A DNA stretch of 64,000 nucleotides, from assembly GCA_035221665.1 (NCBI GenBank), contig CM069162.1, positions 17,918,001-17,982,000 on the forward strand, in the 5' to 3' direction. The position numbers were made by a program, and so were the translations under genes. Under the pieces are notes generated by a model. That model worked only from the letters and a program-made list of their open reading frames with translations. It ran no database searches and was not told the DNA's origin. Every line of letters begins with the position of its first letter. Positions within the stretch are counted from its first letter, which is position 1. This DNA comes from Okamejei kenojei (lineage: Eukaryota). Of the stretch, positions 1 through 64,000 are shown one piece after another.

Positions 1-508
1 TAACCTCAATCGCGCTGTCGGAATTTAAGGACATGAGTGAGGCCAGCGAGTGGCAGGAGAGTGGTTTGTAGACGGAGAGCTGCCAGAGGTGAGCGGGGAC
101 CGGCAGAAGGAGCTAAGGTGGCGACTGGTTCCGCTGCCTGGCCCAGCGGCCGCTCCCCCCCCCCCCCCCCCCCCCCCCTCCCCCTGGCCTCAATGCGGTG
201 GCATTCCACTCCTCCGTGCAAGGGGCATTATCCCAATCCCCTCATTCATAACATTTGTGCCCTCCCCACAACTTTACCCCGGGCCAGACTATCCAAACAC
301 TGTGAAAGGAACTGTTCTCCCAATTGGTCTAGGACTAGGAAACCTTGGGCAAATTGAAATGTCACTGTTTTATTTATTTATTTACTTAACGGAGCGAACA
401 ATCTGCGCATACGCGGTTTAATATTTTTTTTAGTGGACTGAATGCCTACCCTGAGTAATTACTCACGGCACGTGCCTGTCCCAAAGGCAGGTTGGATGAC
501 CACTTGAA

Positions 509-658
509 NNNNNNNNNNNNNNNNNNNNNNNNNNNNNNNNNNNNNNNNNNNNNNNNNNNNNNNNNNNNNNNNNNNNNNNNNNNNNNNNNNNNNNNNNNNN
601 NNNNNNNNNNNNNNNNNNNNNNNNNNNNNNNNNNNNNNNNNNNNNNNNNNNNNNNNNN
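509..658. other. Assembly gap, 150 N
   Basis: Run of N. Confidence 1.
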
Positions 659-1520
659 TGCATGGAAGCAAGAGAATCAAAGGATTTTATGGCCATTGGA
701 AAGATGGCAGGTACAGGAGAATGAGGGAATGACACAATTGCATTGGACTGCTCGGACAGCCAGCACAGGCTTGATGGGGTGATTGGCCTTATTCAACGTC
801 ATAAGGAAATATAAGGACATAACATCAGAGCTAAATATGAAAATCTGCAATAAACTACTGAATCAATTAACTACTGTTGGGTCAAAATCCAGACCGTAGA
901 ACCCAACAATGGGAATCCCTTCTCACCACGGACTGTCCTAATTCAAGGCCACTGTTAAGAGTGCTAGTTAAATCCTGGATTTGTCAACAATACCCGTGTC
1001 AGATAAATACATAAAAGCCAAGTTTAAGTCGGTTTTTACATAATGTAAACAGGTTACAGCGTGACTGAGCAACTGAAATTTCTAAGTGCAATTACTCCAA
1101 TTTTCTTTTTAAAATATTCAGCATTATCTTCAACATTTTGAGATCTGGAACACATTGGAAAATTACAATTCTCCAGTCTCCAGCACTTAAATATATAGTG
1201 TGAACATTATATCCAGAATGCTTTTCTGAGGTCAGTTTCAAACACTGCACGAGGGCATCTCGTCATGTGGTTCTGTGTTAAATTGCATTTGGTTATGCCC
1301 ATGTAAAGTACCTTGTTAGATATGTTATAAACTATCATATAAATTCATGTTGTCCTTAAAGAATTAGAAATATGCTATGTAGAAGGCTATGAACATAGAT
1401 TTCTATAACTAGTTATAGAAAGCAGAGAGATCCAGGCTGTTTAAATCATAAACCTTCAGGCAATTTTAAGACTGATGACAAGAATGACAGGAAGGCTATG
1501 AACTGATAAATGGTGCTCAC

Positions 1521-1607
1521 TTTAATCAAGGCAAATATGTCATCCATATAGGGTCGAATGTGAATCTTCACAAAGGAAACAAGCATTCCCAGCTGCTGGA
1601 ACAAAAA
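1521..1607 (-). CDS. MTOR: MTOR exon 20 ([29 protein letters not shown])
   Basis: Manual translation; ttgcag| acceptor, AAA|gtgagc donor; 87 nt. Confidence 0.95.
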
Positions 1608-4600
1608 CTGCAAGAAAACAAAAATTATATAAATAGTTTAGACATAAATGTTCTCAACTGAAAATTATAATTACATACATGATAAAAAAATTACATTCTT
1701 TCCCACGACTTTGTAATAAATAAATTGTACTACTTTTACATGGCAACCACAAAATTCAACAAAGCCCCAGATAATCGGTTTTAAATGTGCTAAACTGTAG
1801 AGACAAGCAGGAATAAGCCTGACACTAGGTCATCCAACAAAGTACAAACGGAAAATGTCAATAAATTCATAAATCGCATATTCCTCCCTTGCTTCTTGGA
1901 AGACCCCGATGTAGATTTCATCAAGTTCAGGGGATTGGTACACCTTAATAACTAGTGCATCAATAACTTACATTTCCACTCTCCCAATACACATGTGTTC
2001 CAAACCTTCCCCCTCCTCAACCTTTCGCATCCTTCACTCTCCTCAACTCCCCCCCGTGAAATACTCATTCCGGACAGCACACATTTCCCCCGACTCCAGA
2101 GCCCTTTGGACTCCTGAGGAAACCCTCTCTTTTCCTACCTACTCTTGCTTTGAATATGCATAATAGGTTTTGTAATTCTATTTAATTCTGTTAGGAAAGG
2201 TAATTTCATGTACTCTTTTTGCCCTCTTGCCAACTTTCTTAAGTTCTCCTCTGTATCCTTTACAAACCTCAAAGGACTCACTTGATACACTATTTCCTAT
2301 ATCTGACATCCGGTTCTATCTTCTTTCAAAATCAAACTCCCGATTTCCTTTCTTAATTCCTTCTTCAAGTTTCCTGATCTTGTCATCTTTGCTTCTTGTC
2401 CTTACAGAGATAAGCCGATTCCAAAGAAGCTCATTCAAGAAACCTACCTCTCGAATATTGGCATCGCACACTCGAATAATGTTCAGGAACGTGGGCATGA
2501 CTTGAGGCAGGAACTGGACGCACTTTAAGCCCAAAGACTTGAAGATAAACGTGACAGCCTGAACGACCATTGTGTGGTGGTTTGAGAGAGAGGTGTCTCG
2601 CAAGATGCGCATCAGGGTCACTACGGCAACAGCCGGGTAAAACTCATCCAATGGTAAATTCCCCATGTTCACCAGCATTTCACTCGTGCTGTAATCGGCT
2701 GCAATCAAAATAAACATAAAAAATGTAAATAGAGAAACGTTTGAATATTAATAATTGCAGTGCAACAGATCCACTGGATCAAAACTGTTTCTGATTTTAT
2801 TATGTAGTGCCTTCTTGAGGTTTGTTTAAGGTATACAGTAGTACAACACAGAAACAGGCTAAACTCCCTCAACGTATTTTACTTGGTTGGAGGGGTCTAC
2901 ATTTTACACTCCCTTCTCCTAAATTGCAGAGCATCCTAACAGAGAATTAAATAAATACTTTGAAACAGTCATGATCAATCATATTTAGAGTTCCTTCGTG
3001 AAACAGCAGGAAATACCAATTACTTAGAAAATACTTTGTTGAAAATGTGGCTTTGCGCTCAGTCCATAAATCTTCACACAGCGAGACTTTGAATTCATTC
3101 AACAAAATGCATGCATTATCTTGACACAATGCGTTAGATGGAGATGTCTTCGTGTTAATAATCCATTCAGCTGTAACCAGTGCCCAATATCATTTCATTT
3201 TATTGCAGAAGGTCACACTTATTTCCTGAAGTACTTTTAAATGAAGAAACTAAAAGGTACAATCAATCTTTGCAAAGTAGGATAAGGTCAGTCTGCATTA
3301 TACCCAGTTGTGCAGAGCTACTTACTCCATAAATTATTTTTATCATCATAAAATAAAGCTGCAATGTTAGTTGCCTTCTTTTGAACTCTCCCCCAATTAA
3401 ATGCTATCACAATAATTTGTTATTCTACCATTTTGATTAGTCTTCATACCCCATTAATTATTTGCAACAAGGTGACTGCCCACTTTACAAGGCATCCTGA
3501 TGTATCAATCAATTCTCACAAACAATGTTTATATATTGATTTTAGGCATAAAAATAAAGACATCCTAATGTTGTAGTTCACACTAGCTTGCAGACATATT
3601 TGGAAAGGAGGGAAAAACATTGACTTGAAAATGTTTAACTCACCGCTTACTATAATTGAGACTTAAGTTTAGAAAGTGTACCCAATTATATTTGTGTTTC
3701 ACTTAAAAATAATGAACAGAACCTTCAAACAGAGTATCGCTGAAACTGAGAATGATCCGATCATGATTCCTGCCTATCAAACAAGTCACTCCACTACCAT
3801 GTAGTAACAAATACACTCAATCAGATCAGGCATAATGATTTCTAAATGCAATTGATATTTGATTAAAATATGGATTACATTTCTGGAATATGTTGCAGAT
3901 TGTATTATATGTATGAACAGCTAGCTCAGGTCCCTGTGCATGATACTACTTCGTGCTTTAGTGCCTCCTGCTATACATTAGTGAATTTTTGTGCTGAACA
4001 GTGTCCTCTCAGTGTCAAATAATCTGCAGCTGTTGAAGCTTACACAACATGACTGTTTTAGTGAGACACATGAGATCTATAACGCCTGTAAAGCTGCATT
4101 TTACAATAAGATGCAAAGGTGGATTTGGGGCATGGATTGATAGATGGGATTGAGATATTATAACCATGACAGAAATATAGATAACAGAGGGGCAGGACTG
4201 GCAGCTCAAATGTCCCAGGATACAGATGCTACAGGTTTCAATTTAATTTATTGCCACGTGTGCTGAGGTACAGTGAAAAGCTTTTGTTGCGTGCAGGATG
4301 CACATGCAGGATATAGAGCAAACAAGGAGTGAAATTGTGTTTGTGATTAAAGGAGAACGTCACGGCAGTACTTCAGGAGATATCCTTTGGGATTCATCCA
4401 GTAAGGCTGGATGATTCATTAAAGGGTGCAATAAGAAGTGGATGATCAATTGGATGTGATTGTATTATAGGTCCCCAAATAGTCAGCAGGAATGAGAGGA
4501 ACAAATATATAGGGAGTTTGCAGGTAGCTGTATAGTTAATGAGGTTGTAGTGCAATTTCAACTTCACTCATATCGACTGTCTTACATACTTGTGGAAGTG

Positions 4601-7600
4601 ACAAAGGTGATTGATGAGGGCAGGGCAGTGGATGTTATGTACACAGACTTCAGTAAAGCATCTGGCAAGGTTCGTCATGGTAGGATGATCCAGAAGATTA
4701 AAAAGCATGAGATCTACAGTGACTTGGTAGCTTGGATTCAGATCTGGTTTGCCCTTAAAAAAGGTAGTGTGGTACTGTGGAAGGTTATTCTGGCTAGAGA
4801 TATGTGACCAGTGGTGTTCCCCAGGGATCAGTGTTAGGACCTCTGTTGTTTGCGAACATGTAAATGGATCACTTACTTACTTTGCTGATGGCACAAACAT
4901 CAGTGGACTTGCAGACAGTAAAGCCGACGGTCAAAGAGTACAGAACAATCACAGATGTGGGTGGAGAAATGGAAAATGGAGTTTAATCGGGACAAGTGTG
5001 ATGTGTTGTACTTTGGGAAGTCAAATATATAGGGAACATATAAAGTTAATGGCAGAACCCATATACAGAGGGATCTTGGGAACCAAATCCATACTCACAA
5101 AAATAGCAATGGATCATGTGCAGGCAGAAGGGGTCAGTTTAATTTGGCATGATGTTTAGCACAGATATTGTGGGCCTTAGGGCCTGGCTCTGTCCTGTGC
5201 CACAATGTGTTCCATGTTCTTATTGCCCAGGTGATCATGTTATTTTATGTAGCATTTCATACACGAGTGTCATCAGGGTCGAATGGGCCAGCAGAGGGTG
5301 TCGAAGGTCGGACAGGCCCACAGTGAATGAAGAGAGACCTGGCGGACTAAATGGAATACTTTTAACTTTGTCGACGCCCCAAATGTGGCGACTCTTTGCA
5401 TACTTGTGTACGCAAAACAAAGAATCGCAGTGTGACATGCCGCATGTGATAATAAAGTCTCATTCATTGATTCCTTGCATATCAAAGATAAGCATGTAAG
5501 ATAAGATCAGTGTTTTGGTTGGTTCAAAATATTACTTTCGATTTCTTGTCAAAAGGAAATACAATATCAAAAATAAAGGCTAGAAGCAATTACATTAGTG
5601 TTCATACATTTCTCAAGTTACTGCCAATGCAACTGATCCTTAATGCGAAACACATTCATACCTGGGGGTGGAAGATGGCAACCTTCACGTGGTCTGCCCT
5701 GTTACGACAAATGCAATCAACCCGGCGTGCACAATCAAATAAAATCAAATAGAACAAGTCGTCCTACAACTTTAGACTGTGCACTCCATACGCAAGAAGA
5801 AGATTCATACCTGAATCCTGATTCGATTTAGACTCTGATAGACTGACAGCAGAAGCATCTCGGGACTGGTCAATCATCCCAATATTAACCTTGTGCTTGT
5901 ATGGATCCAAGGCACCCAACAGCCCCAAGACACGGATTGCCTACGAAAAATAGCAAAATATTGTTAAATATTTTGCACCTTTCTTAAAGAAAAAACATAT
6001 TTAATTAGCAGCTATTGAAATAAACTCATCATAATTCATAGATTTCTTGTATAATTATTTTCTTTATGCAATTTATGCAACCATTTGCTATAGGTTTTAA
6101 ATTTCCCTTTGCATTAAGATAGAGCAATATTTGCAAATGAATTTGCAAATTAATTTCAAGGTATGCTTACAACTCGGCTTGTTCTCGCTAGAATTTAGAA
6201 GATTGTGGGGGGATCTTATAGAAACTTACAAAATTCTTAAGGGGTTGGACAGGCTACATGCCGGAAGATTGTTCCCGATGTTGGGGAGGTCCAGAACAAG
6301 GGGTCACAGTTTAAGGATAAGGGGGAATTCCTTTAGGACCGAGATGAGGAAAACATTTTTCACACAGAGTGGTGAGTCTCTGGAATTCTCTGCCACAGAA
6401 GGTAGTTGAGGCCAGTTCATTGGCTATATTTAAGAGGGAGTTAGATGTGGCCCTTGTGGCTAAAGGGATCAGGGGGTATGGAGAGAAGGCAGGTACAGGA
6501 TACTGAGTTGAATGATCAGCCATGATCATATTGAATGGCGGTGCAGGCTCGAAGGGCCGAATGGCCTACTGCTGCACCTATTTTCTATGTTTCTATGTTC
6601 CTATGTAACTCTGCAATCTGTCTGGAGGGTGTTTATCGCAAAGATACCTCCATTTTGCTTGTGTTGTCAGCACAAGAAAATAGGAGCAGACGTTGGCCCA
6701 TCAGGCTCATCATGTCTGCCCCACCATCCACTATGATCAAAGCTGATCAATGCCAGCCTCATCTCCTGTGCCATATCTCCATAACCCTGAATTGCAGAGA
6801 CAAGGGTAAAGACTTCCCGAGATTCACTACATGTATCAATTTTAAATGACCAGCTCCTTATTTTGTTGTTATGTCCCCTTGGGGACTCTCCCACTGGTGG
6901 AAACATCCAAACATCGACCCTATCAAGCCCCATAAGAATCCTACATGTTTGAATATGGATGTATTTTTGCCCGGAATAGGATGATTTCCATTGGCTGACC
7001 TGGAGTAACACATGCATAGACTAAGATGCCATTTTCATGTCTTGGTAAGTATCACCCTTACCCTTTCTGACAGACAGAACAGGAGACCTTGCTGTGGGCC
7101 CTGAAACATTTTTGGTTCAGTATATACTCCCAATGTCATATATGTTGCAAGAGTAGAGTTACCACAAAAAGTTCCCCTAAATCGTGAAGTAAACTGGAAC
7201 TTCAACAAGATCTTAATGAATGGGTAGGTACAGGTTGTATTTCGGCTCAACTGGGGGTCGTCTCATCATCAAAATTTCTGTGACTGCTCGCTGTTTAGGT
7301 TTCAGGATGAAAAATGATGACTTTGCTCTGTCATTTTCCAGCAGCAGATGTGTTGCGCACAGATAGCCTGGAGCTCAGTTGTGCTGTTTTGTCTGCGAAG
7401 AAGCAGAAATGTTTGATCTTGCCTGTGCCTTTAAGGCCACATTTTCAATACTCCATACAGGTTTTTACAGTCACTTGTTAATGAATGAGGTGAGAGATTT
7501 TGTGGCAGCATGAAAAATCACTGAACTCATTTTAAATCTCCAAATACAGTGTTTCCAATATATATATATGTTAAAGCCTTGGAATGAATTTGTATTTGGT

Positions 7601-10600
7601 TAAAACATTTTGATTAACATTTTGTAGATGCAGTGAGGAGGCGCTGAGGAGGGAGATGTAGAGGAATGAAGAGTCAAAACACCACCTATGCTGCTGACCA
7701 CGTATACATTTGGCATGTAGGTGAAAAGTAAAATCCTGCTTCAGCTCATGCTACTTTTCTTAACCAACTCAAAATACCATCTCAATCCAAAAGAAAAATT
7801 GGTTCCAATGAACCTGGTAATAGTCAATGCAAGGTTTGTGGAAAGGTACACTGGTGCATGCAAACAATGTGATACTATACTGTTCAGGGCTGGTTAGATG
7901 GATACAATGATTGTTCCAACCCTGTCCATTCTTCTGTTCAAAAAGTGGATAAATTAGACTGGAAAATTAATTTAAACTTGGGTTGCAGCAGAAAACTACA
8001 TTTATTCAACTCCTTAAAGAAAAATAATTTGATTCCATTCGTCTTTTACTTCTGGATAGCTTCTGTAACTAGATGAGAGCTTCCAAAATTGATATGTTCA
8101 ACAGTTGATTTAACTACTAGTAGAACAGTTGGAATAAATTACATCTCCTTCAGAGTCCATGAAAATAGCTATTCTTGGTGGCAAGAAGATATAAAATATG
8201 AAACATTATTTTATTGTAGGATTGATTACTTGATGATCTAGATAATTGGAAACATTAGCTCCAAGCTGGAGTAAATGCTCCAAATACCAATTTTAACTAC
8301 ATCCAACCGACCTAATTGGCAATATGAGCTATCCAACTAATCATAACTAAGAACAGTACTATGTAAAAGTACTTTGTCATTAAGCTGGAGTGATGCATTT
8401 CTGTAAAACAGAAAATTTTGCTTCATTTTCACAGTTTTTAAAATAACTGCATGCACAGCAATTCTCCATCCTGAGCAGAAATAACTCCTGCTTCAATCTA
8501 CTTGTTCCTATTAAAAATAATATTTCAACATTCTACATTGCATTAGTTTTACAAACTTAACGAGGATGCTATTGATACTTTGCCTGACAAATAACTCTTC
8601 ATACATCCATATTCAACACATTTTTGAAGGGACCACTTGTCATCTCTCACACCAAAACTGTTGCTTGGTAGATAGACCTAATGATCTAGAGTTTGCAGCA
8701 CATTATACTATTATATTACTTTCATTGAAATGTAACCTATTTTAGCCAAACATTGCAGTATTCAGAGCATGTTGCCTTTCTCAAAATAGATTTCTAGAAC
8801 CTTTTATGCTCATTATGTTCATAAGGTCATAAGTGGTAGGAGCAAAATAGGCCATTTGGCCCATCTAGCCTGCTCTGCCATTCAATCATGGTTGATCTAT
8901 CTCTCCCTCCAAACACCATTCTTCTCCCTTCTCCCCATACCCCCTGACACCCATACTAATCAAAGTTAAAGGAAAAAGCTGGCTCGACATTGGCGCTGCC
9001 CACAGGCTATAACTCAGGTCAAATTAATTAAATCTATAAATTTCTGCTCAATGGATCCACTAGCTTCTTGACATGAAACTGGTGTGGAATGATTCGAAAG
9101 ATTTTAAACATATTTCAATTTACTGACAAAAAGACTGCCACACTTCATTGTATCTAACACATTATTTTTTACAGTTAAAGTAATTTGAACAAAGTTTCTG
9201 CTAAATAAGGGTTGCTGGCAGTTTACAAGAGAAAGCCAATCTCATTTGAAATGTACACATGTACATTTTTCAACGTGGTGCATAAGGTGGTGAATCTGTA
9301 ATTCTTTGCCACAAAAGGCTGTGAAGACCAAGTCAGTGTATATTTTTAAGGTAGAGATAGATAGATCCTTAATTAGTATGGTGTTTGGGGTTATGGGGAG
9401 AAGGCAGGAGAATGGGGTTTGGAGGGAGAGATAGATCAGCCATGATAGAAAGGCGGAGTAAACTCGAAGGGCCGATTAGCCTAATTCTGCTCCGATCACT
9501 TATGACCTTATGATAATTGGTATCAGTGAGATCGTTCCACTGTTGTTCTCCTCTTTACTGTTGGTGCTTCCTGTTGGTAGCTGACAAACTGGAACTGAGC
9601 CTGGAACTTTGTGGTTCAGTGTCATATCAAGCATAGAGTCAGGGATCCCAAAGACCCAAGTTCAATCCAGAGCTTGGATGCCATCTTGACTGCTTGGGTT
9701 TCAATTGAGCTATCCAGCTTCCGAACATAACTAAAGACAGACGATTGGTTAACTGGCTACTATAGATTACTATTTCTTGTAGGCAAATGGGACAAAATGT
9801 TCAAAAGGAAACTTGAGAGGAAACCACTTGCAGAGGTTCAGGGAAATAAGGCGGGAGACAGGGTAGGTGGAATTTTCTGTTCAAACGGCTTGTGATTGAT
9901 GGGCCTAATAGCTTAATACAAAGTAAGCTAATTAATGCATTGATGTAAAGCATCTCCTTTTATAAAGGAAAAAATGTACAACTTTGTAAAACACATAATG
10001 TCTGGAATTTGTCATTAGAAATCCTAAGGTGAAACTCTTTTCACCCATAAATTCCAGAGGGCAGCACAGTGGCACAGCGGTAGAGTTTCTGCCTTATGCT
10101 CCTGTCCCACTTAGGAAATCTGAACGGAAACCTCTGGGGACTTTGCGCCCCACCCAAGGTTTCCGTGTGGTTTTCGGAGGTTCTCGGGGGTTTTTGTCAG
10201 TCTCCCTAATGGTCGAAAGTGGTTTCCGCTTCTTCGCTGTACGGAGTTTGGCTGTTCTCCATGTGAACGCATGGGGTTTCTCCGGGTGGTCCAGTTTTCC
10301 TCCCACATTCCAAAGATGTGCAAGTTTGTAGGTTAATTGACATCTGTAAATTGTCCCTAGTGTGTACGATAGAACTAGTGTGCGGATGAGTGTTGGTTGG
10401 CGTGGACTCAGTGGGCCCGTCTCCATGCTATGGAACTAAAAACTCTCTAAAAACAAAAAAAATGAATATGATAAGCCTACAGTTTAACTTCAAAATTCCA
10501 ACAGTTAATTTATACACAAAATATAACACAATCTTCCAGAGATTTTTCTTCACAATCTTCCAATCTTTTAATTAGCCTTTACATGAGGGGATTACCTGGC

Positions 10601-13600
10601 CTTGCCTTGCCCTGCAGGGGTGGTGTAAAACATTAAAAAAAGATGGGTTATAAATGCATGTTTGAGGTACCAGGGAACATGCAATTGAATGATATACAGT
10701 GTTGAGATTAGATCTTACAAACACTTCATTACACAACACATCAATGAAAGTGTTTTACAGGGACGCAAACATTTATTGCATGATATTTATTGCCCAGAGA
10801 TAGAAATTCACTGTGTTTGCTGCTAACCAGCCAATGTATTTGCACTTGTTTAGTAGCCCATAAAAGCATTGTTTATCAAAAATGATGTTACTCAAGTAAC
10901 CAGAGCGTTTACTTCCTGATCACATGCTAACACAAGGTCTTAACTGCTGCTTCCACAGACTTTTGCAGTGAATCAACTTCATGGTGTGAACTTAAGCTAA
11001 TATTTTCTCCACCATCATGAGGCACTGATGGGTGAAGAGAGTTTCACCGTATGATTTCCAATGAGATGAAGGTGCAAAGACAGGAACATTAGCAGACCAG
11101 GTTCATGTCCCTCTAATGTTAACTCCCAAATCTGGACACACACACACATATTTCAGAGAGGAGTAATGAAAAAACACTTGGGGGATACATCTAATTAAGG
11201 ACGCATTTCTCTCCCAAATGTACATTAGAATGTGGAATTATCCATACTGAAAAAAAGAGTGAAACATCATTTTTATTATCTTCCCAGTCTCTCCTGCTCT
11301 CTTCACGTAGAAATCATTTAAACCAATACCACTTTTACATGTACAGCATAGGAAGGAACTGCAGATGCTGGTTTACACCAAAGAAAGACACAAAATGCTG
11401 CAGTAACTCAGCGGGACAGGCAGCACCTCTGGAGAGAAGGAATCGGATTCTGAGAGAAGACAGTCTGAAGAAGGGTCTCGACCCGAAACATCCCCCATTC
11501 CTTCTCTCCAGAGATGATGCTTTCTCCTGCTGAGTTACTCCAGCATTTTGTGTCTATCCACTTTTATATGCTCATGCTTTACCTCTCTTCGAATACCCTG
11601 GTTCTGTTCGGTCTTCAGGAAGTTTAGCAGGACTTCAAGAAGGGAAGGGTATTTTCTGTAAGGCTCCACCACATAGCCAGTGCAGGCAACTTGCTGTCCT
11701 AAGGTCCACAGTGCCACCTGTCCAATTCACATAGAAATAGCAGCGGTTAATCTTTGATACACAATATAGCCTTTCTGCTTGCTTCAGAACCAACTGTACA
11801 GTTTATTGAAAAAGAAAGGGTAGTCGGAGCAGGATGGTGAGGAGACAGGAGGAGAAAGGGCAGAGGTGCTTGGAGAGGACAGGGATGGGAGTGAAGGGAT
11901 AAGTGAGTAGAATCATGGTGGAGAAAGAGGAAAGGAGGAAGAAGCACCAGTAGTAGGAGAATGGTGAAGAAAGGTAGCGAAGGCAAAAAAAAATTAAAAA
12001 ATCAGATACAGTCAATATAAAAATATTTTTATATTTACCGATTAACCTAGAAATATTGAACATAAACTTTTATTCAGGAAAGAAAGATAAATGTTCTGAG
12101 CTACAAAAATTTAAGAACAGGAGGTAAAGTAGTGTATTTAAAGCAAGCAGAAAAGATTTCCAAACAAGCCAGTTGGGCAGATCTTGCCTCTGCGCCACAG
12201 ATCCAGTTTTCGGGTGTGCAATTGTTGTTATCATAACAAGAAGTAATGAAACAGATCTGTAAGTGTTACATTCCACTATTGGCCTCTGCTGTGTAAATTT
12301 GTAAATCAATCTTGCAAGATAAACTAGGGTTTCTTTTTCTCCCGAATCTAAAGACAAAATGATTCTGGTTTCCTATCCACATGGTTGGAAACATTCAATA
12401 CCATGAGATCTGGTGTTCTGACAAACTGTGCTTCTCCCTAACCACTTTGCTCAGTGACTCACATTGATTTGGCATTATTATGGTTAGCTAGGTCAGGGCA
12501 GGACGAGCAAACAAAATGTTTGTGAAAAAGAGAATGAATGAAAGCATCAACTTGCTACACAGAACATTGCTTACTACTTGTGTGTACTTAGTCATGTTTG
12601 AAAATTGTTTGCCAATTGTACTTTTGCCAGCTTTTCAAGTAATTTAAGTTACTTTTCAGTGCTCAAAACGGCAGTACGGTATAATCCTCTGAGATACAGT
12701 TCTGTTGTGTTATTTTCAATTGAAATTGATTAAATCTTGCTTATTGTATTCCTACCATTTCTAACTGCAGTTAATGCACAATTACTGTGCTTTACATGTA
12801 CTCCACATATAATGCACTATTAATTTACTGTAACAGTAGTTAAGTTCTATTGTTGTTCTTTCCCTGTAGTTAATATTCTCCTACTGGATTTTTACTGCAT
12901 GGCCTAGAGGCCGTTTGGAAATGGGCCTTATAATGGTCATGGTTAATCCACACACTGCTGACGAACCCATATCAATCATTTTCTAATCAAATAAATATTA
13001 TATGAACTATTGCCTATCAAGTATTGAGGCTTCACCAGCAACTGACTGCACTGATTTGCAAAGATGTGAAATAAACATGACTTCACCATAAGGTTTACAG
13101 CATTTGTTGTAATTGTAAAATAACGGTGTTACCACTTCATGTTGAATTAGCACCATGAAAAATTATTTCAGCACTTCATGTTCTGGATACTAGATTCAAG
13201 TAATAGCATTAACATGATTATTTTCAGCATAATGATGATTTTTCTCACAACGAAACACACGCATGTATTATAGAAAATGAAAATGCTTACTTTGCAATTT
13301 TCCAAATCCTCCAGATAGTCCTTTACATTGTTATTGCAAATGTCAACTATAACACACATGAGCAAACATGCAAATGGTTTACCTGTCTCTTTGCAAGTGA
13401 TGATGAATCTTGAAGCATGTCCATTATGATTGGAAATAATTCATCCATCCATTTTCTCATGTCCAGTCCACTAACCTGCAGGAATAAAAATTATTATTAA
13501 CTTAAACCTCTGAAATAAAGGCTATCAACTGGACAGATTTGTATTACTCAATATTAAAATGTTTCATTTTACAACTGGCAAGTCTCCGTTCTACATTCAA

Positions 13601-16600
13601 GATACTTGTCTTAAAAACACAGCAAAACAGTTTTAGTTTAGTTTAAGATAGACACAAAATGCTGGAGTAACTCAACGGGTCAGGCAGCACCTCTGGAGAA
13701 AAGGAATAGTTGACGTTTTGGGTCGAGACCATTCTTCAGACTGAGACGGAGACAGAGTTTAGTTTAGCTTATTATTGTCACATGTACTGAGGTACAGTAA
13801 AAAGCTTTTTGTACTTTCACTAATTAGCAAGACATTTTACAATTACAAGAACATTACTTGAAAAGGTATTGGTGACTTATTTAACATTGAAGATTAAATG
13901 TAACTAAAAACCTGAAACATCCTGTCTGTTTACCAGTAATAAATAGAAGTTAAATATGCAAAGCAGGATGTTAAGAATCCTGGGCCATTGTGAGAAGGTT
14001 AAGAACTACAACAAGATTATACTGGACCTCTGCCCCCATTGTGAATTTCTGCCCAAATCTCCTCACAGCTGAATATTTGAGGACCAAATGCAAAGCTTCC
14101 CAGACTCCAGGAATGCTCAGAGGCTGCAAATTGAGGAAGCTCTTCCTGCAAAACATTCCTGACACCTTTGCTAGCTGGAAAAACGACAAACACCAGCTTT
14201 GCCAGCTGCAAAGGTTCATACACTTTGGGCAGGTTCATACACTTAGAATGACACAGAAAGAGGCTATTTATCCACCAAATCCATGTTAGCTTCCAAGCCG
14301 TTAAATACAGAGGGACTAAATAACAGCGATCAATCAACCAAACAGCTGAATAATAAAATATTTTTTTGAAACGGCTGTCATCTCCCCTCTAATTTGAAGT
14401 ACGGCACGGTGGCGCAGCGGTAGAGTTGCTGCCTTGCAGCGCTGAAGATCTGAGTTTGATCCCGACTACAGGCGCTGTCTGTACTTAGTTACACGCTCCC
14501 CCCGTGGGTTTTCTCTGAGATCTTCAGTTTCCTCCAACACTCCAAAGACATCCACATTTGTAGGTTAATTGGCTTGGTATAAATGTAAATTGTCCCTTGT
14601 TTGTGTAGGATAGTGTTCATGTGCAGGGATTGCTGGTCGGTGCGAACTCGCTGATCCTTCTACCAATTATGCTAAATCTACGCAACTTGGTTTTTACCCT
14701 TCTGGTTGGAGAAATAGGTTTGTCTGCACCTCTGATAATTTAAAACATCCCAATTAAGTCTCCCCTGCGCTCCTCTGTCCCAAAGCAAGCAACTCAAAGT
14801 TTATCATATCTCTTTCCAAATCCCTCGGAGGGGAGACGAGGAAAAGATATTCTGGTCAGAGGGTGGCAGAGATCTGGAATTCATCCTAAAAGTATGGCTG
14901 CAGCAGAAAACGTTATCACTTTTAGAAAATACTTAAGATGTTCCTATGATCTACTGTGAACCTGATGCTAGAAAATGGCAATTACAGTAGGTTGGGTATC
15001 GTTAAATAGAGACACACTGATGAAACACTGTGTGTTTCTGTGTCATGTTTTCTATGAGTCTATCCTCCTGCAGTCTAATGCTTTGCTACTCGACTGTGTA
15101 TCCAGTATTTCTAGCTGCAATTTTTATTTTATCTACCTACTACATTTGTCTAAATCAATATACAAAAAGCAAGGTATTGCCTTTCATTCATAAAAACATC
15201 CATCACCCTTTTGCTTTCTGTCACTGAGCCAACTTTGAATACAAGCTGGTATTTAACATTAAACTGAAATGAAATAATTAAAACAGAAACTTCCCCTTTG
15301 CCTCGGAACTTGCTGCCAAATACCCCCCACTAAAATCAATGGGGTTTCAGATCTCATGCCAAGTTAGAATGAGCAGAGGATCCCACATAAAATGAAGCAT
15401 AAATGCACAGAATTTAACCAAGATTCAGGTCCACTGCTGAACTCTGGATGAGAAGGCCTGGATGGCTAACTGGTCAGAAAAATAAAACTGCATGAAACCC
15501 AAGGAAACAAATGATATTTTTATAACCTGAGATGTCTTTCGTTTGCGATTTATGGGATCTATTTTGAGCCTTTTGCTAATTTTGTTTAGATTAGATTAGA
15601 GATGCAGCGGGGTGGAAGATTGCAACCTTCACGTGGTCCGCCCTGTTTCGACGTGCACAAACGGAAGATCAAATAGAACAGGTTGCCCAACAACTTTAGG
15701 CTGTGCACGCCACACGAAAGAAGAAGAAAGATACAGCGTGGAAACAGGCCATTTGGCCCACCGAGTCCGTGTCGACATGGGTATGCAAATGGATCAAGTA
15801 TCAGCAGGGTAATGAACAGTGAATAAAGCTGCAGAGTATGAGTAGGATTTCAAAAGGGCTGATCAGATGGACAGAAAAGTGGGAAGTGGAATTCCATCCT
15901 GAAAACATTTTGGGAAGAACAAAGAAGTCAAGAACAAGGTGGCAATATCGCGAGAAGTGATGAAGAAACAGGCAAATGGGACAGACAGACAAGGTGGTTC
16001 AGAAAGTAATAAAGGACCTCTTTCCGTGAAAAAAATATTAATCATCATGCTGAAAATGTCACGTCCTGAGACATTAAATCCATTTCCACCACAGAGGGTC
16101 TCTGAGCATTTTCTGATTTAATAACAATTACTTTCCTTTATTACCCAATATAAGGATTAGATTATGCTGCAAAAATGCCACATAGAACTGGAGTAACACA
16201 GCAGGTCAGGGCAGCATCGATAGAGAAGAAGGAACAAGTCCCGACCGAAATACCACTTCTCCATGTTCTCCACAGATGTTGCCTGACCTGCAGAGTTACT
16301 CCAGCATTTGGTGTCTTTTTTTGTAAGTCAGCAATGGGATTTCCCTGAAGAAGGTTCCCGATCCAAAACATCACCTGTCCTTTTCATCAGGAAATGCTGA
16401 GTTACTTCAGCACTTTGTATCTATCTTCTGCAGTTCCCAGTTTCTTCGAGATTATGCTAGGACTTTGCAAAGTAATAGATACGCTATAGCCTAGTTGCTA
16501 TGTCAAGTTTTTTCTCTCGATATTTCAAGGAAGGAAGAGATTGAATGAAAGGGAATAGAGACGATTTAATGATGATAAAAAGGAACTGTAGATGCTGGAA

Positions 16601-19600
16601 AATCGAAGGTAGACAAAAATGCTGGAGAAACTCAACGGGTGAGGCAGCATCTATGGAGCAAAGGAAATAGGCAACGTTTCAGGTCGAAACCTTTCTTTAA
16701 GGATGTTTCCAGGAATGGAACATTTTTGCTTCCAGGAGAGATTGGACAATTGCTTTGTTTATTTAGAACTGAAGAAGGTGAAAGAAGATTTAACATAGGT
16801 GCTTCAAATTACAAGGGACCTATCTAAAATAGATAGCAAGGATCCAAATAGCAGGGAGATCAACAAAAAAGGACATTCATATGAATTAACGAATGGCATG
16901 ATTAGAGGGCAGAAGAAATATTTTACTTTTGAAAAAATGTTGAGGATCTGGAATGTGCTGACTGACAAGACGATTAGCAGAAGCATTCAACATTTAAGAG
17001 TACTTACAGATACAGTTGAAGAATCATAACCTGCAAGGCTTTATATCAAGATCTGTTAAATTGGTTTGGCTTGAGTTGTTCTTTGGCCACCGCAGACATC
17101 ATGAAACAACTTGTCATAGTCATAGACTCATGAGCACAGAAAAGGGCCAATCGGTCCATCACGTCCATGCCAAACCTTTTGCCAATCTACACTAATCCTA
17201 TTTGCCTATATTAGGACCATATTCTTCTATTCCATGCCTATTTAAGTCACGGTCTAAATGCCTCGGGCAGTGCATTCCAGATATCAGACACTCCATGTGG
17301 GGGGAAAGGAACTAACCCCTCAGGTTCCCTTTAATCTTCCTTCTTCATGTTAAATTATGCCCCTTGTTTTTGAGGCCCCTACCCTAGAGAAAAGAAAAAG
17401 GAATCTGGCTATCAACCCTCTCTGTGACTCTCAAATTTGTAACTCCATAAGACAATAAGACATAGGAGCAGAATCAGGCCATTCGGCCCATCAAGTCTGC
17501 TCTGCCACACGATCGTGGCTGATCTATTTTTCCTTCTCAACCCCATTCTCCTCCCTTCTCCCAATAACCTTTGACACCCTTACTAATCAAGTACCTGACG
17601 ATCTCCGCTTTAAAAAGACCCACTGACTTGGTCTCCACCGCTGTCTATGGCACTGAATTCCCCAGATTCACCACCCTGTGGGGAAAGAAATACCACCTCA
17701 TCGCCACGCTTAAGGTACATCCTTTTATTTTGAGGCTGTGCCCTCTGGTCGTAGACTCTCCCACAACAGGAAACATCCTCTCCACATCCACTCTATCTAG
17801 GCCTTTCATTATTCATAGGTTTCATTGAGACCCCCCCTCATCCTTTAAACTCCAGCAAGTGCAAGCCCAGAGCCTTCAAACGCTCCTCATTCATTAACCC
17901 AATCATCCCCGGGAACATATTTGTAAACCTTCTAGGACTCTCTCCCATTCCAGCACAATCTTACTCAGAAAACTGAGAAAACCTCCTTAGTAAACTGTTC
18001 AAAATATTCCAAATGTTGCCTAACCAGCACCGTATAAAGCCTCAGCATTACATCCTTGCTTTTATATTCTAGTCCTCTCAAAATGAATGGTAGCATTGTA
18101 ATTGCCTTCCTTGCTACCGATTCAATCTGCAAATTATTCTTTCGGGAATCCTACACCAAAACTCCCATGTCCCTTTACACCTACAATTTCTGAATCCTCT
18201 CCACATTTAGAAAACAGTCTGCGCCTTTATTCCTTCTGAGTGCGTGACTATACTCGTTGCTACACTGTATTGCATTTGCCACTTCTTTGTGCACTCTCCC
18301 AATCTGACCAAGTCCTTCTGCAGACTCCCTGATTCATCCTGTTGAATCTCCTCTGCACTTTCTCCAGAGCAATCACAACCTCCCGATAGTGTGGTGACAG
18401 AACTGCAAAAAAAGCTCCAAGTGCGGCCTAACAACTGTTCTGTAAAGTTGCAACATAGCATCTGGACTTTTACATTCTATGCACCAACCTATGAAGGCAA
18501 GCATGTCATACACATTCTTTATCACCTTCTCCACTTTCAGGATAAGTGTTGTCACTTTCAGGGAATTATGAATTTGAACTCCAAAGTCCCGCAATTCATC
18601 TACATTTATTAGTGGCCTACCATTCACATTTTATATCCTATCCCTCCTTGACATCCCAAAATGCATCACCTCACACTTGCTGGGCCCAAATTTTACCTGC
18701 CAATGCCCCGCCAAACTTTCTATTTAATCTGTATCCTGTAGTAGTCTTAAACAACCTTCCTCATTATCTACAATACCACCAGTGTTTTTATCAAGCACAT
18801 ATTATACTGGACATTCACATTCAGGTTGTTGAATATATATCACAAATAGGAAATATCCCAGTATCAATCCTGCATTACACCACTGATCACAGACTATAAA
18901 TCAAAGAAACATTTTTCCACCACTATCCACTACTTCCCGTTATCAAACCAATTCAGGATCCAATTAACAGCTCAACTTGTATCCCTTTGTGCCTCAAACT
19001 TCTGGATCAGTCTAACACATGGGAATTTGGCAAAGGCCTTATTAACTAAAATCCGTACAGCCAATATTTACCACCCCGCCTTCCTTACTACCTTTGTTAT
19101 TTTCTCAAAAAACTCAAATCTAATTAATGAGACAGGATATCCCCACACAAAGCCATGCTGGCCATCCCCACTCAGCCCATCTTTCCAGACCTAGATAAAT
19201 CTTCGAACTTTCTCCAACAATTTCCGTACTGTTGACAGAAGGCTAATGGGCTTGTGGTTACATGGATTATCATTGTTGTGCTCCTTAAATTAAGGTATGT
19301 CATAAACGTGTATGGTTCACCTTAGTATAGTCAACTTCATATAATTTGTTACACATTTTATAATTTATTGGTGGTCCATAAATGCAATAAACCGTATTAC
19401 AGATAAATTATCACAATGGCTTTACCTGGGCTAGTTCACCGATTGTAGCCAGGACACTAATGATAACTCCAGGGTTGGGATCATGATCCTTCAGTTTTAA
19501 AATCAAAGCCTGAAAGGAAACATAAACATGTCTTGAGAGTAAATATGGAGCATTTTTACGCACAAACCAATACTGTAGTGTTAGCATGAATGACAATTTC

Positions 19601-22600
19601 ATCTTTCTACACAAATAACCACTGTAAGAAACTACATATGTTCTTGCGTACCTTAAGAATAGGCTCCATATAAGGCCGGATAAGGCGAGGGGCATTGGAA
19701 ACCAGATGGCCTAACATTCGGGCACTTTGCTCTTTGTTTCGACCTACTCCACTATGTTCCAGTTCAGTTAAAATCTGTGAATTATAAAAAATAAAAAACA
19801 AAGTTAGCGTACCTTTAATTTTGGTGACTTTTTAATTTCGGACATCATCACATTTTCATTTTGGAAAGCTTCTGAGACAACTTTAGATTATAAAAACTGA
19901 AAAGAAATCTACAGTATGAAGGGTTGTTGTAAATGAGCAGCTCCAACAATCCCAAGGAGGTTCTCCCACTGTTGCACAACACAGGATAAATGATAGTTGG
20001 GTGAATAAAAACTTCATTCTCAATTAAGACTGTTAACCTTTCAGTCTCAAGGATAAAAGCAAAAGTTAAATCATTGTTTCCACACAAGGTATCGTCTGTT
20101 TATAACTGTCCATAAATTACATTTATTCCTTGTGAGATAGGATACAGGAAGAAAAGTTTTGATTACAATGGATACCAGGCCAGTATATTTGTCAGTGTTA
20201 CTTTATATTAAAATACTACCTATTAATGACGTCTTGATTTTGCAAACCTGCAAAAGGGGCCTTCCTCTTAAATCTGAATCTGCACAATTAATTTGTAAAA
20301 AAGTCACTATATGTCATGGTTACTAAATATATAGCTGAAAGCATTAAATATCTTGTTACAGTCATATAAAAGATGAATGCACATTATGACATCCTGAAGT
20401 AAATTACCAAATATTTTCAACCTTTCAGACTTGGTTCTACAAACAGCTTTAACTTCATGTAGAATGTGAAAGGCAATATGAATTTTGTCTGGATATCTCT
20501 TCAATCTGTAAATTATCAAGAGCATAAATTGGGTAAAATAAAAATATTATTGAACGGTAAAAATAGGCACTGCATGAGAAGGTTATAATCTCGTTCCAAA
20601 AATTGGCATGGAAAAAGTAGCTGCCATACAGCTGTCAACGCTTCCTCCTGCATGCCAACAACTTTTCGTAAATGCAGAAGCACAAAAGATATCACATTCA
20701 ATACAGTTGTGAGGGCCTGATACGGATGTGCTCCAATTCTTCTTGGACTGCAGCAGGGAAAGGTGAAGCCCCAGTGCCTTCCCATGTTGATGCAGGGCCC
20801 ATGTACCCTTCCTGGCATGATCAGTGAGAAAACAACCCAGTCAATCTCCATCAGTTTAGAATGCACAAGAAAGGCTACAAGGTGAAAACATGGGTTTCAC
20901 TTCATGTATTTTTAGATTGGTCTGATATGTTTAAACAATACTCTGATTTTTTTTTTAAATATAGTAAAACTCTGATATTCCATTCTCTTACTGTTCTAGC
21001 ATCTAGCTCATTCAGCAAACCAATCTGCAGATGCTAGACAGCAGCAAAAAGTGATGGAAGCAGTGAGTAGGTCAGGCACCATACCTGAAAAGTGAAACAG
21101 AGCTAACATTTCATGTTGAAAACCCATTCACCTTCCCAGTTCCGGTGAGGAATATTGGCCAGAAAATATTTTTCTCCCCATTGATGCTGCCTGCCCTGTT
21201 GAGTGTTTCCAGTATTTTCTGTTGTTATTCTCTTAAAAGTTATTTTCTTAAAAATAAGTTCCTGCGTGCAAGGTTATTGCAGTAGATTGTTGATGTTATC
21301 ATAGCATGCACAATTATTTCTGCTTCATATCATTGTGTCATGGTGCATTTCCATTTTGGAAGCAGAAATTGGTCGATTATACGTTTTAGTAACTAACCCC
21401 AGGCCTCTCTTTCTGGTTACCCCATCTGTTGTTTAACTATTTAAAAAGCGCTTCATCGATGTAATTTAATTTAACTCATAATAGCAAGTCTATATTCCAT
21501 AAGGATTGTTAGTGTTATTCTTTAAAAAAAAAGAATCAATTTCCAATACATCCAGTTGCTCTGTTAGGCATCTAGATTTTACAACTCAAAACTTGGGATG
21601 AAAAGTCTGTAGGGCAAGATTCCAAGCATCTAACTGCAGAATGATATTGGTGGAAAATGAGAAAACAAAACAGCACGGTGGCGCAGCGATAGAGTAGCTG
21701 CCTTACCGCACCAGAGACCCGGGATCGATCCTGACTACGGGTGCTGTACGGAGTTTATATGTTCTCCACCTGACCATGTGGGTTTTCTCCGGGTTTCTCC
21801 CACATTCCAGAGACATACAGGTTTGTAGGGTTAACTGGCTTCAGTAAAAAAAAATATATATAAAATTGTCCCTAGTGTGTAGGATAGTGTAATGCTGCTA
21901 GTATACGTGGTGATCGATAGTCAGCATGAAATCGGTAGGCCGAAGGGCCAGTTTCCATGCTGTATCTCTAAACTAAACTAAAACCAATACCAGTATAAAA
22001 CAAGACCAAAACTGTCAAAGGTTTTTGACATCTGTTCTGAATTTCCACTGAAAGGGTCACCAGACAATTTAGCAAATGATTTCATTTCCTCCTGGGGCAA
22101 GACTAAGAGAGACCTTGACTGTGTAATTCAGCTTGCAACAGTGTCTTACAGTTGTATTTCAATTTATTATAAGATTTCCAGTCTCCAAGCTGGAGACTTT
22201 AAAGGAAATGGCATGTTCCAACTTATTTCCTTTCACAGACTAAATACCTCCACTTTGCTTTTTGCTCTCTGCTGTATCACCTCCTGCATTTGACAAGGAG
22301 GCCCCAATATTTAGAGGGTGCACAAGAGGGAGAAGCCAGCCATTGCTGAGACTGAATTCTACAGTAGGAAGTAATTGCAATTTTTTTCCTTTCCGTTTAC
22401 CACCGAATTACCAGCTAAACTGACTGGCTGGAGATTGTACCCAGGGATCCTTAGGGTCCATGCACAGCAGAGATTAAAGGGCTGGCGAGTCTGCTTGTGA
22501 TGGGGAAGATGGGTGTATCCATTTCCATTGTGGGAGAAGAGAGGCCACGAATAACACATTGCTTCCTTTTGAGAGACTGAGGGGACGGATCAAGCTGGGT

Positions 22601-25600
22601 TCGGCATTCCAGAGATGAGGAAAAACTCTCAGCCAAAGGTCTAGGCACAGAGGTAAAAATGCATGAACAGTTTAGCATCATATTGGGCTTGAATTTTATT
22701 AAGAGGGGGTTTAAGGGAATGAAGCAAGGCTTCTGCTGAGAGTTAGTCATACGGTGTGGAAACAACCCCTTCGACCCAACTTGCCCATGCCGACCAACTG
22801 CACTAGTCCAACCGGCCCGAGTTTTGCCCACATCCCTCTAAATCTATTCTATCCATGCACCTGTCTAAATGTTGCTACAATGCTGCAATAGTACCTGCTT
22901 CAAAAACCTTCACCAGCAGCTCGTTCCTCAGTCATTCAGGATTAGAGAGGAAAATGAGAAGGGATTATGACAAAGTGGCGAGGGATAGAACCAAGGGTAG
23001 AAAGTAGCCAGAGGATAGTAAAAGGGAAGAAAGAGCTATAGAGGTATAATAATTTAAGAGCGGTTGACGTATGCAATCTTTTATTCCATTTGCATTTCTT
23101 CCCCTTTAATGTTGACAATGAACATTCGCCACAGAACACAAATTGGGCAGCTGCTTTACAGCACTCAAGGCAAGGATGCCCTGAGTTTCCTGTGATGCTG
23201 TAATTAATTATTCTCCCATTTTCAGCTTGACCCCTCTATGAAGTCTCTTCGGCTAATTCAGCGATACCGAATGTTAGCTTGAGAAATTCCACCTCATCAT
23301 CAGTCAATTTGATGAAATCGACCAATTAACAAAACAGTGCCAGCACAACAACCTGGCTCTCAATATGAGTAAAATCAATAAACTGATTGTGGACTTTGTA
23401 AGAGAAAGAATGAGGACCCACAATCCTGTTTATATCAACGGGACGATAGTGGAGAGGGACAAAAACTTCAAATTCCTGGGCGTGCATATGTCCGAAGATC
23501 TTTCCTGGACCCAGCACACTGATGCAATTATAAATAAAGCACATCAAGGCCTCTACTTCCTGAGAATATTACGGAAATTCATTATGTCAGAGAGGATTCG
23601 CTTGAACTTCTACAGGTGTACAGTAGAGAGCACATTGACTGGTTGCATCACAGACTGGCTCGACAGCTTGAACTCCATCACCAGCTGTGACCCCACCATC
23701 GAAGGGATTCACAATTCCTAACTCCATCAAAAAGGCTGCCAGCATCATCAGAGACACTCACCACCCTGGCCACACACTCATTTCACTCCTGCCATCTGGG
23801 AGAAGGTACAGGAGCCTGAAAACTGTAACATTGAGGTTCAATAACAGCATCTTCCCTACAGCCATCAGGCTATTAAACATTAGAACGTCAAATAAGCTCT
23901 GAACGACAAGAGACTATTGTTGTTATTATTGCACTACAGAGTGTGTGTGTGTGTGTGCGTGCGTGTGGTTTTTCTCTCGTTTATTCCCCCACTCAACTTT
24001 ACCTGCACAAGCTCCCCTTTAAAGGCAAGTCACTGCCCCATTAAAAGAAACCCACTGTCCTATTAGTTCTCCCTCTCATTCTTTGATTTGACCATTCCAC
24101 TGCCAGACTGCCAGTCCTTCCTCTTCCCGTTCCTATTCTCTTGTGCTGCAGCAAGTAAGAATTTCATTATTCTATTTGGGACATATGACAATATAACACT
24201 CCTGAAATCTTATTGAGGCAAATCGAGATTAAATATTGGATACAATTACCGCAGAAAACCATCCTCTTCTCTTTGTGTCAGAACTGGCCAGTCCTGATGA
24301 AAGAACACGCACCTCAATCATTGTCTGCTTTGTTCTTTCCACACATGCTGCCTAATCTGCTGTGCATTTTCAGCATTCCCTTTTGTTTCAGATTGCTACT
24401 CTCCATCTTCTGCTGGCACCAAGAATAATTATGTTGCAAAGGCAACCTTGCTCAGCACCTCATGTCATATTTTGTATATTAGTTCATGTATTTCCATGTG
24501 ACACAAATGAAGGCAGGTCATGCCCACAGTTGCGCCTTTCCTCCTCTGCCTTCCTGCTATTTTAAACATGCCCTCTCTCCCCTCCCATCAAATGTAAGTT
24601 CTCTTGAAACTAAGGCTATCCTCCGCATTGTTTACCAAGTTCCAAATTTTGTGACACGCACAAATCTGGAACATTTTACCCTGTTTATTGATGTCTAGGA
24701 CAATTAATATGCATCGAAAATAGCAGTGATCCAAGAACCGACCTCCCCAAAATGCTGTTATCTAATTCTCTACAGTCTAAAAAGGCAAAAAGCCAAATTA
24801 CTATTAAATTCTGCTTTCTTCCCTTCAGTTGATTACTTATCAATTCCAACAATGACTGATTATTCCGTGGGCTTCAATCTTACTCACTAGCTTTTCATCT
24901 GACAACTCTTACATGACGTCTATCATATTATCCTCATCGACCTTCCCTCCCCCACTAAAATAAAAATGGACATATATAGGTGATGTTTCGGGTCACGTCT
25001 TTTCCCACCAAACTCTACCCGCAGAAGCTCCCCTTCAAAGGCAACTCGCTGTCCCATTAAAAGAAAACCCACTGCCCTATTCGTTCTCCCTGTCATTCTT
25101 TGATTTCACCATTCCAGTGCCAGACTGCCAGTCGTTGCTTTATTCTAGATTTCAGTTTCAGATCGGTACTTGCCCTTTTCTATTACTACAAATATATTGA
25201 TGCTATGATCACCACTATGATTTTTCACCTACACTTTGTTAACTTTGAGATATTTGGATAGGTACATGGATACGTTTCGAGAGTAATGGGCCAAACGCAA
25301 GCAGGTGAGACTGGTCTAGATCAGGCATCTTGGTTGACGTGGGCAAGTTGAGCCGAAGGGCCCATTTCCTAACGCTCTATGACTCTATAACTTGGCCCAC
25401 CTCACTCCCGAGAATCAGTTCCACAATCAGTTTGTCTCTTTCCTCATTGGGGCAGAAACACTGAGGTACAATATTATTTGTGTATTAAATGCACAACACC
25501 TTACTTTTTTCACCTAAACTAATGGACCACAACTGCAATGCTTAGTACTATCATGATATCTACAAAGGGACAACTTTCACATTCAGAGTTGCCTTGGTGT

Positions 25601-28600
25601 GAATGATTAACAACGCAAGTATAATTCAAATACATCCCAAGGTTCCTACCTGATTAAATAAGAAACTGTCTACCCATTTACAGACTGACTCCCCAACCTT
25701 GTGTCATGTCATCTGGATGGAAAATAATACTGTTATTAATCCCTCACAAGGATGAATAAATAATTCATACAATATTGAAAATTCATCTTGAAATTGCCTA
25801 CTAATAATGTACAAACTGTTCCTTCTTACTAATGCTAATAATTAGTTTTGACATGTTCTTTGTACTTGGCAGACTTCGAGTAAGACGATAATTTCTGCTT
25901 TTCTCCCAGCACACCAAATTCCACGTCCCAAAAATCCCACGAGGATATCACTGAGCAGAATCAGGACTGGGTTGCTTTCACTAGATTTTTCTCAAAATAA
26001 ACACAAAAGCCACTCACACACTCCATCTACTGGCAGAATAGATAAGTTCATGAGAAGACAATAAAATAAGCAGTAAATAGTGCGTATCTTTGCTAAATAT
26101 AGTTCCCTCATCCCACGAATATGACTAATGCATACACACAGGAACATTAATACGAGACGTCGTAGGCAAGATAAAAGACAAACAAAATGTACTTTTATGT
26201 CATCGGAGGTAGACAGAAAATGCTGAAGAAACTCAGTGGGTGAAGCAGCATCTATGGTCTTGACCCGAAACATTGCCAATTCCTTCTCTCCATAGATGCT
26301 GCCTCACCCGCTGAATTTCTCCAGCATTTTTTGTCTATCTTTGATTTTTCCAGCATCTGCAGTTCTTTCTTAAACATTTGATGTCATCGGTTTTGTTTTA
26401 CAGGACCGAGCAAGGATATCAATGTTTACTGTAAATGCGCTATTTTTGGGGTTTGCTTGTTTAGTCTAATGCAAAGCGTATAGTGTGAAATCCGTACATA
26501 CTGGCAAATAATAATATATATTTTTAAATTCTACCTGTATCAGCATTTTGCGAAGAAAAGGCATCACAAATGCAGGATTCATACTGCTCAATCTGCCAAT
26601 GGTGCAAATGGCAAGCTCGCGGATTTCAAACACTTCATCATTCAGTGCCACAAAAAGAGCTTGCAGATTCTCAGCTTGGGCTAAATGGGCATCAAAACGT
26701 TCATCCAAAGACGCCAACACGCAATACCGAATATCAGGATCTGAATAAACGGGGACATGCAAAATTCTCCATAAGTTTAAAAACATCAGAATTTAGAACC
26801 ACTAGTTTGCATTCTACTATTTGCTATTTATGTATTACAAAACAGAATCAATTTACTTTTTAATAACAGAATATCCCAATAGGCAGAACAATGGAAGACA
26901 GGTTTCTACAGTTAAATTTTATTACTTAAATGACATTATTACTTAACGTCTTGTTGAACTTTGAGAAAAATATCCTCATGCAGTTTTACTTTCTTTTACA
27001 ATAGATAAAGAAGTTATAAAAGTAGGTAAACACCGATAAATCTGCAAAACTATTTTAGTTTGAACTGTGACAAAATACTTTGCAGTGTGTTCAAAGGTGT
27101 CGACAGATAAGCTTCAGTAGTAGGTTTTATCTTGTGAAATGGGATTCCAAGAAGATTAGAGCAGACATTTCAAAGATACAAATCTAAAATGGGCAAAGAT
27201 GTAGTTTTTAGTCAACGCCTATTTAATACAAATGCTTATTTTACCAATTATGTTTTATTAGTTTGGCCAAAGCTCATGATTCATTACATCAATTACCCAT
27301 AGCTATTGCAATCTCGTTGCCAACCCGAATAGAGTGCTAAGCGTTTGACAATTTATGCTTAAAAAAAACCCCACAAGGACTGTAATTAAATGTCACAAGC
27401 TGAAGTGCTTTCATCATTTTTTTCACAGTAAACTGATAGTCTTACCCCATCTAATTCAAATTCTGAACAATTACCTGGATCTGTAATTCCTACAATGAGG
27501 AGTTTACTAAGCACATCTGCCACAACCTGAACGGCTGTCTGGCTGACAACATGGCCATGTCCACTGATAAGATGGACTGACGGAGTTAGGAGTCGTGAAC
27601 AGGTTCTGGCTGCCTCCATTCGAATCTCTTTGTGCTCACTGTTGAGGAAGTGGTCTGCGCAATGTCTGACAAACTGGGTAAGAGAATGGCCTGCATTAAC
27701 ATGAAACAAAAATAAGTCCACATTTAGGAACACAAGGCATGCTAAAAATGTAATGAGAAAATTCTGGAAAATTTAGCTAGAAAATAATGTGGACTATATA
27801 TTTTTAAAATATACATATATGTGTGTGTGGGTATTTGAATGTATTTTTAATAACTTTATATATATACCCACACACACATATATGTATATTTTAAAAATAT
27901 ATAGTCCACATTATTTTCTAGCTTAATTTTCCAGAATTTTCTCATGCAGTTTAGACTTGTTAATCATATTATATTTTACAACTGAGATTAAAAAAAAGTT
28001 CTGGAGGATAATACATTTCAACAAGTCCACAAAACTGTTTAAGTTGAACTGTGACTCCTGCTCTAATTTGGATCCATGACATAATTACAGGATTGGTGAC
28101 CACATTCATTTTAATGAGGTTTCTCCATTGGATAATGACGTTTTTTTTAAATAAAAATGCTATTGATTTGCAAACATTTGAATGTATTTTTAATAACTTT
28201 ATTCTTTTAGCTGTTATACTTTTAACTATGTAGATTAGTGTTAATAGCTTTCAGATGCCTCAAAGTATTAAACTCATTTAAAAAGAAGCCGTCTAGCTTT
28301 CACAGGAACTGAAGCTCGACCCCAGCTTCCCTTCACTTCAAAAGCTGTCATGGCAGTCGCTGGGATGGGCCTCATCAGAACGCCATCTGAAGCATAACTG
28401 AACTTCACCTAGATATGCACATTCACTAGATTGGTTCTCTGCACAGCATTCATCCATTCAGGTTGGGTAGATTTAGCACAATCCAGCCCTTAAATATTTA
28501 CAGCACTAAAGGAGGCAATTTGATCATCGCTGCAAACTAAAAAAGGAACTTCCTGGGTCAATCTCACTCCCTGCTCTTGAAACATAGCTAGTCCTCATCC

Positions 28601-31600
28601 ACAAATCTTTCAAATGTGGCATGTGGTTCTGCGTCCTCCACACCTTTCCAGAAAGGTCTCGACCCTAAATGTTTTTGTTGTAAACCAGTATCTGAAGTTC
28701 CTTCCGACACATATTTTTGACACTCATTTTGTCTAACCTTTTCTTGATGTGGTGCAAGGTCATTGACCTGAAATATTACTAATTTTCTCTCTCCACCTGC
28801 TGCCAGAGCTGCTGAATATTTTCAGTTTCATTAATTAAAAATGACCTCCTAAACCAAGGACCACATAAGCCATGCCTTACCCTCAAATTCAAAGTTGCCT
28901 AAAGTACGAAGTGCAAGGGTTATGCATCCAACATCGCTTGCCTCAGGGATATTCATCAAGCTGGGGGAAGCAAGCTGTTGGGCTAAACTTTTGGGCATGC
29001 CTGGATGTCGAAGGGGTTTATGCATCAGCACCAGAGACAACATCTTCAGTAAGCCATCTTGAATATCCTTCTTCAGTTGTGGTATTTGTCGACTCAGATC
29101 ATGCAGTACAGCTGTCAAAGCAGGGCTTTAAAGCAGAAACAATTAAATTACTGGAATGGGCTTGAACACTGCAAGTGAATAAACAGATGCTGCCAAATGG
29201 CAAATAAAGACTGCAAATGTTGAATGATTTGATGGAGAGCCATCAAACCTAAAAAGGATAATTCCATTTCCCTAATTCCATAGATACAGTCTGATCTGCT
29301 GAGTATTTCCAGCATTTGCTGTTTTTATTTCAGATATCTCAACACATGCAGGTTTTGGATTTTCAATCCCAATGGTCAACATAGTTGCCGGCAGCTATTT
29401 TATACGTTAATAGCTATCAAGTAATAGGCACAAAATGCTGCACTAACTCAGCGGGACAGGCAGCATCTCTGGAGAGATCCGAAACGTCGCCCATTCATTC
29501 TCTCCAGAGTTGTTGCCTGTCCCGCTGAGTTATTCCAGCGTTTTGTGTCTATATTAGTTTTAAACCAGCATCTGCAGTTCCTTCCTACACAAGCTATCCA
29601 GTATCTGACTCCTTGGGTATTGATACTGTTTTCTCCCTATAATAATCAACACAAAAATCACCGGCTAAAAGCTTGCTAAATATTGTCTCTGGGTTGACCC
29701 TACACACTCAAATTGATCTGAGATCAAACGCATATCTTTAATCACCAAATATTGCTGTCAGATGTCTTTCATCATCTCCTATACATTTAACAGATTTTCC
29801 TTGGAACGCCACAGCCCAAAGTCCTCAAATATATAATTAGTATTCAAGTGATGAAAGTAACTTCACATAAGTTGTAATAACACAACTTGATGATTAAAAA
29901 TGACCTGAAAATGCCAAACTTGGATCAATTCAAATTAACATTTTCCAAGTAAATGAACAGTTACTGTATAAGTGATTCAGTACCTGAGTCCAACAGCAAG
30001 CATCTGCTCCAGTAGTTCCTTAATATCTTGCTGGATAACTGGTCCTATGGCTCTAGCTATCATACAGATACAAGTAAAAACAGTGGCGTCCACTTGAACA
30101 GCTTTTTGCCTCCTAGGAAAAATGAGCACAAATTAAGCTAGAAATTTAAATGTTATTTAAAATTGTTTTTTTAACCATATTCTTTTAAGCTAACGCAGAT
30201 GGAAATAACTAAATACATGACCATAGACATAAAGTTGGCTATTCATAGAAACATAAAAAATAGGCGCAGGAGTAGGCCATTCAGCCAAATCCTCAGCTCC
30301 ATGTTCCCACAATCTCTAAACCTCTATTTAGGTTTCAAAGGATCTTGAAATTTTTCATTTACACTTTGAGTTTCCAATATATTAAATATCAAAAAGGAAA
30401 CTGTCTAGAAATGTGTTGCTATTGACCAATGCATTGATAGAGACAAGAGAAAAAGACTCAAGGATGTGCTCAAAGCCTCATGAAGAAGTTCAACTTCTCC
30501 ATTGATCCTTCTAGCCCATATCTGCTCATAGTCACGAAAGAAACACAAACCAGTTCGCAAACCACCCACCACCTTCCCTATCAGTCACGGTTTGCCCTAT
30601 TTGCAGGAAAGTCTGCAGTTTTCACAGTGAACTCATTGGCCAACCTTGGTGTAAACCAGAGTGGAGGCAAGTCATTCTCAATCTCAAGGGGCTGCCTAAA
30701 ATGAAAGTTAAAAAAACATTTACAGATGCATTGCTTAGCCTTGGAATTGAGACCATGTGTGAGCCTATCCGTGAGACTTTATTTCCTTCTCAACCAAACA
30801 GATAGCAAAAATATAATGCTGTAGAATTTAAGTGAAATATTTGACACAAGCCAACTAATTCGACCCGCTATTACTTGTGTGCAAAGTCCTTTGGTGGGAG
30901 GGCTCCTTTTAAAATTTCCAGGATTTTTTGCAAGAATGGATTAATTTCCACTCTTACAGCCACCACGAGTAGACCCAAAGCTTGGAACGCAGCAGCACGC
31001 TCTTTTTCTTTCTTAAGACAGCCCATTAGATGGTTTACGGAGTCATAAAGATGTTGTTCTGCAAAAGTAAAAATGTACGTGGGTCAATAGTAAATATCCA
31101 AACCGCACTGTATGAAATAAAAATCATCTTACATTAAAATAAAATAATTGTTTTAATGAATATGTTATATTTACTAAGTGATTATTATGTTTTAAAAGAT
31201 AATACTCCCCTCCCTTTTCGAGTTTAATTAACCATTGGCAAGTCATGGACACAGAATCAACTCTTCCAAATTAACCACCAAGAAATATAGAATAACTGCT
31301 CAAATCAAACTGTTCTCGGATTTGTATCTCTTCCCCAGTATACACTTCCCCGTATCTTAACAGGAGGGACACATTACATTCTAGCTTCAACATCAGTGAA
31401 GCATATTCTTACAATTGTGTAGCATTGGGTTAAACCAGACTACCTGTCGAGACTAACTGAATGAGTTCCCGATTAGTATCATTTTTCCTGCTCTTCCTCT
31501 ATTGCCTTTCAATTGTTTTCATTTTAAACAGTGAATCAATTCCCTTTTGAAAGTAACTACTGGTTCTGCTTCCACTACCCCTTCAGACAAGACATTCCAA

Positions 31601-34600
31601 AATAGAAAACTTTCTGCCAATTTTCAGCCAAACTTTCAGCCATGCCGACCAAGCTGCCTAACCCAGCCCATTAGCCTATACCTGGCCCATATCTTTCCAA
31701 ATCCTTCCTATCCTGTCCCTTTCCAACTGACATTTAAATATTGTAATTCTACCTTCCTCTACCACTTCCTCTGGCAGCTTTTTCCACATATGCAACACAC
31801 TCTTTGCCCCTCAGATCCTTTTTAAATCTTCCCCCTCTCACCTTGAACCCATGTCCTCTAGTTTTAGACTTTCCTATCCTAGGGAAAAGATTGCAGCTAA
31901 TCATCTTATTTACATCCCCTGATGAATTTATAAATCTCTATAAGATCACTGCTCAGTCTCCTAAGCTCCAAGGAAATGAGACCCAGCCTATCCAATCATT
32001 TTACAACTCAAATCCTCCAAACCTACTATAACATCCTTTTGACTTTTTTTGTACTCTTTTCAGTTTAATGATATCCTTCCTGTAGCTGGGCAACCAGGAC
32101 TGTACACGGCATTCCAAATGTGGCTGAGCCAACGTCTTGTAAATGTAGCTGTGTTATCAATGCCGTTGCCGATGAAGGCAAGCCCACCAAACACCTTCTT
32201 CACCACCCTATCTACCTACGTCACTACTTCCATGGAGCTATGCACCGGCACCCCGGGATCTCTCTGTTGTACAACACTCCCCGGCACCCTACCATTTATT
32301 ATGCAAACCTGGCAAAAATACAACAGCTCAGTTGTCTGAATTAAACTCCATCTGCAATTCCTTGGCCCATTGATCCAGTTGATCAAGATCCCATTGTAAT
32401 CTTAGTTAACCATCTTCACTGTTCACTACATAAATGTAAATTGTTGTTGGTGTTATTATTGATTATAGGTTTACAATGAAAGCCTAAAGATTACCTCATT
32501 GAGATAATGATTAAGGAATGAATGGCATCAACTCCAAGTGCTCTGCCAACACTATAAAGAAAGATTCAAGTCGCAGATCAAGTATGGGCAGCTGTAGCAA
32601 CAGATGGTGTTACATTCTGATATGACCAACAAGTGACCCTATCGTTTTCTTTCAAGTTTCAACATTTCCAGCACTTTCACTAATACCATATACAGAAGAT
32701 CTCTGCCCAAAGTAACATGCAAAATATTGGAACAACTATCATTTTCACCTGGCTCACCTGTAAACAAGTGGGGCTGGAAAGCAGCAAGGCGAGGAATCAA
32801 GTTTAAGATTGCCATTTGAATGAGTGGATTTTTACTACTGCGATACTTCAGCACCCATCGAGTCACCTGCACAAAGATCATAGAACATGTAAAATTAATC
32901 CTCTCGATCTGAAGTTCAACTTATGCATAACCACATCTTCTGCTGATATTGGCCAAGTTGAAATCAAGACAAGATACAGAATACAATGAGTGTTATGAAA
33001 AGCAACTCTTCCTCATGACCAGATTCAATCCTCAAACTTTAGCATCAAACAAGACAGATTGTGTGTGGATGAGATCTGAAAGAATCTCAATGGAATAGTC
33101 AAGCATTGGCTCTGGTAGTCAAATTTTTGTAAAGAGGTTCGAAATCAGAGAAAAAAAAAGAAAATTGGAATAACGTTGCTCGCCTACTCAAGCAATGCAA
33201 AGCTTATTGCATCTTAACATATAATCAACCTCAATTAGCAAATGCAGAATAATGAGATTAATGGTAGAATGCAGCAATGCTTCAAGGTAAACTTGAAGAG
33301 TGTGGTTCTACAAAGTAAAATTACACAGCAGTGTACAAATGTCTTGACAAATTAAAAAGTTCTGGCACGCCCTTAGACCACACAATATAGTTGTTACAAG
33401 GAAATCTTCCGATCCAGAGATCAAAGATTAATTCTGTTGAATCCGAGTGGCATTTACCAGCATGTTGACGTATTGTTAAAAGCGCCATTATTGGTCTTTG
33501 AAGATAATCAGAGAATAATGTTCACACAATTTTAGGAAGGCTTTCTGTTGCTTTTAGATTAGTTGTCTGTGCTGTTACTCACACTGTACCACAGGTCCAA
33601 GTGTTGCAACACTTTGTACGTGACAATTATAATTCATGCAGAGGACAAACACTTTATACGGATGACAAGGCCAGTTCTCTACTAATTACATTATTTGACA
33701 CGTTTTCTGTAACCAATTTAGTTATGGTGTCACATATAGCTTTATGGAAAACTTTTTTTTTTAATAAACAAGACAAAAAGCCAAACCTCCTTAATCTCAT
33801 CAGATTTTGTAATATGTGGCCTTCCCTATTTGCTGCCAATGTGCCACAAAAATCAAATTTAAACTTGCTTGAATTATTCAAACAAAGGTGAAAATCAGAG
33901 CACAAAATAAAGCCCAGACCCCAATATTTAAGATTTTTTTTAAAAACAACATGTTTTTGTCAATTCATCTGAAATCTTGGAATAGAGAATGCTCAAAAGA
34001 TCATTTGAACCTATTCCGCACCAAAAAACAGACTAAAGCAGGTGGTCTATGACCTCCTTGTAGGTTAGAAGGAATGCTTACTATTTTTCAGAAATTAAAA
34101 ATAATAAATATCAAAAATCAATCATCAAGACACTGGTTAAACGCCTATCAATAAAGCTGTGTAAACACATTAAACTCGGAATTTGTCCTATTTTGGATCT
34201 CACGTTGGTTTAAAATGGTCCACTAAAGCACAGCAAAATAATAACATAGAAAATGTTGAAAACCTTTCCTATAATTACAGATGTCCTACATGCCCTGACT
34301 AGCATCTCAAGACTTCAACTTTTGAACCCGACACGAGTAGAATTGAAAGGCGGCACCCATGGAGTTTAAATTCAGGTTATGTATTTACTAATAACAAATA
34401 TGTAACCATCAGATTGCAATTTAATCTGGGCCACTGAAGTGTAAAGAGAAAATGCTGAAGATACTCAGCACTAGAAAGGAAACAAAAACTACTACTAAAT
34501 GTTTTACCCATCCCAACCAGTAAAATCATGTCAAATTTCGGTCCAGTATTTTGTTTTTATTTTAGGTTATCCAGCATCTGGAATTTCTTTAATGTTCTTA

Positions 34601-37600
34601 AGTAGGGGAAAAAAAAAATCTACATTCCTTACTGAATGCAATGCATATCGATCCCAGACCTGCCATTGTAACTGTCCAAGCTGCAAGATGCATGAATTCA
34701 GTTGGGAGGGCAGTTGACGATGAACAATAAATACCAGCCATGCTAGTAACGCCCATATCAGATGAATAGGTAGAAATCTACATTTTGTGAATCTATATCT
34801 CCCAATTTGTATTTATTTTCTACAATCATGAATGTCGATATTATTAATTGCTTCCTGTAAGTCTTACCAATGTCAAATAAAATTCAACTTATTCATTGAA
34901 TACTATTAAAAGATACTACGGATTTTTTTCCAACCCATCCCTTTCACTATACCCCAGTTTCTATACAGATAATGCAAATGATTATTTTTACAATACTATA
35001 TGACTATGGAGCAGTAGGAGGACACCTGGCCTGTTAAAAGTACACCGCCATTCAATAGGATTATGGCAGATCTTCCCACGTTTAGGCTATATCCCCGTTC
35101 TACCATTTTATCCCTTTGCTAATCTACCTACCTCTTCCCTGAAAATATTGCAAAGGATTTCTTCCACCATGATTTGAAGAAGTGTTAAAAGGATAATAAC
35201 ATCAGAGAACAAGACTAAATCTCGTCTCTGTTAAGTGGGGAACCCCTTATTTATCTTCACTTGACATAAGTGGGGTTGTTGCAATATCCAACCTCAAGAA
35301 CAGCCATTTTTCCAATTCTACCAAGATTTCAAGGTCACGGTCAGTTTATTGTCAGATGTACCAGTTAAGGTACAGTGAGATTCGATTTACCAAACAGCCA
35401 TAGGTAAAAAAAAAAGCAACAAGACACATCTACATGCTTTTAAAACTCTGTGTGTTTGTGTGTTTATGTCTGTCAGATTTGGCCTTTGATTCCATGGTTC
35501 GCCAAAACCGCATGCTCAAACTCCCAGAATGTTTCCATTTTGCTAGACATTACACTTTTACATTCAGGGATCCACTCCTCATTGCATTCAGACATTTTTA
35601 TGTACACATTTTTTAATAAAATCCTTCACCCCCCCCCCCCACACTCACTCATTTTGTGACATCCTGCTGGCCAGCCACCACAATGGCTGCTGCAGCCCAG
35701 TCTCCTCCAAAAACGCCGCAGTTTTCTTTCTTTCGCTGGCGATTTTTGTTGCTGCCGCCCAGCTTATTTCGGTGCCAATTTTACTTCCTTCTCTCCCCCC
35801 CTGGCCCGGCTCGGCTCTATCACGCTGGCTCAAGCCAAAGATCGCCTCTTCCACCACTGCTTTTCGCCGTGCTCCGAAATACAGCGGGAGAACAATCTTT
35901 GCCTTGAGCCAGCGTGACAGAGCCGGCGCGTTAACGGCCTGTCAGCCAGAGGGAAGGCAGGGACAACTTCCAATCCAGCAGCAGAGTGGCTCCATTAATG
36001 GATTCATTCCACAGTGAGTTTAGTTCGGTAACAACCGCCCCCCCCCCCGTACTCTGGGTCTGAAGCAGTAACTACTCTAGTAACTACATAAGAGTTAACA
36101 TAAACATCCACCATAGCGGAATCTCCACATTCCTCACTGTGATGGAAGGCAATAAAGTCTAATCTTCTTCCTATTTTTCAAAATTTACTGATTTTTAGTT
36201 TCTAAAACTATTTATTTTAAAACCAAAATTCAAGTGTGTCGACTTTAAAAGTAACAAATACAAAATTCAGATTCTACTGACAGAGATAAATTACATTTTA
36301 TGACCTGAATGATGAAGGAAGCCGACTGAACAGTAACATTTCAAACAAAATTGAGTAAATATTTGAAAGAAAATAAACGACAGGAATTTGGGGAAACCAC
36401 AAAGGTTTAGGGCTAATTGGATACCTTTCTCAAACAAATACGACAAGGAAAATAATTTAACTATCCTTCAGACCTCTTAGTCTGTACTTATGAACACTAC
36501 TAGCCACATAGCAGGTAAATTTCCATCTTCAATCAAATAAATTACCGAGCAAAACCAAAAGTGCCATAAAGGCTGCAAAATGACTGACTGTAAGTTGGTA
36601 TGGGTCTATACAAAACCACGTTTCCACTGGTCAATTTGTTGCACTGAGATTACAGTCACATAACAGACAATGCCAATAATACACAATAACAGCTAACATT
36701 TACCTGTTCAAATCGCACTTCCATATGCTCACGGCAGTATCGACTTTCCACCAAGGTTGGCTTGGTGGGAGCAGGAGTAGTTCCAAACACCGAGATGCCT
36801 TGGGGTGTGTTATACCCCAGAAGCCCGAGAAGTGCATTTGATTGTTGGGGCTGCACAGACTGAAAACTTGTGAAGGATGTAATATGCCGGGGCTTAGCTC
36901 CAAATCCCATCAGCTCCTTGCAGTATTTATCGTGTACTAATTGCTGCTGAGTGATATCCTCCATCTCCTCTCGCAAGCGCTTTGATCAAAGAAATAAAAT
37001 CAATAAATTAAGGCAGAAAGAGGCAACATTTCTTTCAACGTGGAAACAACCGGTTTTTCGGCCGAAGTTCAAAAGCAAATGAGAAACATCTTAAATGGGT
37101 TACGACCTAGCCAGCTATTTATCCCCTCTAAGGTCACAATCTTTATCAATGACAGAGACGCAAGAAGCAAAATTCCCCTTGCTCCCATTTCTTATGTAAG
37201 GTGATCCTTCTGAAACAGAAAATGTTTTTTTTTTTAAGATACAAAATTAAAATAATTGTTATTGGAATCATGAAATAAAAATCATTGCTAAACATGCCAA
37301 TAATATTGGAGGGTCTTCCCTCCACAGATGCTGCCTGCACTATGTTTTTTGCTCTTGGTTCCAGCATCTGCAGTGTCTTGCATCGCCATTAATATTGATC
37401 ATGCTATAATCTTAAATGCCCAGTAGGATAGCAAACATTATCAATGTTTGGGTGTTTGGGGTTATGGGGAGAAAGCAGGAGAATGGGGTTAAGAGGGAGA
37501 GATAGATAAGCCATGACTGAATGGCAGACTAGACTTGATGGGCCAAATGGCTAATTCTGCTCCTCTCATTTATGAACCTATGTAACATATGAGCAATGCT

Positions 37601-40600
37601 ATGACTGTATATTTTTGATTTTGCAAAAATAAGTCATTAGGAATTGTTGATCTGATGACAAACACTCACTTTCTACAAAGTGGCAGTGGTAACAGTAGCT
37701 CAACCTACAAAAAAACTCTTACAAAGCACATGAAAACATTTCAGAATAAATATCCTCTCTTTCTAGCAGTACATTCTGTATTACATCACAAATCTAACCA
37801 GTAGGTCAAGACCACACAATGGATATATATTTTTGGTTAATTACAATAAATCCTGAACATACCTCTCCCTCCATGCTGCTTATACGAATCAGTTCATTTA
37901 GAATAAGCAAAGCCCCATGTATGCGATCATCACGATTCAAGCCTTTTTCTTTAGCCAGGGCCTCGTCAAATCCCTTCTCAGCCTCCTCAAAGGTTTGCTA
38001 GATACAAAACATCAAAACTTGTTTAAAAACCAACGCATCTTCAGGTTTTAAACAGCGAGCAACATTAATAGAATAAAAGTGAATTTTCACTTTACGATCA
38101 AATAAATAAGTGCTATTTTATTTTAGATCTATGCAAAATTACTAGATCATTACTATCAAAACCTAAAGTCTCCAATTGATGCTGGAATGGTGACATCAGA
38201 CATTCCCAAAGCCTGTACCATATGCATTGGAAAACTTCAGCAGCTGAGTAAAGATTTCCAGATCCGACTTTCAATCGCTTAAAGATGATTTCACATGGAG
38301 TTGAAAAAAATACTTAAAAAGAGGCAGGCATCCCTGTCTCCAACATAATTAGGGCTAAATTTTAGCATCCTTTTCAATGAACAATTGATAGCTTACTGCA
38401 ATCATCAAAGTTACTGGTTTGTACGTTGTTACGACTCACTGAGAAAACATACCGAGCCTTCAACAATTGGTTGTGACGAAGAAAGATTCTTTCATCTTCG
38501 TACTTGCCTTGTACCACTGGGGCTTTTGCATTTCTTTGGTCTCCCTTTGAGTGGTGAGAATCAGACAAGCCCGTAAGGCAGCAACGGCACCTTCTCTTAT
38601 GGCCTGTTTGGAATCCCAGACGGCAAAGAATATATTGTCAAAGAAAGCCTGCACTTGCTGGAAGAAGAAAGTAGGTGCGCTGACTGCCAACTCCCGCAAG
38701 ATCAGAACCTAGAATTTAAAGAAAACAAAGTTTCTCGGTTACTCTTAAAAAGCTTAATGTGCAGCCGGTGCAAAAGATAATAGGTATGCTTCAGTTGTTT
38801 TTCCAAGAAATATAGAGGTGAGAGCATTACCTTGGAATAAGATATTTTATTCTTAGACAAATAATTTCACATTATTTCATTGGACACTTCATAAAAGTAA
38901 ATCTTGTTTCTTTATAAATGAAAAAAATGACAAAAAAAAATATCATGGTGCAGTTTAAAAACAGCTTGGGAATATTTGGAACAGTTAGGGCGCAATTTTG
39001 TAAAATGGAACACATTATTTGAAGAAATAAATAATTCCGTAATAACAATCTTCCCAACCACAGACTTATGTCTCTGAATTTTACTGTAGGAAGTACAAAC
39101 AAAATATGTGCTTTTCTGCTGCAAACCCATACTGTATAATTCTACTATTCATAGAAACATAGAAAATACATGCAGGAGTAGGCCATTCAGCCCTTCGAGC
39201 CAGCATCGCCATTCAGTATGATCATGGCTGATCATCCAAAATCAGTACCCCGTTCCTGCTTTCTCCCCATATCCCGTGATTCTGTTAGCCCCAAGAGATA
39301 TATCTAACTCTTGTTCCCTTGGATCATTCAAAATTCCTATGATCGATCTAAAGAAATTACATAAACAATCATTTTTTGCATTTATCCATGAGGTGAATTA
39401 ATCATCTCATCAAGCATAAGTTTCATTCAGGGAAATATGCAAAATTAGGCCATCTGAGTTGGTGAGCTTGCTAATCATAACACCATCATAGTTGATTCTA
39501 CAGAGGGAGGACAGGAGTGGAATGCTGACAAATAAAATCAATTAAGCTTTTTGGAGCCAGAATGTCACCAATCCCTTGGCATGATTAAGGTCATTCGATA
39601 ATTTCAGGATTGAACGCTTTCAAAGCCAAATATATACTATCTAAACTCAACCGTCAAGAATAATGTACATAAACAAGGTGTCCAGAAACTGTCAGAACCG
39701 ATAAAACAATATCGCAATTTACATCATTACTTCAGGAGAAAAGTAGGAAGTCTGGAGCTAAAAGAAATAAATCTTCAAAAGTAATAATTAATGCTTTAAA
39801 AAATTAGGCCAATGGGCATTACCCAACATTAGCATAGAGATGTTCATGACAAACTTAGCTCTCAAAGAGTATAATCTAAATACCAGACTCATGTGCATAA
39901 ACTAGGTTGCCATATGAGAAGATTTTTATTGTCTAAGGGGCCATCTTTTGAGGGGGCATTACATTGAAATTTGCATGTTCTAATGGGTTAAATGTTACAT
40001 GATTGGCTTTGGCTCTTTAAGAAACAGAATTTTCCTTGTGTTGTCCAACTTTTCTTGCTCAGTAAAAGTACTGAAAAATGTTTTCATTGTTTGCTTAAAA
40101 AAATGGAAATCTGTAATATAAACAGAGTGCCAGAAACATTCAGCAAGTTGGTCAATAGCTGAGTGGGCAAGTAACTGAGATCTATCTGAGATCTGAAATT
40201 AACTAAGACTGTACTAATCCTAGCTGTACTAAACCGACCAATGCAACCTTTGCAATCTCAGCCCACAGGGATCTCAGTTGACAGCGTCTCCGACTTACAG
40301 AAACTTTGGATCACGGGCAGTTCTCGAACCTCTCATGTGATCTGCAGAGTGTCTATACATTAAAAAGAATGGATATCCTGATCAGAATTTTAGTGATTTA
40401 GATTTTCTGTGGTCTGGCACTTGTCGGTTTCATAGAGTAGACACAAAATGCTGGAGTAACTCAGCGAGACGGGCAGCATCTCTGGAGAGAAGAAATGGGT
40501 GACGTTTCGGGTCCCTAGCGTGTCAGTCTAGAGAATTTCAAGTTATAATTAATTGTATGGGAAGCACTTGGATGTTTCTGTCTGTTTCTATATTAAAGCA

Positions 40601-43600
40601 TGCCACTTTTTGGAAACTGGGCGTATATGACGTATAAATAAAGAAAACATCTCTTACCCAAACTAGCATATCAAAACCATGTAAGTCAATTCAAAATGAC
40701 AGCTTTGTGCAATAATCCAGAATGGAAATAACTTGTTCTGAAATACCCTGGGGTGATGCATTTTACAAAACAAGTATCTTTTGGAAAATTTTGGTGACAA
40801 TCGATAAGATGGTATGCTGATTTTGTGCTAACCAAGAGGGCTATTGTACAAGAATACTATAATTTGCTGTGATAATTAGTAAAATCTTCCTTATTTTTAC
40901 CCTATTGAATCACATGCTTGTTGCAATTAGAATGCACCAAATGGAAACAACCGGCTTCCTTGAACAAAAGGAAATGTTTAAAAACAAGAAAGGGTCAGCT
41001 TCCATCAACATCTTCTCGTAGCCAGATAAATAAATAGAAATAGACCAACTGCCTCTAAACCAAAGTAGTATTAGAATGGAGAAGAATTACTGCAAGTTGC
41101 AAAACCAGCTTTTACACAAGAAGCAGATTTACCAATAGGTTCCCTGTTTTGCTTCTGCAATCCCCCACCCACACGGAGAGGTTGGATCATATGTTTTTAA
41201 TACTTTCACCCTTTTGTAACTTTCACGTCGGTAAAACCAGTTGAAGGCAGCAATTACCGCAGCGTGACGCTTTCCTTCATTGCGGTCTGCCCCCAGCCAT
41301 TCCAGAGCACGTTTGACTTCAAACTCCACGTACTCAGCTGTGAAGGTATCACCAGCCATAGAAAGGCAGCCCATGGCTTTTGAAGCCATTTCCATTACAA
41401 CTGGGTCACTGGATGGGAATAGGTTCCGTAGGTAATTGGCAAACCGTGTAATTCGGGTCGCACTTCCTCCTTCAACCCCAATGAGACTTACTGCATTTGG
41501 ATTAAAAAACAATTTCACACATCAGATAACAGGATAAAAAGACTGATTATCACAGTAAACAAAGTAAAAAAGTTGAGAATAATATTTGTAGCTACAATCA
41601 TAAATAGATATCCTATCCACAAATTTAGAAATATTCAGACATATAAGCTTCAAGATACATTTCTGTGATTATCCATTCAAAAGAAAATAACCTTACATTC
41701 ATACATAATATAAAATTCCTCGTATTTCAATCCACTCTAAGCTTTTTGACAGTACCTCAAGATTAAAATAGGTACACAAACTAAAATAAAACAGATAATC
41801 TGCGATCCAACAATTCAGAAATGCTGATGGCTCAGCAACTGGTTCACCATGCAATCATTGTTCCCTTTCAACTCACTGGGGCCTCTGTTCCCCAGCGCCC
41901 CTTCAATTTACCAGGGCCCATGTTCCCTGCTCCCTTTAAACTCACAAGGGCCCCACGTCAGCTAATAGGGTTTAAGCTAATAGTGTTCACTGCAAAATGT
42001 ATTATATTACTGCATAAGATCTCTAAATATTGTGCATTAAATGTGTATTCAGGTATTAGAAGGATTAACGTCCACTGGTTCCCATAATCTGTCAGGTTGG
42101 TACCACCAAAGAGTGCCAGATTATCAGAATTCTAATGTACTTTCCAAGGAAACAAAAAGACAGTGCTACAAACTGCTCATTTCCCTGTCGCTATTAACTT
42201 TAAAAATATTCTTCACAACGTACTAATTAGAGCGAATACCATCCCACCACAGGGTATCCTGGAGTTAAAATGAGATACAACAAACTCTCGCATAGATTCT
42301 AAACACAGCCAGAAATGTTACAGCATAGTCTTTATTTCCACTTGTGCCAAGCCAACGTACCAATTGCCAGGATACCTCCCTTCCTCTCATTCACATCAGA
42401 ACTGGAAACCAGTTCAAAAATGTGATGGTTCAATTCATCATAGAATGAGGTGACTTCCTCTTGATTAACCTAAATAGGAACATATTAGTTGTTAAAACAT
42501 TGAAAACCTGTGCATGTCATTTTGATTAGCTTTAAAACATTTCTTAAATCTTCGCGTATAATTAATCACAAGATACCAGTTAATGCAAAGAATTTAAGGC
42601 AGACCAGCTGGCACTATAGGTTTAGTTTTTATCTCACTGTTTAATTGTTTACCCAGGAACAGGACATGATTGTGGGAGATCTGCTGCTTTGTACAAAAAT
42701 ACAAAGCAGCAGATTGTTCACTGGCAAAATAAAAACATAAAAACTGGGAGAACTAAAGAGCCCTGAAATATTTTATAGCCATCGTTTCTCAAAAAGGGAT
42801 CCAATACAAGTCCATTTGAAAGAATTTTCATTCTCTTTAAAAATGTGTTTTCCAAGAAAAAGAAACTTGGACTGGACACTGCCTGACTTTGCTGGCAGCT
42901 CTGCATGGAAATGATGGCAATTCTCAGCATAAATACAGGGAAGCTTCAGAAAACTGTGCGCATGGCAAATATACAGGCATCCCCAGTGATTTCAAAGCCG
43001 CAAGCAGTTCTTGTATTCCCAAGATAATCAACCTGCAGATAAGAGTTGTGTAGGAAGGAACTGCGGATTCTGGTTTACACTGAAGATATACACAAAAAGT
43101 CAGTGGGTCAGGCAGCAACTCTGGAGAAAAGGAATAGGTTTATATTTCGGGTCGAGAAAGGTCTGTAGAAGGGTCTTGACCCGAAATATCACCTATTCCT
43201 TATCTCCTGAGATGCTGCCTGACCTCCGAGTTACTCCAGCCTTTTGTATCTATCTTCGGCAGATAAGAGTAGCTGAGATACTCGACAATAAGGTGAGGAG
43301 TGGGCACTTGCAGGATCCATATGCGGATTCACTACAACGAATATTAGTCTCCAAATAAGGTAGGCGACCGACACATAACCTCAAGTATATATGATTTTAA
43401 TTATTTAAAAGGCTTGTATTTTGTCAATGTTTACTTATTCAGTAAAAAAGATTAGAAGAAAACAAAAAAAAGTGTTTTAATACACTTCTGTCAGGTCACC
43501 ATGAGATATATAAAATGTTGAGAGGCACAGTCCTTTCCTCAGAGCGGAAATGTCAAGTACTGGAGGGCATGGGTGGAAATGACAAGTACTAGAGGGCATA

Positions 43601-45011
43601 GGTTTAAGGTGAGAGGTGGCAGTTTAAAGGATATTTATAAGGCAAGTGTTTCTTTTCCGCAGAGAGTGGTAGGCACCTGGAATGTGCTGCCGGGGAAGGT
43701 GGTAGAAACCGATATGATAACAATGTTTAAAAGGCATTTAGACAGACACGTGGAAATAGAGGCATGTGGACTACGTGCATACAGATCGGGTGGATTAGAT
43801 TGGCGCCACGGTCGGAACAGACATAAAGTGCCTGCCTGTATTGTTCTATGTTCTAAATTTCAATCATTTATTTTATTCATATTAATTTCACAGTGCTTCT
43901 GGACGTCACAGACATTGCCCCAGGGAGAATTGAGAAACAGAGGAAACTTTGCATACAAGTCCAAGGATCCTCAAAGGTGGCTTCACAAGTATATTGGATG
44001 GTGAAAAGAAAGCATGTGGGATACTCGCCTACATTAGCCAGGATAGAGAATAAAAGCAGAGAAGTTATGGTAAAACTTTATAAAACATTTGGAATACTAA
44101 GTGCAGTTCTGGTCCCGTAAGAATGATTACACTCGAAAGGACGCAGAGTGGATTCACCAGGGTGTTGTCTGGGATAGGCTCAGTTAAGAGGAGAGACTAT
44201 GCAATTTAATGACCTTGACAGCTTTGAAAGTTTGCAAGACTGGGAAAGAGCTTTACCGGTTGTCAAATTTCCAGTGAGGTATCAAGGTCAGGCCACTGAT
44301 TTGGGCCTTGCCACCCTATCACAGGACTTTTGTGACCATTTTGATCTTCCAGAACTGGAGTAATTGACCCACGGAAATAGGGACCTATTTGGTGAGGGCA
44401 GGCCAGCAAAATCTAGTAAATTAACAAGCACCAAATATTTGGGATAGACTGCAAATTCAGACCAAATTGCAACTACTGCCTCGCAGCTGCAGCGACTTGA
44501 GTTTAACCTAATCTTGGGTGCTGCTCACGTGGAACCTGCATGTTTCCCTGTTACTGTGTACGTTTCCACCATGCTTTTCCAGTTTGCTGGCACATGTCAA
44601 GATTTGCAGGTTGGTAGATGAAGTATAGTGCCACTAGTGAGATGGTGAGTAGAAATATCTGGGGTTGGGGTGGAGAGGGAAGGGGGTGATATTGATTGAG
44701 ATATATACAGGTAAAATAAAATGGGAGTAATGATGAATTTTGGCTGGGGGTGACGTAGACTCAGTGTTGTGTTCCTAATCAGCATGCTCAGTGAACAAAT
44801 GAAGTAAAACAAACCGAGTTTTTAAAAATATTGCACATTTTCGTAAACCTGCAGATAACTTTGAACAATCCTTGTGACTAATTGAGTGTACCTCACGAAG
44901 TTCAGTCGTAACATAGTGCTGCAGGTCCTTGGCAGATTTAGCCCTGGTCTCCTCACTGCGGCTCTTCAGCCCACTGATAAATTGCTGCAGGACGGACCCG
45001 CTTCCAGACAT
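1521..45011 (-). CDS. MTOR: MTOR serine/threonine kinase, 5' part (19 coding exons, 1022 codons, HEAT-repeat region); continues beyond the left edge
   Basis: Exon translations match remembered vertebrate mTOR ([48 protein letters not shown]). Exons have AG/GT boundaries (one GC donor) and phases join into one open frame of 3066 nt. Confidence 0.98.
1850..2420 (-). mobile_element. Decayed CR1 ORF2 fragment next to the exon 19 donor
   Basis: Minus strand reads [16 protein letters not shown] and later NEYF, as in CR1 ORF2. Confidence 0.6.
2448..2698 (-). CDS. MTOR: MTOR exon 19 ([12 protein letters not shown]...CDANIRE)
   Basis: Within ORF 2316..2717; gcag| acceptor, GAG|gtaggt donor; 251 nt. 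Confidence 0.96.
4150..5210 (+). mobile_element. Decayed CR1 ORF2 and 3' fragments
   Basis: [16 protein letters not shown] and YFADGT remnants in ORFs 4550..4807 and 4749..5159. Confidence 0.8.
5665..5718 (+). ncRNA. Predicted minimal HDV-like self-cleaving ribozyme
   Basis: P1 GGGGUGG/CUGCCCU, P2 GAUGGCA/UGCAAUC (one mismatch), P3 ACC/GGU, L3 UUCACGU, candidate catalytic C5708 followed by AAA; folded by eye. Confidence 0.65.
5665..5802 (+). mobile_element. Short non-autonomous retroposon, HDV-like ribozyme head and (AAG)n tail, copy 1
   Basis: 11 bp TSD attcatacctg (5654-5664 and 5803-5813); similar to 15609-15728. Confidence 0.85.
5811..5940 (-). CDS. MTOR: MTOR exon 18 ([17 protein letters not shown]...SNQDS)
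   Basis: Manual translation; cgtag| acceptor, CAG|gtatga donor; 130 nt. Confidence 0.96.
6165..6605 (+). mobile_element. CR1 LINE 3' end, relatively young
   Basis: [23 protein letters not shown]...[11 protein letters not shown]; (TTCTATGT)n-type tail. Confidence 0.88.
10059..10450 (+). mobile_element. Same SINE family, interrupted by a foreign insert (about 10094-10236)
   Basis: SINE head and body flank unrelated sequence. Confidence 0.72.
11347..11560. mobile_element. Penelope-like fold-back element with hammerhead-like core; representative of about 20 copies (e.g. 13650, 16180, 26210, 29425, 43050, 46540, 47625, 57595, 62910)
   Basis: Inverted arms gacacaaaatgctg..agtaactcagc and gctgagttactccagcattttgtgtc around CTGAAGAAGGGTCTCGACCCGAAA. 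Confidence 0.7.
11583..11717 (-). CDS. MTOR: MTOR exon 17 ([12 protein letters not shown]...QGIRRE)
   Basis: Within ORF 11535..11717; acag| acceptor, GAG|gtaaag donor; 135 nt. Confidence 0.95.
13383..13475 (-). CDS. MTOR: MTOR exon 16 ([14 protein letters not shown]...LAKRQ)
   Basis: Manual translation; gcag| acceptor, CAG|gtaaac donor; 93 nt. Confidence 0.95.
14403..14650 (+). mobile_element. Same SINE family, 3' truncated
   Basis: Similar to 21671-21983. Confidence 0.78.
15609..15728 (+). mobile_element. Same HDV-headed (AAG)n retroposon, copy 2, internally deleted, inserted in a SINE/CR1 tail
   Basis: Same 5' start GGGGTGGAAGAT; TSD agatgcagc/agatacagc (15600-15608 and 15729-15737). Confidence 0.82.
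17115..19290 (-). mobile_element. Cluster of nested CR1 fragments
   Basis: CR1 3' tails at about 17120 and 17450; minus-strand [14 protein letters not shown] remnant. Confidence 0.8.
19426..19509 (-). CDS. MTOR: MTOR exon 15 ([28 protein letters not shown])
   Basis: 3' part of ORF 19411..19695; tcag| acceptor, CAG|gtaaag donor; 84 nt. Confidence 0.94.
19652..19774 (-). CDS. MTOR: MTOR exon 14 (ILTELEHSG...MEPILK)
   Basis: Within ORF 19607..19801; acag| acceptor, AAG|gtacgc donor; 123 nt. Confidence 0.95.
21671..21983 (+). mobile_element. tRNA-derived SINE (HE1/V-SINE-like), near full length
   Basis: A box TGGCGCAGCG, B box GGATCGATCC, central domain, CR1-like tail ending (CTAAA)n. Confidence 0.8.
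23225..23935 (+). mobile_element. Rex1/Babar-like LINE 3' fragment (decayed RT C-terminus)
   Basis: ORFs 23365..23721 ([25 protein letters not shown]) and 23687..23902 ([18 protein letters not shown]). Confidence 0.8.
23940..23966 (+). repeat. (GT)n/(GCGT)n microsatellite
   Basis: Read directly. Confidence 0.9.
26535..26740 (-). CDS. MTOR: MTOR exon 13 ([16 protein letters not shown]...KMLIQ)
   Basis: Within ORF 26466..26786; tcag| acceptor, CAG|gtagaa donor; 206 nt. Confidence 0.96.
27475..27690 (-). CDS. MTOR: MTOR exon 12 ([11 protein letters not shown]...GITDP)
   Basis: Within ORF 27386..27733; gcag| acceptor, |gtaatt donor; 216 nt. Confidence 0.96.
27753..27945. repeat. Inverted repeat, 82 bp arms with 1 mismatch, 29 nt spacer
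   Basis: 27753-27834 is the reverse complement of 27864-27945. Confidence 0.92.
28881..29125 (-). CDS. MTOR: MTOR exon 11 ([15 protein letters not shown]...GNFEFE)
   Basis: Overlaps ORF 28849..29118; aaag| acceptor, G|gtaagg donor; 245 nt. Confidence 0.95.
29984..30112 (-). CDS. MTOR: MTOR exon 10 ([15 protein letters not shown]...LAVGLS)
   Basis: Manual translation; cctag| acceptor, AG|gtactg donor; 129 nt. Confidence 0.94.
30875..31058 (-). CDS. MTOR: MTOR exon 9 ([10 protein letters not shown]...KKEKER...PPKDFAHK)
   Basis: Manual translation; gcag| acceptor, AA|gtaata donor; 184 nt; phases consistent. Confidence 0.93.
31620..32430 (-). mobile_element. CR1 3' fragment
   Basis: Reverse of the CR1 C-terminal and 3'UTR sequence seen at 6165-6605. 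Confidence 0.75.
32758..32866 (-). CDS. MTOR: MTOR exon 8 ([13 protein letters not shown]...HLFT)
   Basis: Within ORF 32639..32881; gcag| acceptor, |gtgagc donor; 109 nt. Confidence 0.94.
35429..36080 (+). mobile_element. Non-autonomous Helitron-like insertion
   Basis: Starts TC, ends CTAG, sits between host A and T with no TSD, and splits a repeat tail (aagacaca|taactacataag); subterminal hairpin not clearly preserved. Confidence 0.6.
36704..36979 (-). CDS. MTOR: MTOR exon 7 (RLREEMEDI...EVRFEQ)
   Basis: Overlaps ORF 36656..36976; aaag| acceptor, CAG|gtaaat donor; 276 nt. Confidence 0.95.
37863..37997 (-). CDS. MTOR: MTOR exon 6 ([12 protein letters not shown]...ISSMEGE)
   Basis: Manual translation; ctag| acceptor, GAG|gtatgt donor; 135 nt. 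Confidence 0.95.
38508..38708 (-). CDS. MTOR: MTOR exon 5 (VLILRELAV...QKPQWYK), GC donor
   Basis: Overlaps ORF 38460..38699; ctag| acceptor, AAG|gcaagt donor; 201 nt. Confidence 0.94.
41258..41490 (-). CDS. MTOR: MTOR exon 4 (VSLIGVEGG...NEGKRHAA)
   Basis: Within ORF 41129..41518; gcag| acceptor, |gtaatt donor; 233 nt. Confidence 0.96.
42361..42469 (-). CDS. MTOR: MTOR exon 3 ([36 protein letters not shown])
   Basis: Manual translation; tttag| acceptor, G|gtacgt donor; 109 nt. Confidence 0.95.
43500..44200 (+). mobile_element. CR1 fragments
   Basis: [11 protein letters not shown]...[11 protein letters not shown]...MFKRHLDRH in ORF 43573..44004. Confidence 0.78.
44892..45011 (-). CDS. MTOR: MTOR exon 2, first coding exon ([11 protein letters not shown]...TELRE)
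   Basis: gccATG at 45011; donor GAG|gtacac; 120 nt coding; acceptor candidates put the exon start at 45036 or 45019. Confidence 0.95.
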
Positions 45012-45344
45012 GGCGTAATCTAAAGAGTTGCAGATTCTGCAGAAGGAAACAAATCAAGATTAGAGTGCGCGTCAACATTTTCTCAATAACAACACAAGAT
45101 TATTCTATTTATATTGAAATCGGTATAGTTGAAAAGAACATTTCGGATTGGACATTACATTTTATTTTGATTTATACTCTTGAAGGTACTGTATGTGCAT
45201 GGTCACCAAATGCACAAAATGTTCTATCTAAAATCAACAGAAAAAAAAATCTGAAAATATACGAAACTTGAACATATTTTATGTCTGCATATTGTTGCAC
45301 CATTATGCAATACTACGAAAAAAATGGTGCAACAATATTCAGAA

Positions 45345-45638
45345 CATAAGATAAACAGCGTGGAAACAGGCCCTTCGGCTCACGAAATCCGCGCTGACCA
45401 GTGGTCCCCGCACACAAGCACTACCCTACACACCCGGGACAATTGCCAATCTTTACCAAAGTCAATTAACCCACAAACCTGCACATCTTTGGAATGTGGG
45501 AGGAAACCGGAGGACCCAGGGAAAAACCACGGGGTCACAAGAACGTAAAAAACTCTGCACAGACAGCACCCGTAGCCAGGATCAAATCTGGGTCTGTGGC
45601 ACTATAAGGTACCAACTCTACCACTGCGTCACTATGCC
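45345..45638 (-). mobile_element. Same SINE family
   Basis: Reverse-complement similarity to 21671-21983. Confidence 0.78.
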
Positions 45639-47622
45639 GGCCATTCTTCCTCAATCTTTGGCTACACGGCCAACTTGCATTACCCCAGTAAGAACGGAGC
45701 AATAAGAATAGAACAGAACTTCCAAGCAGCTTTGAGCGATGTGCACCTTGTCGCTCACCTACTCGAAACAAATTAGCTTATTTTGAGTGGCTATTCAATC
45801 GCTAGCCTTCTTGCAGAAACCATCCTGGCATAAATCTAATCATGTTACAGGACCACAAGCTCCACCCACATCGATGGTCAAAGAAACTTGACATAATTTA
45901 GTTCACCTGCACATAGTTTAGAACATAGTTCACCTGCTTAGCCATCTGTCAAAATACGATTCCAACTCTCTCTGATATACAGCCACAGACAACTATGAAT
46001 TTAAAAAATAATTAAAAGTAAAAGTTAAATACAAATATTTCAGTGAACAGTGATTTTAAAATGATGCAAAATATCTTTCTAATCCATGTTCTTTGCAACT
46101 GCTTCTTCTGTTGAAAAAAACAGAGATGCTGTTCCTTCACCGAGGTTAACCCAACCCAGGTTACAGGTTCAGTAAATACTTCCCGATTAGTACAATATTG
46201 TTGAATGCTCATCAGGAAGTCCTGAACTCCTTGATACTTACCAGGCAAATGCTGATGGTTCCATGTGGAATTGCTGTCATTTCACAGGAAAATTCAGGCC
46301 ATTAACATAATAGCATCACCAGTGAAATGTACCATTTCTGAGGACGTAATGACCAAGGTTACAATACGCACACAATCACTTAGGATGACAAAATGTAAAA
46401 GATCTTTCTATTTCTCAATTATACATTTTCCATTCCCTCTGATATAAATGTGTTCTTACTTTTCACCAGGACTCTGCGTAGTCAATAAACTATTTTCCAG
46501 AAACTAATCCTGCAATTTGGTTGGATACAAGAGCCTACGGATGCTGAAATCTTGATCAAAAATCTAAGTGCTGGATGAACTCAGCCGGTCAAGCAGCGTC
46601 TGTGGGGAAATGGACAGATGATGTTTCTGGTTGGGTCCTTCCTTCAGACTGAGAAATCTAAGGGTCTTGACATAAATTATCGCCACTCCATTCCCTGCAC
46701 AGAAGCTGCCTGACCGCTGAGCTCATCCACCATTTTGTTTGTTGCCCCAATCTTGTTGTGAGCAGGACCTGATCTCCTTTCCTGACTGACCCTTCAACAG
46801 TGCCGTTGGTCAATGGAAAAGGGAAATCAAACTTCCATGACTGTGGTGCAATGCATTAATCTGTTAACATATTCCTGTTACTTCATATTTTAAATTATTT
46901 CAAATATCTTCCATTCCAATAGCACAAGGTTACTTCTGCATTCTTTTATAAGCTTCTAAAGTCAGAAATATTCTCACAGTTATTTGTTACAGGATTAACA
47001 GGATAGCACATATTTTTTTCTTTCTCTGACTAAAAGCTTGTGAACATACAATTAGAGGCTGAACCCTTTATGATAATCATATAATACCAACTCTTGATAT
47101 TGAAAACACATTCAACAGCTAACATGTTTCTCCTAGGACATTTTTCCTTTTCGAAGAATACCTGTTGAGGCAGTCTTCACTTCAGCTGGACCGGGAACAG
47201 TTTTAATGAATTGAATAATTAGAGTTATTGATAAAGCTTTTCCGGTAAGGGGCAATTTAGAAAGTTAATGAGATAGAACAAGTCAATAATGTAGGATATC
47301 AAAATGGGTAATGATAACCAAAGTGTGGGACGAATGAGCAGAGCAATCAACATAAGAGTCTTATTGGAGTCACAACAATTTGTTAGATGGCAAAATTAAT
47401 GGTCTTTTATCAGCATACATGCAGCATTCAAAACGCAACAAGTTAATGAAATGAACAGAAATACATGGATACAATATATGATCGCTATTAAAAAGATGTG
47501 ATTCCAAAATAATCAAGACTGGGAATTCTAGGATGGTTAACTTTCTGCTTTATGCCAATTTACAAATAGTTCATGTAATAATCCAAAAATTATTATCTAT
47601 CAGCAAATAATCGTTCATCAGA

Positions 47623-47850
47623 AGACATACACAAAATGCCGGAGTAACTCAGCGGGACAAGCAGCATCTCTTTATAGAAGAAATGGGTGATGTTTCGGGT
47701 AGAGCCTTCTTCACACTGAGAGTCACAGTCTGAAGAAGGATCTCGACCTGAAACGTCACACATTCCTTCTATCCAGAGATGCTGCTTGTCCCGCTGAGTT
47801 CCTCCAGCATTTCATGTATCTCCGGTGTAAACCAGCATCTGCAGAACCTC
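47623..47850. mobile_element. Penelope-like fold-back element with two divergent hammerhead-like cores
   Basis: Long imperfect inverted repeat; cores at about 47688-47714 (minus, mutated) and 47730-47757 (plus). Confidence 0.7.
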
Positions 47851-48464
47851 CTTCTTCGTCCTATCCATGTCACTGGTTCCCACAGACACCACAACAATTG
47901 GGTATTTATTTGACCACTTCAATTTCCTATCCAGCACCAACATGTTCTTTATCGTGTCACAGGACAGGTAGTTCAGCTTTCAGCTCATTGCTGTACATCA
48001 CAGCATCTACCCGCCCCCCCCTAACAGTATCTATCTGATCATTACTTCATCCGTCTGAAGGGTCTCGACCCGAAATGTCACCTATTCCGATGCTGCCTCA
48101 CCCGCTGAGATTCTCCAACATTTTTGTCTACCTTCCATTACTTCATCCCTTTTCACTTTCCACATTTGAATGGTGCTCATTTCCACAGTGCAAACTGCTG
48201 CCACAGGCTGAAAGAATTTCATGTACCTAAGAGAAGTGCAAAAGGCTCTACCAATGCCATCTTCAATACCCCATGCCGATCTCATCTGTAGTCACTCTCT
48301 CCTCTGCTCTTGACTGGATATGACTGCAGTACTTTAAGCTATCAGTTTGACTATCAACCGGTGCGTCCAGGTACATTTCATGAACTGTAATGCATTGTAG
48401 TGTCTGAGTGTGTGTCCAGCTTGTGGCAAATTTTACACATACAGCAGCTTCACTTCAGTAGACG

Positions 48465-48718
48465 TTAGAAGTACAGCGCGGAAACTGGTCCGGAAACTGG
48501 TCCTTCGGCCCAACGAGTCCACGCCGACAAGCGATCACCCCATACACTAGCACTATCCTACACACGAGGGACAATTTACACTTTTACCACAGCCAATTAA
48601 CCTATAAACCTGTACGTCTTTGGAGTGTGTTAGGAAAGTGGAGCACCTGGAGAAAACCCACACGGTCACAGGGAGAACATACAAACTGCATAGTGACAGC
48701 AACTCTACCACCATGCTG
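48465..48718 (-). mobile_element. Same SINE family, internally deleted
   Basis: Reverse-complement similarity to 21671-21983. Confidence 0.75.
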
Positions 48719-51349
48719 CTGTGATTGTTATGAGTCTTAATGGTTTCCTTCAGTTCACTTTGGACATGCTATATATCTCCTGTCCAACCTTACTTGCTTT
48801 AATCGTATTTTTGAAACTAAATTTTTATGAAACTTCAGCTCTCTATTGTTGCATGTTAATTATCATTTTGTCCATTTACTAACCTAGTTTCAAGATTTTG
48901 TTGAATACGTGCAGCAGATTATATTTTAAAACAGAGTGCTTTGAACACTCACGTTATCTCAGATTAACTCACAAATCAGAAAAGGTAAACAAACTGTTTT
49001 TTAATCCCATATTGTTTAGGTTTAAAGATGCATTTTGCCATTGTCTCATTGAAGTCTCTTCATCACCAAAGTCAATTTTCCATAGATAACAGGCACTAAA
49101 TGCTGTGCTAAAAATACAGCAGAATTCACAAATTTATATTACCAGACAGGCCAAGCTGCAAGTTGGTACACAATTTGGTTAACTACCTGGTTACGTAATC
49201 AACTGTAGGATTAACTGTATTTTTGTAATACTTTTCATTACTTACCATTGCAAATGAAAACCGCAAGACTGAGAAAATCTAACTTTCAAAATGCAAAAAG
49301 TGATAAAAACAGACTTACTACACTTGCGGGCAACATTATTAACTTCATTTAATCTCGTATAACCCTTAACCTCTTTAGTTGGCCACAGATTGATCAAATT
49401 TTAAACAAATTCCAAATTTACATTTTCGTTCAGAAAGGCCATCTCACATTTACATGCATCAGTAATCTGCTTACATATCTTTTGTTGCAGAGATACCATG
49501 GCAGCGAGGTTTTGGAGAGACACTGACTTTCAGTCACTGATGATGATGTCTCAATGACCATAAGAAATCCCCACATAGTTATTTTGAGGAATTGGTTCAG
49601 TTGTACAAGTTATAATCTTCCAATACCAACTGTTTACATTTAGACAGGCTGCGCTTTCCAGGCTTTCTGACAACAACAAATCCACCAATTTCAGATTGTT
49701 TATTTATTTCAAATGAAAACTGGCAATTTGACTTCCACCAGAATCATTTTTTCCTTCTTTTGCCCCACGACCAATGCTAATTACATGACCCTATATATTC
49801 TCCTGGTATTTACACATTGCTGTTTTTTAAAATTACCACATATATTCCATTTGTTCTCTCCTGTCTTTCCCCTTTTCTTGACACTGTACTAACTCAAAGC
49901 TTATTTCTCTAACTGCTTCAATCATCGAACTGGATGAAAACTAACTGACCTGAGACATTAATGATTTAACCACTTACCTCTCCACAGATGCTGCCTGCTC
50001 TCAACTTCACAAGCATTATCTGCTTCTATGTCACGTTAATATATCCTTGAACTACAGAGAGTTGGCACCTCGCAGTGAAACTCGTATAATTCAAAAACTG
50101 ACATTCATCCCATATCTTTACAGCACAAGTTGTTACATAAATACATACATCAACATATATTCTTACCCAAAACGTAAATGTAGATTATTCATCACTCCGG
50201 GCTCCCTATTTGCTTGCCTAATCTCACACTTTCCTATTGAAGGTTACAAACTGGCAATGGAATAAGTGTAGAATGTACTGTCAGAGGCCTGATGTCTGTC
50301 AGCTAGTTAGATGCACACTCCAACCACTGAAACATTCCAGCTATTTGAGCACAAACTTATTTTGCAGCACCTCGTCTATTAAAGATTCAACACAAACAAA
50401 GTCTTAGCAAACTACATACCATGTACAAATGACTTTACTGATACAAAGCTTAGGTGGTTAAACTTTTACTCCAAAAGAAGATAATGAGTCAATGAATACA
50501 GAGATATTTTTGGAGCATTGAGTCTCAGAGTACTGTCAAATCACATGACATAGTCAACAAATTAGTAACGCATGGTCTGTGCATGGTGATCTGCCAGTGC
50601 AGTCAGCATTCGGCAAACACGGTTTAGTCAAAAATCACAATCAAAGCCTATATGTTATGTGTGGCTGCTTATATGTTGTATATATAGCTCAATGGCTATG
50701 TATCTCCCAACTAATTCAAAGTTTATATCCAACGACTTGTCATGCAAGGCAAAGCAGACAGCAGTTGGCAAACAGACCGCAAAATGCTGTATTCCCCCAA
50801 CCCAACCAAATAGTGGTAAATGAGTTTGATAATCAGATGTTTAAAACAATTGAAATCAATTAAAAAAAAATATTCATATCGCTTTGCAACTGGTTCTACA
50901 GCTCAGGTTTTGTTACACGATTGAGGAGAGGAAGGAGGAGACTACAAGTGGGTGAATTTGATCTCTGGCTCATTGTGGCCTTCTGCACCATAATCCTCAG
51001 GTTAAAACGCAAAGATGTACAGGTTTGTAGCCTAATGGGCTTGGTATAATTGTAAATTGTCCCTAGTGTGTGTAGGATAGCGTTAGTGTGCGCGGGTCGC
51101 TGGTCGACGCGGAGTTGCTGGGCCGAATGGCCTGTTTCCGTGCTGTGTCTATAAACTAAACCAAAACCCATTTAGCAGAGACAGCAGGAGAGGCAGAAGG
51201 CCCTGGAGGGGGTGGCAGGGGACCCAGCCCTGAGAAAGGGAATAGAACAAGTTGGACTGCCTAGAAGAGGGGGTGCCAGAATGGGTTGAACAAAAAGTGG
51301 AGCAGGGGGAATTCCTTGGGGAAGGGGGAATAAAAAGGGTACTTTCCAG

Positions 51350-51840
51350 TTTTTTTATTGGAATATTGGTATGCAAACAATACAGGTCACACCACTACAT
51401 GAAGGACGTGGAAGCTTTGGAGACTGTGCAGAAGAGGTTTACCAGAATGCTGTCTAGATTAAAGGAGATTAATGTCAGAGCCTGAGAGGAGTAGATTACA
51501 TTATGAGGGGAATAGATAGTAAACACTCATATCCATTTCCCTCGGGTGGAAATGTCAAAGATTAGAGGTCATAGCTTTAAGGTGAAAGGGGCAAAGTTTA
51601 AGGAATATATGCGGCACAATTTGTTTTGTTTTTTTACAGAGGCTGGTGGGTGCCTGGAATCTGCTACCGGGGATGGCAGTGGAGGCAGATTCAGTAGTAG
51701 TGTTTAAGAGGCTTTTAGATGGGTACATGGATGTGCAGGGAATGGAGGGGTATTTTCATGTGCAGGCAGTTGAGATTAGTTTAGCTTGGCATCATGTTTG
51801 GTGTAGATATTGTGAAGTACTTTTCTACGGTCTATGTTTA
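51350..51840 (+). mobile_element. CR1 3' fragment
   Basis: KDVEALETVQKRFTRML and GAWNLLP...FKRLLD remnants. Confidence 0.78.
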
Positions 51841-51896
51841 AGACTGTTTAATCAGTGTTCTTGTCATGATTTTATACATTTCTATTAGATCAAATA

Positions 51897-52370
51897 CAGA
51901 AAACCCTCGTTATAACCCGACCATGGGGAGTAGGACAGTGACATAGCGTCCCCTATTGCCAATCGTCCGAGTAAGGGATTCACTCCAAATACCTAACGGT
52001 CACTCCATGAAACAATGAGTTGTTTTCAAAATTAAAGTTATTTTTAACAATGAAAAATGTATTTTGTTACTGCAAGCTAAAAATACTTAAGGCTGTTTGT
52101 TACATTGTTTGGTGGAGTTAAGTGTCAATTAGAGAGATTTCTTGTTAATTTCAATGCCCTGTCAATTTCAATGACATCAATTTCAATGGCCTCCAGTGTA
52201 ACTAGCAGCCTGAAGAAGGGTCTCGACCAGAAATGTCACCCATTCCTTCTCTCCAGATATGCTGCCTGTCCCGCTGAGTTACTGCGGCATTTTGTGTCTA
52301 TCTTCTTAAAAGACAGTCCGCTATAACCAAACTCCTTTATAAAGAGGTCCGTAATAAAAAGGGTTTACTG
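51897..52370. mobile_element. Tc1/pogo (Tigger-like) MITE with a nested Penelope-like fragment (52208-52305)
   Basis: Degenerate TIRs cagaaaaccctcgttataacccgacc and ggtccgtaataaaaagggtttactg, flanked by TA on both sides. Confidence 0.6.
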
Positions 52371-52819
52371 TACTATGTATTTCCAGCACTTTCTATGTTG
52401 ATACTGTATAAGCACCTCGTCTTTGACAGGAGAACCACATATCTATAAAGTAGCATACTTTCAGTACTGCACATCTGTCTGGATAACTTTTTTGAACCCA
52501 CATCTTTCTAATTCAGCTGCGTCCTGATTGTAGACTGTAATACACTTTATATGCTAGAATGCATCTCTTAGCCAATGAGTTCAAAATACATACACCAGGC
52601 CGAAATATGAATCCCCAATTAGATTTAACTGTGCAAGATAATGATAATTAAAATATTTAATTAACCTAATCATCGTATCATTAACAGATAGGTAATCTGC
52701 ATTTTGCATGGTCAAGAATCAAAAGTGGTTTATTGTCATATGCGCCGAAAGGGAACAATTAAATTCTCACTTGCAGCAGCACAATAGATATGTAAACATC
52801 GTGCTCTATTAATACTTAC

Positions 52820-52950
52820 TCTCCTGCAATTTTATAACAAACAGATCATGAAATCTTCACTTCAAAACATTGATTTGCAGCACGACTTCCCCAGGGCCGC
52901 CATGTTGAGAGCAAGGGCAACGATGCGCCGGCGCTGTCTGCCCACCCGCC
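52820..52950 (-). other. MTOR: Candidate non-coding first exon of MTOR (5' end approximate)
   Basis: Left edge of the CpG island with a strong donor GAGA|gtaagt at 52820/52819 pointing toward exon 2; no transcript evidence. Confidence 0.45.
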
Positions 52951-54060
52951 CGCCCGCATTGGCACGTTGCTGAACCAATCGTCACTTTGCGTGCGGCGCC
53001 CGGCGATGAAGGGAAGGAGTCACCGAGATAACGGCGCCGGTGCCCGAGCGCTGGGGCTGGGGCCGGGACGGGGATTCTGTTGGCGTCAAGCGGCACGCCG
53101 GCTGAACTGCGGCGACACTACGCATGCTCGCTGGCAGTCGGTGGAGCGGCAATGCGCGTGCGCGGACACGGCTGCCTGACAGCGGGCATTAAATGCGCGT
53201 GCGCATTCACGGCTCCCTGCCAGGGAGCGCCAATACGCGTGCGCGTTCACGGCTCCCTGCCAGGGAGCGCCAATACGCGTGCGCGTTCACGGATTTCCCT
53301 GGCGGTGGAGCAGCAACACGCCTGCGTGGACACGGCTCCCTGACGGTGGAGCGTCGATGCGCGTGCGCGGACACGGTTCCCTGATGGTGTGGGAGCATCA
53401 GTGCGCGTGCGCAGGGCAGCAGGCTGTGACGTCGCGAGCAGCGGGCGATGGTCCGGCGCTGGTTGCCGGGGCAGGGCGAGCTGCAGCTGCGTGTGCGGTG
53501 GCCGGTGGCCGGTGGTCGGAGCGCTGCGGCCCGGGAGCGAGGATGAAGCAGAATGGAGCGATCAATCCGATCAACGTGGACGCCGATTCCAGGGGCCAGG
53601 GCGGGGCTGCCGAGCCGGCGGCAGCAGCGGCTCCGTCGCCCGCTGTTGGCTGGAGCCTGAGGCACAAGTGCGCCGCGTACATGCTGGCGCTTCGACCCTG
53701 GAGCTTCAGCGCCTCACTCACCCCCGTGGCCCTGGGCACGGCGCTGGCCTACAAGAACCTGGGTGAGCTGGACGTGCCCATCTGCCTACTGGCGGCCCTG
53801 GCCGTGTTGGCCGTGCACGGAGCCGGCAACCTGGTCAACACCTACTACGACTTCAGCCGCGGCATCGATCACAAGAAGAGCGACGACCGCACGCTGGTGG
53901 ATCGCATCCTGGAGCCGCAGGACGTGGTGCGGTTCGGAGCCTTCCTCTACACCTTGGGCTGCCTCTGCGCCTCGTCCCTCTATTACTTGTGCAAGCTCAA
54001 ACTCGAGCATTTGGCTCTCATCTTCTTCGGGGGGCTGTCCAGTTCGTTTCTGTACACTGG
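52880..54060. promoter_or_regulatory. CpG island, probable bidirectional MTOR/UBIAD1 promoter
   Basis: Strongly GC/CpG-rich block in an AT-rich window. YY1-like GCCGCCATGTTG at 52896-52907, GC boxes near 52945-52956, opposed CCAAT boxes at 52958-52962 and 52975-52979, CRE-like TGACGTCG at 53427-53434. Confidence 0.8.
53140..53415. repeat. Minisatellite, 7 units of 40-44 bp, each with an NRF1-like TGCGCGTGCGC(A/G) core
   Basis: Cores start at 53153, 53194, 53234, 53274, 53317, 53358 and 53402; a 40 bp unit is exactly repeated around 53206-53292. Confidence 0.9.
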
Positions 54061-54062
54061 AG
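53543..54062 (+). CDS. UBIAD1: UBIAD1 coding exon 1
   Basis: aggATG at 53543 gives an N-terminus similar in length to human; donor G|gtacgt. Confidence 0.93.
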
Positions 54063-57000
54063 GTACGTGGAAGGAAACTCGCTTAATTACAATTACAAAA
54101 ATCCATAAAATTGCAGGTGCCAGTTATCCGGAATGAAAATATAAGGCAGGAAATTTCAGCTGGATAATCCGCATCTGCAAAGAGAAACCACTTAACGTGT
54201 CAGGTTGAAAATCCTTGGCCAGTTTTTATGAAGGTTATCGGACCTAAAGCTATTTCTCTACACACATACGCTACTTAACCTGTTGTGTTTTGCCTGCATT
54301 TCAACTTTTCCGTTTTTATTTCAGTTCCACTGGAACATGTTTCACCAGGAACCATTCATATTTCCAGTTTTCTTTGAACCGTTTTATTACTTTCTTGACT
54401 TTGCCAATTGTATTTTATTTTAAAGTAACTATGAAGTTTGTATAGCCGCATTGTTATTCATGGTGTTGCTCTTTTAAAGCAATTTAGACCCACATAATTT
54501 TGAATTATTTCAAAACTAAAACTAAAGAGAGTGAAAGTAAAAACAGAAAGGTCTTATAGTGAGGGGGATACAATGTGTTGGAGTAGATGAACTGGTCAGG
54601 CAGCTATGTTCCAGGGAACATAGGCAAAGTTTCAGGTTGAGACCTTTCTTCATACGAAAGCATGTTGCTGTCTTTCATACTGACGTTATTTTATCACACT
54701 TTTTGCTTACATTGCACAACAGTTTACGTTTTCCTGTGAAGCTGGCGAGTTTTGAGGAGTGGTAAATATACACGTACTATAGACACTCGTGAAGAATACC
54801 TTTTTTCAGATTGAATCCTTTAACAGACCTGAATTGTATTTCAAAAGATTGGATTTGCTCCATAACTTTGTAATTTTTCTCTCTTTAATCTAGGGCTTGA
54901 AACCTACCTGGTTTCACTTCTGTTTTAATTACCTTGTGTCAGGGAATAGAGTAGAAAGGCTGAGCTAATTTTGCATTTGCAGAAATGAACCATTATTACA
55001 CGGCTTTGATCGGAAAACCCCCTTTATTTGGCATTTGGTCCTTAGATAACCAATTACATAGAAAACGTAATAATGTGCTACATGATAATTTCCAGTCCCA
55101 ATTGTTTGACACCTGGTTCTATTAATAGTTCAGATGGTAAACCAGTGGTTCAGAATATAAAATGGTTGTGTGGCTGGAACTAGAGTCCAAGCTGTGGGCA
55201 GCTATGGTCAGAGATGGGTCAAGAACATGTGAAGGTTTGCAGTTCGAACACAAATCAATCCTACATGTATACTTGCCACTCATCTCAACTAGATAGAGTC
55301 ACTGGAGAACATATGTAATGTAAACAAAGTGATATAAAAGGAGTTTGATATGAATTGGGGGGGGGGGGGGGTGTATCACTGTTACATGCACCGAGGGACA
55401 GTGAAAAGTGTTCCGCATCCTCCCCAAACAGGTCAGATAATTCCATGCATAAATACAACCATGTCAAACTTAAACACAATAGGTAGAGCAAATAGAAAGA
55501 TACACAGTGGAGAATATAGTACTCTGCATCGCAGTGGTGCATTTCCATAGTTAAAGTTCAATATCCACATTGAAGCAAAAGTGAATTGGACAGTACCGTA
55601 GCAAATGGAAGAACCGTCAGAAACTCGATAACAGGGAATAAACTATTTCTGAGTCTGGTTTCAAGCTTCTGTACATTTTGCCCGACAGAAGCTGGGAAAA
55701 GAAGAAATGACCGGGGTAGAACAGGTCTTGTCCATCCAATAGTCTGGAAAATCTGGTCCAGCACTAGCAAAGTCCCAAGAATGTCAAGTTACTGGAGTTT
55801 ACTGTAATTAATATTTTTTAAATTATTTGCTTAATAATATTTACAATATATATATATATTTAACGTGAGGGGGAACTTCTTTACTCAGGGTGGTGGCTGT
55901 GTGGAATGAGCTTCCAGCAGAGGTGGTGGAGGCAGGATCGATTTTAACATTTAAAAGTAAAGTGGATAGGTATATGGACGTGAAGGGAATGGAGGGGTAT
56001 GGTCTGAGTGCAGGTAGATGGGACTAGGGGAAAACAAATGGTCGGCACGGACTGGAAGGGCCGAGAGGGCCTGTCTCCGTGCTGTAATTGTTATATGGTT
56101 ATATATATATATATATATAAAACGTATGTAAGATACAACATATAATTTACACTAATATAAACAATATAACAGATAGTGTCCTTGCTTCACTGCTTCAGGG
56201 ACCTGGATTCAATTCTGAGTTTGAGTAGCGTGTGAAGTCTCCACATTTTCTGTGACCACGCTTTTTCCGGTGCTCCAGTTGCATTTCGTTTATTCATTTG
56301 TTCTAATCTCTATCGCCGTCTATATCTTGTTCCACTTTCCCCTGACTCTCAGCCTGAAGAAGGTTCTTGACCCGGACCATCACATATTCCTTTTCTCCAG
56401 AGATGCTGTCTGATCTGCTGAGTTACTCTAGCTTTTTGAGTCTCCCGTCCAAGACGTGTTGATGGGATAATTGGCTACTATAATCTATCCATTTTGGTAG
56501 GATTATGGTAAAAAAAGAATCAAAGCAGAGCTGATGGACGCTTGTAAGAAAGTAAACTGCAAAAGTTGAGGGAAATATGAGGGTCAACGAGGAACTGCTG
56601 AGCAAAATGGCGACCTCTTCGGTCACTGCAGATAAAGTTCAACATAAGGCACTGAATAACAGTGCAGAGTTGATGGGTGTGAATGAAAAAATGCTACTTT
56701 GGGGAAAATCTGGTAGAAAAAGTGGGGGACAGTGGCTTTATTGACTCAAAGAAACATCAGCAGCACTAGGAAGGAATTAGCTCCCTGACTAATGTAAATC
56801 AAACCACTGGGTTAGAATTACGCAACAGTAAAACAGAACGACTAGATTCATATGAAATGAAGTAACATTAGGAGTGAACAAGAGCGTAACATTTTTAGTC
56901 AAGCATAGAAAGTTTGTGGTAATGGTGGACATTCATTAATCCCTATTATAGATTTGCAGTGTAATAGAGAGCCTTGCACTTATTTTATCTGCACCTTCTC

Positions 57001-58370
57001 TATATTAAATGCTGTAACACAGTATTCTGCACTTTTTTTAATCACTTTGCACTACCTGTCGTGCTTGTGCATGATTTGATTGTACTCGTGTATGATTTCA
57101 CAGGATAGCACACAAACAAAGCTTTACAATGTATTGTGGTACATATGATAATTATAAACCAGTGCTAATACTAATTCCCTAAAATGTGTTTAAGAGTATT
57201 CTTAGAACATAGAACAGTAAAGCACAAGAACAGGCCCTTTGGCCTATAATGTCTGCGCTGAGCATAATGTCAAGACAATCTCTTATCTACCTGCGCATAA
57301 TCCATTTCCCTCCATTCCCTGTATATACGCGAGTAGAGTCCAGCTGTACATAGAAACAACAGGTAGTGCTTAGAAAAAAGTACAGGTGCACCACCAATTT
57401 TCCAGCAACTGATAGTCTGGCACATTCTGTAATCCGGACAAAATTACAAGAGCACACTTGAAATCTTCCCCCACCAGTTGTCCTACAACTGTGCATTTAA
57501 ACATTCAAATTCCTCTTTCAGCATGCATGAGCATCAATTAAGTGGTCAATAAGGCCTTCAGTTTGATATTTAGATACTTTGTAATAATAATGTATAGGAA
57601 GGAACTGCTGATGCTGGTTTAAACCGAAAATGGACACAAAAAGCTGGAGTAACTCAGCTGGTCGGACAGCATATCTGCAGAAAAGGAATAGGTGACGTAT
57701 CGGGTCGGGTCTCAGGAAAGGTCTCGACCCAAAATGTCATCTATTCCTTTGCTCCAGAGATGCTGTCTGACCCGCTGAGTTACTCTAGCTTTTTTCTGTC
57801 TATCTTGCAGTAATATTGTATTTTGTGTTTATTTGCTGCATTTGAAATATGCTAACCATTGTCGCTTTCTTTTGGTCTTCTATAGGTATCGGATTTAAAT
57901 ACTTTGCCCTTGGTGATATCATCATTCTGATCACCTTTGGACCACTTGCTGTGATGTTTGCCTATGCTGTTCAAGTGGGTTACTTGGCCATCTCCCCGTT
58001 ACTTTATGCAATTCCTTTAGCCCTCAATACAGAAGCTATCTTGCACAGTAACAATACTAGAGACATGGAGTCTGATAAGCAAGCTGGGATAGTTACCTTT
58101 GCCATTATTATTGGACCAACATTATCTTATATTGTGTATAACCTACTAATATTTATACCCTATGTTATATTTAGTATTTTGGCAACTCATTATACAATCA
58201 GCCTCACGTTGCCACTTTTAACTGTGCCTTTGGCATTTTCACTTGAACGACAATTTCGAAGCCAGCATTATGCCAAAATTCCCCAGAAGACTGCAAAACT
58301 GAATTTTTTACTGGGATTATTCTATGTATTTGGTATTTTGTTAGCTCCACCAGGAACCTTGCCAAACTAA
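53543..58370 (+). CDS. UBIAD1: UBIAD1 prenyltransferase (MK-4/vitamin K2 synthase), 2 coding exons, 334 aa
   Basis: [23 protein letters not shown] (NxxxD), DDRTLVD and [11 protein letters not shown] motifs; 520+485 nt = 335 codons including stop. Confidence 0.97.
55862..56100 (+). mobile_element. CR1 3' end between (TA)n tracts in the UBIAD1 intron
   Basis: CR1-type 3'UTR ending gggccgagagggcctgtctccgtgctgta. Confidence 0.7.
57595..57805. mobile_element. Penelope-like fold-back element about 80 nt upstream of the UBIAD1 exon 2 acceptor
   Basis: Same inverted arms as 11347-11560. Confidence 0.7.
57886..58370 (+). CDS. UBIAD1: UBIAD1 coding exon 2 ([11 protein letters not shown]...PGTLPN*)
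   Basis: Branch-like gctaac at 57851, pyrimidine tract, tatag| acceptor; TAA at 58368-58370. Confidence 0.96.
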
Positions 58371-58551
58371 AAACGCAGACTCATTTCTAAATGGCAGTGT
58401 CCAAACTGAAGTTAATTACACTTTGGTTTTAATTTTGTAGTTTGAGCTTTGAAAAGATAATGTTCTAACTGAGCCCCTGTTCCTGTTAAAGGACGCAAAC
58501 TCTTTCTTTAAAGGACACCGCTTTCTATCGCCGAACAAAGGCACATATGGA

Positions 58552-58557
58552 AATAAA
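58552..58557 (+). terminator. Candidate proximal poly(A) signal AATAAA for UBIAD1 (another at 59385-59390)
   Basis: Hexamer about 180 nt after the stop codon; usage unverified. Confidence 0.35.
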
Positions 58558-61500
58558 ATTGATAATGCGTTGCATTACAGTGACAAAGTGGATTAGAAAA
58601 TGGTATTGGCGCCATGAAAATAATTTTGTTTCGTTTTGCTTGAGTTGTGACAACAAGTGCAATGTTAGCTTTGTGTTATAGTTATATTTCAACTAGATAC
58701 TGCAATGGCTTTTTTTAAGCATTTGCCTTATCCTAAGCAAAGTTTTATTTAATCACAGAATATAAATTTAAATGTAATGTCCAATTTTCAATTTCAGAGC
58801 TTTATTTTAAGCACTTAAATGGTTACCAGTGAAAATCATTCTTAGCTTGTAATGTTATAGCCTGCCATGTGAAATTAGATTGCATATTTTATATTATGAC
58901 TATAATGTTGATGCCATTGTAAATTTGTCCCATTGTATCAGCATGTCCAGATAATATAAGTTATACAATTAATATTTGGCAGCACAAATGATGCACATAT
59001 AAATTATAGGAACTAAGAAAAATGGGTCTAGGAAGTAATACTCTAACTCCCAATTGAAAAAAGGACTAAGAAGCATTAGATTTATTTTGACTTTTATAGT
59101 CATTTTGATTTCTTGATTGTAATTGCATTCCAGTGCCATTATTTTATATTTTGTGATAAATTGTAGGGTCTGATTAATGAGAGTTGTTAGCCATATTGGA
59201 GTTTTGTTTTAATTTTGGGGCTTTATTTAATTTTGAAGATGTAATATATCAATTGTTAAAAGAAAATTGGCAAGATAACTGGATCTGCAAAAAAAAATAT
59301 CTCCTTCAGATTTATGTGGTATTTAACATTTTGTATTTTTGCTTAAAAATAATTCAAATGCTGAAAAAGGTCTGAACAAAAGAGAATAAATAGATGTTTT
59401 TTTCCTCTTTGCATACCTCAAAGTTGTCGAATATAAATAATGAATGATCAGCAATCATTTGCCCTTAGTGCTACTTGGCACTGTTTGAATTGTGGATGAA
59501 TCATACTTGCCTTTGAAAAATAGTGATGAATCATATTTGTGGAAAGTCCAACATCAGTACATTGCTCTCTTCAGCCCTCAGCAAATTCCCGAAATGATAC
59601 ACGCCTCGTGCTTTCCAGGAAACCTACATCATTGGAACTGTAGTTTGCAGCAGCTCCAAACATGGAAATTGATTTACTAGTTTTCCATGGAATTCTGTCT
59701 TATTTTTATAATGCCCGATTGTAATGTATCATCTTTAGCTGCTTTTGGAATGTTCCCAACATTAAATCCTTGAGAACCTTGATTAATAGATGTCCCCTCC
59801 AAACCTGGACAATGATGTTTCTTCTGCAGAGATTGGAAAAGGCATGTCTTGCAATTGGGTTGCGATGTTTTGTTTATTTCAGCACTATCACTGGAAAACA
59901 AAATATGGAATGAAATGTGATCGTGGCCGTTTTTGGTCCTTTGTGATATTCTGGAAATCCAATTGGGCATTTCATGGTTTGATTTGTGCTTGTGACTCTG
60001 ACCAAATTGGTCATTCTCATCCAGTGGCCTGTCTTCAGGAGAAATGAGTCCATATGCCCTGATTATTCTCATGTTTAATGGCTCTCAATGTAACATTTTT
60101 TATTGACGAGCTGGATTAAGGCAAGTCCTATAATGCTTTACTATTTTCACCCCTAGCTCTAAGGTGCTCTGCTCAGAACTACCATAGTTGATCTGTCATG
60201 GGTTCACCTGGACTGGCACCAACTGAGGAAAGTCTCGTGGTGCTTTAAAATTTCAGCCTTTGATCACTCGTCTGACCAACATGGTTTATTTAGTTTCAGA
60301 AGAATCTCCAGCTGTGCACATTGTGGAATACATGGAAGCAAACAAATTAGCTTCCAAGTCTGAAATTATCTTTATTGAGCCAAGCAATGACATTATACTA
60401 ACACTGTTATTCAGTAGATGAATTAACCCATATCTTCCAGTGTAGATTCTTTTGAATGTCAGTCTTTGATGACATTACAAATTGGAGATAACCACTCATT
60501 CTGCTGGAAATGTAATCATTAGACCCGCGTGGATCCAGCTGTAAGAAGAGTCCGAGTATAAAGAAGGGTCCTGACCCGAATCGTTGTTTGGCCTTTTCCT
60601 AACACTGATGCTGCCTGATGCAGTGAATCCCTCCAGCATGTTTGTTTCTTTATTGCAGTTGCAGTCTCTTTGTATCCATCAAAAAGTAGCTTGTTCTCTG
60701 CAAATCTTTTGCAGTAAGGAAACTTACTGACCTTCACCAAACTGGGAAATAGGGCAAATGATGAGAACAAGTCAAAATCCAGTTAAATATTTGGTTTCTT
60801 GCACTATCTATTCATTTGGGAATTAGCTGTACAATATTTTTGCTAGAAGAATCATATTTGGGCTTTTTTTTTTAAAGCATAAAGTTAGGGCCATCAAGTA
60901 AGTTATTGAGATATGTAGCTAATTAATTAATTGTGCAGGCACCTCATGTTTATGCTTGTTTGATTTATGCATTTTTGAAATAACATGCTGTTATTTATTA
61001 CCAAAACCTAATATACACGCTGTATTTTGAAATGTGCTCCAATTTACGTGTTTAAATTTTTACATTTAAGCATTTTTGATTCGCGTGCTGATTTTCAATA
61101 ATGTTATCCCTGCATAAAATCTGACGTGCCAGTACTCCCAAAGAATGTGAACGTGTATAGCAGCATTTCATCTCTGCACAAAATTGTCTCTGGATGAATG
61201 TCAAGCTTTTTAATTGTTCAAACATGCTTGTGGTTTTTTGGGCAAGACAAAGACAGCTCATTTTCCACAGATCAAGTTTACTTGAAACATATAAGGTCCA
61301 TATTATTTCATGAATACCAGAGGCTTCATTATTCAACTCTCGATGCAAAGAAAGCACTGCCTGTTAAAAGCCACAAAACTAATCTTCCTCTTTATCATAT
61401 TCCACATCAATCCGGGATCATTGGATAGGGATTCTTTAAATAATTTAAATGCCCACTTCCCAATTATCCTAGAATCGCTTCCTAATTATTACAATGGTTT

Positions 61501-63569
61501 AGATAAGGTCATCTTCCAAATATCTTGCAGGTCAGGCAGCATCTGTGGAAATAATCTTGGACTCAGTCCAGAGTCTGGAAAGAACTGAAGAAGAGCCCCA
61601 GACATGAAACATTAGTTTCTCATTCGGCAGATGCTGCTTCATCTGCTGAGTATTTCCAGCCATTTTTCCATCGTCAAATCATTTTTTCGATTGAAAGAAC
61701 ATCTTTGATTCTCATGTTCAGTGCCACGTTAGGTAGTAAACCATTTAAAGTAGGACCTTTAGCAAGTTGGGCAAGTCATATTTTCGAAAAAGTGCTGCTG
61801 TCTTCTCTGTGTAAAGATAAAACATTTGGCCATGTAGCTGTCAGGTACAGACGATCAATTTTCAAAAAGACATTTGTCATCCAGTTGAACCCAAATCCAG
61901 TGTCTGATTGCTTTTTGAAGAACATGCTGGATTATTAGTTGGGCTGGTTTTACAGAAACGTATTCAGACAAGGCAACATGCCGTTACAACATTTTACTTG
62001 AAGTAAAATCTGAATTGGGTTATAAATTAGATTATTTTTTTTGTATTTGATTCAAAAAGAAACCTTATGAGCAAACAACGTTGTCACGATTATTTTTCAA
62101 TATTCCAAGATGCGCTTCAGGAAAAGTAGACATCATTAATTTGAAGAACATGTTTGGAAGGTTCTTATTTGAGAAACATTTAACAAACAGGTTTCAAATG
62201 GGGGTGCTGTTCCAATACCCAATTGCAGGTAGTTCTGCTACAATGCTGTTTCGATAATGCAAATTTGTTATAACATGCTTTCCATTGGTTACTAGTGAGC
62301 CATTTAAAAGTTATTTTGAAATTGGACAACATTTAAAAAACGCTGTCTTGGGGGGAAAAACAGTTTATGGGGGGGGGGGAAGAAAAGTGTATTCCGTGTA
62401 AGTGCTTGGCAGTAATTTGACAGCATTGTTGCTTAAGGACATTATTAACTTTACTGCGGGTGGCAATTGAAATTGATAAGTGATTATTTTGATGAACACC
62501 TGCAATGATACTCTATTAAACAGTGGCAATTTACAATGTATATTTCTGGCCTTCAGATAAATAGAACTATTTTAAAAAGCCCCGTTTATTTTTGAAAATC
62601 ATGTGGGAAAAATTACTTTTTTTGCGAGTCTGAAACTTTCCAGCCTGTAACCCCCCCCCCCCCCCCCCCTTGCCCCAATGACAATTGTCATTCATTGCGG
62701 GGGTGGGTTCTTAGGAACACAACTGGGTAAATAAAACTCATCACACTGGGCATTATAAGATTTGTGATGGGAATCTTATAGATACATTGCTTTGATGTTG
62801 AAAATACACTTAACTTGAAAATACACCTAACAACCACAATACAGTGCACATTTCCTTTAAGCTTTATACTTATTGGAAATTTGATTCCTAACTGTGCAAC
62901 AGTGCAAATCAGTCTGAAGAAGGGTCGACCCGAAACGTCGCCTATTTCTTTTCTCCAGAGATGCTGCCTGTCCTGAGTTACTCAAGCATTTTGTGTCTAG
63001 CTTTGGTTTAAAACAGCATCTGGAGTACCTTCCTATACACTAACGGTAAACTTGGCCACCCTCCATTATATAGATGGATAAACCTCCAGGAACATCTTTT
63101 GTGAGAAGGAGCAAATGCCACAGCGAACATTGGAAAAGAAACAATTCTCCAAAATTAGGCTGGCTATATGTTGCTATTGTAAAAAATATGTCTACTTTTC
63201 AATCCTTGAATAACTTGAATCGGTATCACGTTGGTAGAAATCCAATATCTTTATACTGTTTTATACAAAGCAATTTTTATATTGAGTATAGCATGAGTTT
63301 CTATGTTATAAAACAGTATGCTGAGATTTGTTGATAGATTTTATTATTGCTGTGTTGCTCGGACAAAAACATCTATTGCAATAATGTGTTTTCATAATGT
63401 CAACAAATTGTACATTATTTATAGTAAATCCTTGATTATTCTAATAAATTGCCTCTTGGATTTACTACATTCTGATTCAAATGATTATGCTTTTATACTC
63501 TTAGCATTAGGTGTCAGCATTAGGTATCATCCGAGGAATGATCACACTCGCTCACACTAAACTCCTAAA

Positions 63570-64000
63570 AAGTGGCAGATATAGGCCATTTGGTCCATCA
63601 CGTCTACTCTGCCATTCAATCATGGCTGATCTAACTCTTCCCCCCCCCCCCCCAACCCTACTCTCCTGCCTTCTCCCCATAACCTCTGACACCCGGACCA
63701 ATCAAGAAGCTATCTATCTCTGCCTTAAAAATATCCACTGACTTGGCCTACACAGCCTTCTATGGCAATAAATACCACAGATTTCCCACCATCTGACTAA
63801 TGAAATTCCTCCTCATCTCCGTCCTAAAGGAACGTCCTTTTATTCTGAGTCTATGGATTCGGCTCCTAGACTCTCACTCGTGAAAACATACTCTCCACAT
63901 CCACTCTATCCAAGCTTTTCACCATTCAGTAAGTTTCAACGAGGTCGCCCCCTCGTCCTTCTAAACTCCAGCGAGTAGAGGCCCAGTGCCGTCAAACATT
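63570..64000 (-). mobile_element. CR1 3' end, running off the window
   Basis: Similar to 17455-17880. Confidence 0.78.

Follow-up and report, generated by a model that had tools for sequence, protein, structure and literature searches.

Ribozyme-headed short retroposons of the SIDE type are already known, namely NARTc and the R2 SIDE. In the trypanosome pairs NARTc/L1Tc and RIME/ingi, as described in the accessible portions of PMC3185411 and PMC4035085, an Ingi-group LINE is accompanied by a short, internally deleted element in which the 5' HDV-like ribozyme and the 3' end are retained. The R2 SIDEs and R2/R1 hybrid SIDEs of Drosophila likewise consist of a 5' ribozyme fused to a LINE 3' end and are moved in trans (PMC3414825, accessible part). 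Bipartite internal-deletion derivatives of Vingi LINEs, namely the Vingi-1_EE derivatives and SINE2-1_ACar/Vingi-2_ACar, are cited in the available excerpt of PMC5786205; the same excerpt states that bipartite elements come from RTE, Ingi, Vingi, and R2 only, calls the reason for this unknown, and lists six ribozyme-bearing clades, Vingi not being among them. According to the available part of PMC13708176, Vingi-1_Acar serves in RNA-based gene insertion, where the donor RNAs carry the native UTR at each end. The comparison literature, available in part, also includes PMC6765202, PMC5753468, and PMC3391268. Neither a Vingi ribozyme nor any mention of pairing between LINE ends was found in the literature searched; Repbase, Dfam, or patents may already hold part of this. 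Among the matches listed, the word "ribozyme" was absent from the literature on cartilaginous fish. Ingi is the sister clade of Vingi, so a Vingi ribozyme is an expected extension of the known cases; the end pairing described below is the less expected part.

The window (the whole 64-kb stretch of DNA analyzed here) contains two plus-strand copies of a short element, at 5665..5802 (copy 1) and 15609..15728 (copy 2), whose places, GGGGTGG start, and (AAG)n ends are just as reported in an earlier note on this DNA; no third copy of the family was found in it. By sequence comparison, copy 1 lies between exact 11-bp target-site duplications (TSDs) at 5654..5664 and 5803..5813 of the plus strand. 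The TSD length of 9 to 11 bp given in that note also holds for copy 2, which is flanked by 9 bp at 15600..15608 and 15729..15737 (plus strand), but these two repeats differ by one mismatch. Stretches coding for MTOR on the minus strand lie on either side of both copies, at 2439..2702 (human aa 926-1013, E 5e-45) and 19649..19780 (human aa 735-778, E 2e-21), so both copies are intronic and, as had been claimed, antisense to this host gene. Another short repeat also has many copies in the window (11461-11545, 13660-13744, 16577-16697, 26256-26374, and others) and occurs inside the locus L220 as well.

The host is a vertebrate and, judging by its genome size and a SINE in the flanks, possibly a cartilaginous fish. 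A search of its 2.76-Gb assembly with a 35-nt pattern for the ribozyme core retrieved 5,912 exact matches, against 0 for a control pattern; since 13 of 30 sampled copies match this 35-place pattern, we arrive at a crude estimate of about 14,000 copies in the genome. The first 30 matches of a tail-only pattern served as an unbiased sample of 5' ends (a single duplicated locus accounts for two of these), and these ends proved homogeneous: 29 copies reach G1, and the remaining one lacks 15 nt. An adjacent TSD of 11 to 15 bp was found in 19 of the 27 scored copies (3 of the 30 were skipped). The element has amplified as a family of its own, with TSDs and without coding capacity, as is typical of a SIDE. 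It falls into two main subfamilies, A (with copy 1) and B (with copy 2), which differ in the region of positions 58-74 and in the final bases. Further, it is present in contigs from 24 sequencing runs of 14 studies (10 organism codes, one metagenome, one unlabelled), one of them recorded as RNA; the lack of cover of the LINE middle in these contig runs carries no weight as evidence. Compared with L272, a locus of the parent LINE introduced below, the assembled contigs of one data set (X1) display other deletion junctions and deep opposite-strand joints, suggesting further derivatives of the same LINE in another organism, and a contig of another (X10) has a tandem double head.

Judged by the sequences of its termini, the 138-base element is a SIDE derived from V6, a 3.0-kb single-ORF LINE of the Vingi type, of which just the two ends were kept. 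The first ~77 nt and the last ~40 nt of the element match both ends of this one autonomous LINE, and a single V6 locus, L272, holds both element ends, 3.04 kb apart, with a TSD. In copy 1 (all plus strand), 5665..5741 corresponds to the V6 5' end (BLAST to L272 1-77), and 5763..5802 corresponds to the V6 3' end, comprising the last codons, the stop, the 3' UTR with its pairing arm (see below), and (AAG)3. The ~20 nt that join the two parts (5742..5762) are absent from the LINE; this piece repeats CAAATAGA and includes 7 nt of the tail in inverted orientation, making a small hairpin. V6 heads in L271 and L272 open with the element's first 72-77 nt and then run into the APE ORF, which starts ~110 nt after G1 and terminates within the element's last ~40 nt. 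The V6 protein combines APE and RT domains without an RNase H, which the Nimb control possesses; PF00075 (RNase H) is in none of the 120 relatives listed, mostly APE-RT proteins of ~1,000 aa. On the basis of this architecture, and of the known form of Vingi ORFs, we take the parent to be a probable Vingi. The same combination, one compact ORF that encodes APE and RT but no RNase H, is how the accessible part of PMC13708176 defines Vingi. The earlier note had proposed a bipartite non-autonomous element made of a LINE 5' ribozyme and a LINE 3' tail, possibly from Ingi/Vingi or RTE, and had called for a LINE sharing both termini; the bipartite structure is borne out and V6 is that LINE, so the partner is of the Vingi type and not RTE.

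V6 was reached from a Pfam APE search by way of a Vingi-like ORF in a lower row, from which protein searches led to several families including V6. The I-group/Nimb-like family that appeared in the top 30 of the Pfam APE search was ruled out as the partner, as was the first candidate, V1, whose overlap with the element is limited to the final ~15 nt and some of the core; exclusion patterns aimed directly at a LINE tail matched short copies only. The loci L061-L090 represent an abundant LINE of the I-group/Nimb-like kind that has two ORFs and an RNase H; an open frame of 1,276 aa occurs in one of its copies.

The V6 copies examined are all broken (longest frame, 414 aa), and only three of eight V6 heads in normal orientation start at G1/G2. 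Four V6 LINE copies (L273-L276) lack 7-12 nt at the 5' end and stop inside P1/P2, which short copies almost never do. In L237, L280, and L288, the V6 head lies inverted beside the ORF start, an arrangement that twin priming would be expected to give, and in L270/L277 a short copy has inserted, with a TSD, into its own parent LINE near the ORF start. Pairwise divergence is 8.9% among V6 copies versus 5.8% among tail-picked short copies (3.9% in a low-biased set), so that the V6 copies look older than their derivatives. This bears on which LINE copied the element most recently. V3a (L227, L233, L239) is a young Vingi family, a candidate for recent activity, with three copies only 0.9% apart pairwise over the last 500 nt, and CATACGC(AAG)n is the ending of its copies as well as of subfamily A, within which some copies are identical. 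It is therefore conceivable, if rather improbable, that the element arose from V6 and that its later copies were mobilized by a different Vingi family of younger age, for example V3a. Weighing against this, the search for V6 scored 150 of 507 candidates, so younger V6 copies may have been missed, and the identical subfamily A copies were drawn from a best-match list.

The head of copy 1 is predicted to form a minimal HDV-like ribozyme of 54 nt (5665..5718), as indicated by a structure descriptor and by covariation across families. All on the plus strand, it consists of a 7-bp P1 (5665-5671/5694-5700), a P2 (5674-5680/5712-5718) with the one mismatch noticed earlier, a 3-bp P3 (5681-5683/5691-5693), an L3 (5684-5690), a P1.1 of one pair (C5686-G5701), and a predicted catalytic-position C (C5708). 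The parse of P1, P2, P3, L3, and the catalytic C with its trailing motif in the earlier note holds, except that its "RAA" for that motif was too narrow, N being U, G, or A. In HDV-like ribozymes, the catalytic C is followed by an N-R-A motif. Across the family, we find the hallmarks of this class in nested order: the 7-bp P1 from G1 (G-U or G-C), P2, the 3-bp P3, and P1.1, together with the conserved U and G of L3 and a catalytic C that is first in J4/2 and precedes N-R-A. This C44 is kept in 28 of the 30 tail-picked copies, and the same C recurs in V1-V4; the predicted cut site coincides with the element boundary in 29 of 30. Copy 2 (subfamily B) departs from this pattern through an 18-nt deletion after position 44, between two TCGAC repeats. 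It had been described as having lost most of the P2 3' strand; the loss is real and is in fact larger, the whole strand plus the N-R-A being gone. The deletion junction has 5 exact matches genome-wide, on both A-type and B-type tails, so the deletion arose sporadically and does not define a lineage that amplified.

An HDV-like descriptor run on the window has copy 1 as its only match (with one P2 mismatch allowed). In 2.5 Mb of fetched loci, where some places occur twice and all the listed head types belong to this family or to Vingi LINEs, the structure descriptor has 66 matches, against 0 in 7.5 Mb of shuffles. Control descriptors in which A or G replaces the catalytic C match only the same starts, shifted in register, and the one printed match of the U-control is a decayed copy. 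The Rfam models, whose HDV-type members derive from other lineages, gave no match, and hence none at the gathering score, on either window copy or on the head of this family. Whole-copy fold energies from pseudoknot-free folding are no better than those of shuffles (z -1.2 to +0.4). Covariation, a check suggested in the earlier note, is absent within the family: no pair changes on both sides, paired and free sites vary about equally (3.0% versus 3.7%), and only 16 of 30 copies keep every ribozyme pair. Among 59 B-type copies, the first P3 pair is broken in 7, and the variants common to at least 9 fall outside the core (J1/2, hairpin, tail). Six copies carry a U21A variant, by which P1.1 would gain a second pair. 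The P4 region spans 7 nt in V6 and its derivative versus about 17-45 nt in the other families; the small form of the ribozyme is inherited from the LINE and is not the product of the internal deletion.

It is across families that the pairing covaries. Full-length copies of V1, V2, V3a, V4, and V6 have the same fold in different letters, with two-sided changes at P1 positions 4-7, throughout P2, in the first P3 pair, and in P1.1 (C-G becoming U-A in V2), whereas G1, the U and CG of L3, and the C-N-R-A are constant. Rfam HDV-type models fall on the 5' ends of Vingi elements in 2 of 8 and 5 of 10 loci, all below the gathering score, with E values of 0.002-8.9 for sister heads. In unrelated metagenome contigs collected with a Vingi alignment (36 of 120 proteins), 23 loci include an ORF start, and 5 of these, representing 4 distinct elements, pass the descriptor, with 0 matches in 169 kb of other loci; by eye, 7 more loci are near fits and 3 of the 23 resemble LINEs with RNase H. 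On the basis of these observations, the predicted HDV-like head very probably self-cleaves 5' of G1. We also noticed a second SIDE family of ~200 bp derived from V3b (10 loci, L336-L345, e.g., G000:C2:115583701+), with an HDV-like head that has a 5-bp P4; one member, L343, matches Rfam RF02682 (E 0.008). In V2 (L215/L222), the P2 5' strand recurs in the 3' UTR, which could thus vie with it for pairing to the P2 3' strand.

The stem that had been seen in the 3' half of the element is present, but it is not a local feature: its strands come from opposite ends of the LINE, the 5' UTR being complementary to the 3' UTR. In copy 1, the 5' arm lies at 5724..5733 and the 3' arm at 5778-5787 (plus strand); the 3' arm of copy 2 lies at 15702-15711. 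In seven families, the cognate assignment of 5' to 3' ends ranks first of 5,040 permutations at three window sizes, with the reservation that windows, anchors, and copies were hand-picked after the pairing had been noticed in V1-V6 and that the families are related. In all seven, the best helix starts 2-4 nt after P2 and ends 4-6 nt before the terminal repeats, offsets that count one unpaired flank base. With V3b, V8, and four metagenome elements, which joined the set after the idea was formed, cognate ends of 11 families pair best in 8-9 rows and 8 columns, and 0 of 200,000 random permutations equal this. When the register is fixed, at least 8 of 9 pairs form in 5 of the 11 cognate combinations and in 2 of the 110 non-cognate ones; V2 and m351 misfit. 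In 4 of 9 single decayed copies, the terminal window ranks within the top 5% of windows from the body, and in 1 of 5 the pairing is clearly above shuffles. The V6 arm contains a palindrome. In subfamily A, an A-C mismatch of the stem has become G-C (G in 29 of 31 copies), and the 3' 84 nt fold into the end-to-end stem with z -2.9 in an A copy and z -1.5 in a B copy. The second SIDE family retains, besides the V3b head, only ~25 nt of the tail, that is, the 3' arm plus terminal bases, and in a single 90-bp deletion derivative of V3a with a TSD (L324 1501-1595) the junction joins the 5' and 3' arms directly.

Given this pattern, we lean toward the view that the complementary LINE ends join in a 5'-3' handle, which would present a 3' end that is short and single-stranded. 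The same complementarity, seen in most of the related elements checked, is likely to explain why such elements must keep both ends. It is unlikely, in comparison, that origin and ribozyme are as described while the complementarity plays no part in recognition, having arisen by chance or as a by-product of template switching at integration. Such a by-product would fit with the inverted heads of three V6 copies, which point to inversions being common, with the weak pairing controls in single copies, and with the two families that misfit the register. It does not readily account for arm sequences that differ from family to family yet keep one register, including in three metagenome elements outside the set on which the idea was formed.

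We regard it as quite unlikely that the exact 5' end is instead set by an internal Pol II promoter in the head, with the 54-nt ribozyme a slow or dispensable passenger. The precedent is Pr77 of L1Tc, which is both promoter and ribozyme (PMC3185411, accessible part), and the G1 start persists in copies with a broken P3, in a head from which P4 is nearly absent. A DNA promoter, however, needs no such fold, and this one covaries across families of differing sequence; moreover, the variant that lacks the junction has not amplified (5 matches), and ribozymes without P4 are active in vitro according to the available portions of PMC10879173. The B box consensus of tRNA-derived SINEs resembles TTCGA. 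A degenerate Pol III SINE of this origin with a fold arising by chance, which the TTCGA word at positions 39-43 might recall, is hardly credible and largely refuted: in line with the earlier claim of no Pol III boxes, ARAGORN found no tRNA in 6 loci and hence no tRNA-like head, at plausible places 3 mismatches separate the sequence from the 11-nt patterns for the A and B boxes, the head is the LINE's own 5' end, and the descriptor has 0 matches in shuffles, the absence of a T4 run being the other feature in keeping with such an origin.

Taken together, we consider it probable that the element is V6-derived, that a predicted self-cleaving head sets its 5' end, that its paired ends act as a handle, and that a Vingi protein copies it. 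Both termini come from V6, and the copies carry TSDs and (AAG)n tails. A source copy would be transcribed by read-through or from an internal promoter, and the 54-nt HDV-like ribozyme, going by its fold and covariation, would then cut 5' of G1 using C44. The segment that begins 3-5 nt past the ribozyme would pair with a second segment whose end lies 4-6 nt ahead of the terminal repeats, as the covariation suggests, possibly leaving a short single-stranded 3' end free. Target-primed reverse transcription is established for APE-type LINEs, and the Vingi protein, acting in trans, may make the copy in this way. Both window copies are decayed passengers, and because they are antisense in MTOR introns they would not cut the MTOR pre-mRNA. 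In a more general form, for which we see the chances as even, Vingi LINE RNA would combine a ribozyme cap with a conserved 5'-3' panhandle, the ribozyme fixing G1, the handle joining both ends and displaying the 3' primer site, and the protein recognizing the joint structure. If so, the panhandle would account for Vingi-type LINEs yielding bipartite mini-elements and would provide a design rule for Vingi gene-writing templates, of which this family would be a near-minimal natural example. More broadly, a self-cleaving head with a 5'-3' handle would bear on the design of templates for Vingi gene-insertion tools, and the end pairing makes testable the question, raised in the accessible text of PMC5786205, of why bipartite elements are the product of RTE, Ingi, Vingi, and R2 alone.

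Among the described systems, NARTc/L1Tc and RIME/ingi also resemble the present element in their dispersed insertion and in the P1.1 of one pair, as far as the accessible portions of PMC3185411 and PMC4035085 go. In those portions, no pairing of the ends was found described for either system, and L1TcRz is a 77-nt ribozyme with a P4, whereas that of our element has 54 nt and a P4 that is almost absent. The element further differs from NARTc/L1Tc in its Vingi-type parent without RNase H, its vertebrate host, and its roughly 10^4 copies. In the nested double pseudoknot, the P4 reduced to a short loop, and the catalytic C at the first position of J4/2, it resembles drz-Mtgn-1 and the theta ribozymes (PMC10879173, available part); those are traced to gut phages and often lie beside tRNAs, whereas the heads described here belong to a vertebrate LINE and its derivative. 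Vingi would join the ribozyme-bearing LINE clades, with a nearly P4-less HDV-like ribozyme at high copy number in a vertebrate genome. Whereas the R2 SIDEs are rare and confined to rDNA, as described in the accessible part of PMC3414825, this family is abundant and dispersed and has an APE-type parent.

Follow-up and report, generated by a model that had tools for sequence, protein, structure and literature searches.

Why does the mTOR gene of the skate Okamejei kenojei carry the same splice donor twice at the end of one exon, and which of the two is used? We analysed a 64,000-nt stretch of genomic DNA (hereafter, the window) in which a short retroposon and its target-site duplication (TSD) lie at the boundary of the 17th coding exon of MTOR. 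The locus is a natural duplicated-donor experiment: identical donors stand 149 nt apart in an essential gene, in an arrangement common to several species. Junction counts there could show how a vertebrate chooses when two donors are identical, and whether a recursive splice site can arise from a TSD.

An antisense retroposon and a duplicated MTOR donor

MTOR exons were located with vertebrate mTOR proteins as tblastn queries, and across the window and 200 kb downstream this gave a map of 32 introns. The exon at 5940-5811 showed 100% identity over 43 residues to coelacanth mTOR. Its label as exon 18 in the initial annotation would be valid if, as in human MTOR, one non-coding first exon is present. 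The intron that follows is 3.1 kb long, and the retroposon sits antisense in it, 8 bases from the exon (Table 1).

Table 1. Positions of the features discussed, numbered along the window
Feature	Position	Strand	Basis or remark
MTOR 17th coding exon, 130 nt	5811..5940	-	tblastn and junction mapping; RNA contig joins 5811 to 2698
Next MTOR exon, 251 nt, acceptor shared by both donors	2448..2698	-	joint 2698-5811 in RNA contig
TSD copy by the element tail, native donor 1	5803..5813	-	exon end 5811, intron +1 to +8; used in RNA run X8
Second TSD copy, donor 2, candidate recursive AG/GT site	5654..5664	-	exon end 5662; AG at 5663-5662 after pyrimidine run
Full-length 138-nt non-autonomous retroposon, (AAG)n tail	5665..5802	+ (antisense to MTOR)	family matches, fixed 5' end, TSDs
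Premature stop TAG, read upon exon extension into the element	5764..5766	-	translation
Candidate 37-nt cryptic cassette exon	5662..5698	-	acceptor AG 5700-5699, ends at donor 2; stop at codon 914
Predicted minimal HDV-like ribozyme fold, 54 nt	5665..5718	+ (antisense to MTOR)	descriptor search; weak Rfam RF02682 match on sister copy L002
Predicted fold stems	P1 5665-5671/5694-5700; P2 5674-5680/5712-5718; P3 5681-5683/5691-5693	+	descriptor
Predicted fold loop and putative catalytic C	L3 5684-5690; C at 5708	+	descriptor

An identical 11-mer was found at both ends of the element, with no third occurrence on either strand of the window. Read on the minus strand, both copies are CAG/GTATGAAT (the slash marks the exon end), which confirms the pair of identical donors, 149 nt apart, described in the initial annotation. 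An 11-nt repeat alone is a weak sign, the window holding 26 exact repeats of at least 11 nt at spacings of 50-400 nt. We regard this one as a true TSD because it exactly bounds a full-length member of a repeat family and because TSDs of similar length flank the other members.

The 138-nt element matched all 40 scored candidates at 93-100% (from 2724 first-look candidates). At 29 other loci, one of which (L019) duplicates another (L003), the likeness has one common starting base and runs into (AAG)n at its end. TSDs of 10-15 nt flank the element at 26 of these 29 loci and are perfect at 13; the other three are without a convincing TSD, and the modal length is 11. Exact matches of the 5' 19-mer number 11,373, a lower bound on the size of the family (reversed control, 0), and 5'-truncated copies exist. 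The family is thus multicopy, with shared ends, a TSD of variable length, a simple-repeat 3' tail and truncated copies, the characters of a non-LTR retroposon of the target-primed type. The window copy departs from the family majority by 7 differences and other copies by 1-5, the latter having been chosen for likeness to the window copy.

Splicing from donor 1 joins 5940-5811 in frame to the exon that starts at 2698 and gives normal mTOR, as had been proposed. With donor 2 the exon gains 149 nt and the frame ends at codon 925; this stop lies 102 nt ahead of the 5662 junction, and many further junctions follow. Nonsense-mediated decay (NMD) usually applies where a premature stop precedes a junction by more than 50-55 nt, and the predicted product of donor 2 satisfies this rule, again as proposed.

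Target-primed reverse transcription is an established mechanism. Here it would have been primed from the MTOR-sense strand, nicked between intron positions +8 and +9; this strand is assigned as the primer because the element tail adjoins the exon side. Because the primer strand is MTOR-sense, the exon and donor 1 remain one piece whatever the length of the TSD or the position of the second nick. The initial annotation had held that the TSD, by rebuilding the donor, let the insertion be tolerated. If insertion was target-primed, the primer strand stayed intact and holds the native donor, and the TSD only adds a competitor; we infer that the TSD created a rival donor and rescued nothing. The earlier interpretation is supported for the retroposon TSD, the duplicated donor and the NMD-type stop, and unsupported for the rescue of the donor.

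A donor-like hexamer precedes 3 of the 11,373 copies, where 2.5-2.6 are expected by chance, and the other two copies so preceded are without a duplicated upstream CAG/GT. We rejected the idea that the family targets splice donors, since insertions at donor hexamers occur at the chance rate.

The insertion was also looked for in sequencing runs of other organisms, which are from relatives or are thin data, because none of those listed contains half of the sequence words. DNA contigs from three organisms (three studies; 3 of 6 such DNA runs examined) enter the element from both flanks, covering 5385-5700 and 5779-5949 in organism C, 5385-5690 and 5777-6050 in organism D, and 5116-5687 and 5781-6050 in organism E. 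These contigs are single-copy, reach 22-36 nt into the element and then stop, as a filled site predicts; only one of the six flank contigs satisfies the 31-letter bridging rule, and an empty-site joint, though unlikely, could lie among 119 joints beyond those listed. Intron letters differing from the window amount to 103 of 1839 (5.6%) in C, 51 of 1561 (3.3%) in D and 85 of 1821 (4.7%) in E. Because it is common to three relatives with introns 3-6% different, the insertion predates several splits. The comparison of related species, which the initial annotation had named as a check, finds the element present, and on its occurrence in three related organisms we rejected a recent polymorphic insertion. 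The probability that 11 bases survive intact under neutrality is 0.45-0.72 at 3-7% divergence. The perfect second TSD copy, whose donor 2 letters were read in the window copy only, shows no sign of selection, because 13 of the 29 other loci are also perfect and neutral survival is expected about half the time.

The retroposon family and its predicted ribozyme head

A simple pattern search found no Pol III A or B boxes in the window copy, and Rfam returned no match on the window copy and no tRNA, 5S or SRP match on sister copy L002. A SINE with a tRNA, 5S or 7SL head was rejected on these grounds. The search for an autonomous LINE partner found none among the 29 loci, among 25 further-searched loci or by pattern, short copies having swamped the searches. 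Upstream of a match near 1500 in locus L101, a 5'-truncated family copy, lies a 446-aa reverse-transcriptase-like open frame, which we take to look CR1-like. This frame was rejected as the partner; just 1 of 25 loci has it ahead of a truncated copy, and we take it to belong to a host site.

The 5' end of the element is predicted to form an HDV-like ribozyme fold. The fold starts at element nt 1 and was found in strict form in 19 of 51 copies, or in 32 of 51 when up to one mismatch was allowed in each of P1 and P2; the 51 copies leave out two loci that are duplicates and six whose 5' end could not be recognised. On the antisense strand it was found in 0 of the 51 copies, and in shuffled sequences in 0 of 200,000. 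The descriptor was written after the sequence had been seen. It describes a nested double pseudoknot (P1, P2, P3 and P1.1) with a P1 of about 7 bp running from the predicted cleavage site, and includes as parts the U.G pair of L3, the catalytic C and the constrained A in J4/2, features given in the accessible text of PMC3774820. The window copy conforms to it only if a single P2 mismatch, at 5677, is allowed. The best Rfam score, for RF02682 on L002 from element nt 1, was 14.4 bits (E 2.1), far below the gathering score of 44. Together, these results suggest a family head with an HDV-like fold, for which self-cleavage is predicted. The predicted ribozyme would not cut MTOR pre-mRNA, because its fold lies on the strand opposite to MTOR and this copy has the mismatch. 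If the ribozyme is active, a family of over 11,000 copies would supply a large amount of self-cleaving RNA in the genome, and would lead one to expect an antisense bias within introns.

In the available portions of four papers, 5' HDV-like ribozymes head ORF-less R2 SIDEs, NARTc/RIME and elements derived from RTE, Ingi and Vingi (PMC5786205, PMC6765202, PMC4035085, PMC3774820). Like the bipartite non-autonomous LINEs described there, the skate family has a fixed 5' end at the fold, no Pol III boxes found, a short repeat tail, TSDs and some 5'-truncated copies. It differs from them, as far as those portions go, in a fold of only 54 nt, in having almost no P4 and in reaching more than 11,000 copies in a vertebrate. 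By analogy, the element appears to behave like a bipartite non-autonomous LINE, for which an RTE, Ingi or Vingi origin would each be possible. The Rex3 tail, given in the available part of PMC6274825 as (GAA)2 followed by GATG repeats, was considered as a clade marker and rejected, since the skate family is without GATG repeats and (GAA)2 does not, on that text, fix a clade. A literature search returned no paper on this locus or family, a weak kind of absence with most subscription journals outside its reach; judged from that search alone, the ribozyme-headed family is apparently undescribed. On the combined splice phenomenon the search brought up nothing closer than general papers and papers on intron gain.

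Several variants of the family were observed. A second copy lies in an MTOR intron at 15609-15726 (+), also antisense, with about 17 nt missing; it is unable to form the ribozyme fold because the 3' strand of P2 is among them. At locus L073, upstream of a match near 1500, the 3' 60 nt of the family stand on a different upstream sequence that has an L3-like heptamer; this may be a sister family headed by a different ribozyme. Contigs of the relatives have loose ends at window 5734 and 5744 that correspond to variants of the family differing in their middle segments, and a pattern drawn from one such variant gave 0 matches in this genome. Two changes private to the window copy, at 5704 and 5709, leave the MTOR strand slightly richer in U than the family majority ahead of the AG at 5700-5699, and are probably chance or CpG decay.

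Two identical donors and their predicted use

Use of the donors was examined in RNA-type runs. In run X8, from a relative (organism B), one 2926-nt contig carries the joint 2698-5811 (CT..AC) at depth 8.5, with 1 other letter over 5811-5942. The normal splice form exists in organism B, which may or may not carry the insertion. The joint 5662-2698 is absent from the 8 joints listed for RNA-type runs, where rare forms are lost from contigs and NMD would conceal the product. No listed run is recorded as RNA; of 18 guessed to be RNA, five were examined and X8 alone was informative. The other four (X3, X4, X12 and X5, of which X3 and X4 are probably DNA) have no exon coverage, and their depth over the element comes from other family copies, as seen from majority letters at 5704, 5743, 5760 and 5776. 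Of the 84 proteins that a search with the read-through peptide retrieved, none has the new end that read-through would give, which is weak evidence.

Splice sites were scored with a small position weight matrix (PWM) built from the 32 MTOR introns, not with MaxEntScan. Both donors score 8.49, above 19 of the 32 real donors, and match the U1-complementary consensus at 9 of 11 positions. In the predicted fold, the mean unpaired value is 0.46 for donor 1 and 0.53 for donor 2, neither being clearly more open. The 149-nt spacer has a 5-mer score of -0.14, a value that exons also take and that is higher than in 29 of 30 intron starts; no silencing is evident, because the 5-mer content of the spacer is exon-like. 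In vitro, the downstream one of two strong duplicated donors often wins.

We favour a near-silent insertion, with a probability of about 0.6: nearly all splicing probably goes through the native donor, and the retroposon is most likely an inert passenger. Donor 2 would then yield low-level noise only, cleared by NMD. Exon definition should prefer the 130-nt exon to the 279-nt extended exon, which is longer than all 31 mapped internal exons. This reading is preferred because X8 shows the normal joint and the insertion persists through several splits, because the second TSD copy shows no sign of selection and the donor hexamer occurs at the chance rate, because the extended exon exceeds the 276-nt maximum, and, more weakly, because the read-through end is missing from the proteins searched. 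Counting against it are the donors themselves, which are equally strong by construction and neither clearly more open, the exon-like spacer and the frequent success of the downstream donor in vitro. The RNA support, moreover, is one contig from another organism, and contigs drop rare forms. A silent donor 2, the most likely case, would make the insertion an ordinary one.

Of the other readings, a leak is the best placed, and we consider it unlikely. More than 10% of transcripts would use donor 2, either for the 149-nt extension or for the 37-nt cassette, and would be destroyed by NMD, with the loss of mTOR dose tolerated and no regulation involved. The identical donor strength and exon-like spacer argue for it, as does a passable upstream acceptor: that of the cassette has a PWM score of 6.35, higher than that of the second-copy AG and than those of 7 of the 32 real acceptors, and the 57 nt scanned before it contain four branch-point-like motifs but no AG. 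Both products, with stops at codons 925 (extension) and 914 (cassette), have many junctions downstream. Persistence of the insertion in four organisms, with donor 2 unchanged in the window copy, is however easier to explain at nil cost, and among the joints listed only the normal one was seen, neither the extension nor the cassette.

Somewhat less probable still is recursive, or ratchet, removal, in which the element is excised as its own 149-nt intron and the regenerated pre-insertion donor is then spliced to 2698, giving normal mRNA and no harm. Donor 1 spliced to the second-copy AG restores the pre-insertion sequence letter for letter, and the intermediate would equal the empty site. The G-rich 5' end of the element becomes, on the MTOR strand, a pyrimidine run directly ahead of the second-copy CAG, and the AG/GT acceptor there is followed at once by the regenerated donor, as in a recursive site. 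Pyrimidines fill 14 of the 17 positions before this AG, equal to the best of the 32 real acceptors and in the top 2.1% of 4363 intronic YAGs. A 142-nt intron elsewhere in MTOR is a precedent for so short an excision, and the available part of PMC3443670 presents transposon insertion into AGGT as a known way to a precisely spliced intron. The acceptor is nevertheless weak. Its tract is C-rich with 5 T (at least 6 T in 31 of 32 real acceptors), its PWM score of 4.33 exceeds those of only 3 of the 32 and is equalled or bettered by 10.8% of 8828 intronic AGs, its AG-free zone is 19 nt, and it has no yUnAy branch motif, which is present for 26 of the 32. The AG at 5700-5699 outscores it, and direct splicing from donor 1 requires no such step. 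No intermediate was seen, though spliced contigs could not reveal one.

A three-way switch from the one insertion, in which a working recursive site excises the element as a 149-nt intron, transcripts are also diverted to NMD products and the arrangement is kept across related species, is doubtful to a greater degree. Least probable is the strong case of the initial annotation, in which donor 2 was adopted as a regulated NMD-coupled switch tuning mTOR levels: the duplicate donor and stop codon it needs are present and the insertion is old enough for co-option, but use of donor 2 was not seen in the one RNA contig of a relative, the second TSD copy bears no sign of selection and the event is at the chance rate.

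Known systems and other features of the gene

The kinds of event at this locus are already known. Antisense SINEs are exonised, and alternative 5' splice sites derived from transposable elements are coupled to NMD, Alu exons being an example. The MTOR locus shares with these an antisense element beside an exon, an internal cryptic acceptor and a premature stop upon inclusion. It differs in that donor 2 is the host's own duplicated donor rather than a mutation in the element, and in that inclusion is only a candidate. The vertebrate recursive splice sites described lie deep within very long introns and use an RS-exon. The MTOR site has in common with them a pyrimidine tract and an AG/GT that would regenerate a strong donor, whereas only 149 nt separate it from the donor, its intron is 3.1 kb long and its acceptor is weak.

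A further likeness is to intron gain by transposon insertion into an AG/GT proto-splice site, as set out in the available text of PMC3443670. In both cases the TSD puts AG/GT on both sides, with a donor upstream and an acceptor followed by a donor downstream, and precise excision restores the sequence. In MTOR, by contrast with the cases in that text, the AG/GT is an existing exon-intron boundary and not exonic, excision would be optional and recursive with a zero-length exon, and the AG is a candidate.

Three further features of the gene were observed. The donor of the 4th coding exon, at 38508 (-), maps as GC (AAG/GCAAGT), a GC-AG intron. Five or six MTOR exons (P0032 residues ~745-935) are present twice, about 78 kb apart and at near-equal spacing, on G000:C32 at about 17,804,800-17,819,000 (L043-L045) and 17,726,400-17,740,400 (L051-L053), either because part of the gene is duplicated in tandem or as an artefact of the assembly. 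In the same MTOR intron as the retroposon, window 4248-4294 is a short piece of another very high-copy repeat, with a summed contig depth of more than 1 million in runs X19 and X21.
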